Below are positions 1-64,000 of a stretch of 64,000 bases of DNA, in pieces. Position 1 is the stretch's first letter; each line of letters begins with the position of its first letter. A model generated the notes under the pieces. That model ran no database searches, was not told where the DNA came from, and saw only the letters and a list, made by a program, of their open reading frames with translations. This DNA is from Prasinococcaceae sp. CCMP 1430. Lineage: Eukaryota > Plantae > Prasinodermophyta. Location: contig RQSC01000023.1 of NCBI GenBank assembly GCA_013416795.1, positions 193,458-257,457 on the forward strand, written 5' to 3'. The position numbers and the translations under genes were made by a program.

Positions 1-526
1 CACCCTTTTGTGTGTGGCTCTTCGAGTTCGTTGCTGTCTGAGTCGTGGCAGACGGCAGCATTCGCAGCTCGACCTTGCGTCTGAGTAGACCCCACACGAA
101 AGTGCTATCCTTGCCATCGATGGCGGCCCCATCGCCGCCGGCCTCGGCATTTTCGTGTCTCGTTTGGCGGCTCCTGTCGACCTCCCGCGCTGTGACCCCC
201 GGCTGCTGCATTCGCCTACCCCCTGGCGTGAGCGACTTGTGCTCCGTGCTGCGCTGCTGCCGCGCCTGTTGCCTGCTGAGCTCCTGCATCGTGGACGCTT
301 TCTTCGTGTACGCCACCTCGGCCTTATCGGGGGCATCGCAGAACACCGCCCTGCACCTGCTCGTCTCTTGCACATCTCTTTCCACCGCCCTCTTCTCCTC
401 ATCCGTGTACGCACCGCCGTGCAGGTACACCTGGCAGGGCTTGAGGTTCCCCTTTGTCTTGACTTGCAGCTGCTGCGACGCTGCGGCCAGTTTCGCGCCC
501 CGCGTCCCTTTGGCGCGGCTCGCCAT
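1..526 (-). CDS. Hypothetical protein, 5' portion (runs off window start)
   Basis: ATG at 526 opens a stop-free frame to the window edge (MASRAKGTRGAKLAAASQQLQVKTKGNLKPCQVYLHGG...); no family recognised. Confidence 0.55.
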   Translation of the reverse strand, partial: MASRAKGTRGAKLAAASQQLQVKTKGNLKPCQVYLHGGAYTDEEKRAVERDVQETSRCRAVFCDAPDKAEVAYTKKASTMQELSRQQARQQRSTEHKSLTPGGRRMQQPGVTAREVDRSRQTRHENAEAGGDGAAIDGKDSTFVWGLLRRKVELRMLPSATTQTATNSKSHTQKG

Positions 527-2054
527 GGCGTGCGGCGGCGCCGGGCACGGCCGCGGCTCGAGCTCGGCGCCCCGCCCNNNNNNNNNNNNNNNNNNNNNNN
601 NNNNNNNNNNNNNNNNNNNNNNNNNNNNNNNNNNNNNNNNNNNNNNNNNNNNNNNNNNNNNNNNNNNNNNNNNNNNNNNNNNNNNNNNNNNNNNNNNNNN
701 NNNNNNNNNNNNNNNNNNNNNNNNNNNNNNNNNNNNNNNNNNNNNNNNNNNNNNNNNNNNNNNNNNNNNNNNNNNNNNNNNNNNNNNNNNNNNNNNNNNN
801 NNNNNNNNNNNNNNNNNNNNNNNNNNNNNNNNNNNNNNNNNNNNNNNNNNNNNNNNNNNNNNNNNNNNNNNNNNNNNNNNNNNNNNNNNNNNNNNNNNNN
901 NNNNNNNNNNNNNNNNNNNNNNNNNNNNNNNNNNNNNNNNNNNNNNNNNNNNNNNNNNNNNNNNNNNNNNNNNNNNNNNNNNNNNNNNNNNNNNNNNNNN
1001 NNNNNNNNNNNNNNNNNNNNNNNNNNNNNNNNNNNNNNNNNNNNNNNNNNNNNNNNNNNNNNNNNNNNNCGCGTGCGCGCTCCCGCCCCACCCGCCCCGC
1101 CCCCGCGCGCGCGGTGCCGGCGTCGTTCGCCAGATTAAGGTTTCAGAAAGCCACTTAAAGGGTTTGCAATATTGGTCAAAATGCGTCCGATCTGGCGCAC
1201 GCCGGCCGATCCGCCATCAAAATGCACGCAAATGCCCCCCCCCCCCGCGGCTCGTCACCCTGTGCCAACGGAAACAGCAGTTGTTGGTGCTTTGTGCCGA
1301 GGAACGGCGTTGTTTTTGGTTTTGTTTCATTGATTTCCGTGCCGTTTCGACGTTCCGTGGATTCGGGCGCGCCCCGCGGCGTTTTTTGAACGGGGGCCGC
1401 CTGGGAGGGCGCGGGGGCGCGCGGGGGCCGCCCCACAGAGCGCGCGCCCGCGGGGGGAGGCCGCCTCGCCTCCCTCCCCGGGACGCGGCCCGCGGGAGGA
1501 GGGAAAGCATGGCGGCGTGGCGGGGCACGAATGCGTACGAGGCGGCGCGGCCGGCGCCGGCGGCGGCGCTTCAAGGCGTTTGATGTGCGGATTTGGGGTA
1601 TAGGGTTCATCGGGATTTGCGTGCTTTGTGATATTAAACGCATGCGGGGGTCTGTGGATAGGGTTTGAAGCGGCCCGGTCGGAGGCGCGCTTTATCTGTG
1701 GGCCGGCGGCTGCGGCGTCGCGCCACACTCCTGCCCGAGGCGCGCGCGCGGCGCGGTGCGGCGCTGCCGGCGCGGCGAGTGGGGAGGCGGCGGGGGGGGG
1801 GAGGGGGGAAGGGGTCGCCACGAGCGTGCTCGCACACGCTCGCGTGCGTGGAGTGATCCATCTGTGAAACAAGGGGGAGGCCAGGGGCGGGGTGTGGTCC
1901 CACTGCGCCCGAGGGTGTGTGCCCAATCGCGCGCCAGCTGTGCACACGCGCAGCCGCCGCGCACAACGGGTGGTGGTGCGCAGCGTGCGGCCGCCGCGGG
2001 TGAGCGCGGGCTCTCCCCCCCGTGGCCCCAGCGGGCCAGACGGCAGCGGGCGTC

Positions 2055-5000
2055 ATGGGGGGCGTCAAACGCAACGCTGAGGACGCGGGTGTGAGCAGCC
2101 CTCGCCGCGGCAGCGATGCGTCCCCTCGCGGCCGCCCGCGACGCGGCGAGAGTGCGATCGACAGGGATACTGTCAAGGCGCGCGAGGAGGCGAAGAAGGG
2201 GGGCACGCCCGCCAAGGGCGACATTGTGTGGGCCAAGACCAAGGGTTTCAAGCCCTGGCCGGTGCGTGGAGCGCACGGCTGCCGCTACGTGCGCGGCGTG
2301 GTGTGGTGCTGGGCATGCTTCCGCGGCGCTTTGGGGGTGCGCTGCGCCAGCAGGGGTGTGTGACCTAGCCGCGATGCACCCAGCGCTGACGCGCGCTTGC
2401 CGCGCGCTCGGCCCCTTGCCGTCTCGCCGTCGCGCGTCGCGCTCGCGCGCGGACCGCAGGCTCGGCTGCTAGATCCTAAGGAGCACGCCAAGGTCTCGGT
2501 GCCTGCTAACAAAAAGCTCGTCCTGTACTTTGGCTCGAGGCAGTACGGGATATGCCGCCCGGAGGACGTGGTGCCCTGGGCAGAGCTCGCGTCCAAGGCG
2601 GAACAGAAGGGAAAGGAACGTGCCCTCGTCGCGGCGATCAAGGAGGCCCAGAAGAAGCTTTTGAAACAAAACGGCGCCGGGAGCGACAAAGGCGACGGCT
2701 CGGACGCTCCTGCCAAGCCGGCGAAGCCAGTGGAAGCGCGCGCGTCCCGGCGCGACCGTGCCAAGGAGCGCGATGCGAACGGCGCCAAGCGTGCCGAGCC
2801 GGCAGTGTCGGACAGTGAGGTGGGCGGTACCGAGCGCGAGCGCAAGTCGGCCCGCGAGCGCGCGGAGGAAGCGCAGCTCCTGGCAGCTCTCGCCATGAGT
2901 CGTAGGGACACCGACAGTGCCAAGGGAGCGAGCGAGCCCGCGGACGGATCGGCGCCCGCGCGTCGCGCAGATGACGCCGGCGCAGCGGCTGCAGCAATCG
3001 AGCAGCCAAAGACGGCGCGCGAGGAGAGGCGCGCGGCGAAGGCAGAGAAGCTAACAGAGAAGCCGATGGAGAGGGCGGTGGAGAAGCTGCATAAAGCGGA
3101 GCAGAAGCCGCAGCCGGAGAAGCCAGGGGCGAAGCATGCGGGCAGCAGCGCTGCTGCTGAGGAAACAAACAACGGCGCCGTTGCCAAGGAGGGAAAGAAC
3201 GAGGAGGAGCCCGAGAGTGGAACCGCAGGCAACGCCGAAGAGACGCCCAGCAAGAGGAGGCGCGGCGCATCAAACCTCAATCGCGAGCTGGCCTCAATCA
3301 AGAGCGCTGAGGCGCTGGCTGAGAAGACGGACGAGGGCAAGGACGTGGGGCGCCGCGTGGGCATCTGGTGGGTCGATGACGGCTGCTTCTACATGGGGCG
3401 CGTGCTGGAGCAGAAGCGCGGCCGCTCGCTTGTACTTTATGAGGACGACAATGTTGAGGAATGGCTTCACCTCGACCGTGAGGTCACCAAGTGGGAGGAT
3501 GGGCAACCCGGGCCAGGGAAGCCCCTCGAGTTGAAGCCCAAGAAGGCCCATCCGACCGGATCGCCCAAGGTAACCGCGCGCCGCGACCGCTCTTCCAAGG
3601 GTGACAAGTCCACTCTCGGCGGCAAGGTAGATGCGGGCAAGAAGAGGCCGACCTCGCGGCGACCACGCGATGCCGCGACCGCCGCTGCCATAGAGGCTGC
3701 AGAAAAGGCCGAGGCGGCGTACGCGGCCTCGTCTCCGGAGGTCGGCAAGCCGGGCTGCCGCTGCTTGGCTGCGCTTGATGCGGTCGTTGCCACGCCTGTT
3801 TCGGCCAGCCTGATGGAGGCTCCTGGGGCCGGCGTGGACGGCCCCGGCGGCCTGAGCCAGGTGCGCGCAAAGCTCGCTGCGGGCGCATACTCGGACGAGG
3901 AGGTCTTCCATGCCGACATGCTCCAGGTGGTTGGTGCAGCAATTGAGGACGCGGCGGCCGCTGCCGAGCAGGCCGCCCTCACCGCCGAGACTGCCAGGGA
4001 GGCTGCGAAGGACGCGGCTAACGCGGCTGGAGCTGCATCCGACGCCGCGGATGACGCTGCCAATTCGAAGATTGCCAAGCTCGCGGCGGAGGCGGTGGCT
4101 ACCAAGGTTGCGGCTGAGCACGCCAGGATAAGACAGGAGGAGGTGCAGGCCCTGCGCGCCACGTACGAGGCCGTGTGGGACACAGCGGGAAAGGAGAGGG
4201 ACGCGAAGTGGCAGGCAGCGAAGAATGCGCGCGCGGCTGCGGACGCTGCCGAAGCCGCCGCCGCCGCCGCCGCGGCAGCGATGGCCCCGGAGAAGAAGCG
4301 CCAGCGGGGGGGCGCCGCGAGGAAGGACGACAAGGAAGCTGACGCCATCGCTGCGCTGCTTGGTGCGGCCGGTCAGGTCACTGGAGAGGCCAACGCCAAG
4401 CACAACAGTCGGCGCAAGCAGCGCAAGCCAAAGCCCGCCGCCGACCGCGGCCCGGCGCCACCAGTTGGCGGTGTGCATGGCGATTGGGGCCACGACCCTG
4501 GCAGCGCTGCGATGAAGCAAGGCCTGAAGGGCCTGCTTTTCGAGCGACTCAAGCAGGAAAACGCGGTGGGTGACGGCCAGGACGCAGAGGAGGGCCCCCA
4601 GGAGCCGGAAGCGTCACCTGAGGAGCAAGAGGCGCCTGTGCAGCCCGCACAGGCACCGCGCGCGCAAGTCCAGCAGGAGACGGCACCGCACGTCCAGAGC
4701 GCGGACCAGCAGCAGCAGGCCGCCGCCGCGGGTGCTCCGCTCATGGCGTTCCTGCAACCCACACTGGCCAGCCTCGCGGGGGCGGCCGCTGGCGCGAGCG
4801 CGCAGTCGCTCATGCAGCTGCAGCAGGCGTTGTTGCAGCAGCAGGCGATGCTGCAGCAAACAGTGCTGGCCGTGCAGGCGCTCTGGCACGAGGTCCCTGA
4901 TCCCTCGACCGGCCAGTCAGTCTGGGTGAACGTGGTCACCCGCGAGACATTGCCGCAGTCTCCGTTGCTGCAGCTGATTGCGCTGTTGCACGGTCTGCAC

Positions 5001-5714
5001 GCCTCGGTCCTGCTCCCGCTGCAGATGCAGCGAGACGGCACCGCGGCTGGAGTCGCCGCAGCGCAGCAGGTGCAGGCGCATGCTGCCGTGCAGGCGCAAG
5101 CTCAGGCTCAGGAGCTCGCGCGTGCGCAGACGCAGGCACAGACGCATACAGGCGCACAGGTGCAGGCTGCGGCGCAAGCGCAGGCCCACGCCGCCGTGAT
5201 GCAGGCGCAGGCCGCCTCGCACGCCAAGATGGAGGCACGCGTTCAGAGCCTTGCCAAGTCTCTCAGCCAGCAGGCGGCCGAGGTTGACGAGGCTCCGACA
5301 GCAGCCCAGCCCGCTGGCCCTCTCGTCGTCGAAGCGCACGAGGTGGCTCGGCCCGCTTCCGCTGGTGGAGAGGAGGGGGGCGCAGGTGCGAGCGCGGAGA
5401 CGGCCGGAGGTGGGGATGGGGCCTCGGACGCGCTGCCAGCGGCCGCCGAGCCCGCAGCGACGGATGGGCGCCCGCAGGATGCGCCCCCTGCAGCCGCAGC
5501 TGCCGACGGCCAGGCCCCAATGGATGAGGGTGAGGATGGCGCTAAAGCCGAATGGCAAGGGCAGCGAGGAGAGGATCCGAGCGATAGGGAAGGGAAGAAG
5601 CCAGAGCGCGCCCAAGCCCAAGCCGCCGATGCATCGGCGGCGGCGGCGGCTAGGGGCGAGGCTGCAGATGCCGCGATGGCTGTTGACGCCGGTGGCCGCG
5701 ACGAGGCCGCGTGA
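2055..5714 (+). CDS. PWWP + Tudor + bromodomain-like + WW chromatin-reader protein (2 exons)
   Basis: Exon 2055-2261 ends GDIVWAKTKGFKPWP; GT-AG intron 2262-2459; exon 2 completes the PWWP (ARLLD...LVLYFGSRQYG). Tudor-like VGRRVGIWWVDDGCFYMGRV..LVLYEDD..EWL; bromo-like LSQVRAKLAAGAYSDEEVFHADM; WW-like WHEVPDPSTGQSVWVNVVTRET; Q/A-rich tail. Confidence 0.85.
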
Positions 5715-6006
5715 GGGTCCGCCCGAATCAAACGTCGGTAGTGGCCTATTTTGCTACCATGTTGTCATGCGCACAATTTGGAGGTGGGCAGTTTGCGAGC
5801 CTCCGCCCAGTACACTGCGTAAGAGCACTGTTATCGGGGCGAAGGCACGACCGCCGCAGCGCCCGCGCGCGCCCTTGCGCGGACGCTGCGCCCGCCGCTC
5901 GACACGAATTTTTGGCTACCGAGTCACTGCTGCTCGCTACATAGGCAAAGAGTAGGAACTACTGGCTGGGGAGAGGGTGGCGGCGACACGCATCGCTGCG
6001 CACGGC

Positions 6007-6667
6007 CTACAGGTCATACGAGATGGACCAAGTGTCCCTGAAGTTGGTGTTCAGGGTCCAGTTGTTCTCGCGGATCTGGCCGTACGGCTGCTTGTTGGCG
6101 AGATCGTACCCGAGCTGTAGGCGCAGGTCCTGGTCCTCGGTAAAGTTGAAGATCTTCTGCGAGAGCTCGAGCTTGGACTTCCACATGTGCGCCTTGCGAC
6201 CCGGGGCGTAGGCATAGGCGGCCTGCGGTGCGCGCGCGGCGACGCCGGCGGTGGTCGTGCATGCGCTCGTCAGGTACGTTGCGTTGACCACCACCCCGCC
6301 CATCCGTCACCTCCCACGCGCGCCGCGAGCAGCGGGGGCGCGCGCGCCGCGTCTGCTGAGCGCTCGCGCGGCGCACCTTGAGGTCCACGCTCAGGAGTCC
6401 ATCCGAGCTCAGCTCGAACGTCTTGCGCGCGGACGCGCCGTACGAGAGTTGCTCGATGTCGCTCTCGTACTTGGCGCCCATGTCGACGCGCGTGTTGATC
6501 TCAGGGAAGAACTTGCGGCGCAGCTTGGCCTTCCCCGAGAAGCGGCCGTCGTCGGTGGCGATCTTCCCCGACACCGTCAGCACCACGTTGTCGTCGGACA
6601 CGAAGTTCTCCTTGGCGTGCAGGAAGAGCTTGCGCTGGGCGCTGTCGAAGCGCAGCGAGGTTTCCAT
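6007..6667 (-). CDS. OEP21: Chloroplast outer envelope pore protein 21 (2 exons)
   Basis: METSLRF...HAKE N-terminus and EDQDLRLQLGYD..KQPYGQIRENNWTLN...WSISYDL C-terminus match OEP21; intron 6223-6376. Confidence 0.9.
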
Positions 6668-7954
6668 GGCGGCCGGACCCGTCCCCCCCCCGAGCTTGTG
6701 GCTCCCGCTCCCCGCACCAAGCAGCCAGTACTTCACGCCGCGCGCGCCGTGCGCGCCGTGCGCGCCTGTGGCGCCGATCCTCCCGCCCTCGCAACCCGGC
6801 CCAACCAATCGCCCCATCCCGCGCCCCTCCCGCGTGCACCCCCCTCCTCCTACACCCCTCCCCCCCACGCCTTCCCCCAGTCGGGTGGAGAGGGGGGGCG
6901 GGGCGCCTCGGCACCCCGCCTGCGAGGGCGCGCCCGCGCCCCGCCTGGCTGCTCGCCGGAGATACCCGACGCCGGATTGTAGATAACGGCTCGACGCCGC
7001 CGGACGGCCAACATGCGCGGCCAACATGCGCATGCCAGCCAGGCTGCCAGCCAGCCAGCCCCCGCCGCCTCTGCTGCCGCCGGCCGCCGGGTGATTGGGA
7101 GGGGTCTGGGCCTGCGCCGGATGCGGCGTACCGTCGCGACGGGCGGGGCGCAGGCAGGTGTTTCCCCCGGGTACGGACGGTGTGGTGGGTGCTGGCTGGC
7201 TGGCTGGCTCGTCCGCCCTCGCGCGCGCCCGCGGCGACCGCCGACCGACGACGACCGACGACCCGCCGGAGCTGGATCCGGAGCTGGGCTCGGGACGGCG
7301 CTGCGCCGCGGGGGGGAGCGCGAATTTCCAGCGGTGCGAACTTTGTTCGTTCGGTCGTTTGGTTGGTTGGTTGTGTGTGTGGTGGGTTGGTTGTTTTTCG
7401 CATCCCGTTGTTTCCGGTTTCCGGTTCCGTTTCGATTTCCCTGTCGGATAGGCGATTTGGTTGGTTGGTTGGCGGGGCGGCGCGGGCGCGGCGGATTTCG
7501 CGGCGCGCCCGCCGCGTTTTCTGACGGAAGGCGAGCGGCGCGCGGCGCGCGCGTTGCGTTGCGTGTCGCGCGCGNCCGTCTGCGACACTGGCCGCGCGCC
7601 CTCGGCCGCATCGCACCACAGCAGCAGGAGCTTGACGCCAGAGGGCACAGCGGCGGCTTGGGGTCCAGCCCCTGCCGCCCCCCCGGCCGCCGCCCCCGCC
7701 GCCGCCGCCGCCAGCCGCAGCAGGCAGGAGGGGGCGGCGTGCGCACGGCAGGGGGGGAAAGGCGCGGCGAGCGCGCTCCGGCGGGGAAAGGAGGCGCGTG
7801 AGACCTCCCTGGTGCTCCCCGCAGTGAGCCACCTCGCGGCGGCCGCCGGCGGGCGAGCGGCCAGTCCCAGCGCAACCGCTGCGACGGGCGGTGCGCGCGG
7901 CCGCGCGGTCCTGCCGGTGCGTCGAGCGGCGCCGCGGGGGCAGCGGAGGTGGCG

Positions 7955-10900
7955 ATGAAGCGCCAGCCGAGCAAGACGCTGGCCGATGCCGTGGCCGGCT
8001 ATCAGAGCGAGGAGAGGCGCGAGGCCGCGGCGCTTGCCATGCTCGCCAGCGACGGCGGAGACGACGGCGGAGGCCAAGGCGGAGGCCAAGGCGGAGGCCA
8101 AGGCGGAGGCGGCGCGGGGGACGGCCGCGCGGGCGCGGCGCAGGGCGGCGGGGGCGGCACGGACGCCGTGCCAATAGCACAGTGGCGGCCGCGCAGGCGC
8201 TACAAGGACGCCTCAGGGACCTCGTGGAAGGTCAATGACCCGCGTGCATTGAAGCAAGTGTACGACAGCTGCACGCCTCCGCTCTCGCCGTCGGCGCACT
8301 ACAAGGCGGGCGCCCCCAGAATGGACACCTCCAGGCCCCGCGGTGCGGCGAAGGAGGCGGCCTCTGGGGCTGCGAGCGTCAACCCTGCGGCGGTGGCGCA
8401 GCAAGGCAGGCAGCACTCGCTCCTTGCCGAGAGGCTCGCACAGGCCGAGGCCGGCGACGCGAGCGATGGTTTGGAAGGGGGACCCGAGCAGATGCTTGCA
8501 CTCACGCGTCGCCTAAGCAAGGAGGTGCGCATCAGCGCAGAGGGTGCGCCCGAGGAGCCCATGGACACCACTGCCCTTGCTGGAGGACAGCTGTACGACG
8601 CCGCGGTGCGCGCGGCCGCGGAGGCCATAGAGCATGCGTCGAAAGGCCAGGGGCCTCGAGAGCAAGGGAAGGCGGCAGATGCTGGCGTTGGTGCAGGCGC
8701 GAGCGCGTCCGGGGGGGCGCCCTCCAGTGTGTTCGGCGCAGGGTACCACATCCCGCACGCGACGGCGCCAGACCCGAACGCGCGCCTGACGGTCAAGAGC
8801 GAGGTTCTGCCGAGCGGCATGCCGGCTGTGACCGGCCTCTCGCTGACAACAGAGGTGGAGACCCCCGCTTCTCCTTCGTTTCGACGCTCCGAGAATTCGG
8901 CCGGCGGCGCGTTCCAGACTGCGTCCACGTCCGCGTTCAGCGCACCAACTGCCGAACAGCTCCAGGAGGCGCTGCAACAGATGGAACAGCAGCAGCCTCC
9001 GACGGCGATGCCAACGGCCAGCGTGCTTCCGCAGCTTGACGTGGCTGACATTCGGGCCGCCATGGAGCGGCTCGTGCAGAGTCAGCACGCGTTCCTGGCA
9101 GCACACGCGCAGCCGTTGGAACTGCCGTGCGTGCGTGAGCCTGCGGACAGGAAGGGAAAGGCAAAGCTGTCACCCGAGATGCGACGCGTGACGAATGCTG
9201 GCGATGTCTTCGTGCCTGTGAGGCTCCCGGCGGGGGTGACGCTGGATGACCTGCGCGAGGCGATACGCAATATCGGCCAAGACCCGTCGAAGGTCTTCGG
9301 CGTCGGGCAGCCTGGCGAGCAGAACCCCGCGCCCGGGACGCGAAAGGCCCGCAGCACAGGTGGTGCCGCGGTAGGCGCTGAAACAGAGCCACAGCCCGGA
9401 GCTGGCAAGAGCCGCGGACGTGGCAGCCGAAGCGGCCGCCACCGCAGCCGAGGACATGGCGACGTCAGCCCTCGTGATGCTTTCGAGGCTCGCGTCGATG
9501 CCGACGGCAGCGGGCAGAAACAGGCGAGCGAGCCTGTGTTCAAGCCAGCTCGCAGGGCAGCCAAGCCGCAGCGTGAGACGACTGTGCCGGCGGGGACGCT
9601 ACCAAAGTCGCAGGTGTCTGCCCCCGTCTCGGCAGACGTGCCCATCCCCGCTGATGTGCACGACGAATCCGAGGCCTTCGACATGGACGTTGGCGAAGAC
9701 GAGCCCGATGAAGACGGGCCCGATGAGCTGCCGTTCGGGCTGTCGCCGGGAGGGATGCGCATTCTGCAGTACTCGCACGGGACGCGCCGCGCAGGTCGCC
9801 TTGCTGGGCAGCACGCGCGTGCCGCTGGCACGTCGCGGCCGGCTGCGCGTCGACGAGCGCCACCCGAGGGTCGCTCGGCCTACGCTCCAAGGGAAGGCGA
9901 CGCGCACGTCGGGCTCGTGTACGACGACGCGATGCTGCTACACAAGGCACCAGTCGAGCACCACGAGTCTCCGGAGCGCTTGACGGCTGTCTTCGCGCGC
10001 CTGCACTCGGAGCAGCTCCTCCACCGCTGTGCGCGCATACGCAGCCGAGAGGCTTCAAATGCGGAGCTCCTGCGCGTCCACACTGCGGACCACATTGCGG
10101 AGATGGAGGGTGCATTCGACAAGGACGGGCCCGAGATCCAGGTGCCGCCTACCAAGCTCGGTGACATTTACTTCACGGCAGGCACCGTCAAGGCCGCCAG
10201 GATGGCAGCTGGCTGCACCATCGAGGCGTGCGAGCGTGTACTAAATGGTGACGTCGAGCGCGCGTTCGCCATCGTGCGCCCGCCGGGGCATCACGCTGAG
10301 TGCTGCCAGGCGATGGGCTTCTGTTTCTTCAACAACTGCGCTGCGGGTGCCGCTGCAGCTGTCGCCGCCGGCCACAAGCGCGTGCTCGTGTTCGATTGGG
10401 ATGTACACCACGGCAACGGGACGCAAGCGATCTTCGAGGAGGACCCGCGGGTGCTCTACATGAGCCTGCACCGCTTCACAGACGACGCTTCGTTCTTCCC
10501 TGGCACGGGTGATGCCGACGACGTAGGGGAGGGCGATGGGGAGGGCTTCAGTGTCAACGTTCCATGGCGCGATCGCGGCTTGGGGGCTGAGGATTACCAA
10601 GCGGCATTCGAGCACGTGCTCATGCCGATTGCCCGGGCATTCGCGCCCGAGCTTGTGCTGGTGAGCGCCGGCTTCGACGCCGCCATAGGTGACCCCATCG
10701 GCGGGATGAAACTCTCACCTGCTGCGTACGCGCACATGACCAGCGAGTTGTTGGGGCTCGCCGACTCTAAAATGGTGGTGACTCTCGAGGGTGGTTACAG
10801 GCCCGACGCCGTGGCGCTGTGCGCGGAGGCCGTCGTTCGCTCGCTTCTCGGCGAAAAAGTCCCGCCCCCCAAGGTGAGGAAGCATTGCAAAGCGTCGACC

Positions 10901-11260
10901 GCAGATACGCTCGAACGCGTTGCTGAAGTGCAGCGGCAATATTGGCCCTGTCTTCGCGAGGCTGGAGCCAAGGAGCGCCTGCAAGAGTTTCTGGACCGCA
11001 CGCGGCAACAGACGCAGAGCGACAGCAACAACTCCAATAGCGGCAGTGCCGACACGCGCGGCGTGAGCGTGCAGGCAAGCGTTGGCGACTCAACCGTGTC
11101 CTCGCGTCCTGGCACGATGCCCAAGCGCGGGGGTGGGCACGCACAGAGTGCCGTGGTGGCTCGAGGGGGTGGGCTCTCGCGTATGGGGCCCGTCGCCGAC
11201 ACGCCCTCCCCATGGGGTGCGAGGCGCGCTCGCTCTCAGCCTCCCAACATGGCCGCGTGA
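7955..11260 (+). CDS. Class II (HDA1/RPD3 family) histone deacetylase with long low-complexity N-terminus
   Basis: HHESPERL, RPPGHHA, GFCFFNN, DWDVHHGNGTQ, SAGFDA, LEGGY catalytic motifs; single long ORF. Confidence 0.93.
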   Translation: MKRQPSKTLADAVAGYQSEERREAAALAMLASDGGDDGGGQGGGQGGGQGGGGAGDGRAGAAQGGGGGTDAVPIAQWRPRRRYKDASGTSWKVNDPRALKQVYDSCTPPLSPSAHYKAGAPRMDTSRPRGAAKEAASGAASVNPAAVAQQGRQHSLLAERLAQAEAGDASDGLEGGPEQMLALTRRLSKEVRISAEGAPEEPMDTTALAGGQLYDAAVRAAAEAIEHASKGQGPREQGKAADAGVGAGASASGGAPSSVFGAGYHIPHATAPDPNARLTVKSEVLPSGMPAVTGLSLTTEVETPASPSFRRSENSAGGAFQTASTSAFSAPTAEQLQEALQQMEQQQPPTAMPTASVLPQLDVADIRAAMERLVQSQHAFLAAHAQPLELPCVREPADRKGKAKLSPEMRRVTNAGDVFVPVRLPAGVTLDDLREAIRNIGQDPSKVFGVGQPGEQNPAPGTRKARSTGGAAVGAETEPQPGAGKSRGRGSRSGRHRSRGHGDVSPRDAFEARVDADGSGQKQASEPVFKPARRAAKPQRETTVPAGTLPKSQVSAPVSADVPIPADVHDESEAFDMDVGEDEPDEDGPDELPFGLSPGGMRILQYSHGTRRAGRLAGQHARAAGTSRPAARRRAPPEGRSAYAPREGDAHVGLVYDDAMLLHKAPVEHHESPERLTAVFARLHSEQLLHRCARIRSREASNAELLRVHTADHIAEMEGAFDKDGPEIQVPPTKLGDIYFTAGTVKAARMAAGCTIEACERVLNGDVERAFAIVRPPGHHAECCQAMGFCFFNNCAAGAAAAVAAGHKRVLVFDWDVHHGNGTQAIFEEDPRVLYMSLHRFTDDASFFPGTGDADDVGEGDGEGFSVNVPWRDRGLGAEDYQAAFEHVLMPIARAFAPELVLVSAGFDAAIGDPIGGMKLSPAAYAHMTSELLGLADSKMVVTLEGGYRPDAVALCAEAVVRSLLGEKVPPPKVRKHCKASTADTLERVAEVQRQYWPCLREAGAKERLQEFLDRTRQQTQSDSNNSNSGSADTRGVSVQASVGDSTVSSRPGTMPKRGGGHAQSAVVARGGGLSRMGPVADTPSPWGARRARSQPPNMAA

Positions 11261-11412
11261 GGCGCGCACGCACACTCATAATGCACGCGGTGACTTTCAA
11301 GTCACTTTTATCGTCTCCTCTCTTCGACCCCGCGCTGATGCCAAGGGCGTGCGGTAAGAAAGGGCCTTGCCTTACACAACAAAAATGGCGCGGCAGTGTG
11401 TGGCGGCGGCGA

Positions 11413-13514
11413 TTAGGTGATGACAGTGGGCTCTTTCCTTCCGGTATTGGCCTCCATGTCCGACAGCCCCAGCGCGATGGTCACGAGCGTCTTCAGCGCG
11501 TCGGCCGTCTCCTGCGTGTGCTTGGAAGAATCGGAAACGTACTGCTCGATGTACAGGCGGATGGTGGCTCCGACGCTGCCAGTGCCGCTCAGCCTGAAGA
11601 TGATGCGGCTGCCATCCTCGAACAGGAAGCGGATGCCCTGGTGCTGAGAAAAGGAGCCGTCCACAGGGTCCGTGTACTCGAACTCGTCGGCCGACTTGAC
11701 CTGCATGACGTCGACCTTCCTTTGAAAAAATCTCCTCTTGTTTGCAGGGGCCTGCATCGCACCGATGGCCGCATTGAGCTTGCCGAGGTCTGCTTGCTGC
11801 GTGACGAGGTGCGCCATGACATGCTTCGCCTTGTCGCTGTCCACCTCTTCGTAGTCGTACCTGCAGTAAAAGTTGCGCCCGTACGTCTTCCAGTGCTCGC
11901 GCACGATTGTCTCCACACTCACCAGCGGCTCGGAAGCGTCTGGATTGCGGTGTGCGAGCACCGACAGCCATGCGAGCACCGCCCAGATGCCGTCCTTCTC
12001 GCGCACGTGATCCGACCCCGTGCCAAACGACTCCTCGCCGCAGATGGAGCATTGGTCGCTGTCCATCAGGTTGCCGAAGAACTTCCAGCCTGTGGGCACC
12101 TCGAAGAATTTGATGGCCAGCTCCTCGGCCACGCGATCGAGCGCGCCGCTCGTTGGCATCGACCGCGCGACGCCCTTGAGGCCATCCTTGAAGTAGGGGA
12201 TGGCGGCCTGCGCGTTGGCGGCGAGAACCGCCACTGAGTCCGAGGGGGTGACGAAAAAGCCCTTGCCGAGAATCATGTTGCGGTCCGCGTCGCCGTCGGC
12301 TGCCGCGCCGAAGTCCGGCGTGCTGTCGTCGACAGCGCCGCAGCCCATGCCCATCTTCTCAACGAGGTCCTTTGCGTAAGTGAGGTTGGGGTCCGGATGG
12401 CCGCCGCCGAAGTCCTGTTTGGGCTCGCAATTTTGTAGAACGCTGTCGTCAAGGCCGAGCTTGTCAACGAAAATAGCCTTCGCGAAGGGGCCCGCCACAC
12501 CGTGCATGCCGTCGTACACCATGGTAAAGTCCTTGCGCTGCAAGAACGCGCGCAGCGCTTCAAAGTCGAAGATCCCCTCCATGAGCTCGACATACAGGGC
12601 GGCAGCATCGATGACCACGAGGTTCCTGCCCCCGCCGATGCGCTTCAGGCCCGGCTTGGACAGATCGTACGTTACTTCGTTCTCGGCGATGCGGTACTGC
12701 TTGAGGGTTTTGGTGTGGTCAGTGATCTTGGCGGTCAGTGACTCGGGCGCGGGTGCACCGTTCCCACCGTTGTACTTGATGCCGAAGTCGTTCTCCGGGC
12801 CGCCCGGGTTGTGGCTGGCCGTGAGGATGAACGCGCCGAAAGGCAGGGCGCCTTCTGGCGATCTGAGGCGACGGACCACCGCTGACACTGCAGGCGTGCT
12901 CATTAGCCCGTCGACACCCACGATGACCTCCTTGACGCCGTTGGCGAGCGCGATGCGCACGATGACCTGGATGGCGTGCTTCATCCAGTAGCGGCCATCG
13001 CCCGAGACGACGAGCGCGCCACCTGTGTACTCAATGCCCTCCTCGTCGAGCGCGTTGAAAGTCGCCTGCACGAAGTTCTCGAGGTAGTTCTTCTGCTGAA
13101 ACACCTTCACCTGCAGGCCAGCGCGACAGCGGGCGGCAGCGCGAGCGTGCGCGCGTGGACGCTCGCTCGGGTCAGCCCATGCTCACGGCAAGACGACAGC
13201 ACGTGGCGCGGCAACCCCCGCGCAGGTCGACAAGGCGTCGGGTGGGGTGCGCATGCAGCGAAGGGAGCCCCAGTGAGGAGCGCAGGCCGTCGGCGCCGGT
13301 GCCGCGCCAGCACCGCGCCGGCAACCCTAGGCGTCGCCCTGCGAGGACCCCGCCGGCCATCCCGGCGCCTCCCGACCCCACCTGGGCCGCGCACCTTCTT
13401 CCGCAGGCCACTCGTGCCGGGTTTCTGATCGTCGTACGCCACGGTCTGGCGCGTCACCATGACGGGCGCGGCCACGGCGGGCTCGGACGTCGGCGCACTG
13501 ATGCAGCCCCCCAT
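11413..13514 (-). CDS. PGM: Phosphoglucomutase (2 exons)
   Basis: DQKPGTSGLRKK|VKVF across intron 13111-13394; TASHNP phosphoserine loop, DGDADR metal loop, CGEESFG, C-terminal PTVIT. Confidence 0.97.
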
Positions 13515-13800
13515 CGCGCCTTCCCGGGATGCAAGGAAGGCGGACGTGTGGATGGGGGGGGGGGGAGGGTTGACCGCGGCGCCTCCCCCGCGCGCGCTCT
13601 GTGGCTCCCACCTGCGATTGCGTCGCGTCGCAGCGCTGGATAACGAAGAGGATCGGAATCGGCGCGCGCGCCGGCGTCCCCATTCATTCGATCGTCCATT
13701 CACTCATGCACGCAAAATCAGGCGTCGAGTCGGTCGAGGGTGTTGAACACTGGTCAGCGGATCTCGGGGGCTGCGTGCGGCCGGGTTTGGGGTTTAGATA

Positions 13801-13809
13801 TTAGGGTTT
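13801..13809. promoter_or_regulatory. Telo-box-like motif (TTAGGGTTT = AAACCCTAA) in divergent promoter
   Basis: Single unit between the divergent PGM and TPR genes; also at 48344-48352 (upstream of arsM) and TAGGGTTT at 1659-1666. Confidence 0.4.
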
Positions 13810-13950
13810 AGTATGTGTCCTCCCTTCGCGTCGAGATGGAGCGCAGCTTTCCTTTCTTCGCGGGGGCGCGGGCGGCCGAGGTGGCACGGGAGCGCAGGCG
13901 AAGGGGCACACCTCGCGCGCCGGGGCGGCCGGCGCGCGCGCCGCACGCCC

Positions 13951-15969
13951 ATGCGGTCGTCGCTGCCCGACGATGCCTTCATGAGCGAGATCGAGCGCAA
14001 GGCGCGCGACGAGGCCTTCGCAGGGAGCGTAGGCGCGTTCCGCCAGGCAGAGGGGCGCAGGCGCGCGGCCGCCGCGCAGGCGCGAGCGCGCGCGGCCGAG
14101 GCGCGGATGCGCGAGAAGCAGAACCTGCCGCAGCCGAGCTGGAAGCTGGAGATGGAGGCCGAGCTTGAAGCCGCGCGGCCCGCGTCGCACGCGCGACCGC
14201 ATCGCGTGGGTCCCAATCTCGTCAGTCAGCGGTCGGGCGACGACGCCATCGCCGACGTCGCCGACGAAGACAGCGACGACGACGAGGACGTCGCACACGT
14301 CGTCGTGAGCGGCACTCCCGCGGTATTCGAGACGACACCCGCCGTCGTGCCGCCAGAGGTGGCGGAGCTCAAGGATGTGGGCGCACGGGCGGTGCGCGAC
14401 GGCGAATGGCAGGCAGCCATCGACGCGTACAGCGAGGCGCTCGTCCCAGAGACTACGGGCGAGCCGCGAGCTGGCCTGCCTCCTGAGTACGCCGCAGCGC
14501 TGCACAGCAACCGCTCGCTCGCCCGCCTCAAGCTGGGCGACGCGCAGGGGGCCGAGGGTGACGCCTCAGCTGCGCATGCGCTATGGCCCGAATGGCCCAA
14601 GCCGCTGCACCGCCTTGCGTCCGCGCGACTCGCGCTCAAGAAGTTTGCAGGTGCAATGAGCGCCCTGCGCCGCGGGCAGCAGCTCGCACGCTCGGCGTTG
14701 CACGAGCACATGGCGCGTGACTTCGGGCCGCTGCTCGAGAGGATTTCCTACGAGGGCGTCATCGCAGGCTCCTATGATGCTTTCGATGGCCGCACGCTCG
14801 AGGTGCGCGACGCCGGCGAAGACGCGTGGAAGATGGGTCCCGCGCCGCACGTACCTGCACTGGACAATCCGCAGGCCGAGACGTCCATCAACGCGCTCGA
14901 GGATGGCGTCACCGATGCGCGTGATCGAGTCCGCGGCGGCACCGACCTCGCCGTCCTTGGTGGGAGCGATGGGTCCACGCTCGCGTCAAGGTCGGCTAAC
15001 GCGATTGCTAGGGCGCGTGCAGCCAAGCAGCGGTACAGCTACCGCTCCATACACGAGGCAATGGATGCGGCCGAGGACGGCGACCGGATCCTGCTCAAGG
15101 CGGGCATTCACAACACCGGTGGCACGATGGTCACCGTGAAGAAAAGGGTCCTAATCAGAGGCGAAGGCACTCTGGGCAACGCGAAGCTCGACCAGCGCGG
15201 AAACTCGCCCACTTTTCGCTGCGTGGGGCACTTCGTGGTGCAGAATCTACACATTACGCACACCGGCTATCGCGAGACGCTCATGTGCGAGTCTGGTCGG
15301 CCCATCTTCGAGAACTGCGTGCTGAAGAACGACGCCGATGACGCGGTCAACGTCATCGGCACGGGCAATCCCACCTTCCGACACTGCTACGTAGGCGAGG
15401 CGAAGAAGGCGGCCTTCGTATTTTACGAAAATGCGCGCGGCCTGATCACAGACTGCATGATCCGCGACAACCAGCAGCACGGTGTGCGAGTGACTGGCAA
15501 AGCGTGCCCGACCATTCGGCGTTGCAGCGTCATCAACAATGGCGAAGACGGCGTGGCATTCACCGAGGACGCCCGCGGCAGCCTTTCAGAGTGCAACATT
15601 CGCGCTAATCTTGGCACGGGCGTCGACGTGAGCAGGCAGGCCAAGCCCTTGGTGGAGGAAAGCGTCGTAAAGAACAACAAGGGTGGGGGGGTGTTCTTCT
15701 GGGACGATGCACGAGGAACGGTGCGCGGCTGCCGCGTGAACGGCGGCGAGTCGCACGCCCTCATCGTAGACGGCGACTCCGCGCCCAGGATGGAGCAGTG
15801 CACCTTCGACGGGGTGTGTCTCGTACCGCAGGAGGTGCTTGACAAGCGCTGCAAGGCCAACTACTTCAACCAGACCGACGACGCCTCTCGATGGATACCG
15901 CCAGAGAAGGCATACGAGCCGATCGGGGCGAGCGTGCTCAAACGCGGCATTGACAACTCCTACTACTGA
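13951..15969 (+). CDS. TPR + right-handed parallel beta-helix (pectin-lyase-like, FBXO11/NosD-type) protein
   Basis: TPRs (AAIDAYSEAL..LHSNRSLARLKLG..WPKPLHRLASA), then YRSIHEAMDAAEDGDRILLKAG and repeated CxIxxNxxxGV beta-helix turns. Confidence 0.8.
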   Translation: MRSSLPDDAFMSEIERKARDEAFAGSVGAFRQAEGRRRAAAAQARARAAEARMREKQNLPQPSWKLEMEAELEAARPASHARPHRVGPNLVSQRSGDDAIADVADEDSDDDEDVAHVVVSGTPAVFETTPAVVPPEVAELKDVGARAVRDGEWQAAIDAYSEALVPETTGEPRAGLPPEYAAALHSNRSLARLKLGDAQGAEGDASAAHALWPEWPKPLHRLASARLALKKFAGAMSALRRGQQLARSALHEHMARDFGPLLERISYEGVIAGSYDAFDGRTLEVRDAGEDAWKMGPAPHVPALDNPQAETSINALEDGVTDARDRVRGGTDLAVLGGSDGSTLASRSANAIARARAAKQRYSYRSIHEAMDAAEDGDRILLKAGIHNTGGTMVTVKKRVLIRGEGTLGNAKLDQRGNSPTFRCVGHFVVQNLHITHTGYRETLMCESGRPIFENCVLKNDADDAVNVIGTGNPTFRHCYVGEAKKAAFVFYENARGLITDCMIRDNQQHGVRVTGKACPTIRRCSVINNGEDGVAFTEDARGSLSECNIRANLGTGVDVSRQAKPLVEESVVKNNKGGGVFFWDDARGTVRGCRVNGGESHALIVDGDSAPRMEQCTFDGVCLVPQEVLDKRCKANYFNQTDDASRWIPPEKAYEPIGASVLKRGIDNSYY

Positions 15970-16069
15970 GACGTCGATGGTTGCATAACATTGTCCCAAC
16001 TCGGCATATTATACCCCACGCTGCGTGGCGATGAGTAGTAGTACAAGGATTGCAGCCACATCGGCATGC

Positions 16070-17135
16070 TCAGAGCTTCTTCCTCGCCTTGGGCGGCTTT
16101 TTGCCCGTCGCTTTGCCGGCCCCGGCCTCCTCCTTTGCGCGGCGCTTCTTGGCGGGCGTGGTGGCGGGCGGGTCCTCCAGGCCGGCCCATGTACAAATGG
16201 GCCCGCTCCAGGGGTAGCTCTGACTCGCCTGGCCGTGCTCGCGCCCGTAGAAGATTATCTGCAGGTGAAGGTCACGCCAACTCTCAGGGGGGAAGAGGGC
16301 CTGGCATGTGGAAGGCCGCGTGCGTCAGCGTGCCGGTGGTCACGGCATTTGCAGTGCGACGCCCACGCGCATCGCGACGTGTAGGCGCAGCGCTCACACG
16401 CGCGCACCTTGAGGTCTGCTTCAGTGCGCTCGACGGTTGTGCCGTTGCTCAGTCCCCATCGCGCCGCCAGCCTGTGAATGTGCGTGTCTACGGGGAAGGC
16501 GTCGATGCCGAATGCTTGCCCCATAATGACGGACGCGGTCTTGTGCCCGACGCCCGGGAGCGCCTCCAACGCCTTGAAGTCTGACGGCACTTCACCGTCG
16601 TGCAACTCCAGCAGCTGCTTGGAGAGGTTCACGAGGTACTTGGCTTTGGAGTTCGCCAGGCCGATCTCCTTAATGTACTCCTTCACAGTGTCGATCGACA
16701 GTTCGGCCATCGCATGTGCAGTCGGCGCAGCCGCAAACAGTTTGGGCGTGACGGTGTTCACCTTCTTGTCGGTCGATTGTGCGGACAAGACGACTGCAAT
16801 GCGCGGGGCGTTAGCGGCAGGGGTCGCACGCACCTGCGGGCGCTGGACACATGGCAGGCGCGCAGCCGCACCTGCACACAAGAACTGGAACGTGTTGCCG
16901 TGGTCGAGCGGGATGGGTGGATCGGGGTACATCTCGGCGAGGCTTTTCGCGATGCGGTCAGCCTTGGCCTGCAGCTCGGCCGGCGGGCTGGCGGCGGTAG
17001 TAGCTGCGCCTCCACCTGGCGGGGTGGCCGCTGCCACGGGGCGCTTCGCCGCCGCGTGCGCCCCCCCGCGGCGCTGCTGCTTCTGAGCCTCAGGCGCGGG
17101 CGGCACCGAGCGGCCGCCGGCGCGCCGGCCCACGG
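16070..17135 (-). CDS. nth: Endonuclease III-like HhH-GPD DNA glycosylase (5' end in gap; at least 3 exons)
   Basis: AVVLSAQSTDKKVN, LPGVGHKTA (HhH), FPVDTHIHRL, WRDLHLQIIFYGREH; introns 16794-16871 and 16301-16407; basic NLS-like tail. Confidence 0.92.
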
Positions 17136-17362
17136 NNNNNNNNNNNNNNNNNNNNNNNNNNNNNNNNNNNNNNNNNNNNNNNNNNNNNNNNNNNNNNNNN
17201 NNNNNNNNNNNNNNNNNNNNNNNNNNNNNNNNNNNNNNNNNNNNNNNNNNNNNNNNNNNNNNNNNNNNNNNNNNNNNNNNNNNNNNNNNNNNNNNNNNNN
17301 NNNNNNNNNNNNNNNNNNNNNNNNNNNNNNNNNNNNNNNNNNNNNNNNNNNNNNNNNNNNNN

Positions 17363-18260
17363 CGCAGCCGCCGCCGCCGCCGCCGCCGCCGCGCGACGAC
17401 CCGCGAGAGATCGCGCGACGCGCACGCGCTGTCAGTGGCGCAGCTGCCGCGGTGGCAGTCTACACGCGCTTGCGCTGCGGGCCGGAGCCGCTCACGAGGA
17501 TTAATGGAGGCGAGGCCGCCTCGGGGGTTGCGTTGCTGCGTGGTGGGGCGCTCGCTGTAGCCGCAACGTCGGCGCTCTTCCTTGGACCGACTGTGCAGGC
17601 ATGGCTCGACGGCGTGACGCCCGCGTCCGCGGTGCATGCGCTGTGGCACCGGTTGCGCAGCCCCTCGGGCATGCGCGATCTACTGGTTGCGCCTGTCACC
17701 GAAGAGGTCGTATTTCGCGGTGGGGCGTGCGCCGTCATGGCGCGCGCGGGCTGGTCGCGGGCAGCGGTGACATACCTATCGCCCCTCGGCTTCAGCGTTG
17801 CGCACCTGCACCACCTGATCGAGGCGCGTCGGCGAGGCGTGCCACTTGCCCGTGCAGTCCTCTCAGCGGCGGCTCAGCTTTCATACACGACCGTGTTTGG
17901 ATGGTGCGAGCGCGCGACCCAGGCTCGCGAGCATACGCCCAGTCGCAACCGCCTGCCCTTGCTACTGCGCAAGCGGGCGTGAGTATAGATGGAGACGCGC
18001 TCGCCTCTGACACCTTCGGCTGCTATTCGCTGCGATCGCGGCGAGCGTGCGCGTGCAGGTATGCCGCGCATTTGTACATCTCGACGGGCACGCTGGTGGC
18101 ACCCATCGTGGCGCATGCGATTGCCAACCACTACGGCCTGCCGGACTTCGGCGGGGCCGCCGCACATCCGCAGCGTCCCGCGGTGCTCACAGCTTATGCT
18201 GTGGGCATGGGCGCGTTCGCGTGGGCGCTCGTAGAGGCGCCCAGGGCATCACCGTTGTGA
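17363..18260 (+). CDS. RCE1: CAAX prenyl protease 2 (CPBP/Abi family), 5' end in gap
   Basis: APVTEEVVFRG, FSVAHLHH, QLSYTTVFGW|YAA, HAIANHYGLPD; intron 17904-18058. Confidence 0.9.
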
Positions 18261-18366
18261 CCGAGGGTGGAACCTCGGTGTGATGGCGGCAGCTCAGGCG
18301 CAGCACGCCCGGGTGAGAGGCACCACTGATAATAACTAGCTACGAGGCGTAATACGATGTCGACTC

Positions 18367-19304
18367 TCATCTGTGCATGAGCGGGCGCGCTCCGGTCTTC
18401 TGGACGCCAGCGGACGCGGGTTTGAGAGCATGCGGGGCTCTGCCATCCCCACCATGCCCGCCATTTTCGCGCCCGCGCCCGCGTCCGCCGCCTCGGCCGC
18501 CTCGGCCGCCGCCGCGCCCCCGCCCCCGCCCACGGCCCGACTGGCCAACATCGTACTCCCGTTTGTCCGCCTTGGAAAGCTTGACCGGCCGGGCGCCCAC
18601 GTACTTGTTGTTCACCTCTCGCAGCGCACGCACCCACTCGAGCGCGTTCAGGAAGCTCGCAAAGCCGTACCCCTGGCCGCGCGGCGCGGTTGAGCGCCAA
18701 AGGCGACGGAGTGAGCGACCTGTGCGTCAGAGGCGTCGCCACAGCATGGACTTCGCACGACAGCACACGCAGGCCGGCTCACCTTGTGGCGATTTGTTTT
18801 GGGATCCCTACAGATTTTCGCCTTCACAAAGGACGGATAGCTACTGAAGGCCTTGCTGAGCACCTCATCACCGACCAGCTTGTCGAGGTTGCCGCAGAAG
18901 ATCTTGTAGTCGTTGGCCGGCCACTCATCCGGCGCCAGCGTCGCTGCGACCTCTTTGCCGCTCTGTGTGGGCGCAGCCGCAGCAGCCCTCGCGGCCGCGA
19001 TAGACGGTGCGGCGGCAGAGGTCGCGGAGACGACCTGATTCGCCGCGTGAGGCTTCGGGGGCTGCTGGGGGGTTGCGGCCGGCGCAGTGGCGGCTGCGGC
19101 GGCAGAGACATGCATGTGGATGGCATGGCCCACCGCATGCGGTGGCGGTGGCGGCGGCGGGGCGGCTGCAGTAGCACCTGCAGCGCGAGCAGTGCCGGGC
19201 AGCGGCGGCGGGACCACCGGATTGGACATCGGCGGGGCCGCACGCACCGCCGTGCTCGGCGTCGCGGCCACCGCTGGCGCCGCCGCTGGCGCCGCTGCCG
19301 CCAC
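18367..19304 (-). CDS. RBM42: RRM RNA-binding protein, RBM42-like (5' end in gap)
   Basis: EWPANDYKIFCGNL...RDPKTNRHK|GYGFASF...ALREVNNKYVGARPVKL; intron 18673-18782; RGG tail. Confidence 0.85.
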
Positions 19305-19407
19305 NNNNNNNNNNNNNNNNNNNNNNNNNNNNNNNNNNNNNNNNNNNNNNNNNNNNNNNNNNNNNNNNNNNNNNNNNNNNNNNNNNNNNNNNNNNNNNNN
19401 NNNNNNN

Positions 19408-21321
19408 GCGGCCGCGGTGGGTGGCGCCGAGGTCGCGGGGGCGGGGGCGGGCGCTGCGTCCGCTCCCGCGCGCTCGGCGACGCTCACGCTGCACGCCGGC
19501 GAGACGGTGGTTGCGCTGCCGCTCGAGGAGGGGAACGCGCGCACGCTCGGAGCAGCCTTCCGTGAGGTGCTCGCAGCGTTCTCCGATGCCGAAGCGCGAG
19601 CGCAGCTGCGCCGGGTGGGCGCGCTCGCGCTGGGCGACGGTGCGATCGCGAGCGGGGGCGCGGCCGCGGCGGAGAGCGGCAGGGTGCGCGAGGAAGAGCT
19701 CGAGGCGCTTCAAGCCATGATTAAGCGGCTGGGCGACGCTGCGGTGTACTATCGCGACCGCGCGGAGGCGCGCTCGCTTGGCGCGGACGCGCTCGCTCAT
19801 GCGGCAGCAAGGCGCATTGCGGCGGTCGGGGCGGGAGTCAGTACAGGCGTCATGACGACACCCGGACTCGACAGGGCGGCCGCTGTGGCTGCGCGGCGTG
19901 CACGCGAGGCCGCGCTCGAGGTCGAGCGAGTTGCGGCGCTCGGCGATTCGAGCGCCGCGGTGGCTTCTGCGAACGGGGGAGTGGCAGTTGGCTCACCGTC
20001 GTTGGTCAGCCCGTCCACGTCCACAGCCGACGTGGACGAGTTGATAGACGCATCCGCTGCTGCAGACGCTATGGGCGCCGACGCCGTCGCGGACTTTGCC
20101 ACGTTGCGCTTGCTCTGCGATGACATGCAGCACACCGTCTCATCTCTCGGAGACGAAGACCCTGCATACAGCGCCGGCATCGGCAACGCCGTCGACGACG
20201 ACCTGCTTGAGACGGCCACGTCGGGCCTCCCTGGGACGTGCCACGAGGACTCCCTCCACGCCGGGTACGAGGAGGACGACCCCCTCGCGAGGATCGCGGC
20301 GATTGGTGACCACAAACGCGAGCTGGAGGATTTCGAGCGCGCAGTGCTTGGGGGCTCGAGCGCTGGTGCGATGGAGAGGATCCTTGACGTGCGCGCGTCC
20401 ACCGCGGCAATTGAGCGCCAGCGCGCGGCCGCCGACGCGCGCCGCACGAGCAACCGCACGCGCAGGCTGCGAGAGGAAGCTGAGGCCGCGGAGGAGGCCG
20501 CAGTGGGTGTGCAAGACGTGTGGGTGAGCACGCCGACCGAAGACTCCCAGAAGAGTGTTGAGAAGCGTATACGCGAGAGCGTTGCGCTCCTGGAGACGCA
20601 GCAAAGCGCGCAGGCACAGCAGGCGCAAAGGCAGCACGAGGCGCTCCAGCAGGCCCTGGAGCAGGCGGAGCAGGAGCAGGCGGCGCAGCAGCAGAAGCCA
20701 GTACCGCCAGCGCCGCAGGGAGAGCAGCAGGGCGAGCAGGGGCAGGAGGCTCTGGCGGCCGTCGTACAGCCAGGGTCCGCGAAGTCATCAATTGTTGCGC
20801 CGCCGACGCCACAAACCGCCACCGTGCCTCCCGTGTCCCCGTCGCGGCCGGTGCCCCCAACTGTGATGCTATCACCGATGCGGTCAGCAGCGTCGCCCAC
20901 AGTGTCATCAATCGCGCCCATGTCGCCGGTTTCGAGGTTCGACCGGGTTGTGCCGCCGCGGCCGCCACAGATGGAATTGATGTCGCCCCAGTGGCCGTGG
21001 GCCCTGCATGGAGCGCCCCCCCCGCCGCCACCCCTGCCGCGAGAACCGCCGCTCCACCAGCACCAGTCGGTGCCCGTGGATGCCTCGCTGGCGCAACAGA
21101 CATCCTTCCTTGCGCCGCCTCCTCCGCCGCCCATCGATACGCAAGCGGCTGCTGAGGCTGTCGAAGCAGCTCCGTGGTTTCGCGCTCCGCCACCACCGCC
21201 GCCGCCGCTTCGCGCGGGGTCCGTACCCGCGGCGCCGGCCTTCCTGCCGCCGCCGCCACCGCCACCGCCGTTGCACGCAGGCTCCATTCCCGCGACACAC
21301 CCGCGAAGGATTGACTTCTAA
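19408..21321 (+). CDS. Hypothetical coiled-coil protein with polyproline C-terminus (5' end in gap)
   Basis: Long ORF with coding-like composition; E/Q/A-rich heptads; repeated (F/W)xxPPPPPP blocks. Confidence 0.7.
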   Translation, partial: AAAVGGAEVAGAGAGAASAPARSATLTLHAGETVVALPLEEGNARTLGAAFREVLAAFSDAEARAQLRRVGALALGDGAIASGGAAAAESGRVREEELEALQAMIKRLGDAAVYYRDRAEARSLGADALAHAAARRIAAVGAGVSTGVMTTPGLDRAAAVAARRAREAALEVERVAALGDSSAAVASANGGVAVGSPSLVSPSTSTADVDELIDASAAADAMGADAVADFATLRLLCDDMQHTVSSLGDEDPAYSAGIGNAVDDDLLETATSGLPGTCHEDSLHAGYEEDDPLARIAAIGDHKRELEDFERAVLGGSSAGAMERILDVRASTAAIERQRAAADARRTSNRTRRLREEAEAAEEAAVGVQDVWVSTPTEDSQKSVEKRIRESVALLETQQSAQAQQAQRQHEALQQALEQAEQEQAAQQQKPVPPAPQGEQQGEQGQEALAAVVQPGSAKSSIVAPPTPQTATVPPVSPSRPVPPTVMLSPMRSAASPTVSSIAPMSPVSRFDRVVPPRPPQMELMSPQWPWALHGAPPPPPPLPREPPLHQHQSVPVDASLAQQTSFLAPPPPPPIDTQAAAEAVEAAPWFRAPPPPPPPLRAGSVPAAPAFLPPPPPPPPLHAGSIPATHPRRIDF

Positions 21322-21533
21322 ACGCCCTCGTCGTGCTCGCCATTGTGCTCGCGTGCACGATCGCATGCGCGGTGGTGGCACTGGAGAGCGCTTTCCCCAA
21401 CCTAAACCCTCTTTTTAATTCCCCTTAATGACATGGCGAGGAGTTTGCGGTTGCATGAGACTCGAGCTGCACTCGCTCGTGCCGGCGGCTGCGCCACCAC
21501 AGCGCGCGCGGCGCGCGGCGCCGCGGTGGAGCG

Positions 21534-23384
21534 ATGGCGCCGTGCGCGCCGCCCGAGGGCGCAGGGCCCGCGGCGGCGTGCTTCGAGGAGCCGCCCGCCA
21601 GTGCGAGTGTGGGCGTGGAAGCGCAGGCGGGCGCGGACCTCGGCGACGCTTGGCTACGCGGCGCGATAGCGCACAGCGCCGACGTGGCGGCACGTGCGGC
21701 GCTGTACCAGGAGGAGCTCGAGGCGGGCAACGCCGCCGACGGCTGCGGCACGTGCGTTGCGGCGACACCGCTGGTGTCGAAAGCGCGCCGGTTGTTCGGC
21801 TTCGTATCGGTGGTGTTATCGCTCCTGCGCCTGTGGGCACTCGACGCGCTCGGCCTGAAGCCGGCAGACGGCGCGCTCGCGTGGCGACAGCGCGTGCGCG
21901 TGCACACCTCGGCCGACCCGCGCGTGAAGGCGACCCGCGCAGGCAGCACAACAGCGTTCATCGATGGCTCCGCGGCAGAAGGCGGCGTGCCGTCGGTCGG
22001 GGTGTGGTATGGTGCCGGCCATGCTCTGAACCTGTCGGCGCGAGTCGACGGCCCCGCGCACAGCACGCACGCCGAGCTTTCAGCGTTATGGCTGGTTCTT
22101 GTGCGCCACCCTTCGAACGTGCCGCTCACCATCCTGAGCGACAGCAGGAACGCGCTGGGGGCGCTGGCGGCGGCAGTAGCTGACGGGCCCGTCCCAAACA
22201 CCGCACCGAGGTCGGCGCGTGCGCTGCGCCTTGCGCTGCAGCTGCGCTCCGCTAAGACGGTCGCGCGGCGCGTGCCTGGCCACAGCGGCCACAGGGACAA
22301 TGACTTTGCCGACAGGCTCGCCGCAGCGGCTGCGGCAGACGAGAGCGCGCGCCTCATCCGCGTGCCGCAGACTTGTACGCGCACGGAAGGAGGGCGCGAC
22401 GCAGCGCAGGACAGACACCGCACGCGAGGTCGACAAGGCGCGAGGCAGCAGCAGCGGGTGGGCGAGCCCTCGCGCGTGTCGCTGCGCGCGCGCCTCGAGA
22501 GTCCTCTGTCGCTGGTGCTGCAATTCGGCCGCGAGCTGAATCAGCTGGCTACCAACAAGCTCTCCGCAGCCGCTGTGGAGGCCGTCGCGTCCGTTGAGGG
22601 CGGAGGTGGTGGAGTAGGGAACAAGGCACCGCGGCCACCTCGAAAGGTAAGCCTGCGCGCACACGAAGAGACGAGACGTGGCGTTTTGGCCTTGCACCGG
22701 CGCATCGCGCGGATGCGCAAGCGCGACTGACCCCTCTGGTGCGGGCTCTTCGGGGTGTAGATGCGTCCACCAACGCCCATCGGTTCGGAAACTGGCCTTA
22801 CCGACGCACTCGCGCTGGATTGTGAGATGGTGGGTGTCGGGCCGCGCGGAGCGCTGTCGGCGCTGGCCCGGGTGGCTGTGGTCAACTCGCATGGCCATGT
22901 GGTATATCACAGCTGGGCTCGGCCCGCGCATGCGGTGACTGACTACCGCACGTACGTCTCTGGGGTGCGCGAGGAGGACATTCGCGATGCGCCATCAGAA
23001 GCACACGTGTGCGCCGAGGTGCACCGTATGATCAAGGGGCGCACACTGGTGGGGCACAGCATCGACTGCGACCTCGACGCGCTCAATGTGAAAGACGTGC
23101 GAGCATTAGAGCTCACCGTGCGCGACACCGCTCAGTACCGACCCCTCTGCCACGGCACTGGACGCCCGAAGAAGCTGAGGGTGCTCGCGCGCAACGAACT
23201 CGGAATACTCATACAGCAGAAGGGACAGGAGCACCACCCGGTGGACGACGCGCGTGCTGCGATGTACCTCTACCTCAAGCACAGAGCGCAGTGGGAGGCC
23301 TACGCAACGCGTGTGGCGAGGTCGGCCAAGGGGCGCAGCAAGCGCTCGCGGAGGGACTTCGGCGCGGGCTTCAACAGGCTGTGA
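21534..23384 (+). CDS. RNase H1-like domain fused to REX4-type DEDDh 3'-5' exonuclease (2 exons)
   Basis: RNase H motifs FIDGS, HAELSA, ILSDS, VPGHSG..NDFAD. Phase-0 intron 22647-22760 (AAG|GTAAGC...ACTGAC...TGTAG) joins in frame to ALDCEMVGVG...TDYRTYVSGV...GHSIDCD...HHPVDDARA. Confidence 0.85.
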
Positions 23385-23428
23385 GCAATGAATAGTCAAT
23401 TAATACAGTACATAGCCGTGTGTGGTGT

Positions 23429-24610
23429 TCACGCGGGTTCAGCCGAGCCGTCGGCAATAAGCCGTTCCAATGTCTTGCTGCCATAGGCTACGGCAGTCTG
23501 AAGAGACTCCGTGGGGTTGTCTTCGTCAAAGCCTGTAGGTGAGGCGCGCGTACGAAAGGAAGGAAAGGCGTGCGCTCGTAAGCATCGACACCGCGAGCGA
23601 GCACTTCGCGGACCCATGAGGCGGCGGTGGCGCATGGCGCACGGCGTCTCACCCACCTTGCATGTCTATCATCCGGACCTCGCCATGTTCAAACGCGAGC
23701 TCGTGATGCCGTTCGAGGGGGTAGCCCGTGAGCGCCGCCTGCCAGACGTCTGTCCGGTCGATGTGTGACACTTGGATAATATCGCGACCGGTGTAGATTC
23801 GCTCCAGTCGCGAGTATGTCTCAATCGCGGTCCTGTAAAGATCGAAGACTGACTCGGCGCTCTCCTCAGGAGCCATCGAATCCTCCGCCATCGGAGGGCG
23901 CGACCTGATGTCGAGAGCGTCATTTGCCCACACTGCCTCTCTCCCCGCCAGCGGGCCACCCTCCAGTGCTCCCATCGGTCTCGGATCGTAGTTGCGATAG
24001 GTGACCCTGAAGTTAGAGTAGCCTGCGATGCCTTCCTCTGCGAACGAGCACAGGCAGTGTCAGAGGCGTGCAGGCGCGGCCGAGCGCGCGAGCGCCCGCG
24101 AGCCGCGCACCAACGCGCATGCACCCGCACGCACCTACGAGGACAGATGCGGAGGCATTCGCGCGATAGAAATTGCTGGTGTAGATGAGCGGCTCGCCAT
24201 CGCACCCCATAGCGTCGAGCACGAGCGCCGCGTTCTGCATCTGCCTCTCGCCGCGCGGCGTGAGGCCCCACTGGACGTCGTACTTTGTCCCAGGATTCGT
24301 CTTGATTGTACCCTTACCAACGTCTGTGTAGCTGCGACGCGTGGGACTGCGTCAGCCGGGGCGCGACGGGCGCGCTCGCACGCGTGCGCTCGCATGCAGC
24401 GCGGTGGTCGAGCCCGAGCGCTCGCGAGCGCGAGCGCAGGACTGACCTCTCCCCGGCGCGTATGATGAAGTAGCGATTATGCAGCTGCTGCGGGGGTATG
24501 ATGCCCGCGCGCGCTGGCGGCGCGAGCACCGCGGCCCCCGCTGCCGCGAGGCACAGCCTGCGCGGCACCGCTGCCGACCGGCCCCGCAGCCCACGCCATC
24601 CCCGCACCCC
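23429..24610 (-). CDS. Histidine-phosphatase/phosphoglycerate-mutase-like protein, probably plastid-targeted (multi-exon; start uncertain)
   Basis: HNRYFIIRAGE variant of RHG motif; MGALEG, ESVFD, QAALTGYPLERHHELAFEHGEVR resemble the plant chloroplast PGM-like family; exons approx. 24447-24610, 24136-24331, 23656-24020, 23429-23534. Confidence 0.75.
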
Positions 24611-25200
24611 CTACCCCCACCCCCGCGCCGCCTCTGCGACCATCTGTGGCGCCATCCCAGCCCCCTACCCACCCACCCACCCACCCGCCCCTCATCGCCG
24701 GCGTCACCGCTGCCCCGCCCCCTGCTCCGCAGCGCGTGCTCGGCACGCGCGCGCGCACTCCCGCTCCCTCGATCCCAATTGCCGCAATTGGAAAATTCGG
24801 AATCGGTTGCAATCGCAATCGCGGCCGTACGCTCGCCCGCGCGAATCGATCGACCAACCAACCAAACGGTGGGCCGCTGGCCGGTGTGCGCGCGCGCGCG
24901 CGCGCGGGCCAGCCACTGTTTGGGGTATGTATGATAGGGTTCGGCGCGGGAGGAGCGATGCGCGGCGACGGCGCCCGCGCGAGGGCGAGCGCGACTTGGA
25001 GGTCGATGCGGCAGGCGCATCAGCAGCTCAAGGTCGTCGATGCCGCCGTGGAGGGCGAGCGAGCGATACGCTCCGGTGGCTTCGTCGCGGCGCGCGCGCC
25101 ACGGGCGAGGACAGTGACAGTCACACGATGGCCGTGCTCGGGGGTTGACCGGCAATAGACTACTATACAACGTGAGAACGAGCAAGGCGAAGCTACCAGG

Positions 25201-26080
25201 TCATGCCGTGACCCTCTCGACGATGGACGTAATGAGCGACATATAACGCTCGGGCTCTTCCTTGAGCAGCTCCACGTGCTTCACCTCAGGGCTGAATTCA
25301 CAGATGGTGACCTCTCTCCGACCTGCATCGCGCTGTGCGTCGGCGAAAGCGATAATGTCTGCTTTCGGGATGACCTCGTCTGTGGGGGTGTACATGTAGA
25401 GTTGAGGTGCGTCTGGAGACGCTGCCAGTGTGCTCTTCCACGCTTCGTTCGCGCGCGAGAAGGTGTCGTTTAGCTGGGGCAGCACCTTGAGAGTGGCCGC
25501 GGCGATAGCCTCGAGCGCCCCGCCGAGCGCGCCATCGCGAGCGCCCAGGCTTCCCAGGTATGCCGCGCCGAAGCCGCGCGCGACGACTTCCTGGGTCACG
25601 TTCGCCGCGGGCGACGAGTCGAAGACAGCCGCGGCCAGAGGCGCCGCGTCGGGTGCGCGAGCCCTCAGCGCCGCGGCTGCCGTCAGCCAGCCCGCGTGCG
25701 AGCATGTTTGGACGATGAGCGGGCGCGAGAGGCCGCCGGCTGGCTCAAGCGCCGCTCGACGCGCGGATGCAGCCGCCCCGGCTCGTCCGCCCAAGATCTC
25801 CACCAAGCGCGGCTGCACCGCTCTCGCGCTGGCCACGCCCGGCACCTTCGTCCACGCCTCCACGTACTTCGACAACGGCCGCGCGCTCGAGCCCAACCTT
25901 CCCGCGGGCAGCGCCCCGCGCCGTCAGCTCGCGCACGAGCGCAACCTCTGCGAGGGGAGGACAGCGCGCGGGGCAGACGCACCAGCCGAAGATGACGACG
26001 TCGATGCTCCCGTTGCGCTCCTCGCCGCCGCCGCGCGCTGTGGCGGCGGCGGCGGGGGGCGCGGCGCGCGCGCACCCCCG
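25201..26080 (-). CDS. DUF829/TMEM53-like alpha/beta-hydrolase-fold protein (5' end at single-n gap)
   Basis: VVIFGW|LGSSARPLSKY (intron ~25898-25983), VFDSSP, PQLYMYTPTDEVIP, KHVELLK..PERY. Confidence 0.82.
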
Positions 26081-26177
26081 NAGGTGATGGGGGTAGCGCT
26101 CGCTGCCGAGCAGAACGCGTTGCACCGCCAGGCGCTCTCGCTGCGCGCGTGGGGCCGCCGGCGCTCTGGCCGGGGCG

Positions 26178-29100
26178 ATGCGGCGCTCGCGGCGCTCGGC
26201 GATACAAGATGAGGACGAGGTGGCGGAGGATGCGGTGCCGGCCGGCGCAGCGCCCGCCGGCGAGCCGGCGGACGAACCGGTCGCGGGCGTCGACCTCCCC
26301 TACCTTGAGCCGCGGCGCTCGCGCAGGGCCGCCGCCGTCCGCGCGGCCTCTGTGGCCGCCGCCGCTGCAGAGGCCAGCGACGAGGACGAGGACGAGGACG
26401 AGGATCGGCCCGTGGGTAGGCGCTCCTCGCGTGTGCGCTCGCAACCAGAGCGTCTGAGTCCGGCTTTCGAGCGACGCAGCAGGAGCAAGCCCGAAGACGA
26501 CGAGGAGGACTGGGAGGAGGAGGAAGGCGACTATGAAGAGGAGGAGGAGGAGGAGGAGGAGGAGGGCGATTACGACGACGAGGAGGAAGAGGAGGAAGAG
26601 GAGGAGGACGAGCTCCTGCCTCGCCGCGTGTCTGGCCGGCAGAAGAGCATGGTGGAGCGCTACTCACCGGGCCCAGAGGCGCGCGCTGGGCGCGAGCGCC
26701 GCGAGTCTGCGGAGGGGCGCAGGAACAGTGGGGGACGGGCGGACGGCGGAGGCGGCGGATCCAGGGCGCACCGCGGCAGTGCGCGCGACGAAAGGCAGCG
26801 CGGCCGCAAGCGCCGCCTAGACGATGCGCCGACTTGGAGCGATGACGACGTGGGGATCACGCCGCTGCGGCGCGGCAGGTCGGGCGGCGACGCCGCGCCG
26901 AGGGGTCAGGATCCCTACCACGCCCTGGTCGCCGGCCTCATGGCCGGCAAGGGCGGCGACGAACCTGGCGGCATGGGCTTGCCGGGCGTGGCGGCGGCGC
27001 AGAAACCCGCCAACGCGGACATCGCTCCAATGGAGGTCGATGAAAGCGTAGGCTTCGACATGGTCGGCGGCCTCGATTCGCATGTCGCCAAGCTGAAAGA
27101 GATGGTCTTCCTCCCGCTCCTGTATCCTGAGGTCTTCGATCTGTACAACGTGACGCCGCCGCGCGGCGTGCTCTTCTACGGCCCGCCAGGCACGGGAAAG
27201 ACGCTCTGTGCGCGGGCGCTGGCGGCCGGTGCATCGCGTGGGGGCAAGAAGGTGAGCTTCTTCATGCGCAAGGGCGCGGACGTGTTGAGCAAATGGGTCG
27301 GCGAGGCTGAGCGCCAGCTCCGGGCGCTCTTCCAGGAGGCGCAGCGGCTGCAGCCCTCGATCATCTTCTTCGACGAGATCGACGGCCTCGCTCCGGTGCG
27401 CTCGTCCAAGCAGGACCAGATCCACAACTCGATCGTGTCGACGCTGCTCGCGCTCATGGACGGCCTCGACAGCCGCGGGTCGGTGGTCGTGCTCGGTGCC
27501 ACCAACCGCCTGGACTCGCTGGATCCGGCGCTCCGCCGCCCGGGCCGTTTCGACCGCGAGCTTCTGTTTCCGCTGCCATCACTGCCCGCGCGCCGAACAA
27601 TTCTGGATATTCACACCAAGAAATGGCAGCACCCGCCCGAGGCTGACGTGCTGGACGAGCTTGCACGTGGCACTGTTGGCTACTGCGGCGCTGATCTCAA
27701 GTCGCTCTGCGCGGAGTCAGCCATCGGCGCACTCAGGCGCACCTACCCTCAGATTTACGAGTCGGAGAAAAAGTTGCTGATCGACGCGGCGTCCGTGCGC
27801 GTGGGGACGGAGGACTTTCGTGCGGCGATGAAGTCTATCACACCTGCGTCGCACCGCTCGGCGCTGGTGTACTCAGCGCCTCTGCCGCGCAGGTCGGAGC
27901 CGCTGCTCGTGGCCTCGCTTAATGCCGCCCTGGGCATCGTCCGCGAGGCTTTCCCACCGGCGGACGAGGCTCTGCGCGTGGCGGAGGCGGAGAACAGGCT
28001 CGGGGACGCGTCAGCACGCGCCGGTGACGGGGTTACCGGCGGTGCGCCGAGGGTCGTCGGCGAGTCTCAGGCCTGCTCGATCGCCGAAATCGACGGCGAA
28101 GACAGTCTCGCCGCGGCTGGAGGGCCTGCGTATGCGTTGTCTCTCCTTGCGGTGCCTCATGCCGTGCGCCCTCGGCTACTGCTGGTAGGGACGCCGGGCG
28201 GCGGGCAGAACGCTGTCGCACCCGCGTTGTTGCACGCTCTCGAGTCTCTCCCTGTTCATGGCATCGGCCTGCCCAGCCTCGTGTCCGAAGCTGGCTCGCG
28301 CTCGCCTGAGGAGGCGCTAGTTGTGACTGTCGGCGAGGCGAGGCGAGCGGCGCCGTCGGTGCTGTACCTCCCCCAGCTGCACACGTGGTGGGAGGCCGCG
28401 CACGATCAACTACGCTGTACGCTGCTGACGCTGCTTGCGGACCTGCCCCCCGAGCTGCCTGTCCTGCTGCTGGCCACCGCCGATGCGGACCTCGACGGCA
28501 AGGAGGGCGATGTGGTCAACGGCCTCGATCCCCGCGCGCTGGCCCTTTTCGGGCCTGAGGACATCCTTGAGGTGGGTGCCGCATCAGCCGCGGCACGTGC
28601 CACATTCTTTGAGCCCGTGCTGCAGTCCGCGCTGGCGGGTCCCCAAGTTCGCACGCAGGCGGAGCGCGTGCCGACCAAGTCACTGGAGGAGCTGCCGCTT
28701 GCCCCTGTCGAGAAGAAGACAAAGAGCGCCGAGGAGCTCGCCGAGGAGCGCAAGCTCGAGGAGGTTGCGCTGCGCCGCCTTCGTATGCAGCTGCGCTTCG
28801 TGTGCCAGCAGGTGTGCTCCGAGCACAAGTGGAATCTTTTCGTGGTGATGATGAGTGACGAGGAGCTCCCAGGCCTCCGTGCGTGTGCCGAGGAGCTCGG
28901 GGTGGAGCCCCTGGACGTTTGCCTGCTGCTGTCTGGTATAGACAGCGCCAAGTACCAGACGCTGGCGTCGTTCGAGGCCGCGGTTGGCGCCATGGCAAAG
29001 ACGGTGTGTGCATATTTCGAACGCGAAATCGCTGCGCGCGATGCCCCTGATGTGGTCGCCACCGGAGCGTACGGGGGATACTCGGTCGCGGAGGCGCGCC

Positions 29101-29702
29101 GGATTATCAGCAAGGCGCGTGCGATGGAGGACTTCTTCGGCGAGAAGCTCGCGTGCGTCGACCGAGCGTTGGCGGACGAGTGCGAGGCCATCGTCAAGCG
29201 CAGGGGTGAGGAGCAGCAGGGCTTGGGTGAGCAGGGGCTGAGCAACGGGGGCGAGGCGCCTCAGCCTGCGCGCCGACAGCGCGAGAAAATAGATGTGGAC
29301 GTCTTCAGCGACCCCGAGGAGATGCTGAGGAAGCTCCGGCAGGAGAAGCGCGCGGCGATGCTTGCCAGGGCCATCGGTGAGGAGGAGGACGATGAGGGAC
29401 CTGCTGGCGGCGGCGAAGGCACGAGCGCGCGGGCCGGGGCTAACGGCTTCTACGCGTCACCGGTGATGAGGGTAGCTCCTGCCGTGGCGGGCCCTCCGAC
29501 CGACGCGCAGGCCAAGGCGATGCGCGATGCGGTGGGGCTGATCGTTGAGACGACCGAGGGCGCGCGCTTCGAGTACATGGAGGCGCTGCACGCGAGGGTG
29601 TGCAACGCAATGCGCAGGGCGATGGTTGGCGGCGTCGATGGCTGCAATGAGCGGGTCGCAGCTGCGCTCGGCCGTCTGGCGCGCTCGCTGGCGGCGGCCT
29701 GA
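26178..29702 (+). CDS. ATAD2: ATAD2/Yta7-like AAA+ ATPase with acidic N-terminus and degenerate bromodomain
   Basis: LKEMVFLPLLYPE, GPPGTGKT, FFMRKGADVLSKWVGEAERQL, FFDEIDGLAPVRSSKQDQIH, LRRPGRFDRE; second degenerate AAA domain. Confidence 0.95.
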   Translation: MRRSRRSAIQDEDEVAEDAVPAGAAPAGEPADEPVAGVDLPYLEPRRSRRAAAVRAASVAAAAAEASDEDEDEDEDRPVGRRSSRVRSQPERLSPAFERRSRSKPEDDEEDWEEEEGDYEEEEEEEEEEGDYDDEEEEEEEEEDELLPRRVSGRQKSMVERYSPGPEARAGRERRESAEGRRNSGGRADGGGGGSRAHRGSARDERQRGRKRRLDDAPTWSDDDVGITPLRRGRSGGDAAPRGQDPYHALVAGLMAGKGGDEPGGMGLPGVAAAQKPANADIAPMEVDESVGFDMVGGLDSHVAKLKEMVFLPLLYPEVFDLYNVTPPRGVLFYGPPGTGKTLCARALAAGASRGGKKVSFFMRKGADVLSKWVGEAERQLRALFQEAQRLQPSIIFFDEIDGLAPVRSSKQDQIHNSIVSTLLALMDGLDSRGSVVVLGATNRLDSLDPALRRPGRFDRELLFPLPSLPARRTILDIHTKKWQHPPEADVLDELARGTVGYCGADLKSLCAESAIGALRRTYPQIYESEKKLLIDAASVRVGTEDFRAAMKSITPASHRSALVYSAPLPRRSEPLLVASLNAALGIVREAFPPADEALRVAEAENRLGDASARAGDGVTGGAPRVVGESQACSIAEIDGEDSLAAAGGPAYALSLLAVPHAVRPRLLLVGTPGGGQNAVAPALLHALESLPVHGIGLPSLVSEAGSRSPEEALVVTVGEARRAAPSVLYLPQLHTWWEAAHDQLRCTLLTLLADLPPELPVLLLATADADLDGKEGDVVNGLDPRALALFGPEDILEVGAASAAARATFFEPVLQSALAGPQVRTQAERVPTKSLEELPLAPVEKKTKSAEELAEERKLEEVALRRLRMQLRFVCQQVCSEHKWNLFVVMMSDEELPGLRACAEELGVEPLDVCLLLSGIDSAKYQTLASFEAAVGAMAKTVCAYFEREIAARDAPDVVATGAYGGYSVAEARRIISKARAMEDFFGEKLACVDRALADECEAIVKRRGEEQQGLGEQGLSNGGEAPQPARRQREKIDVDVFSDPEEMLRKLRQEKRAAMLARAIGEEEDDEGPAGGGEGTSARAGANGFYASPVMRVAPAVAGPPTDAQAKAMRDAVGLIVETTEGARFEYMEALHARVCNAMRRAMVGGVDGCNERVAAALGRLARSLAAA

Positions 29703-30588
29703 TGGCCCCCTTGAGGCGGGGCCACTGCTGGGGGGCGATCGTTGCGAGGACCGACTGCAAGCGACTGCATGCGACCGTAAGACCATGTTGCTACTGTACC
29801 TCCAACTGATGAGGTGCTTTTTTTAAAGTGCCGAAACGCAGCTGGCGCCGGCCAACGTTCGTGCAGTCGTGGGTGCAACTGCTGCATCTATGCAGCCACC
29901 TGCATGCGAGGGCCGCTGCAGCCGTGGATGCGTGCACGGCTGGTGGCGAAGCGTGTATTCCGGCGGGAGCGTGGCTGGCTCCGGCCTGCTCTCCGGCCTC
30001 GTGCGGTCGACATCCACTCGGTGCATACAAAAGAGGAAATGCAAATGCTAAAAAAGCCAGTCGCGGTGCAGAGGGAGGCCACGTGGTGCAGACGAGTGTG
30101 TGCACACGGCCGCTCCCTTGGCTGGCAGCGCGTGCAGTTTTACCTCGGCGTCGGGGCATCCCCCCGGGCCAAGGTCGGAAGCCACAAAAGAAAAGTCTTG
30201 CTTGAGCTGTCCTGTCCTGTTCGTTCGTGCAGGGTTACTGTGTGCGCGACCTTGTGATGGAACTCGCTGAATCTGTCGCGTGTGGTAGTGACACTGTCTC
30301 GGGATGCCGGTTAGTAGACAAATAGTACTGTAGTTGCCCCGAGATGGTGAATATAGAGTGCATGCCCGGGCGCGAGGCATCTCCTGCTTTGAAGTGCCAT
30401 CGCGTCACCTCTCTTCTCTCTGTGTCGCCCCTCGTCTTTCGTTCGCGCGTGATGTACAGTTGTGTAGGTGAGATGGTCGCGCGCCTGCTCTAGTAGTAGT
30501 CCAAAGAAGATCGCGTCGCGCATAAGCGCGCGGATGGCCGCCGCCTCATCGTAGAGCCTCACGGTCTGTACGCGTCGTATGTGTACTT

Positions 30589-32988
30589 TCAATAGCCCCA
30601 GGTGCCACCGGCCATGCCCGGCGCCGACATTTGGCCATCGCTCCATAGGCCCGCCTGCTGCAACTGATGCTGCTGTGCGAGCACCGCGGTCGCCCGTTCC
30701 TGGTGTTGTTGCTGGCCCTGCCGCTGCTGCTGTTGGGACAGCGGCGCCGTCGGCTGGGCGAAGTAGCCACCGCGCGTGGGAGACACATCCAAGCCAGCCC
30801 CCGCCATGCCTGGCAAGCCGCTGGGGTAGAACGCTTCTGCGTCCTCCGTGCCAGCGAGCGGCGATCCCAGCGCATTGTCCTCGTTCCATTGATACCACCC
30901 GGCGCTGCTGCCGCCGTACTGGTGCGCGGAGCGCGAGCGTGGCAGTCTTGGGCCCGCGTGTTGTTGGGGAACGGGCTGTGCGCGGCGTGGGTTGAACGCC
31001 ATCGTAGGAAGTACGGGCGGGTGATGATACGTGGCCCCCCTTCGAACGTGTCCCCTGTCTCTCTCGTGGCTGGGGTAGTATTCGCTGGGAAAGGACGGCG
31101 ACGACATCGACGGCGCTATGCCTGCGCTGCGGCTCCGCCCACCCCCTATGCCGTAACCCGGCCCGGCCACCGCGCCATAGTGCCCTGCCTGGGCGGCAGC
31201 GCCAAGCGCACCAGGGTGGTGGTGGCTGCCGTGCGCCAGCGGTCCCGTCGATTGCATGAACAGGTCTTGCAGCATGCGCTCGGCCGTTGCCACACTCTCC
31301 TCGTGCTGCGAGGAGATAGTGATGGTGGGTCCCGGCTGGGCGTGCTGGTCTAGCTGCAGGCGTGCGCCGGAGGCATCCTCGAGGCGGCGGATAGTCGCGC
31401 CCGCACGCCCGATCACTTGGGCGATGCGCTCTCGGGGGCAGTCGATTGTCTTGGCATGCACAGTGGCGCCGGGGATGACGCTACCGACGCCACCAAATGG
31501 CGCGCTGTCGATGAGCTTCTCTATCTCCGCGGCCGCCGCCGCGACGGAATCGGCCGATCCGGTGATGGTGATGGGCCGCGGCTCGCCCGCAGGCAGCCCC
31601 TGCTGACGAATGTCGACGTGCACAGCGAACTTGGACTGGATGAGACGAATAGTCTCGCCGCCCTTCCCAATGATGCGGCCAACGATGGCTGGCGGGCACT
31701 GTATCACCTGCTGATGGCCCGCGGGGATCGGCTCGACCGCAGGCCCACCGTTCGTACCAGGCAGCTCGTCCGGCTCGCCGAGGTATCGCGGCTCGACGCG
31801 CGTGAGCTCAGCCGCTTTGCTGCTGCCCGCGTGGTCGTAGTAGAAGCTTGACTGAGCATGCTCGGGCTGGCGGGCGGCGACAAGCCCCACCGTGCCGCTG
31901 TTGGAGCTCGTGTTACGCAGTAGTGGGTCACTTCGCACGCCCGAGGGGTGCGCGTTGGCTGGCAGGTGCGGTGGCGGCGCGTGGTCCACAGGCGATGGTG
32001 TCGACACCTGCCTGTGCGCCGCGGGCCGCAGGCGTGCGGACGTGCTGCTCGGCATGCCCTGGAGGGGTGGTGCGACTCCAGGCACGACGGCGGACTGCAG
32101 CTGCTGCGGCTGCTGCGGCTGCTGCGACTCCGCTAGCAGGGCGTCGCGGGTCGGGCCGCCGCGCGCGAGTGGTCGCGACGCGTTTGCGGGCGAAGCATTG
32201 TCGGTGGTGTGCTGCGGCAGCGAGGGGTGCGCCTGCCGCGGGGTGACCGGCATCTGCAACATGGCAGCAGACGAGCCCGGTGGCAGCGGGTGCGCTGCAT
32301 GCCGACCGAGCAGAGAGGCGGTCGGCCTGGGAGGCGAGGGCATCGCCACCGTCGGAGCGCGTTCGGGAAGGCCGAGGTCAAGGAGCGCTACTTGACTCCT
32401 ACCAGGTGACATCGCCACGTTTCCGGGATGCAGATCTTTGTGCAACGTTCGCTGCGATGCCCCGCCTCGGGCCTGCTGCAAATCTTTTGCAGGCGAGGCG
32501 GGCGCAGAGCGCGACTGCTGCTCGCGTCCGCTAGGCGACGACAACAAAGGCGCGGATACTGCGCCGGATATGACGGCGCTCAGCGACATCCGGGCGATAC
32601 CCTCGACGAGCGCGTCCGCCGGCTGGTCGGCGCCTGCTGGCGCGCGCTGCGCCCGGTCGGACGGCGCCAGCGCCACCGGAGCCTCGTCGGCGGTGTCGGC
32701 GTCCCGATCGTCAGCGGTGTCGGCTCCCCGCCCTTCTCCGCGGCTTTCGCGACTCCGATCAAGGCCGCTGCCGCCGGCCATCGGCAGCTGCGACGGCCGA
32801 GAGGATGACGTGCTTTTTGCCGATCTTTCGATGATGACATGCTCATGGTGCGCCTTCATCTGCTCTTCCGCTGGCGGTGGCGCCTCAATCGCCCGCTCGT
32901 CCTTCACCGCCCCCGCGGTCACGTCATCGCCAGCCCCCTGCGCGCCGTCGCTGGCATGTCGTTCGCCGCTTCCCTGGCCCTCTGACAT
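30589..32988 (-). CDS. KH-domain RNA-binding protein (two KH domains)
   Basis: IVGRIIGKGGETIRLIQ and IAQVIGRAGATIRRLEDASGA GxxG loops within a low-complexity ORF. Confidence 0.88.
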   Translation of the reverse strand: MSEGQGSGERHASDGAQGAGDDVTAGAVKDERAIEAPPPAEEQMKAHHEHVIIERSAKSTSSSRPSQLPMAGGSGLDRSRESRGEGRGADTADDRDADTADEAPVALAPSDRAQRAPAGADQPADALVEGIARMSLSAVISGAVSAPLLSSPSGREQQSRSAPASPAKDLQQARGGASQRTLHKDLHPGNVAMSPGRSQVALLDLGLPERAPTVAMPSPPRPTASLLGRHAAHPLPPGSSAAMLQMPVTPRQAHPSLPQHTTDNASPANASRPLARGGPTRDALLAESQQPQQPQQLQSAVVPGVAPPLQGMPSSTSARLRPAAHRQVSTPSPVDHAPPPHLPANAHPSGVRSDPLLRNTSSNSGTVGLVAARQPEHAQSSFYYDHAGSSKAAELTRVEPRYLGEPDELPGTNGGPAVEPIPAGHQQVIQCPPAIVGRIIGKGGETIRLIQSKFAVHVDIRQQGLPAGEPRPITITGSADSVAAAAAEIEKLIDSAPFGGVGSVIPGATVHAKTIDCPRERIAQVIGRAGATIRRLEDASGARLQLDQHAQPGPTITISSQHEESVATAERMLQDLFMQSTGPLAHGSHHHPGALGAAAQAGHYGAVAGPGYGIGGGRSRSAGIAPSMSSPSFPSEYYPSHERDRGHVRRGATYHHPPVLPTMAFNPRRAQPVPQQHAGPRLPRSRSAHQYGGSSAGWYQWNEDNALGSPLAGTEDAEAFYPSGLPGMAGAGLDVSPTRGGYFAQPTAPLSQQQQRQGQQQHQERATAVLAQQHQLQQAGLWSDGQMSAPGMAGGTWGY

Positions 32989-33866
32989 GCGTGGAGGCGC
33001 CCGCGCCCGGCAGTTTCACTGTATTCGCGCCGGCGGCTGGCAAATTGCTTCCGCGCGCCAAAAAAAGCACGCGCGCCGCGGCCGCCGGGGTGACGATGCG
33101 CAGGAGATCATCGACGACGGCTACGACCAGCTCGACACGCTCTCGGCCAAGTCACAGAAGAACGTGCAGCTGCAGACGGACTCGCTGCTGCGGTCCCTGT
33201 CGGTCGAGCACGACGCGCTCGAGGCCAAGATCAGGCTCGGGCGGGAGAGAATCAACGAGCAGAAGAAGAGATATGTGCGTGCGCGGCACGGAAGCGCGGC
33301 ATGCGCGCCCATGCTCCCGGCGAGCGAGCGCACAAGAGGGGGAGGGGATGAGGCTCTCTGGGCACCTGCGCGGCGGGCGTGGCGAGCGCACTGCCGAGCG
33401 AGTCACTGCAGACGCGGACCTCTCACGTCACGCGCATGCTTCTCCTTCACATTCGCTGACGCTTTGTGTGCACGCGCCCCCGCAGGCCGAGGTTGCAAGG
33501 GACATAGACGACGGCAGGAACGCCCACCTCTTCTTCAAGAACAACGCGCTAGGTGCGTCCGCCGCGGGAGGCGCTCGCGCGCGGATCCGCGTGCGCGCGC
33601 CCACGCACGCACGCGTACGCACGCACGCATGCGCGCGCGCGCATGTGCACGCGCGCGCGCGCGAAGCTCGTGCTGACGTGCGCCCCACCCCTCTCCGCGC
33701 GCGCGCAGGATCGGACGCGCCGCGCACGACGACGAGCGGCCGGAAGCGGCGCGCCCCGCGCACGTACAACCAGGCGCGCGAGGAGGACGCCGGCGCCACG
33801 GGCCGGATGCTCGCGGCGTGCCTGATGGCATTCACGTCGGTGTACCTCTCCCTCATCGGGCCGTGA
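32987..33866 (+). CDS. Small coiled-coil protein with C-terminal hydrophobic anchor (3 exons; start uncertain)
   Basis: GT-AG introns 33275-33485 and 33553-33708 keep frame: DDAQEIIDDGYDQLDTL...KKRY|AEVARDIDDGRNAHLFFKNNAL|G...MLAACLMAFTSVYLSLIGP*. Confidence 0.65.
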
Positions 33867-34428
33867 GGGACGGCACACGAACGCACGCGCGCGCGCGCGC
33901 ACGCGCACACGCAGTTTGTGTGTGCGTGTGTGTGTTTGAGGCCTCCCACTACGGGGCAGCCACGCTGCGGTGCTCTCGCTCGGGCCGCGTGTACGCTCCC
34001 TCCTCCCCCCCACCCACCCACCCACCCACGCCCGCATGTACATAGCCGCAGCGCGCGGATGGGGGGGGGATGGCGCTCGATTCTCGCCCCGCCCGCCTGC
34101 CGCCTGCTGCGCGCGCCATTCGCTCCCCGCTCCGCTGCCGCCTCCCACGCGCGCGCGCGCGCGCGCGCCGAGGGAGGGGGCGCCCGCGGTGCCGGGCCCA
34201 CGGTGTAAAAATAGGCGCATGCTTGCTTGCACACACCCGCTGCGCGTGCTCGATACGCGCCTATCTGCGTCTGTGTCGGTAGACAGATGGTGTTCTCATA
34301 CGCAAAAGTGTGGTAGGAGTCGGGAGGGGGTGCTGCTGGTTGCGGGAGGGGTGAGCACACGCACGCACACACACGCACGTGCGTCCGCGCACGCGCTGAG
34401 CCTCGTCGGAAGTGGGGCGCCTCGACCC

Positions 34429-35868
34429 TCACTTTCTCCCCCAGCCAGCCGCGGAGAGCGTCGCTTTCGCCGCCCGCTTGGGCGCCACGCCGGTCGCCTT
34501 GAGCATGTCGCCGGCCTCGCGGTGGAGCTTGAAGCGCTTGCCGCTGTACTTGTCGCCGGGGGCCTGCGCGGCCGCGCGCGCGGGCGGCCGCGCGCGAGCC
34601 ACGCGTCAGTCGGGCCGGCGCGAGCGCGGCCGCGTCGCGAACGGCGATGCCCTCTCTCGCGCGCGTGCGTGCGAGACACGTGCGGCGTGCATGCATGGGG
34701 TCGCGTGTGTGCTCGTTCGTGTGTTGTGCCTCCGGGTGCACTGTGTGCGCGTGCGTGTGTTGGCGAGTGTGGGCGCGCCTCACCTGTTCGAGGAAGGCGT
34801 CGAGGTGCGCCGCGGCGGCCGCCTTGTCGCCCATGCCGATGAGCACGCGCCCCAGCTCCATGCGCGGCAGCGGGATGTGCGGGTGCATCTCGAGCTGCTT
34901 TTTGTGGGCCGCGGCGGCCTCCTCGTACGAGTAGTGCGGCATCTTCCCGAAGACGGTTCGCACGACGAACTTGTGCACGCTCGGCAGGCTGGCGAGGCCG
35001 TGGTGCCACTTGCCGAGCACCATCAGGCAGGTGTACGTCGTGAAGAACTCGTCGCCGACCGGCGGGTCGCCGAACTTCTCGCGGCAGAGCTCCAGGCAGG
35101 TGTCGCAGTGCTCGCGGATGCGCCGTGCGAGCTTGACGCGCGCCTGAATGCCCGTGCCGGGGATCTCCTGCACACGCCCGGCGCCGATCGCCACTGCAAT
35201 CAACATGGCGCGCGCGCGCGTGTGCGCGTGATTGTGAGCGATCGCGCGCGCGCGCTTGCGCGCAAGTGTCTGCTGCGCGCGGCAAGACCCCACATGCACG
35301 CGCACGCGCACACGAACATGCACACACGCGCGCAAACACACGCATTGTTGCGCGCGCGCTGGCATTGCATCGCGTGCGCACCTGCCAGGTGTGCCTCGGG
35401 CGAGCGCGGCGCGGCGTCGGTGGCGCGCTCGGCGAGCGCGAGCGCCTCCTTCGCGGCATCTGCGTCGCCGCGCTCGTCGGCGAGGTCCGCCGCCAGTCTC
35501 GCGCGCACCCACAGCCAGTCGCCGTCGGCATCGACGCGCTCGCCGGCGTCGCGCGCGGCGGCGACGGCGCGCACGGCGGCGTCGAACGAGCCCTCCGTGC
35601 GGAGCTCGTGCGTGCGCATCCACGGCCGCGGGTCGCTCTCAACACGGCCCTCAACAGCCTCCGCCGCGCCCTCAGCAGCAGCCTTGGCCTCTGCAGCGGG
35701 TGCAGGCGCGCGTGTCGAGGAGGTGCCGCCGCCGCTGCTGTTGAGCGACAGCGAGCGCAGCGAGGACGCCGCGTCGTAGTACACGCTGCCGCTGCCGGAG
35801 GTGACCGTCGCCGCCGCGCCGACACCGGCCACCGCCGCCGGCGGCGGGTCCCCCTCGCCGCCGCCCAT
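34429..35868 (-). CDS. Regulator of microtubule dynamics (RMDN/FAM82)-like TPR protein (3 exons)
   Basis: WLWVRAR, ALALAERA..APRSPEAHL, RIREHCD..LEL, LGKWHHGLASL...FGKMP..SYEEA pattern; introns approx. 35194-35381 and 34564-34783; N-terminal FFAT-like VYYDAAS. Confidence 0.72.
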
Positions 35869-36023
35869 GATGGCGGCGCTCGCGCCGCGCTGGGGCGGAG
35901 GTGGTGGTGGGTCTGGGACCCCTTTCTGGCGCGGCGCCCGCGCTCGCGCTGGCACTGCGCCCGCGAGCGCGCGCGCGCGAAAACAAGCAGCGGCGGCGCG
36001 AGCGCGCGCATAATGTGTGTGCG

Positions 36024-36026
<3 letters not shown>

Positions 36027-36109
<83 letters not shown>
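36027..36109. repeat. (GT)n/(AC)n microsatellite running into an N gap
   Basis: About 40 uninterrupted TG units visible. Confidence 0.97.
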
Positions 36110-36429
36110 NNNNNNNNNNNNNNNNNNNNNNNNNNNNNNNNNNNNNNNNNNNNNNNNNNNNNNNNNNNNNNNNNNNNNNNNNNNNNNNNNNNNNNNNNNN
36201 NNNNNNNNNNNNNNNNNNNNNNNNNNNNNNNNNNNNNNNNNNNNNNNNNNNNNNNNNNNNNNNNNNNNNNNNNNNNNNGGCGGCGCGCCGTGCCGCGCCG
36301 CGGCGCGCACGTTGGGGTGGCCACGCCGCCACACGATCGGCGCCGCGCGCGGAAAAATGACGCACACAAAAAAATTTCCAGCAGCAGAAAGGTCCTTCCG
36401 AGCTGTAGGTACCAGGTACTGAAGACTAG

Positions 36430-36505
36430 ACTAGACTAGTCTAGTGACTGCTAGAGTGTGGACTACCTTGATGGTACCATCATGTTGGTACCTAGCTAGG
36501 TACCA
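36430..36505. repeat. Cluster of three perfect DNA palindromes
   Basis: ACTAGACTAGTCTAGT (36430-36445), TGATGGTACCATCA (36469-36482), TGGTACCTAGCTAGGTACCA (36486-36505). Confidence 0.9.
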
Positions 36506-37268
36506 TCTACGGCACCACCACGCACCCTGTGCAGTTGAGGCTGCTTTTTGGTGACTTGGTCTATGGTTGATGACTCTTTGAGAATCCCCATGACGCCACG
36601 CCGCAGGCTGGGAGCGAAGGGCAGCCGCATGTGTGCCATCGACTGTCGATGCGACCCGAGGGTTCGCACAGCGTTTGCCGCCGCAAACACGAGCAACATA
36701 GTGTGGCGCACACCCGAGAGGGGCGGCGCGGGAGGCTCCCTCTCAACCGTGGGACAGAGTGCGAATACGGAGGTCCCAGGTCGCTCTTCTCGTTGACAGC
36801 GCGCGTGTGGGGGTCCGTGCGTGCGTGCGTGCATGCGTGCGTGCGCGTGCGAGTGAGCGAGCTGGCATGCGCCCGCAAGAGCGTGCCGGCCACCGTCTCC
36901 TCGTGCGGGCAGCACCCGTCCGGTGCCGCAGCAGCACGCGTGCCTACCAATGTTTCCCGCACCACGCTTCCTCGGTCATTTCTCTGTTCATCTGCCTCTG
37001 GACAATCGGCCTTCGTCACGTGCCCTGGCCGGAGCCCCTGCTCGAAACGGGTGCAAGAGGCGTATGGTGAACTCTCGGATATAAAATCACGTCAAACATG
37101 GGCACGGTTGCCTACATGCCACAGTCGCTACGTTGGTCCGTGGCGCGAGCAGGGCGCAGTGGAGCACTCGACCACAGCGCTCACGCCGCGGCGCCACACG
37201 GGGCGCCCGCCCGCCCGCCCGCCCGCCTGCCCGCCCGCTCGCCCCTCGCCTGCCCCATGCCCAAGGCN

Positions 37269-40200
37269 GGGCTCGCGCGCGCGGCCGAGTCGGTGCACGC
37301 GGCTGTCTTCACGGCGGGCATCGACCGCGGGCCGGTGGCCTACATGGGCCGTGCCGCCATGGACCGGGGCAACAAGATGCCCGTGGTCGGCGTGGTGCCC
37401 ATGTCACGCGCCACGTGGCCGGGCGACCCGAGGCCAAACCACGGGGCAAAAGGCCGCGAGCTGCGCCTCGGCGTGCACCCAGGCCACTCGCACGTGGTTA
37501 TGGCCGCCACGGACGACGAGGTGGGGGCACGGCAGCTGCGTTTTCGCGTGATTGAGGCCGTGCTCGCCCGCAACGCGCGTGGCGCGGGTCCACTGCCTGT
37601 GGTGGGTGTGCTTGTGAGCGGTGCCGAGGCCGCCATCGAGGAGACTCTTGCGTGCGTGAGGCGTGGGTGGCCGCTGGTGATCGTGAAGGGAACGGGTGGC
37701 GCAGCGGACGCCATTGCTTGGGCCTCGCAGAAGGAGAACGCCAACCACTTCGTGCCCAATCCCAAGGTGAGAGCAACGAACGCACCCGCGCGCAATTTGC
37801 GCGCGATCCTGCACGCGTGCACGCGAGCGCGCAGCGCTCGCTCGCTCGTGCGCCGTGCTCGCCCGATCCAGCCCACTGACAGCCGTCGCCGAACCCCCGC
37901 CCTCAAAAATGCCCTCCCATCTCATTCTCCGTGCGCCCGCACTCGCACCTGCAACCCGCGCGTGCATGCCTCCGTCAGCTCATGGAGATCGTTCGATCGG
38001 CAGTGATTGAAGTGATCAGCATAGCCGACGCCGACGGCAAGATTTTACAGGCGATGCTGGAGCGGTTATTCAAGACCATGCTGGCCAGGGGGGCGGGACC
38101 GGGGAAGGAAGACAAGGACGAGAAGTTGGGGGGTGACCAAAAGAGAGCAAAGGGCGTGAGAGCGGCGCTCATGGGCGACGGCGATGGCGATGATGGGCGC
38201 GTGCGGCTCCCACCCGTAGAGGACGCCACCGGCGCGTCCGTGATGGTCCATCAGGCCATCGCTATCTTCGAGAGCAACTCAGCGAGACTCGGAAAGATCT
38301 ATTGGTACATGTACGCGTCTATCCAGCTCCTCGCCGTGTTTATCGTGGTGCTTGTATCGGTGCGCAACGACTCGGTGTACGCGCGCGTGTCCGCACATGA
38401 CGCCGACACCATGGACCACATAATCTTCTTCACCCCCATCGCCAACACAATTCTGGTGTCCATCAACCAAAAGTTCCAGTATGGGCTGAAGGCAAAAATC
38501 CTCACGGCGGCAGCCCAGGCCATGCGCAAGGAACTTTACACCTATCGCTCGCGCGTCGAGGCCTTCGTGGCAGCGCAGAAATGCGATGCCATCCTGGCGG
38601 AGCGTTATCAGATTATCACCGATCGTCTGCAAAGCACGCTCGTCGGCGAGGTTGCTCTCGACCGCTCGGTCCTCACGGCATTGCGCAACACAGACTACCG
38701 CGTGAGCGAGGATGATGACGGCTTCAGCGTGCTGGCACCGGACTCGTACATCAAGATGCGCGCGGAGCCCGCCATGCTCACGTACCAGACGAGCGCGAAC
38801 ATGATGGACAGTGCAAGCAAGGCCATGTCCATTCTAGTGATCCTCATGTCAGCGTCGGGTACGGCGTTCGCGATCTTCGGCCTGAATATCTACATTGCCG
38901 TCACGACGGCAGTGTCGAGCGCGCTGCTCACGCTCACCGAGTCTCTTGGTTACGAGCCCAAGATCATTGCCGCTAACCGCGCCAGCGGAAAGATGCTCGA
39001 GGTGATTGGCTGGTGGCGCTCGCGCACGGCCATCGAGCAGGCCAACCCGCAGAAGTTCTCTAAGCTCGTGCGCGTGTGCGAACGCGCGATGTCCAACCAG
39101 CGGCGCTCAACGAACCCAGGCGCGCCCATGGTCGAGACGGAGGGCACGAATGGTGAGCTGAACTTCAACTTGGACGAGTTCATGGCAGATGTGAGCTCGA
39201 ACACGTCCGAGGGTAGTGTCGCCTGGGGCAAGGTGTGGATGGGCAAATATCCCGAGTTCTTTGAGATCTACATCGCCTGGTTGTGCAACACGCACAACAT
39301 GAAGCTCTACGATGGAGACGGCGACCCCATGGTGGCGTCCACGGTCACCGGGGTGGCATCCTCGATGGTCATGTCCAAGAAGATGGCGTCCTCGATGCGC
39401 GGCGCGCCGAACGTTGGTGGCTTTGCGACCTCCCCCGCGCCGTCGCCGCCACTCATGGCCTCGCTTCCGCCATCGCCGCCATTCTACGACTCGGGCGATG
39501 AAGCGGACATGGGGTCAAATGCGTGCGCATCGCACGCTCACGCGCGCGCGCTCGCGCTGATGCCGCAGCCCGCTACGCCTCCCTCGCTCGCGTCCTTCGC
39601 GAGTCCTCCGCCCTCGGCGCCGCCATCGGACATCGACCCCTCCGAGAATGCGGAATACGTGGCCATCACGGACTACGGGACCATGGTCCCGCCGCTGCCC
39701 GTCGACACGTTTTTTGCAGATGTGCCGTCTTACGTGGGCGAGACGGAGAAAGTGGAGAGAATCGTATGGGACCCCACCCTCTTCGGCGCGCGTGCCAGCT
39801 TCGTCGTGGAACCCGACCCGGGCACGCATCCCGATGAGGTGGAGAGAATGCTGAAACTGTCATCCTACATCTCGGAGCACCAGCACACGAATGCGGGCGT
39901 GCACGGCCTAATCAAGGTCATCGGGGCCTCGTCGGCGCTCGACGACTTCGTCGCTGGCGAGCTGCCAGGCCAGCGCCTGCCCGACGGGATCTCGCCGGAG
40001 GAAACCATCGCGCGGCCGCAGCTGGCGAGGGCGCCGGCCGCGCCGGCGAGACGCTCGCAAACTTGGACGCGCTCCTCGGCAGCAGGGACGCTGCAGTGGC
40101 CGCCGAGGCGGCGGGCGCGCCTGACGATGACCAGGAATCCCAAGGCGCCGCGGCAGCAGTGCGGGCGCCGTTGCGGCTGTCGGGGGGCGCGTACCCCGCG

Positions 40201-40300
40201 CTGGCGCTGCGGCTGCCGCAGCGGGCGACAGCGGCGCAGCGGGAGCGCGGCGAGGCGGGCGTCACGCTGGACCTGGTGCTCGATACCGCCTCGTCGGTAA
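37269..40300 (+). CDS. SLOG (LSDAT/TRPM-N-like) + two SLATT (DUF4231/SLATT_1-type) membrane effector; 5' end at single-n gap, 3' end uncertain
   Basis: GLARAA..AAVFTAGIDRGPVAYMG, VVGVVP, HPGHSHVV, VVGVLVSG, RRGWPLVIVKGTGGAADAIA (SLOG); phase-0 intron 37767-37978; two hydrophobic hairpins each followed by AAAQAMRKELYTYR and IGWWRS..EQA; DDDGFSVLAPDSYIKMR linker. Confidence 0.8.
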
Positions 40301-41241
40301 ACACGATCAACGCGCAGGTCGCGCAGGAGCTCACGCTAGAGACGGTCGGCGAGCAGCCGTCGGGAGTCAGCGCGGCCGGCGCACTGCCCTCCGCGCCCAT
40401 TTTTCTCCTCGGCGATGTGGAGCTTGGCGACTTGCCGAAGGAGGAGCGCGGCGGATTGTTCATGCGCGCGCTCGAGGCAGCCGCGCTGCCTATTGCGACG
40501 CCCGCGGCAGCGGGCGTGCTTGGCACGCCCTTCTTCGCGTGCTTCGAGGGCGTGGAGCTCGACTTTGGCTCAGCCCCCCTGGGCCCAGCTGGCGCCACCG
40601 CGACTACGAGCGCCACGCGCGCCGCACTCGTCGACGAGGCGGACGCGCCGCGGCCCGCGTCAGTGACTTTCTTCGCGCCAGACACGCAGCTGCCGGACGG
40701 TGTTGTGGCCGGCACGCGCCGAATCCCAATTGAGTCGCTGCCGGAGAGCGGCCTGCCCACCGTGCAGCTCATGGTCGAGGGCAGCAGTGCGACGGTTCCG
40801 GCGCTTCTTGACACAGGCTCGCCTGTGACCATCCTCAACAACCGCGCCGCAGAGGCGCTGGGCCTTGCCGTGAGCGGCGGTGACGCAGCCAGCGGCAATT
40901 TCCTCGCGCGCGCGGCCGCTAAGCTGCGCGCCGACCCTGCCGACACTCTCTTCATCGCCGGTGCGGACGGCAAGCCGGTGACCCTGCGGCGCACTGCGGA
41001 GGAGGCGACGCTCGCGCTGGCCACGGCCGCCTCTGAGGCGGGAGGTGGAGTCGCTGGCAGCGCCGCATCACTGGGCCGGACGAAGGTGTACGTGGGCGAG
41101 ATCCCGGGGTTGGCGGCCCTCGGCGGACTGGGTGCAAGCGCCGGGCCAGCGGCGATACTGGGCATGGATGCGCTGCGGCCACGCGGGAGGCTCATCTACC
41201 GCGCGCGCGCGAAAGAGCTGCTCATCCCGCAGGCGACGTAA
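40063..41241 (+). CDS. Two-lobed retropepsin-like aspartyl protease (5' end missing)
   Basis: LVLDTASS..IN..VA..L with GVLG, and ALLDTGSPVTILN..AAEALGL with ILGMD; no in-frame ATG upstream. Confidence 0.8.
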   Translation: MDALLGSRDAAVAAEAAGAPDDDQESQGAAAAVRAPLRLSGGAYPALALRLPQRATAAQRERGEAGVTLDLVLDTASSVNTINAQVAQELTLETVGEQPSGVSAAGALPSAPIFLLGDVELGDLPKEERGGLFMRALEAAALPIATPAAAGVLGTPFFACFEGVELDFGSAPLGPAGATATTSATRAALVDEADAPRPASVTFFAPDTQLPDGVVAGTRRIPIESLPESGLPTVQLMVEGSSATVPALLDTGSPVTILNNRAAEALGLAVSGGDAASGNFLARAAAKLRADPADTLFIAGADGKPVTLRRTAEEATLALATAASEAGGGVAGSAASLGRTKVYVGEIPGLAALGGLGASAGPAAILGMDALRPRGRLIYRARAKELLIPQAT

Positions 41242-41529
41242 AAAAAATCGAGGTCTCGACGGGCGTCACAGCGCGCGGGCCTGCGGGGGGCGCGCGCGCT
41301 GCGGCCCCATGGCCGCGCCGGCGCCCGCCTACCGCTTTTTTCGAATCGCCTTCGAAACGCACACGTCGAAACGCACGCCAAAAAAGAGGCGGCGGACCTC
41401 GCGCTGGCGGAGCACTGCGCGTCTGGCGGTGCGGACGCGGCGAGCCTGAGGGCGGCGCTCGATGCCGCAGGCGCACCTGGGGTCGAAGGAGCGCTCAATC
41501 GCGCGCTCGCCGCGCTTGGCGACGGCGGC

Positions 41530-42918
41530 ATGCCGCCGGAGGCTCCTGCTGACGCGCTCGACGCAATGTGCGCGGCGGCGGCGCGGCTGCGGCCTGAGGT
41601 CGCTGCGACCGCAGTCACTGCCCGCGCCGTGACTGCCTTGCATGCGCGTGAGCGCTCCGTGGTCGCCGCGGCGGCGCGCGCAGCTCGGGCGCTGCGCGCC
41701 GACGCCTGCACAGCCGGCACTATCCCGCCCGCTCTCTGCGCGCAGGCGACCCTCTGGGATGCGCACCTGGCCCTCGACTGCGGCGACCTTGAGGCAGTGC
41801 GCTGCGCCTTGTCCGAGGGTGGGGACACCGGGGCCGAACCTGACGCGGACCTCGCCGACGGCGCACGTAAGCTGCTTAGCGCGCGCGCATCTCTCGTACA
41901 GGGCGACGCCGACGGTGCGCTAAGCACTGTCGACGAGGTGGCTGCCCTTGCCGCGGCGCGGTGTCGCGACGAAGCGGCATCATTCGCGCCGCTGCTGCGG
42001 GTGGCCGCGCTCGGCGCCGGCGCGTGTGCGCTCGCGTCGACTGGAAGGCACGCGGCGGCCGCCGCGCGAGCGCGCTTCGCGCTGTCGCTCTGCGGCCGCG
42101 CTGAGGCAAGCGCAGCGAGAGCAGCGGCCGCACTGGGAGCTGCGGTGCCGCCGCCGCTGCTCACACGCGCGGCCCTGTCGCATACTCTAGGACTATGTTT
42201 ATTGCGCCTAGGCGACACGAGTGGTGCCGCACCTTGTCTGGAGTACGCTCTTGGTGCGAGCACGCGGATGGCTGGCGCACCACGGCCTGATACGCTCCTG
42301 CTGCTCGCGCAGTGCGACGTGGCAGCGCACTGCGAGCGTCGTGTCGACGCCGATACACGCGACAGGACTGATGAGGCCACCCGCGGAGGTTGCCTCGCGG
42401 TTGCTGAGAGGCGTTTGCAGGCGTGCGTGTTCGCCGTCGAGGCTGAGCAGCGCCGGGAGCCTGAGAGCTCCTCAAGCGTGCCTTCGCTTTGTCGAACCCG
42501 AGAAGAGGCTTTGCTATGGCTGGCGTTCGTGCGCCTGGAACAAGAGCACGCGGGTGGCGCTCTAGCGGCAGTATCGTCGGCGCTGGCGCCGTCGCCGTCG
42601 TTGCGAGCGCGCGCAATCGGCGCGTGCTACACGGCCGAGGCGCACTGCGCGCGCGGGGATCCGGTCGCCGCCCTGAGCGCGCTCCGTGATGCACAAGCTG
42701 CAGTGGTTGCCCGCGCAAAAGCAGACGCAACAGTGGAAGCCACGGCGGAGGTGCTGCCCGCTCCCGAGGCGGCCCGCCTCGCGCATGCGCTGGCTCGAGT
42801 CTCGCGCCACGAGGATGGAGCCCACGCTGGAGTGGGCGGTTCGCTGGCCGTGGGGGCCCTCGCGCGAGAGCTCGCCGCCATCCGTCGCTCTACGGCGACC
42901 CCGCAGCGCGCGCCGTGA
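41530..42918 (+). CDS. CNOT10: CCR4-NOT subunit 10-like TPR protein (true start probably upstream, frame open from at least 41386)
   Basis: LGLCLLRLG...AAPCL...LLLLAQCDVAA and LAFVRLEQ...AL...GACYTAEAHCARG..ALSAL resemble CNOT10 conserved blocks; strongly Ala-biased. Confidence 0.62.
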   Translation: MPPEAPADALDAMCAAAARLRPEVAATAVTARAVTALHARERSVVAAAARAARALRADACTAGTIPPALCAQATLWDAHLALDCGDLEAVRCALSEGGDTGAEPDADLADGARKLLSARASLVQGDADGALSTVDEVAALAAARCRDEAASFAPLLRVAALGAGACALASTGRHAAAAARARFALSLCGRAEASAARAAAALGAAVPPPLLTRAALSHTLGLCLLRLGDTSGAAPCLEYALGASTRMAGAPRPDTLLLLAQCDVAAHCERRVDADTRDRTDEATRGGCLAVAERRLQACVFAVEAEQRREPESSSSVPSLCRTREEALLWLAFVRLEQEHAGGALAAVSSALAPSPSLRARAIGACYTAEAHCARGDPVAALSALRDAQAAVVARAKADATVEATAEVLPAPEAARLAHALARVSRHEDGAHAGVGGSLAVGALARELAAIRRSTATPQRAP

Positions 42919-42980
42919 GGCAGAGTGTGTATATAACTGTATACTTGAGAACCCACGCACATGCCGGCGAAGCGTACTCG

Positions 42981-44627
42981 TCATGGCTTGAAAAAGCGGC
43001 CCATGCGTATCCAGCGCGTGACGATTTGCTTCTCGCCTTCCTCGACCGGGCAACCACCATGGATGGCACGATCGTCGGGGTCCATGCTCGGAAGAAAGTT
43101 GTAAAAGAGCAAGCCGTCTCCAGCCCTTGGCGAGACCTTGAGGACTGCGTGCGGTCAACGGAGGCGACGATTGGCGTGCGGCGGCAGGTATGTGTCGTCG
43201 TTGTGGAGCGTCAGCGGCCGAAGGTGCGCGGGGATGGGGGGTGGGGGTGGGAGGAGGTTCGCGAGTGCGACGCACACCCTGCGCCGTTGCTCTTCACACA
43301 GTTGCGAAGGCGCGGAGCATAGCACGCAAGGCACGCAATATGAGGCGTCGTGAGCAGACTCATACTCACCATCGCTCCGCTGGCACCAGTCGTCCCAGTA
43401 CCCAGCAGAGTGTACGACCGCTTCTCTCGCTACGTCGAATTTGCGCGCGACAGCCGTATCTGGGCCGACGGCGAAGCGCGAGCCTACGGGCAGCCTCATG
43501 CGGTGAAAGCTCTCAAAGTCACGCGGAGCGCCTTCGCCGGCCGACCGAAGGCCGTAATTGGCTGGCAAACCAGCTGGATCCGCGTGCGCGAAAGCCGTCT
43601 CCCCTCCGCGATCTGGCGCGGACACGTAGAAGATGAACGTGGCGTAGCGTTCTTTGCCCTTGCTCATGAATTCCAGGCAGCCCGTCCTCAAGTGGTCAGT
43701 TAGAGACCTCGCATCTGATGGCGGCCGCCGGTAGCAATAATCGGTGTGCGGCTCATACTGCTCGTGTTTTGCGTACCGCAAGAAGTACATTCTTTCTGCG
43801 TGGGTGCGTGGTGTGTGTGTGGCGTTGGCTATGCGCTCCTCAATCGCCAGCACGACGGGATCGAGAAGCTCACCCTGCAACCATGCGCCACTGCTCGACC
43901 TTGCGCGATTCTGTGTGCCTTTGTCTCCTGCGCCCACCTTCGAGGGATTAAGGCGGCCCTGAACGAGCGCGTTGATGTGCGCGCGCTCCGCCGCGCTCAC
44001 AAAGTTGCGGAACAGCACAACTCGTGGCGCCCATGAGAGCACTTCAGTCTCGAAGACGCTGGCATCTTGCGTCGCTGTGCGGAGGTGCCCGCGCGAGTCG
44101 TGCTCAGCGAGCGCTCCTGCGGGCGCAGATAAGGATGCGACCTCCGAAGGACGGGGCACAGAATACAACTCCTGCTCCTCCAGAGTCAGACGTCGTTGCA
44201 GAGCGCTCAGGCTGCCGCCTAGCTCGAGATGCCCCCTCGATTCGATCTGCTGCGCGCGAACGCCCTGTGCCCTCTGGGCCTCGCGCCGTCGCCGCTCGAG
44301 CGAGCTGAGGCCAGTCGCGTTCGCGGCCCGCGCGGCGGACAAACGCCACAGCTGCGCGCGTTCCGCGGCGGTGGCGTCGTCAAGCGCGGCTGCCATGCGT
44401 TCCAGATGCAGGGCCTGAGCGGATCGGTTGTTAACCACCTCGGTCAACAGCGCAGCGAGCCTCTCGCGCATGCCCTGTGCTGGCTCGTCCCGCGTCGCGA
44501 ACAGGTGAGCACATAGCGCCCACGCCGCCAGAGCCCACGCCCATGCAAGTGCGCGTAGCAGACGCCAGCCGCGGCGTCCGAGGTGACCTTCCAGCGCAAG
44601 CAGCTGCTCCCTCCGTCGCACCACCAT
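42981..44627 (-). CDS. P4H: Prolyl 4-hydroxylase-like 2OG-Fe(II) dioxygenase, type II membrane (2 exons)
   Basis: N-terminal TM; EVLSWAPRVVLFRNF, RSSSGAWL, YEPHTD, RYATFIFY..GGETAF; intron 43145-43369; last exon GDGLLFYN..DDRAIHGGCPVEEGEKQIVTRWIR. Confidence 0.92.
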
Positions 44628-45050
44628 GGTTCTTTGGCCCACGCAGCGACCGCGCGCGCGCCGCCTGCCCGCCCCCCGCCCCCCCTTGCCCCCCGCTTCG
44701 TCGCCGGCCGCCGGCCGCTGGCAGCGCGCACGCGGCGCACGCAGTGTGCCTCCGCGCCCGTGGCGCCCAGGTCGGCAGCGTTTAAATTGTCTGTTGTGCA
44801 TCTGCGTCTTCCGCCGGTTCTATTGCGAATTTCGGCTTGCTGCTGTTACGATTCGCGGCGGGCGGGGCCGCGGCCACAGCGCATGCAGAGACTGCCGCCA
44901 CCATTTCGTCTGCCACCGCCTGCCAGTCACTGGCGCTGGGGGCCGCGCAGGAGTGTCCGAACGGGAGGCTCCGAGGCCCCGCGCCACGCCGCGGTGAGTG
45001 GGCTGCGTGCACAACATAGATTACGGGTCCACTGTTGGATTGGCGACGCG

Positions 45051-47777
45051 CTACGAAAATGTCGGGTCCTCAAGCACGCCGCGGATCGCATCGACGTCCT
45101 CGTGGTCCGGGCCGAGCACCGTTTCGCGGATGACGAGCGCGCGCTCGAGCATTGGCCTGCCGACGTCATTGCGCGCGTGCTCCAAATGGATGATGGCGAG
45201 GTCGACCAGCGTCTGCGCGACGTCTATGTGGTCCTCGCCCTTGACCTTCTCCAGCGTCGCGAGCGCCGACTCGTACAGCTCCACAGCGGCCTCGCTGTCA
45301 CCTTCCTCATTGCGCGCCACAGCCAGGTCAAGCTGCACGGCGGCGACGTCCGGGTGGTCCGCGCCGAGCTCCGCGGTGCGAGCCTCCAGCTCTGCCACCA
45401 TTCCCGGGATGTCGGGCTCCTCAAAATCCTCCTCACCGAGCTCGTCCGCGGGCGGCAACTGCTCAACCGGTGGCGCGCGCTGCTCCTGCTTACCCTTTGA
45501 TCGCGCAGGCTTGGGACTCGGCGAGGGTTTCGAGGCCTTGGAGCGCGCGCCAGGCGTTGAGCCGCCGCCGCCACCCGGGAAAGCGCTAGGCCTGCTCACC
45601 GCGGGGCGCTTCGGCGCGGCTGCCGCGCCGCCCTTGGGCGCGGCGGCCGCACCGCCCTTGTGTGGTATGCGGTGCGAGACGTTGGCGGCCTCCGCGGCAG
45701 CAACAGCTGCGTCCACGTCAGCGCCACCGTCGATGGCGCCCATGCCCGCCTTCATTTGCTCGCCCAGGATGCGCGCAACGTCTTGCAGATGAGACTTGAG
45801 GTCACCACCGGCGCGGTACACCTCGAGCGCCGTCCGCATGCCCGCCGACCTCGCTTCCACCGCCGGTGAATTCAACGCCAAGACCAGGACCTTCATGACC
45901 GCCGACTCCTGCAGCCCCGAGCGTCCGACACCAAAGTCGTGCACGAGCTCGCCGAGGAGCAGGCAGCGACCTATCAGGTCCTTGGCGGCCTTCTTGTTCT
46001 TCACCGGCGCGAGGGCCGCGTGCGCAACGGCCTGCAGGCTGACCTCTTTCGAACGCGCAAGAAACAGGAGCGCGTCAAGTGCAGCGTCGCGAATGCGTGC
46101 ATTGGTGTTGGCACAGCGTTCAATCAGCGGCGCGATGAGGTCCGATGCGTGCGGTGCCACGTCTCGATGCCGCAGGCCCTGCGCGGGGCCGGTCGTGAGG
46201 ATGGCCTTCAACAGCGGCAGCGAGCGATAATACACCGATGCCACCTTGTCGGCCAGCGCCTTCCTCAGCACTGCCACGAGCCCCGCGAACGCCGAACCAT
46301 CCTCCAGCACGTACTCCTCGCTGTCGATGCCCGTGGAAACGCGCTGCAGCGCTGCCTCGCGCAGGCTCCAGTTCTTGCTGTACAGACACGCTGCCACGTA
46401 CTCGGAGACCCCCATCGATTCCACCAGCGGACGCGCATCCTTCCAGCCGGCACCTTCGAGCGCCTCTGGGGCGGGCAGCTCACCGAAGAACTCGGCATCC
46501 GCGCCCTCCGGCTTCGGCCCCCCCGCCTCGCTTTGCTTGGGCCGCCTGGTTTGGTGCGTGCGCGCCACCATCGCTGGCGACATGATGGTGTGAATGCCGC
46601 CGTGCATCGCTTCCTCCGAAACTTCGCTTGGGTCCGGATAGTGCGCAGTGCCGGGCCCGGCCTCCGCTTCGTCGTCCTTAGGCTGCGGCAGCGGGCAATC
46701 CTCGGGGTTGGCAGGCATCCCACCGCCCATTCCAGCGCCGATGTCCATCCCAATGTATGCATCCTCGACGCCGTACGGCTCCATGATTTCTGACTCCTCC
46801 GCCGTGATGTGACCCGCGTACTCGGGCTGCGCGGGCGTCGGCAGGGCCATCCTCTCCTTGTCACCCTTGGTGAGCGCGCGATTAAACACGTCCATCTCGC
46901 TCGGCCGGCCAGGCTGCGCGGCAGCGTTGTGCGGCATCGCGCCCCCCGTGAGCGCCTGCGGGAGGCCGACGGCGCGCAGCTGGTCGATCTCATATTTGAG
47001 CTGCTTCGCGAGGTCGAAGTCGTCGTTGTTCACCGCCGCCGTCTTGCGCATCTCGAGTTCGCCCATCCGCACACCGAGTGCGCGTACGCGCTCCATGATG
47101 ATCTTCACGCTCTTCGCGGCGTCGTAGTCCTCACGGCCAATCGCGTCGGCCTTCCGCGCCGCCAGCTCCCGGAACACGCGGCCCATCTCTTCGTCCATCA
47201 CGGCGAGACCTCCGCCGCCGGCCCCCGCCTGCGCGCCACCGCCTTCGCGCTGCATGTGTCGGGCGAACTTGTCGTTGGACTTCACCAGCCCGGCGGGCGA
47301 CAGCGGCCTGCCGTGCACGTTGACGGCGACGACGCCGATCTGGTTGTACACGTTGAGGTTGTTCGTGAGGGGTGCGTGCACCACCAGCTTGAGCGCCGCG
47401 GCCGTCGTGTTGAGGTACACGCTCTTGAGCTCCCGCGCCTCAAAGCGCGAGCGCTCGTTGCTGTCAAACGAGAAGTAGCCCAGCCTCTTCCACTCCAGCG
47501 TGCTCATGGAGAGGTCGCCAGGCGGCGCGCCAGGCGGTGGCATTCCAGCGTACAGCTCCACCCGGCGCGCAATCTTGAACTCGTGGGAGAGCACCTGCAC
47601 GCGCGAGACGGCCGATGCGCCCTCCAGCTGCAGCACCACCTCCTGCGGGAACGATGAGTAGCGCGGCGTCTGCCAGCCGCAGTGCGAGTGCCACGCCGCG
47701 TGGTGCTGCAGGTCGAGCGCCGGGTAGTCCGGGTCCTCGCCGCTGCACGACAGCACGCGAAACGCGAGGCGCGACAT
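45051..47777 (-). CDS. CEP104: Centrosomal/ciliary-tip protein CEP104 (FAP256)-like with C-terminal TPRs
   Basis: GWQTPRYSSFPQE, VQVLSHEFKIARRVE, RLGYFSFDSNERSRFEARELKSV, NNLNVYNQ; UVR-like EDYDAAK/DDFDLAK; TOG YSKNWSLRE; KLC-like TPRs LGADHPDVA, LGPDHEDV. Confidence 0.92.
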   Translation of the reverse strand: MSRLAFRVLSCSGEDPDYPALDLQHHAAWHSHCGWQTPRYSSFPQEVVLQLEGASAVSRVQVLSHEFKIARRVELYAGMPPPGAPPGDLSMSTLEWKRLGYFSFDSNERSRFEARELKSVYLNTTAAALKLVVHAPLTNNLNVYNQIGVVAVNVHGRPLSPAGLVKSNDKFARHMQREGGGAQAGAGGGGLAVMDEEMGRVFRELAARKADAIGREDYDAAKSVKIIMERVRALGVRMGELEMRKTAAVNNDDFDLAKQLKYEIDQLRAVGLPQALTGGAMPHNAAAQPGRPSEMDVFNRALTKGDKERMALPTPAQPEYAGHITAEESEIMEPYGVEDAYIGMDIGAGMGGGMPANPEDCPLPQPKDDEAEAGPGTAHYPDPSEVSEEAMHGGIHTIMSPAMVARTHQTRRPKQSEAGGPKPEGADAEFFGELPAPEALEGAGWKDARPLVESMGVSEYVAACLYSKNWSLREAALQRVSTGIDSEEYVLEDGSAFAGLVAVLRKALADKVASVYYRSLPLLKAILTTGPAQGLRHRDVAPHASDLIAPLIERCANTNARIRDAALDALLFLARSKEVSLQAVAHAALAPVKNKKAAKDLIGRCLLLGELVHDFGVGRSGLQESAVMKVLVLALNSPAVEARSAGMRTALEVYRAGGDLKSHLQDVARILGEQMKAGMGAIDGGADVDAAVAAAEAANVSHRIPHKGGAAAAPKGGAAAAPKRPAVSRPSAFPGGGGGSTPGARSKASKPSPSPKPARSKGKQEQRAPPVEQLPPADELGEEDFEEPDIPGMVAELEARTAELGADHPDVAAVQLDLAVARNEEGDSEAAVELYESALATLEKVKGEDHIDVAQTLVDLAIIHLEHARNDVGRPMLERALVIRETVLGPDHEDVDAIRGVLEDPTFS

Positions 47778-47899
47778 GGCGGCGGCCTCGGGCGCAAGCC
47801 CCCGCCTCCCGCGCGCGCACCGCGGCGATTGGATCTCCTGGCCTTCCCGCGCCGCTCTAGCGCCCGGCAGCGCGCCCGGGGCCGGCCGCGCCGCCCCCN

Positions 47900-48009
47900 C
47901 GCATGCGAACCAGGCGGACGTGTTCGATGAGGTTGGCCAGCTGGTGCAGAGTGCCCTCGATGGCTACAGGGTGTGCATCTTCGCGTACGGCCAGACGGGC
48001 TCGGGCAAG
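47900..48009 (+). pseudogene. Isolated kinesin-14 motor exon fragment (assembly fragment or relic)
   Basis: [33 protein letters not shown] right after single-n gap at 47899; no other kinesin exons found nearby. Confidence 0.7.
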
Positions 48010-48411
48010 GCACGTGGCGGCGGCCTCCGCATGCGTTTCGATCTGGCCGAACGGTGCAAGTGGAGGCTCCCGTGGGTGCGTGTGACCCGCCCGCGCCCCG
48101 CGGCGCCCACTCCCGCTCCCCCCGTCGCAGTCACACTCCCGTTCCTTCCTCTGAGCCGTTTGCGAAACGCGCGTGCCACACCCCAACCAGGTACTGTACA
48201 ATGCAGTGGGCGCGGCGTCGATGATCGATCGACGGGGCGTCGATCGAGGGGGGCGGTCGAGGTGTCGGCCTCCTCGCGCCCTCATGCCTAGCTAGGCCTC
48301 GCTCCGGAGCGATGACCCTAATTCAGACGTTGACCCAAACTAGTTAGGGTTTTTGGCCGCGCCGGCCCGGCCGGCGCGAGGCCCCGCCACGCGGGCGCGC
48401 CCTTTTTCTCG

Positions 48412-49613
48412 ATGGCGCCGCCGCCGCCGGGCGATGTCTGTTTGGAGGGCGAGCGGGCCGGGGTGGCAGAGGGCGGGAGCGGGGGCGCACTCGGCGCGCG
48501 GCGGCGCGCGCCGTCCTGGAGTTCGGCGGCGCGGACATCGCCGCCGGCGTGTCGCTCGCAACCGGCGTGCGCGAGGGCGTGCAGACGTACTACGGGGAGA
48601 CGCTGCGGTCGAGTGACGACCTGAAGACGTCGGCATGCTGCACTAACGTCGCGCCGCCCGCAGAGATAGTCAGGTTGCTGCAGAACGTGCCCGAGGAAAT
48701 CCGCATGCGCTACTACGGCTGCGGATCGCCGACGCCGCTCGGCATCGAGGGTTTGCGCGTGCTCGACCTCGGCTGCGGCACTGGCCGTGATTGCTACGTG
48801 GCGAGCGCGCTGGTGGGCGAGCACGGCTCTGTTACCGGCGTCGACATGACGCCGCAGCAGCTGGAGTGCGCGCGCAAGTACGCCGCGGAGTACACGCAGC
48901 AGCTAGGATACGCGGAGTCGAACATGCGCTTCGCCGAGGGACAGATTGAGGACCTCAAGTCCGCAGGTATCGAGGACGAAAGCGTGGACCTAGTTATCTC
49001 CAATTGCGTCATCAATCTCAGCGACGACAAGGAGGCCACTCTACGCGAGGTTTGGCGGGTGCTTGCGCAGGGCGGCGAGTTCTACTTCTCGGACGTGTAC
49101 GCCGACCGCCGACTCCCGGCAGAGCTGCGCTCGCACGATGTGCTGGTGGGCGAGTGCCTGGGCGGAGCTCTGTACGAAGAGGACTTCCGCCGCCTCGTGC
49201 AGCGCATCGGGTTCATGGATCCGCGCACCATCGTGCGCGAGCCCATCATAATCGAGGACCCGGAGCTCGCGGCGTTGCTCGGCGAGGCCAAGTTCTGCTC
49301 GGTCACCTACAGGCTCTTCAAGCTGCCCGAGGGTGCGCTGGAAGACAAGTGCGAAGACTACGGTCAGTTCGCGCGCTACAAGGGCACCATCAAGGGGCAC
49401 GAGGCAGCGTACAGCCTCGACGATCACCACAGGCTTGAGCGCAACAAGCCGTTCCTTGTGTGCGGAAACACTGCGGCCATGCTTGAGGAGCCGAGCTGGC
49501 TGGCAAAGCATTTCGAGGTCGTCGGGGACCGGTCTACACACTACGGCCTCTTCCCGTGCGACCCGCCCGGGGCTCCGATGGGCGACGGCGTCGTCGCCGG
49601 TGCGTGCTGCTAG
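48412..49613 (+). CDS. arsM: Arsenite S-adenosylmethionine methyltransferase (start frame ambiguous)
   Basis: YYG..LKTSACC, RYYGCGSP, VLDLGCGTGRD, ISNCVINL, GECLGGALY, C-terminal GACC; ATG 48412 is out of frame with main ORF (48549-49613), probable indel or short intron. Confidence 0.93.
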
Positions 49614-49989
49614 CTCTTAGCGTCCTCTCTTGCTCGCCTGGCCCGTGGTATCACAATGCCCTGGCTGCCTCTAGGCCGGGGGGGAGGGGGGGTTGGACTG
49701 CGAGTGTAGTTCCCTGTTTCCATAGAAGGCGTGTGGTACCCATTGGTACTGTTAAAAAAATGCATTCGTGACAAATGCTGCCCACGGGCACGATCGTCAC
49801 ATCCCCGTCGAGCGCCGCGACCGCATGCTCTGCGAGAGGAGCGCGCAGAGCGCGGCATGGCGCAGCTGCCGCCGCGCACGGAGTTGGTGAAGGTCTTCTC
49901 TACATGGGTGCGTGTACAAGTGTGGGGCGGTGATGTGGTAGAGGTCGCCGCGCGCAATGGCAGCACCGACGCCTCTGCGCGACGCGCTT

Positions 49990-51022
49990 TCAGCTGGTCG
50001 CGCCTACGAGCTTGTCGACAAACTGCGTCTTGAGCGCGACGAGCCCCGCGGAAAGAACGGCGATGACAGCGTACGGTTGCAGCGCATCGACAGGAATGCC
50101 CGTCTCCGCTGAGAGCTGGCCGAGCGGCCCCAGGCCCGTCGCAATCTCGGCCAGGAGCATGGCGTCGAAAGAAAACATGGCGCAGCGGCAGAGAAAGCGC
50201 TCGTTATCCACCGTGAGGCCGATGAGCTTGCCGACGTACACCTGGTATGACGTCACGACCCCTGGAAAGCATGTTGTCAGTTGTCAGCGCTCGTCTGGGT
50301 CTCATAGCATTCGCAGGATCAATTCTGCTGATGCAGGCTGGGCGTGCGCCCTGCCATGGGCGGCTCGCTCAGCGCGCCGAGCCGCAGCGCACCGCGTCGG
50401 CGCGCTGGGTCGCGCCACGCCGCGCTCCACGCGTGCACGCGGGCTCGCCCGCACCTGCCAAGACGGCGTCGCCCTCGTTGCCCTTGGTCGTCCCGCGCTT
50501 CGACGCGGACGCTGGCTCGTTGGTCCAGCTCCACACCCACCTGTCGCGCGCCGAGTCGTACTCGTACCGCGGCAGCAGGCCGAACGCCAGCGAGAGCACC
50601 GCAAACGAGATGAACACCTCCCCGCCGTCGGAAGAGGTGATGCCCAGCGCCCCCGACAGCGCGCTGATGGGCCCCCCCTGGTTGTTCATGTCGTACACCA
50701 TGGCCGCCGCGTGGCCGAACATGGCGGTGCGACCGACGAACAGCTCGTTCGCGGCCGAGAAGCCCAGCCGCGCGTTCCAGAACCCCCCAGGCGCCACGAG
50801 CGTCTCGTTGTCCTCGCCGCCAAACAGCGTGTACGCGCGCGCTGCCGCACGCCGCGCACGCGCCCCCCTCGGCCCCACCGGAGGGCTCCGCTCGGCCCTC
50901 GTCCCCTTCCACCCTGGCAGCGACCTGCCTAGCCGCCACCGCCGCCGCCGCCGCGGCGAATGCGTCGGTGGGAGGAGAGTCCTCCAGCCCCCCGACTGCG
51001 GCGTGTGCGGACGACATATCAC
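49990..51022 (-). CDS. psbS: PsbS-like four-helix LHC-superfamily protein (5' exon probably at/after gap 51054)
   Basis: GFSAANELFVGRTAMFG and DNERFLCRCAMF...EIATGLGPLGQLSAETGIP match the two PsbS halves; intron 50262-50454. Confidence 0.8.
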
Positions 51023-51347
51023 CTACTTGCCCACCCGTCCGCCTCGCCCACCCNCCGCTCGCCGCTCGCGCGCGCTCGCGGCCGTAGGTTCGGCGGCAAC
51101 GCCGGCGGATCCGACCCGCGGCGCAAAATTCGGCGCGCGCGCGGCCGCGAAAACGCCCCCTTTGGGGCTGACGACACATCTCATTCCGATTACCCCCTCG
51201 ACCCCCTCCGGCGCCGGCGCGCGCGCCCCCCCGCCGCGGCTTTCGACGGCCGGAAAAGGCATTTCGCCGCGGGTGAACCGCCGTATCGCTTTCCGGGCGC
51301 CCGCCCGCAGGCTGCCTCCCGCCCGACCCAGCGCGTGCCGCGCGCAC

Positions 51348-51938
51348 GAGCGCCGCGAGCGCCTCAGGGCTGCGCAGAGCGTCGAGCTTGGCCCGCTGCG
51401 CGGCCGCGGCGGCGCTCGCGGCCGCCCGCGCGTCCGCCAGCACCTCCGCCTCCGCCCTGCCGCCAGCCGCGTAGTCCGCCAGCAGCTTGTTCCGCCGCGC
51501 GCGCAGGATGATCTTGTCGTCGATGTCCGTCACGTTCATCACGTACTGCACCGCGTACCTGAAGTAGCCCTCCATCACCCTCCTCAAGATGTCGAACGTG
51601 AGGTACGCGCGCGCGTGGCCCATGTGGCTCACGTCGTACACCGTCGGGCCGCACGTGTACCACGTCACCTGCCGTCCCGGCTTGGCGGGCACGAAGGGCA
51701 CCTTGGCGCCCAGCAGCGAGTTGTTTAGGTGCAGGCCCGAGTACTCGCCCGCTGCGGGCGCGGACCACCGCGGGTGGCCATTGAGCTCGTACACCGCGTC
51801 GCCCGCGCCGGAGTCGGGGGCGTCTGTCACGCCCGCGCCCGCGCCCGCGCCCGCGTCCACCCGCTTGCTGTCAGCTCCGGCGCCCCACGCGGGCGAGAGC
51901 ACGCAGCCGGGGCATGCCCACTCCCCCGCGCCGAGCGC
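51348..51938 (-). CDS. CARS: Cysteinyl-tRNA synthetase (cytosolic type), N-terminal exon only
   Basis: LNNSL..KVPF, VTWYTCGPTVYDVSHMGHARAY..FDILRRV, VMNVTDIDDKII; ends at probable donor GTGCGC 51347; remaining exons not seen. Confidence 0.88.
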
Positions 51939-52649
51939 NNNNNNNNNNNNNNNNNNNNNNNNNNNNNNNNNNNNNNNNNNNNNNNNNNNNNNNNNNNNNN
52001 NNNNNNNNNNNNNNNNNNNNNNNNNNNNNNNNNNNNNNNNNNNNNNNNNNNNNNNNNNNNNNNNNNNNNNNNNNNNNNNNNNNNNNNNNNNNNNNNNNNN
52101 NNNNNNNNNNNNNNNNNNNNNNNNNNNNNNNNNNNNNNNNNNNNNNNNNNNNNNNNNNNNNNNNNNNNNNNNNNNNNNNNNNNNNNNNNNNNNNNNNNNN
52201 NNNNNNNNNNNNNNNNNNNNNNNNNNNNNNNNNNNNNNNNNNNNNNNNNNNNNNNNNNNNNNNNNNNNNNNNNNNNNNNNNNNNNNNNNNNNNNNNNNNN
52301 NNNNNNNNNNNNNNNNNNNNNNNNNNNNNNNNNNNNNNNNNNNNNNNNNNNNNNNNNNNNNNNNNNNNNNNNNNNNNNNNNNNNNNNNNNNNNNNNNNNN
52401 NNNNNNNNNNNNNNNNNNNNNNNNNNNNNNNNNNNNNNNNNNNNNNNNNNNNNNNNNNNNNNNNNNNNNNNNNNNNNNNNNNNNNNNNNNNNNNNNNNNN
52501 NNNNNNNNNNNNNNNNNNNNNNNNNNNNNNNNNNNNNNNNNNNNNNNNNNNNNNNNNNNNNNNNNNNNNNNNNNNNNNNNNNNNNNNNNNNNNNNNNNNN
52601 NNNNNNNNNNNNNCCCGCGCGCGCGCGCGCGCCCGCCGCCGCCGGCGCG

Positions 52650-53604
52650 ATGCGGCGCCTCAAGCACCATGAGCAGAAGCTCCTCAAGCGGGTGAACTTC
52701 CTGCAGTGGCGCGGCGAGCACGGCGGGCGCGAGGTAGAGGTCATGCGCCGCTACCACATCACCGAGCGCGACGACTACAAGAAGTACAACAAGGTGCGCG
52801 TGTGTTCGCGCCGCATGCACGCACTTGCAAACGCGCACGCACGCACGCACGCACGCAGGAATATGCGCGCACGCAAACGCGCGCAGACACGCCGTTTCTG
52901 ACGCGTGCACGCGCCACACCACACCACACCATCGCACCACGCGCACGCACGCGCACGCACGCACACGCACGCGCTCGCGCGCACACACACGCGCGCGCGC
53001 AGCTGGTCGGCCTCGTGACGAAGCTCGTGTCGGTGCTTCGCAAGTTTCCCCCCTCGGACGCCTTCCGCGCCGACCTCACCAGCAAGCTGCTGCGCAAGCT
53101 GTACGAGAACGGCCTGACGCCCTCGCAGGGGTCGCTCGCGCAGGCGGAGAAGCTCGCCACGTCGGCGCTCTGCCGGCGGAGGCTCGCCGTCATGCTCGTG
53201 AGGCTCAAGTTCTGCGAGACGCTGCGCGAGGCGACCACCTTCGTGGAGCAGGGTGCGTGCGTGGGCGTGGGCGCGCGCGCGCGCGCGCGTGTGTGTGCGT
53301 GGTCACGGTCGAGGTCACGTGCACGTGTAGCAAGGCGCCTCTCCACACGCGCGTACGCGCACACACGCTCTTCGCACGCCCTTCGCGCGCTCATACACAC
53401 GCGCACGCACACGCACGCACGCGCACGCACACACGCGCGCGCATGTCCGCAGGCCACGTGCGCGTGGGCCCCGACACGGTGCGCGACCCGGCGTTCCACG
53501 TCACGCGCGCCTTTGAGGACTTCATCACGTGGAACGACCAGTCTAAGGTGCGCCGGCAGGTGCTGCGCTACCACGACAAGCTCGACGACGCCGACCTGCT
53601 GTGA
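52650..53604 (+). CDS. IMP3: U3 snoRNP protein IMP3 (3 exons)
   Basis: [27 protein letters not shown]; [10 protein letters not shown]; EQG|[21 protein letters not shown]; introns 52794-53002, 53253-53452. Confidence 0.96.
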
Positions 53605-54281
53605 GTGCTCTCGGGCCGGCGCGCGACACTGTAGCATACCCCGATGTACACATGGGCCGAGCCCGCGCGCGAAGGCACACGCGCATGGGCGCGCGGGCGG
53701 GCGGGCGCGTGTGCCTGTGCGTGCGCGTCTGCGTGTGCGCCTGCGCCTGCGTGTGCGTGTGCGCGTGCGTGCGTGCGTGCGTGTGCGTGCGTGTGTCGGT
53801 GTGGGTGTGCGTGCGGGCGCGCGCGCGGGCGGGCGCATTGCGCTTTCATTTTGATGCGTCGCCCATCAAAAACCAAGGGGCGATTCGGACAGCAATTCCA
53901 ATGCGTTTTGAGCGCGGGCGATTTGACGTGCGAAAGCATTGGAAAAGAACGGAGGTCAAACCGCATGCGCGCGGGATCGGGCGATCTCGCGAGGCGCGCC
54001 CCGCCCGCCGGCCGCCGGCGGCGGCTGCGGCGCGCGCTCCGACCGCGGAAAGGGTGCATTAATTGACGGTGATGAATTGTTGCGTACCGATGAAACGACA
54101 TATGCTTCGTATGTGTAGAAGATACTATTTAGCGGATTAGATATTGAAAGAGTCTTCCCAGAGGAAATATTTCCTCGGAAGAGGGGCGAAATCGAGCGCG
54201 CGCGCGCGCCACAGCGCGCGGCGGCTGCGCCCGCCCGCCCGCCCCCCCCTTCCCCCTTCCCCCCCCCCCGTCGCCGCCGCC

Positions 54282-55493
54282 ATGACGTCGGCGTCGGCGA
54301 TCCCGTCGCTGGACGGCTCGTCGAGCGCCGTGGTGCACCCCGTGGTGCTCTTCACCGTCGCCGACGCGTTCACGCGCCGCGCGGCCGGCATGAACCGCGT
54401 CATCGGCACGCTGCTCGGCAGCGCCNNNNNNNNNNNNNNNNNNNNNNNNNNNNNNNNNNNNNNNNNNNNNNNNNNNNNNNNNNNNNNNNNNNNNNNNNNN
54501 NNNNCACGCGCGCTCCGTGCGCCCGCGCGCGACGCCCCGAAGGGCGGCGAAGAAACCCTGCTGGCCACGCTCCATCTCGGCCGGCGGGGCACCGCTGCCA
54601 GCATGGCGGCACGGCGCGCCGCGTCGGCGCAGCGCGCTGCGCGTGGCTCGTGGCTCGTGGCTCGTTCGGAGGGCTGCGGTGCACTGGCGCGGCGCGTGCG
54701 GCACCGATGGCGAGCCGGATGCGGGATGGCGCGAGTGCGCTCCAAGCACCCTCTTCGCGCCGTGCGCTGACTCCTCTGCCCCGCGCCCGCCCGCCTCGCC
54801 CCCGCGCACTCCTCTCTTCCCGTGCTCTCGCCCGCGCTCGCCCAGGTCATGCTTGACATCGACTACCACACTGTCATGCTGGACATGCACCGCAAGTGCT
54901 CGCCCGGCGACGAGGTGGTGGGCTGGTTCTCGAGCGGCGAGGGCGAGTTCTCGAGCGATGCGCTCATACAGGAGTTCTACTCGGGCATCGCACCTGACGG
55001 CGTCCACCTCATGGTGGACATGTCGCTGGAGGGTGGCAAGATGGCCGTGCGCTGCTTCAAGTCGCACTCGCTGGTGCTGAACGAGGAGCAGCTCGCGTGC
55101 GGCTTCGTGGAGGTGCCGGCCAAGGTGCGCATGGAGGAGGCCGAGCGGGTGGGCACGGAGCTCCTCAAGCGCGGCACGTCGGAGGGGCTGCCGTCGGACA
55201 TGTCGGGTCTGGAGGAGAGCGTCAAGCGGCTGCAGCGCATGGTGGACACCGTGTCCGAGTACGTGGATGGTGTGTGCGCTGGCCGCATTGAGCCCAACTC
55301 GGAGGTTGGCCGCAAGCTCGCCGCCACGCTCGACGCGGTGCCGCGGCTGGGCAGCGAGGGCTTCGACAAGCTCTACACCGACTCCATGCAGGACGTGCTG
55401 CTGTCCCAGTACCTTTCCAAGCTGGTCAGCGCGCAGCTCGCGCTCGCGGAGAAGCTCGTGCCCGACACCACTGAGGACAAGCCCAAGCCCTAA
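54282..55493 (+). CDS. eIF3f: Translation initiation factor eIF3 subunit F (MPN), interrupted by gap
   Basis: VHPVVLFTVADAFTRR..RVIGTLLG; LDIDYH..M..EVVGWF; EAERVG; SMQDVLL..YLSKLV..QLALAEKL. Confidence 0.92.
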
Positions 55494-55779
55494 TTGCGCC
55501 GCGCCTGGCGCGCACTGTAACACAACTCACCACGCCAGCGGAGCACGCGCTCCGTGCGCGCGCGCGCAGAGTGAGTGCGTGGGTGGACGCTTGGGTGGAG
55601 GGGCCAGGAGAAAGCCACCGCCGGCGTCGGCGCGCGCGGATGAGGGGGGTTGTGGCGGGAGGGGGAAGGGGAGGGGAGGGGAGAGAGAAGAGGGGCAGGG
55701 AAACGGGGGCCGGGCGCCTCGCCACGCGGCGGCGGGACGCGCGCGCAGCGCGCCGGAGGTTAGGGTACGTCTTTAGGGT

Positions 55780-56981
55780 ATGGACCGTTTTGAGGTCCTG
55801 CACCTGCCCCGGTCGCGATCACGTCCCCCCCCCCACCACCACCACGCCTTATCCACAGCGGGCGCGGCGACATGGCGTGCGCCCGGCGCGGCGCGGGCCC
55901 TGGCCCGATGGCGCGGACGTCGCTCGGCATGTCCGCCCGGATGCCGCCGCTCGCCGCCCGCCCAGCGGGGCGCGCGCGCGCAGGCGCGCGCGGCAGCGGG
56001 CGCCGGCGAGCTCGTCTCCTTCTTCCCGAGGGACTACGCCGAGCTGGTGGCGCAGTGGCGTGTGGCGTACCGCGCGGCGGTCGACGACGGCCTCACGCTG
56101 CTGGAGGCGGAGATCCCAGTGGGTGATCTGCGCAATGTGCCCGGCGACCTTGAAGGAAATGTGGAGCACAACCTGTGTGCGCTGCACACCGCGGCGTTCT
56201 GCCGCGTGTTCGACGCGGGCGACGTCTGCGACAAGGCGCGCGTGCGTGTCTTCTTCCCGGACGCTGAGGAGGTCGCCACGCACTCCGTTGGGCGCGTCGA
56301 GAACTCTTTCAGCGTGACAGTTGGCGTGGAGGCGACCTTCAATGACTTCGAGGGAAAGCTTGATGTGCGTGCGTGCGTGCGTTCGTGCTCGCCCGCGCCG
56401 TCTCGTGCGCGCGTGCGCACATCCCAAACGCGCCTCCAACCCTGCATGCGCGGCGCTGACTGGGCTGGCCGCGCTGCCCGTCTCGGCACGACTTGAGACA
56501 GTACCTGTGCGATGGAGGACCGCTCGAGGCGAGTGGCTTGGGGCGTCGGTTCGGGCTCCTCAAGTCGGCTGCGGAGCGCGTGGCCGACGCGGATGACGGG
56601 GCGTTCGTGGTCGCCTACCCGTCCGCAAACCTGGACGAGATGCTGCAGGTGAAAGAGATCTACGAGGACGTCGCGCGCCCCCGAGGTGCGCCGCTGCTGG
56701 TGGTCAACGGCGAGCTTGATCGCATTCGTTCGAACTACTACCCGCCCTTCTGGGCCAGGAAGGAGATGGAGCAGCTGCGCGCCTTCGTGCCTGATGTGGA
56801 GGCCGTCTACTACATTCACAACTTCAAGGGCAGCCGACCCGCCGTGCTGTATCGGTGCTACCCGGGGCCCTGGCGCGTGCTGCGGCGCGTGGAGGGCGGC
56901 GGCCTCGTGCAGGTGCACGAGCAGGCGGAGCGCCCCAGCCTCAAGGAGGTCGCGCTCGACATCCTGCCGCGATTCGGCTGA
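55780..56981 (+). CDS. LPA3: Low PSII accumulation 3-like (DUF1995) plastid protein (2 exons)
   Basis: FPRDYAEL, VPGDLEG, RVFFPD, VVNGELDRIRSNYYPPFW, YYIHNFKG, LYRCYPGPW, RPSLKEVALDIL; intron 56365-56501. Confidence 0.88.
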
Positions 56982-57206
56982 GCGCGACCTCGCAGCGTGC
57001 GCGCTCGCGCGCCTGCATCCGCGTCTGCATTCGCAATTGTACACTAGTCCCCCTTCGTGAGCACGCGCCCGCCGCACCCAAGGGCCATCCGCCACGCGCA
57101 CTAGTACTGGAGCTCGCGCTCGCGCGCGCACTTGCGTGGGAGCGCCGCCTCGACGAGGGCTGACGAGCGGGTGCCCACCAGCCCCGGCCTGAGGCAACGC
57201 GGCCGC

Positions 57207-57514
57207 AAAAAAAAAAAAAAAAATCCGCGTCGAGTGGCCGAATGCCATTGGAATGCCCGCTGGCACGCGCCCGGGGTGGTGGTCCCGCCCAGACCCCGGT
57301 CTGATCGCTTTCGTACCGGGTCTGGCCCATGCGTACCAGGGTGTGCAGGCGAAATTCATCGTCTGCACCGGGTGCATCTCGGCATGCACCAGGAAACACC
57401 GTCGCGACCGTCGATGCATTTTCTGTCTCGCGCGCTGCAATCAGCGACAATGGGATCGATGCCGGGGCGGTCGGCGCAATGCGTTTTGACCTGCGCGCAA
57501 ATGCTCGACGCGAA
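57207..57514 (-). ncRNA. Candidate structured non-coding RNA or small inverted-repeat element (unassigned)
   Basis: Terminal inverted repeat CGCGTCGAG (57226-57234 vs 57504-57512), three internal hairpins, and a 17-nt A tract (T-run on minus strand); no known family motif recognised; strand uncertain. Confidence 0.3.
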
Positions 57515-57670
57515 AATAAAGCGCGGCACACGGCGCGCGCGCGCGCGCGGCCTCGCGAGGGCGTCCCGTGCACTCCCTCGCTTCCTGCCCCCGTTCCTCG
57601 CGGAGCCCCTCTCCGCCCGCCCGCACCTCGAGCGCTCGACCCCCCGGGCCGACGGGCCCGCGCGGGGGCG

Positions 57671-59507
57671 ATGCGTGCGCGCAACACGCCGTCCGCGCGC
57701 GCGGCGGCGGCGGCGGCGGCGGGCGCCAGCAGTGCGCGCTGCTTTTCGCGCGGGTCTGGGTGTGCGTGCTGCTGCTCGCGCTGCCCGCGCTGGTGGCGGG
57801 AAAGGCCAACGCGTCGACCTCCGACGAGCCCGCCCCCGCGGTCAAGTTCGGCCCGAACGGCGCGCTGCTGGCGGTCGAGCGCGACTCGGAGGACGGCGGC
57901 GCGTCAGAGAGCCGCGTGCGCGTCTCCATGGCCAACGTCGCCCCCGTTGCTCACTTCACGTTGTCGCTGGGCGTTTTGGCGCCAGGGGAGAGCTCGGGCG
58001 GGCACGCGTCGCGCACTTTGGGGCTCGTGGGACGGGGCAAAGGCGGCAGCGCCGCTGAAGCAGGCAAGGACGTGGGCACGCACAGCAACGGACTCGTGCG
58101 GTCGTATGAGGCAGGCAACGCGACGGCCATCCCGGCCGCTGAGCAGCTAGTGTGGCTCACTACGCTCGAGGTGTTGGCACAGGGTGTCCTTCAGGAAGGT
58201 GAGCAGCCTTGCATCCTGTGGAGCGACAAGCACAACTGGGTGCGGGTGGACATGAATGGAGAGTCTGTGTCCCTCGCCGCAGGGGACCTGCGCCCGTTCT
58301 GCTCCGAACCAGCGCCGCCGCCAGCCGCGACCTGCAAGTTTGGGTACACCCGCGATTGCAACGACAAATGCAACAAGGCCCATTACGTCGGCGATGGCAC
58401 CTGCGACGACAACAGCAACATCCGCTTCTACTGCGAAAAGTTTAACTGGGATGGCGGCGACTGCGACGGTCTCAGCGGAGGCTCTGCTCTTTTCTTTTTC
58501 CTGCTCCCCGCAATCATCGTGGCGTCCTTGATGTGCGTGTCCGCAGTCGCGGCGCGCTTCAGCGCTTTCAGGCGAGCGCGTGCGCTGCGGCGTGCAACGC
58601 GCACTGGTACGCTGCGGTCTACGCCGGGCGCGGGCGTGGAGCTGAGATCGACGTCTCGGGCACGCAGCTCGCCGCCGGTGCGGCCAACCGATCCGGGAGC
58701 CGACCTGCCGCCGCCTCTTGAGCGTACCGACAGCATGGAAGATGATGCCCCCGCGCGTTTCCTCTGCCCAATTACTCAAAGCATCATGTCCGACCCGGTG
58801 GTTGCTGCCGATGGTGAGTGCGCGCTTGCGCGCCTGCGTGTGTTTGCCTGCCGCGTGTGCATGTGTCGAGGAGCGCGCCTCGTGGCAGCATTCCCCGATC
58901 TCACCGGCACTCACACGCACTCGCACGCCTCGCGCGCCCACCAAACGTCTTCGCCGTGGGTTCAGGGCACACGTATGAGCGCGACGCAATCAACAAGTAC
59001 ATGATGACGATCGCTGCAAAGTCGCCGCTCACCAACCAGCCCATGAGTTCTTTGGTGGTCGTGCCTAACATGCTGCTGCGATCGGAAATTCGCGAGTACG
59101 CAGACACGCACAAACAAAAAGCCAAAACCGCGGAGGAGAGTCTGAACCAGCCCGAAAGCGCCTCCAGCGGAGCAGACGGCGACGCGAGTGCTGCCACCGA
59201 GGAAGCGCATGCAGAAGAAGTTTCCGCAGGCACAGCAGGTTTGCTCCCGGCCTCACATACTGCATCACACGTGGGAGAGCAGCACCAGGCAATCGAGATA
59301 GACGCCGAGGCTGACGACGCCGCTGAAAGTGCTGCCGAGACGGCGACAGCTGGGCAGGCAGAGTCGCAGACAGGAGGCTCATCGGGTGCCCCACCACGCT
59401 CAGCCATCCGCCGTTTCTTCGACAACGCAGCGACTGCCCTTGGTGCGCCGCGATCGCCGCCGAGGCAGAGCGGTGGCCAGGGCCAGTGGACGCCTCTGGA
59501 GGAATGA
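57671..59507 (+). CDS. Signal peptide-LNR(Notch)-TM-U-box protein (2 exons; start frame uncertain)
   Basis: Hydrophobic LLFARVWVCVLLLALPALVAG; DCNDKC...VGDGTCD....CEKFNWDGGDC; TM ALFFFLLPAIIVASLMCVSAVAA then RR; U-box FLCPITQSIMSDPVVAADG|HTYERDAI...SPLTN..VPNMLLR across intron 58814-58965. Confidence 0.85.
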
Positions 59508-59810
59508 GGGCCATCACATGGCGTCGCGCAGCCAGGACACCTGGGCAGAGCCTCGCACGTCGCGGTGGCTGAAGCAGGTCGCTCCACACCTGGCCGTCCG
59601 AAACGTGACAGGGCGCGCACCCTTGGCTATCACGCAGTGGTATGGCCGGCCTGCCCCTGCACTGGCAGGATCTGTCTGGCCTGTCGTCGGCGCTGCGTAT
59701 CTTTCTAAACTTTCTAGATGCATGCGTGTGTCAAGTGACGCCATACGTACAGTACGTAAGAGGCAAAAAAACGAGGTCTTCATCGATAGGCGGCGGCGGG
59801 GCGCACGCGG

Positions 59811-60835
59811 TCATTTGGAGCCGCCGAAGCCCCCGCCTCTCTTCTTGCGCTTCACCTTGGGCTTGGGCTTCCCTGCCTTTGCCGAAGTGTTGCCGTCCCT
59901 CGCTGCCGCTCGTTGCGGCGGCGGCGGAGGCGCCCGCCCGACCGCGGGCATCCCCCAGCCCACCCACAGCTGCGCTATCCACTTCTCGCCCCCGGCGTCT
60001 GTGGCCGTGTGCAGCGTGCGCGCGTCGGGCGCACCCGCGAGCTCGCCGCCGCGCGCGGGGAAGAAGAGCAGCGCGCGGCCCTCGCGCGGCGACACCTCGC
60101 AGCCCACCTTTTCGAAGCGCGTGGTGCCGCCGCCGCCCTCGGGCGTGTTCAGATACACCAGCAGTGTCGCGCGGCGCTGGAAGCCTTGCGCGCGCGCGTC
60201 GTGCACGGGGAAGGCGTCTTCGTGCTCCAGGAAGTGCTGGCCGGGCTCATATCGCGCCAGCTGCGTTGTCTCGTAGCAGAACGCCCCCGGCGGCGGAAGC
60301 ACCCCCGGCGTGGTCCACCCTCCCCCTCCCACCAGTGCCGTGCGGCCGAGCGCCTGCAGCTCATCCACCGCGGCGCCCAGCTGCGGGTGCTCCGCGGCGA
60401 CGTCCGCGTTCACCAGCACACTGCTCGACGTTCGGCGCGACACGTTCTCCGACGTGGCGCCGAATTCTCCAGCGCCGACGCGCGAGCGAACGAGCGCGCC
60501 GCTGGCCGCGGCGGCGTCCGCAACGGCGGCGCACACGCTGGCGTCCGCGAAGCCGTCGAAGCTCAGCACTGGCGGGTCCAAGCAGTGCGCGTGCGCTCGC
60601 GAAAGTAGCTCCGCGCCCACCTCCATGTACTCATTCGCGAGCAACTCCGACATGGCGGCGAGCAGCTCGGGGTGGTCACCCAGCGCCAAGGGCTCGTTGC
60701 CCGGCGTTCGAAGGATGCGCCCGGCGGCCCCGCGCGCGGCGCCTTCGCGCACCTCCGCGGCGAGCTCCTTCGGCGCGCTCAGCCCATCGCAGCGCTCCTG
60801 CTCGGCGACGGCCGCTGCGCGCTGGCGCTCGCGGC
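59811..60835 (-). CDS. 2OG-Fe(II) dioxygenase (P4H-like); start uncertain (ATG 60653 or further upstream)
   Basis: RRTSSS, QLARYEPGQHFLEHED, QRRATLLVYLN, GGTTRF, ALLFFP, RTLHTA, EKWIAQLW. Confidence 0.88.
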
Positions 60836-60875
60836 GGGCCGGGCAGCCGGGGATCCAGTCGACGACGGGCAAAAG

Positions 60876-62445
60876 ATGGTGGACGCAGACGAGTACGCAC
60901 GCATGTACCACGAGCGCTATGGTAACGAGTGGCCCTTCGACTCGCCGTACAACTACTGGGATCCGCGCGACATCGCGCGGCGGGAGGCCGAGGTGTTCGC
61001 CATCGACAAAAAAAAGGACAGGTTGGATAAGTGGATGATGTTCGTACAGGAGCTCATGACGCCCAATGTATGCGCGTGCGTGCGGCCGCGCGCGCTCCCT
61101 TGCCGGCTCTGTTGCGCGTGCGCCTGCGTGTCTCGTGGCGCACGTCGACCTTGGAGCGAGCTGACCAATCCCTGGGTGCGCCGCCTGCGTGCTGTGCATT
61201 ACCTGCCGCAGTTCACTCATCATGGCGTTCAGGTGGAAGAGTTGCCAACACAGGTCAAGACCAGGCTGTACGACTTTCTGCACGACAACATGGACAACAT
61301 CAAACTCGAGCCCGCGAAGAAGAACAAGAAAATGTGCTATCCGACTGAGAGCGGCGAGGAGGTTCATCCGGGTTTCGTTCAATTGCCGAAGGCTCTCAAA
61401 GACGACGTCGCAGCGGCACTGAAGCCCATCCATGAGAGATGGTGCAATTGCAAGCTCAAGTACAGCGCGTTCTATGGCATTAGATTGTACTACAATGGCT
61501 GCGCGCTGAGATGCCATGTTGATCGCATAGAGACGCATGTGGTGAGCTCCGTCATTCACATCGCGGACGATGTGCAAGAGTCCTGGCCCATCGAAATCAA
61601 AGACAACTACGGCAGATTCCACTCCGCGAACCTCGCCGCGGGGGAGATGCTGCACTATGAAAGCGCAAAGCTCTTGCACTGCAGGAGCACTGTACTCAGG
61701 GGTTCGGTGCGTGCGCGTGCTTGCTGGCGTGTGTGTGATCTCTGTCTGCCGCCGTGTAGTTGTGCGAGCTTGCATCGCTGGGTAGTACGTGCTGATGCTG
61801 CGCACGTGTTCCATCACACATGGATGTCCCCACACGTGCCCACTGCAGTGGTATGCGAACGCCTTCATCCACTTTGCGCCTGTTGAAAGCTGGCCTTGGA
61901 AGATCACAGACAGGAGGATTGCCGTGCCGCCATTCTGGCAGTATGGCCTCCCCGACGTGTCTGACGACCTCGCAGCGTTCGCGATGATGAATGGCACTAC
62001 TCCCGGCAGCCCCGAGCGAGAGCAGATGATCGTCGACACGGTGCGTCGCCAGCGTGACCGCCGCGGATGGTCGCGCAATCCTCTGCTTGACCCGACCCGC
62101 GAGGCCGACGAGGAGGCAGCGCGGCTGCGCGAGGCTGCCGACGCGATCCGTCACCACCAGGGAGGTAGGGGCACGACACTCGATGTACCGCGCCACGCCG
62201 CGATCGAGTCGAACGCACGAATCAGAGCTGGAGGCGACGACAGCAGCAGCCCGCCGCCGCCACAATGGCGCCGCTGGACGGTGTGGGCGCTCATCGCCAC
62301 GGGCCCGTGCGCGGCGCTCGTTGCGTTCGCCCGCTCCCGCATCGGCGGCTCGCGCGTGCGGTCAGAGCTAACGTTTCTGCGGCCGCGGCCGATCCCAGGG
62401 CGTGGCTCGCCGACACGGTCGCGAGCACGTGACGTGCCACTGTGA
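60876..62445 (+). CDS. 2OG-Fe(II) dioxygenase-like protein with C-terminal TM (3 exons; 5' end uncertain)
   Basis: FYGIRLY...LRCHVDR..HVVSSVIHIA..WPIEI..GEMLHYESAKLLHCR...|WYANAFIHF; introns 61068-61211, 61707-61848. Confidence 0.82.
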
Positions 62446-62545
62446 GAGCAGATGGAGAAAGGGCACTGACGTTCATGTCGACTGCAGACGTCACTAAGAC
62501 GACTGCGCTCAATTTTATCTACTCTACGTCCCAGCTAGTACTAGT

Positions 62546-64000
62546 CTACAGTAAGTCCGCTGCGAGCAGCGAAGGTGGCTTCTGCACCTGCGCCTCAGCC
62601 TCATCCGGCAGGTCCCACACAGTCACGGCGCGGTCAAATCCGCCGCTCACGACGCGACCGCGCAGCCAGCACACCGCTCGGACTGCCGACGTGCACATGC
62701 AGCAGTGCCCGTCGCGCCCGACCATCGCCGATGCCACCGCGATGCCCCGGTCTGCATCCCAGACACGCAAAAAGCCACGGCAATTGGCATTGACGCCACC
62801 CACAGCCAGCTCGCCGTGTGGGCCACCAAACGAGAGCGCCGCGACGGGGCCGTCATGCGGCAGCGCATAGAGCAGCTCCGGAGGCGCCGGGGCGCCTCCG
62901 TCGCGATAGACAGGTAGACGCCAGATGCGTGCGACGCCGTTCGGCCCCGCCGCGGCCACGAGATCTCCCTGCGTCGCAAGGGCATGCACCCCACCCTCGA
63001 GCTCGAGCAGCATCCCCTCATCCTCCACCGGCGGCGACGCAGACGGGCACCATCCATCGAGACCGGAGAGATGCCTCAGAGAAACACCAGCGGCCTTCAT
63101 AGCTGGGACGAGCGCCCTCGCGACGTCGCGCGTGCCTCCCAGCAGGAGCACAGCATCGCCACCGCCGCCAGGCGCCAGCACCAGCGCGGGTTCCTCGAAG
63201 AGGAGGCTCCACAGCTCGCACGAGGGCTCGTCCACAAAGCCCACGAGCACCAAGCCGACGTCTTCCCACGAGTCGCCATCTCCTGAAAGCGGCGCTAGTG
63301 AAGCGACGCGCCGGCCTGCGCCAAGGTCGACCAGCCCTTGCTCGGCCTCGGCCGCCCCTGTTGCCGAGCCGATGCGCGCGCACCACGCGTGGCCGCGTGA
63401 CGTGGTCGCGAGCAGGACCCCCGCCGTAGTAGCTGCTGTCACCGCCGCCGCTGTGACCTGTTCTCCTGCATAAGGCCAGCAGCAGCCAGGCTCTGAGGCG
63501 CTCGTAGCGCCGTCGCCTTGTTGCCCGTAGAAGGCCGCCGCGCCAAATGAGCCGCACACGAGCACCGTGTCCACAGCGCCAGAGTCTGGGCCTGCAACGT
63601 GCGCGCCATCTACATGACAGTAGTAGTGCATCAGGCGAGCGCAGGCGGTCAGCCTCGTCGCGCGCACACACTCCTGGGGTGTCTTTCCCGGCGTGCGAGC
63701 GCTAGTGCATGGGTGCATACCTGTCACAACGCAGAGCGCGTCAACGAAGTCTTCCATGCGGCAGCGCTCGCGCGGCGCGAGTTGTGCCCCTGGCCCGACG
63801 GCCCCAGCAGCGATCGCGCCGGCCCCGCCGACCAGCGCTGCATACGCCTCCCTAGCGGCTGCGAAGAGCCGCGCGTCGCCGCCGGGACGGTCCGGGTGGC
63901 ACGCGAGCGCGGCGGCGAGGTAGCGCCGGCGCGCCTCTTTGCGGCAGCATCGCTGCCGCGGGGCCAGCAGCGCGAGCAGCGCGTCCAGCGCCGCCGCCGC
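62546..64000 (-). CDS. J-domain (HPD) + WD40-repeat protein, 5' end beyond window
   Basis: Frame open to window end: RKEARRRYLAAALACHPDRPGGDARLFAAAREAYAAL; WD repeats GVARIW, HDGPVAALSF..LRVWD, VVSGGFDRAVTVWD. Confidence 0.82.
   Translation of the reverse strand, partial: AAAALDALLALLAPRQRCCRKEARRRYLAAALACHPDRPGGDARLFAAAREAYAALVGGAGAIAAGAVGPGAQLAPRERCRMEDFVDALCVVTGMHPCTSARTPGKTPQECVRATRLTACARLMHYYCHVDGAHVAGPDSGAVDTVLVCGSFGAAAFYGQQGDGATSASEPGCCWPYAGEQVTAAAVTAATTAGVLLATTSRGHAWCARIGSATGAAEAEQGLVDLGAGRRVASLAPLSGDGDSWEDVGLVLVGFVDEPSCELWSLLFEEPALVLAPGGGGDAVLLLGGTRDVARALVPAMKAAGVSLRHLSGLDGWCPSASPPVEDEGMLLELEGGVHALATQGDLVAAAGPNGVARIWRLPVYRDGGAPAPPELLYALPHDGPVAALSFGGPHGELAVGGVNANCRGFLRVWDADRGIAVASAMVGRDGHCCMCTSAVRAVCWLRGRVVSGGFDRAVTVWDLPDEAEAQVQKPPSLLAADLL

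What the first reader, a model, noticed from the sequence alone, without database searches (positions are those of the whole stretch)
37269..39120. Bacterial-type SLOG-SLATT-SLATT nucleotide-sensing membrane effector domesticated in a green alga
Seen: a SLOG/LSDAT-type Rossmannoid domain (GLARAA, TAGIDRGPVAYMG, HPGHSH, GWPLVIVKGTGGAADAIA) spliced through a canonical phase-0 intron (37767-37978) to two 2-TM hairpins with SLATT-like tails (AAAQAMRKELYTYR; DDDGFSVLAPDSYIKMR; WWRS...EQA). Known: LSDAT+SLATT fusions are described in prokaryotes as predicted nucleotide-gated pore effectors linked to SMODS/CBASS-type conflict systems, and the LSDAT domain is related to the N-terminus of animal TRPM channels. 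Inference: a horizontally acquired or ancient antiviral/cell-death or ion-channel effector, now intron-bearing and flanked by algal genes. No cognate nucleotide cyclase is visible in this window.
Basis: partly seen in the sequence, partly recalled or inferred. Interest (0 to 1): 0.9.

Follow-up and report, generated by a model that had tools for sequence, protein, structure and literature searches.

The report
Misassembled piece of algal SLOG-SLATT gene
This is a real nuclear gene of a green alga for a large membrane protein made of two copies of a bacterial-type "nucleotide sensor plus membrane hairpins" module, which resembles the ligand-binding part of animal TRPM channels; the window holds only a misplaced middle piece of it, and its job in the alga is untested.

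Summary
The domains are real. Exon A (37269-37766) hits LSDAT_prok (2e-21). Exon B hits SLATT_1 (1e-8) and folds as two helical hairpins. The phase-0 intron junction is colinear with intron-free relatives; no RNA confirms it.

An independent contig matches 37269-40025, then runs on 1.6 kb upstream and 2.1 kb downstream in other sequence that includes another SLATT tail. So the N at 37268 and the join near 40010-40025 are most likely assembly faults, and the immediate flanking genes are not true neighbours. The piece spans about one 850-aa repeat of a tandem (LSDAT-SLATT-SLATT)x2 protein.

Relatives occur in Cymbomonas and Mantoniella (one clade, support 100). An ancyromonad carries a single-module version, and haptophyte-rich Atlas clusters look similar. 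So this is an old protist family, not a one-off capture; the donor is unresolved. Bacterial copies often precede TIR genes (11/64). The algal sensor keeps only one of three TRPM2 ADP-ribose contacts.

Best reading: a nucleotide-gated, 8-helix membrane channel or effector, ligand unknown. The scan found this family before on other pieces of this genome (s1-396452, s1-539142). New variant of a known kind.

The parts
37268..37268 (.). Single N: assembly gap. The true upstream part of the gene (at least 1571 nt, holding the first strands of LSDAT-1) is missing from the window
   Evidence: table 8 (X1 contig 3, 6441 nt, aligned record 2114-4870); (match starts at profile position 29)
37269..37766 (+). 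Exon A: C-terminal three quarters of LSDAT/SLOG domain of module 1
37767..37978 (+). 212-nt GT..AG phase-0 intron; supported by homology, not by RNA; position not shared with Cymbomonas, L001 or L012
37979..38089 (+). Start of exon B: last strand and helix of LSDAT-1
38231..38551 (+). First SLATT-type (DUF4231-like) helical hairpin, TM1-TM2, ending in the ELYTYR helix; TM2 is less hydrophobic than in relatives (1.3 vs 2.3)
38705..39103 (+). DDGF linker motif and second hairpin SLATT_1, TM3-TM4, with WW...EQANP tail
39170..39295 (+). Algal-clade-specific helical cap of about 45 aa; phmmer matches to the presumed bacterial rows end before it
   Evidence: no Pfam or Atlas hit
39341..39661 (+). 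Low-complexity Pro/Ser linker between modules
   Evidence: not matched in relatives
39662..40024 (+). N-terminal extension and first strand of LSDAT of module 2, cut just before the F-S-R-G motif
   Evidence: P0161 731-853, E 8.7e-13
40010..40025 (.). Probable false join: a 16-nt overlap between the SLOG-SLATT contig and the aspartyl-protease contig
   Evidence: contig 3 leaves at 40025; contig 4 enters at 40010 with 178 other letters before it; protease frame has no ATG back to the stop at 39835; relative L098 has an N-terminal extension and no SLOG upstream

Best explanation
The window holds about one repeat period (848 codons) of a nuclear gene for a tandem membrane protein: [LSDAT - SLATT hairpin - SLATT hairpin - helical cap] x2, about 8 membrane helices in one chain (relatives 1400-1620 aa). 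SHOWN: the domains; the MHR1/2 fold of the sensor in a close relative; two helical hairpins; one algal clade; tandem form in relatives; TIR neighbours of the bacterial single-module form. INFERRED: the cytosolic LSDAT clamshell binds an NAD-derived or other nucleotide signal and closes, as in TRPM2. This pulls on the SLATT hairpins, which assemble with other subunits into a pore that lets ions through, so that the cell depolarises, signals or dies under infection or stress. The duplication would fix two unlike modules in one chain, as a pseudo-heterodimer. The ligand is probably not plain ADP-ribose bound in the TRPM2 way, because two of three contact residues are replaced across the algal clade.
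For: Pfam and NCBIfam hits. 774 relatives, the best being the two-module Cymbomonas protein (E 1e-93). AlphaFold model of exon B, pLDDT 86.9, two long hairpins, matching bacterial DUF4231+SLATT_1(+LSDAT) models at TM 0.64. The module-1 model of relative P0161 (pLDDT 89.2) matches TRPM2 MHR1/2 at Z 25.6, rmsd 3.3 A, 271 residues. A TIR gene lies first downstream in 11/64 bacterial loci against 8/336 other positions (p 2e-5; related genomes inflate this). TIR plus SLATT effector with cADPR as signal is reported as type VII Thoeris (10.64898/2025.12.03.692087). The glycine loops, the H-S/T-H strand and new clade-wide residues (D in T-x-G-x-D-x-G, and T-W-P-G-D) are kept in nearly all algal copies, as expected of a working pocket.
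Against: No ligand, pore, toxicity or expression data. No RNA contig over the gene. No TIR gene in the window, and true neighbours are unknown. The TRPM2 contacts Y295 and R358 are replaced (E and G); only R302 is kept. About 70% of bacterial loci show no TIR within 5 kb. No solved SLATT_1 structure was matched. Long retention in ordinary gene neighbourhoods (L001, L005, L012) is more typical of housekeeping genes than of defence genes.
Confidence: 0.45

Rival explanations
1. It is a nucleotide- or metabolite-gated channel repurposed for everyday physiology (redox or NAD status, calcium or osmotic signalling), a functional analogue of TRPM2 with a SLATT pore, and not a defence or death protein.
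For: Kept in Cymbomonas, Mantoniella and this alga, with module 1 grouping across species (support 89-90). Sits among housekeeping genes in relatives. The altered pocket is conserved within the clade. No copy in the virus or phage collections.
Against: Four paralogous entries in Cymbomonas and long branches (about 1.0 for this copy) fit faster, conflict-type evolution. The bacterial context and the tested SLATT effectors are defensive.
Confidence: 0.3
2. The LSDAT domains no longer sense a nucleotide. They act as a scaffold or protein-interaction platform, and the hairpins anchor or shape a membrane.
For: Loss of the aromatic clamp and the phosphate-binding Arg, and of the bacterial D-G-G-T and W-G-x-E motifs. 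An LSDAT domain serves in the Tetrahymena ciliary tip structure (9nw3). Several TRPM members keep the fold without known ADP-ribose gating (own knowledge).
Against: The glycine-rich loops lining the pocket and R302 are kept in most algal copies. The sensor-to-hairpin spacing is the same as in bacteria.
Confidence: 0.15
3. This particular copy is silent or decaying, or is only a duplicate of the gene already reported on another piece of the assembly and pasted here by gap filling.
For: Both ends are assembly faults. The fragment equals one repeat period, as expected if a contig broke at a short repeat shared by the two modules (inference). No RNA cover. TM2 is weak.
Against: 848 codons without a stop and GC3 0.80-0.83, close to other genes. 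Conserved motifs are intact. Being the same gene as the other piece would make this report redundant, not the gene unreal.
Confidence: 0.08
4. Bacterial contamination.
For: Most homologues are bacterial, and the piece is misplaced in the assembly.
Against: Spliceosomal-type intron, host-like GC3, host-like contig depth, and placement inside an algal clade with support 100 in both domain trees.
Confidence: 0.02

Closest known systems
Bacterial LSDAT_prok + DUF4231 + SLATT_1 fusion (PF18171, PF14015, PF18181; predicted by Burroughs et al. 2015, doi 10.1093/nar/gkv1267, paper not held; cited through PMC13143021 and PMC7159879)
   Same: Same domain order and spacing, 23-33% identity, same predicted shape (TM 0.64).
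   Different: Two modules in one chain in the algal relatives; extra cap and N-terminal extension; altered pocket motifs; intron; no operon with TIR.
Cymbomonas CYMTET_7339 and CYMTET_49488, Mantoniella A0A7S0SIS2 and metagenomic P0161 (database entries, no paper found)
   Same: Same clade (support 100) and cap; tandem layout in the full-length members; 31-51% identity.
   Different: Intron positions differ in those checked. These are uncharacterised proteins with automatic names.
TRPM channel MHR1/2 domain (TRPM2 ADP-ribose site; PMC6759353)
   Same: Same fold (Z about 25) and profile match (E 4e-17 to 3e-31).
   Different: No MHR3/4, no 6-TM TRP pore, no NUDT9-H. Y295 and R358 not kept.
Type VII Thoeris (TIR makes cADPR; SLATT effector ThsH; 10.64898/2025.12.03.692087) and type I Thoeris SLOG sensor
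   Same: SLATT membrane effector logic, with TIR as neighbour in bacterial relatives.
   Different: ThsH is described as a SLATT effector with its own pocket, not an LSDAT fusion. No TIR partner is known for the algal gene. Homology to ThsH was not tested; PADLOC 2023 gave no hit.
Fabomonas tropica EP00163_P028291 (ancyromonad LSDAT-SLATT-SLATT, 1000 aa)
   Same: Eukaryotic, same module; sister to the algal clade in the SLATT tree (support 95).
   Different: Single module, no cap, keeps TRPM2-like W/R/R contacts; does not group with algae in the LSDAT tree.

Membership tests
LSDAT (SLOG in TRPM) domain | Pfam score above curated cut-off | tested here: met
   76.5 bits vs 25.4 (prok); 49.1 vs 25.7 (euk)
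LSDAT (SLOG in TRPM) domain | MHR1/2 Rossmannoid fold | tested here: met
   Relative P0161 model Z 25.6 to 8sr9; window exon A matches TRPM chains by sequence, E 5.5e-5. The window's own domain was not folded
SLATT_1 / DUF4231 2TM effector | Profile hit and two-helix hydrophobic hairpin with polar tail | tested here: met
   SLATT_1 35.6 bits vs 26.3; NF033634 41.3 vs 41; hairpins in model. First hairpin by alignment only
SLATT_1 / DUF4231 2TM effector | Oligomerises into a ligand-activated pore | not testable with these tools
   Only monomer models could be made
Bacterial LSDAT-DUF4231-SLATT_1 fusion family | Domain order LSDAT, hairpin, hairpin in one chain | tested here: met
Bacterial LSDAT-DUF4231-SLATT_1 fusion family | Pocket motifs D-G-G-T..G-V-M and W-G-x-E | tested here: not met
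   Algal copies read T-A/S-G-x-D-x-G and D-E/x
TRPM channels | MHR3/4 and 6-TM TRP pore domain | tested here: not met
   No such Pfam hit in exon B or in full-length P0161 and P0001
TRPM2-type ADP-ribose sensor | Y295, R302, R358 contacts (PMC6759353) | tested here: not met
   Only R302 kept, by profile alignment
Thoeris / CBASS-type defence system | Linked signal-making enzyme (TIR, SMODS/CD-NTase) | tested here: inconclusive
   No TIR in window; true flanks missing; rest of genome not searchable by sequence; SMODS not searched in the window
Thoeris / CBASS-type defence system | Antiviral activity or cell death | not testable with these tools
   Needs experiment

The most novel reading that the evidence does not exclude
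Green algae and other protists carry an old, undescribed class of nucleotide-gated ion channel in which the TRPM-type LSDAT sensor gates a bacterial SLATT pore. In early-branching green algae it became a two-module, 8-helix chain that answers an NAD-derived immune signal and kills or depolarises virus-infected cells. The single-module ancyromonad protein, which keeps the TRPM2 ADP-ribose contacts, would be a surviving link between bacterial TIR-SLOG-SLATT defence and TRPM channels.
Probability: 0.2. Interest if true: 0.85.

Novelty: new variant of a known kind. Interest (0 to 1): 0.5.

Why it matters
If the protein gates a pore with an NAD-derived signal, it would give marine green algae a candidate effector for virus-triggered death, where few are known. 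It would also give a small system for testing what the LSDAT/MHR1/2 domain sensed before it joined the TRP pore in TRPM channels. The practical point is also useful: the published-style gene order here is wrong, and gene models for both this gene and the neighbouring protease would be chimeric.

Tried and rejected
The joined (spliced) protein was not built or searched; exons were searched, aligned, folded and treed separately. The word-index homologue search with exon B gave nothing, whereas full phmmer found 774. Viral contigs and phages: no relative. PADLOC: no hit. Fold searches of the SLATT part found only generic helical bundles. Burroughs 2015 is not held, so I could not check whether it already mentions algal copies. 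I first suspected a haptophyte host; OEP21 rejects that. Variants in run X4 are mostly non-synonymous at depth 3-5 in both this gene and the protease, so I treated them as errors and drew nothing from them. A plastid (cyanobacterial) origin is not favoured by the best tree but is not rejected (AU p 0.37). The 'careful' trees did not finish; supports are SH-aLRT only. A true circular permutation (s1-543267) is rejected in favour of a one-period fragment.

Full report
Observation. Exon A (37269-37766) scores 76.5 bits to LSDAT_prok and 49.1 to LSDAT_euk; exon B scores 35.6 to SLATT_1 and has two NF033634 stretches. All pass the curated cut-offs. The intron is GT..AG, phase 0. Its removal gives the same contiguous motif as in two relatives that have no intron there. 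That is homology support only: neither RNA-like run covers the gene, although one covers the neighbouring protease exactly. The joined protein was not built; each exon was handled by reference.

The window holds a misplaced fragment. In run X1, a near-identical sample, one 6441-nt contig matches 37269-40025 with 2 differences. It continues 1571 nt upstream and 2113 nt downstream in sequence unlike the window. The downstream part has a 59-nt stretch 85% like the SLATT tail at 39008-39066, 1430 nt on. A second contig enters at 40010 with 178 other letters before it. The window has a single N at 37268. The protease frame has no ATG between the stop at 39835 and its homologous region, and a related genome shows the protease with its own N-terminus and no SLOG upstream. 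I infer that a contig of the SLOG-SLATT gene was pasted into a gap at the 5' end of the protease gene, whose start may be the ATG at 37257. X1 could be the source sample or a sister culture, so a true rearrangement in one line is not strictly excluded. The fragment begins just after the F-S-R-G motif of module 1 and ends just before that motif in module 2: 848 codons, about one period (relatives 700-765). 39662-40024 matches the start of the second LSDAT of P0161. This explains the apparent circular permutation.

Host. The window has a chloroplast OEP21 gene (E 2.6e-15 to 7bgh), so it is green lineage. Earlier notes name Prasinoderma coloniale; I did not test the species. GC at third codon positions is 0.80-0.83 in the gene and 0.82-0.94 in others, and contig depth is like the flanks. 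It is a resident nuclear gene.

Family. phmmer of exon B gave 774 hits. The best are Cymbomonas proteins, a cluster with a Mantoniella member already named as a SLATT protein in UniRef, and metagenomic proteins. Full-length ones carry two LSDAT+SLATT modules; P0004 is a one-module form of unknown lineage. Their loci lie among intron-broken housekeeping genes. These rows share a helical cap, and phmmer matches to the presumed bacterial rows end before it. They form one clade with support 100 in the SLATT tree and in the LSDAT tree. I assigned the 'algal' label by names, loci and the cap; some rows have no taxon. The window groups with module 1 of the others (support 89-94), so the duplication is probably older than these lineages. 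Outside this clade, Fabomonas tropica has a one-module fusion. It is sister to the algae in the SLATT tree (95) but not in the LSDAT tree, and long branches could cause the join. An Atlas feature search with the P0161 module returns clusters that are 50-80% eukaryotic, several haptophyte-rich (a lead, not an alignment). So the architecture is not confined to one alga. No bacterial donor is resolved; a cyanobacterial origin is neither favoured nor rejected.

Bacterial context. Eighty GTDB loci come mainly from Chloroflexota, Acidobacteriota, Beggiatoa-group gammaproteobacteria, Verrucomicrobia, cyanobacteria, Bacteroidota and myxobacteria. The one recurrent neighbour across phyla is a TIR-domain gene, often fused to WD40 or FGE-sulfatase domains: first downstream in 11/64 loci, second in 5/56, against 8/336 elsewhere. 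Most of these TIRs show a Glu at the expected helix. Related genomes inflate the p value. No SMODS/CD-NTase cluster stood out, though only recurrent clusters were annotated. TIR-made cADPR with a SLATT effector is reported for type VII Thoeris. SLATT was predicted as a nucleotide-responsive pore (PMC7159879; PMC9503650).

Structure and pocket. Exon B folds with pLDDT 86.9 into two long helical hairpins and a small cap. It has no PDB match beyond generic bundles and matches bacterial DUF4231+SLATT_1 models. The intact module of P0161 matches TRPM MHR1/2 at Z about 25. TRPM2 binds ADP-ribose with Y295, R302 and R358 (PMC6759353). Mapped through the profile alignment, the window keeps R302 and has E and G at the other two, like the rest of the algal clade. 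Bacteria mostly keep the aromatic (W, 51/65) and sometimes R358 (22/65), but not R302. Fabomonas keeps all three. The algal ligand is therefore open.

Mechanism and verdict. Most likely a nucleotide-gated membrane channel or effector with two unlike modules in one chain (0.45 for a stress or infection role, 0.30 for everyday signalling, 0.15 for a ligand-free scaffold). It works like a bacterial LSDAT-SLATT effector by anatomy, but fails that family's pocket motifs, and it is not a TRPM channel. In four literature searches on these domains I found no paper on algal LSDAT-SLATT proteins, though SLATT genes in a haptophyte and in algal viruses are mentioned and the founding paper was unavailable. 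The scan has already reported the tandem gene from another piece of this genome. Interest 0.5: a real and testable family, but a known module, no functional data, and a faulty assembly at this place.

Noticed in passing
P0082 (EukProt EP00163, Fabomonas tropica) and P0027 (L096, L097): Ancyromonad LSDAT-SLATT-SLATT protein whose sensor scores better to LSDAT_euk than LSDAT_prok and keeps the TRPM2 ADP-ribose contacts; the best candidate for an ADP-ribose-gated SLATT channel.
   Followed up: partly
window 40012-41241 (+), possibly with 37081-37267: Clan AA aspartyl protease gene (Asp_protease_2), covered by an RNA-like contig; its 5' end is cut by the misassembly. A TATA-like box at 37080 and the ATG at 37257 may be its real start.
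   Followed up: partly
window 41330-41388: X1 contig 4 has 115 other letters where the window has 57; another local assembly difference beside a repeat.
   Followed up: no
window 7575, 26081, 47899, 51054: Four more single-N positions; they may mark similar false joins, so gene fusions across them deserve suspicion.
   Followed up: no
window 6010-6760 (-): Chloroplast outer-envelope pore OEP21 homologue.
   Followed up: yes
P0030, P0116 and similar bacterial hits: Some bacterial DUF4231-SLATT_1 proteins end in a muramidase plus peptidoglycan-binding domain (P0030) or another unannotated enzyme-like domain (P0116).
   Followed up: partly
L034, L037, L079, L081, L083-L085, L091: In some Chloroflexota and cyanobacteria the LSDAT and the SLATT-SLATT parts are separate adjacent genes.
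   Followed up: no
L039 6677-8254, L043 7147-8115, L067 7064-9145; L088 3-3215: Other downstream neighbours look by eye like TIR/DRHyd-fold nucleotide enzymes; L088 fuses SLATT_1 to TPR-S and MAP3K_TRAF_bd domains.
   Followed up: partly
L005 11000-12950, L012 4700-4950: Introns in the metagenomic algal relatives resemble Mamiellales introner elements (from memory, not tested).
   Followed up: no
PDB 9nw3 chain 6A: An LSDAT domain is a component of the ciliary tip central pair, a non-channel use of the fold.
   Followed up: no
window 34400-35900 (-), 45069-45398 (-): Intron-bearing TPR-repeat genes upstream and downstream of the locus.
   Followed up: partly
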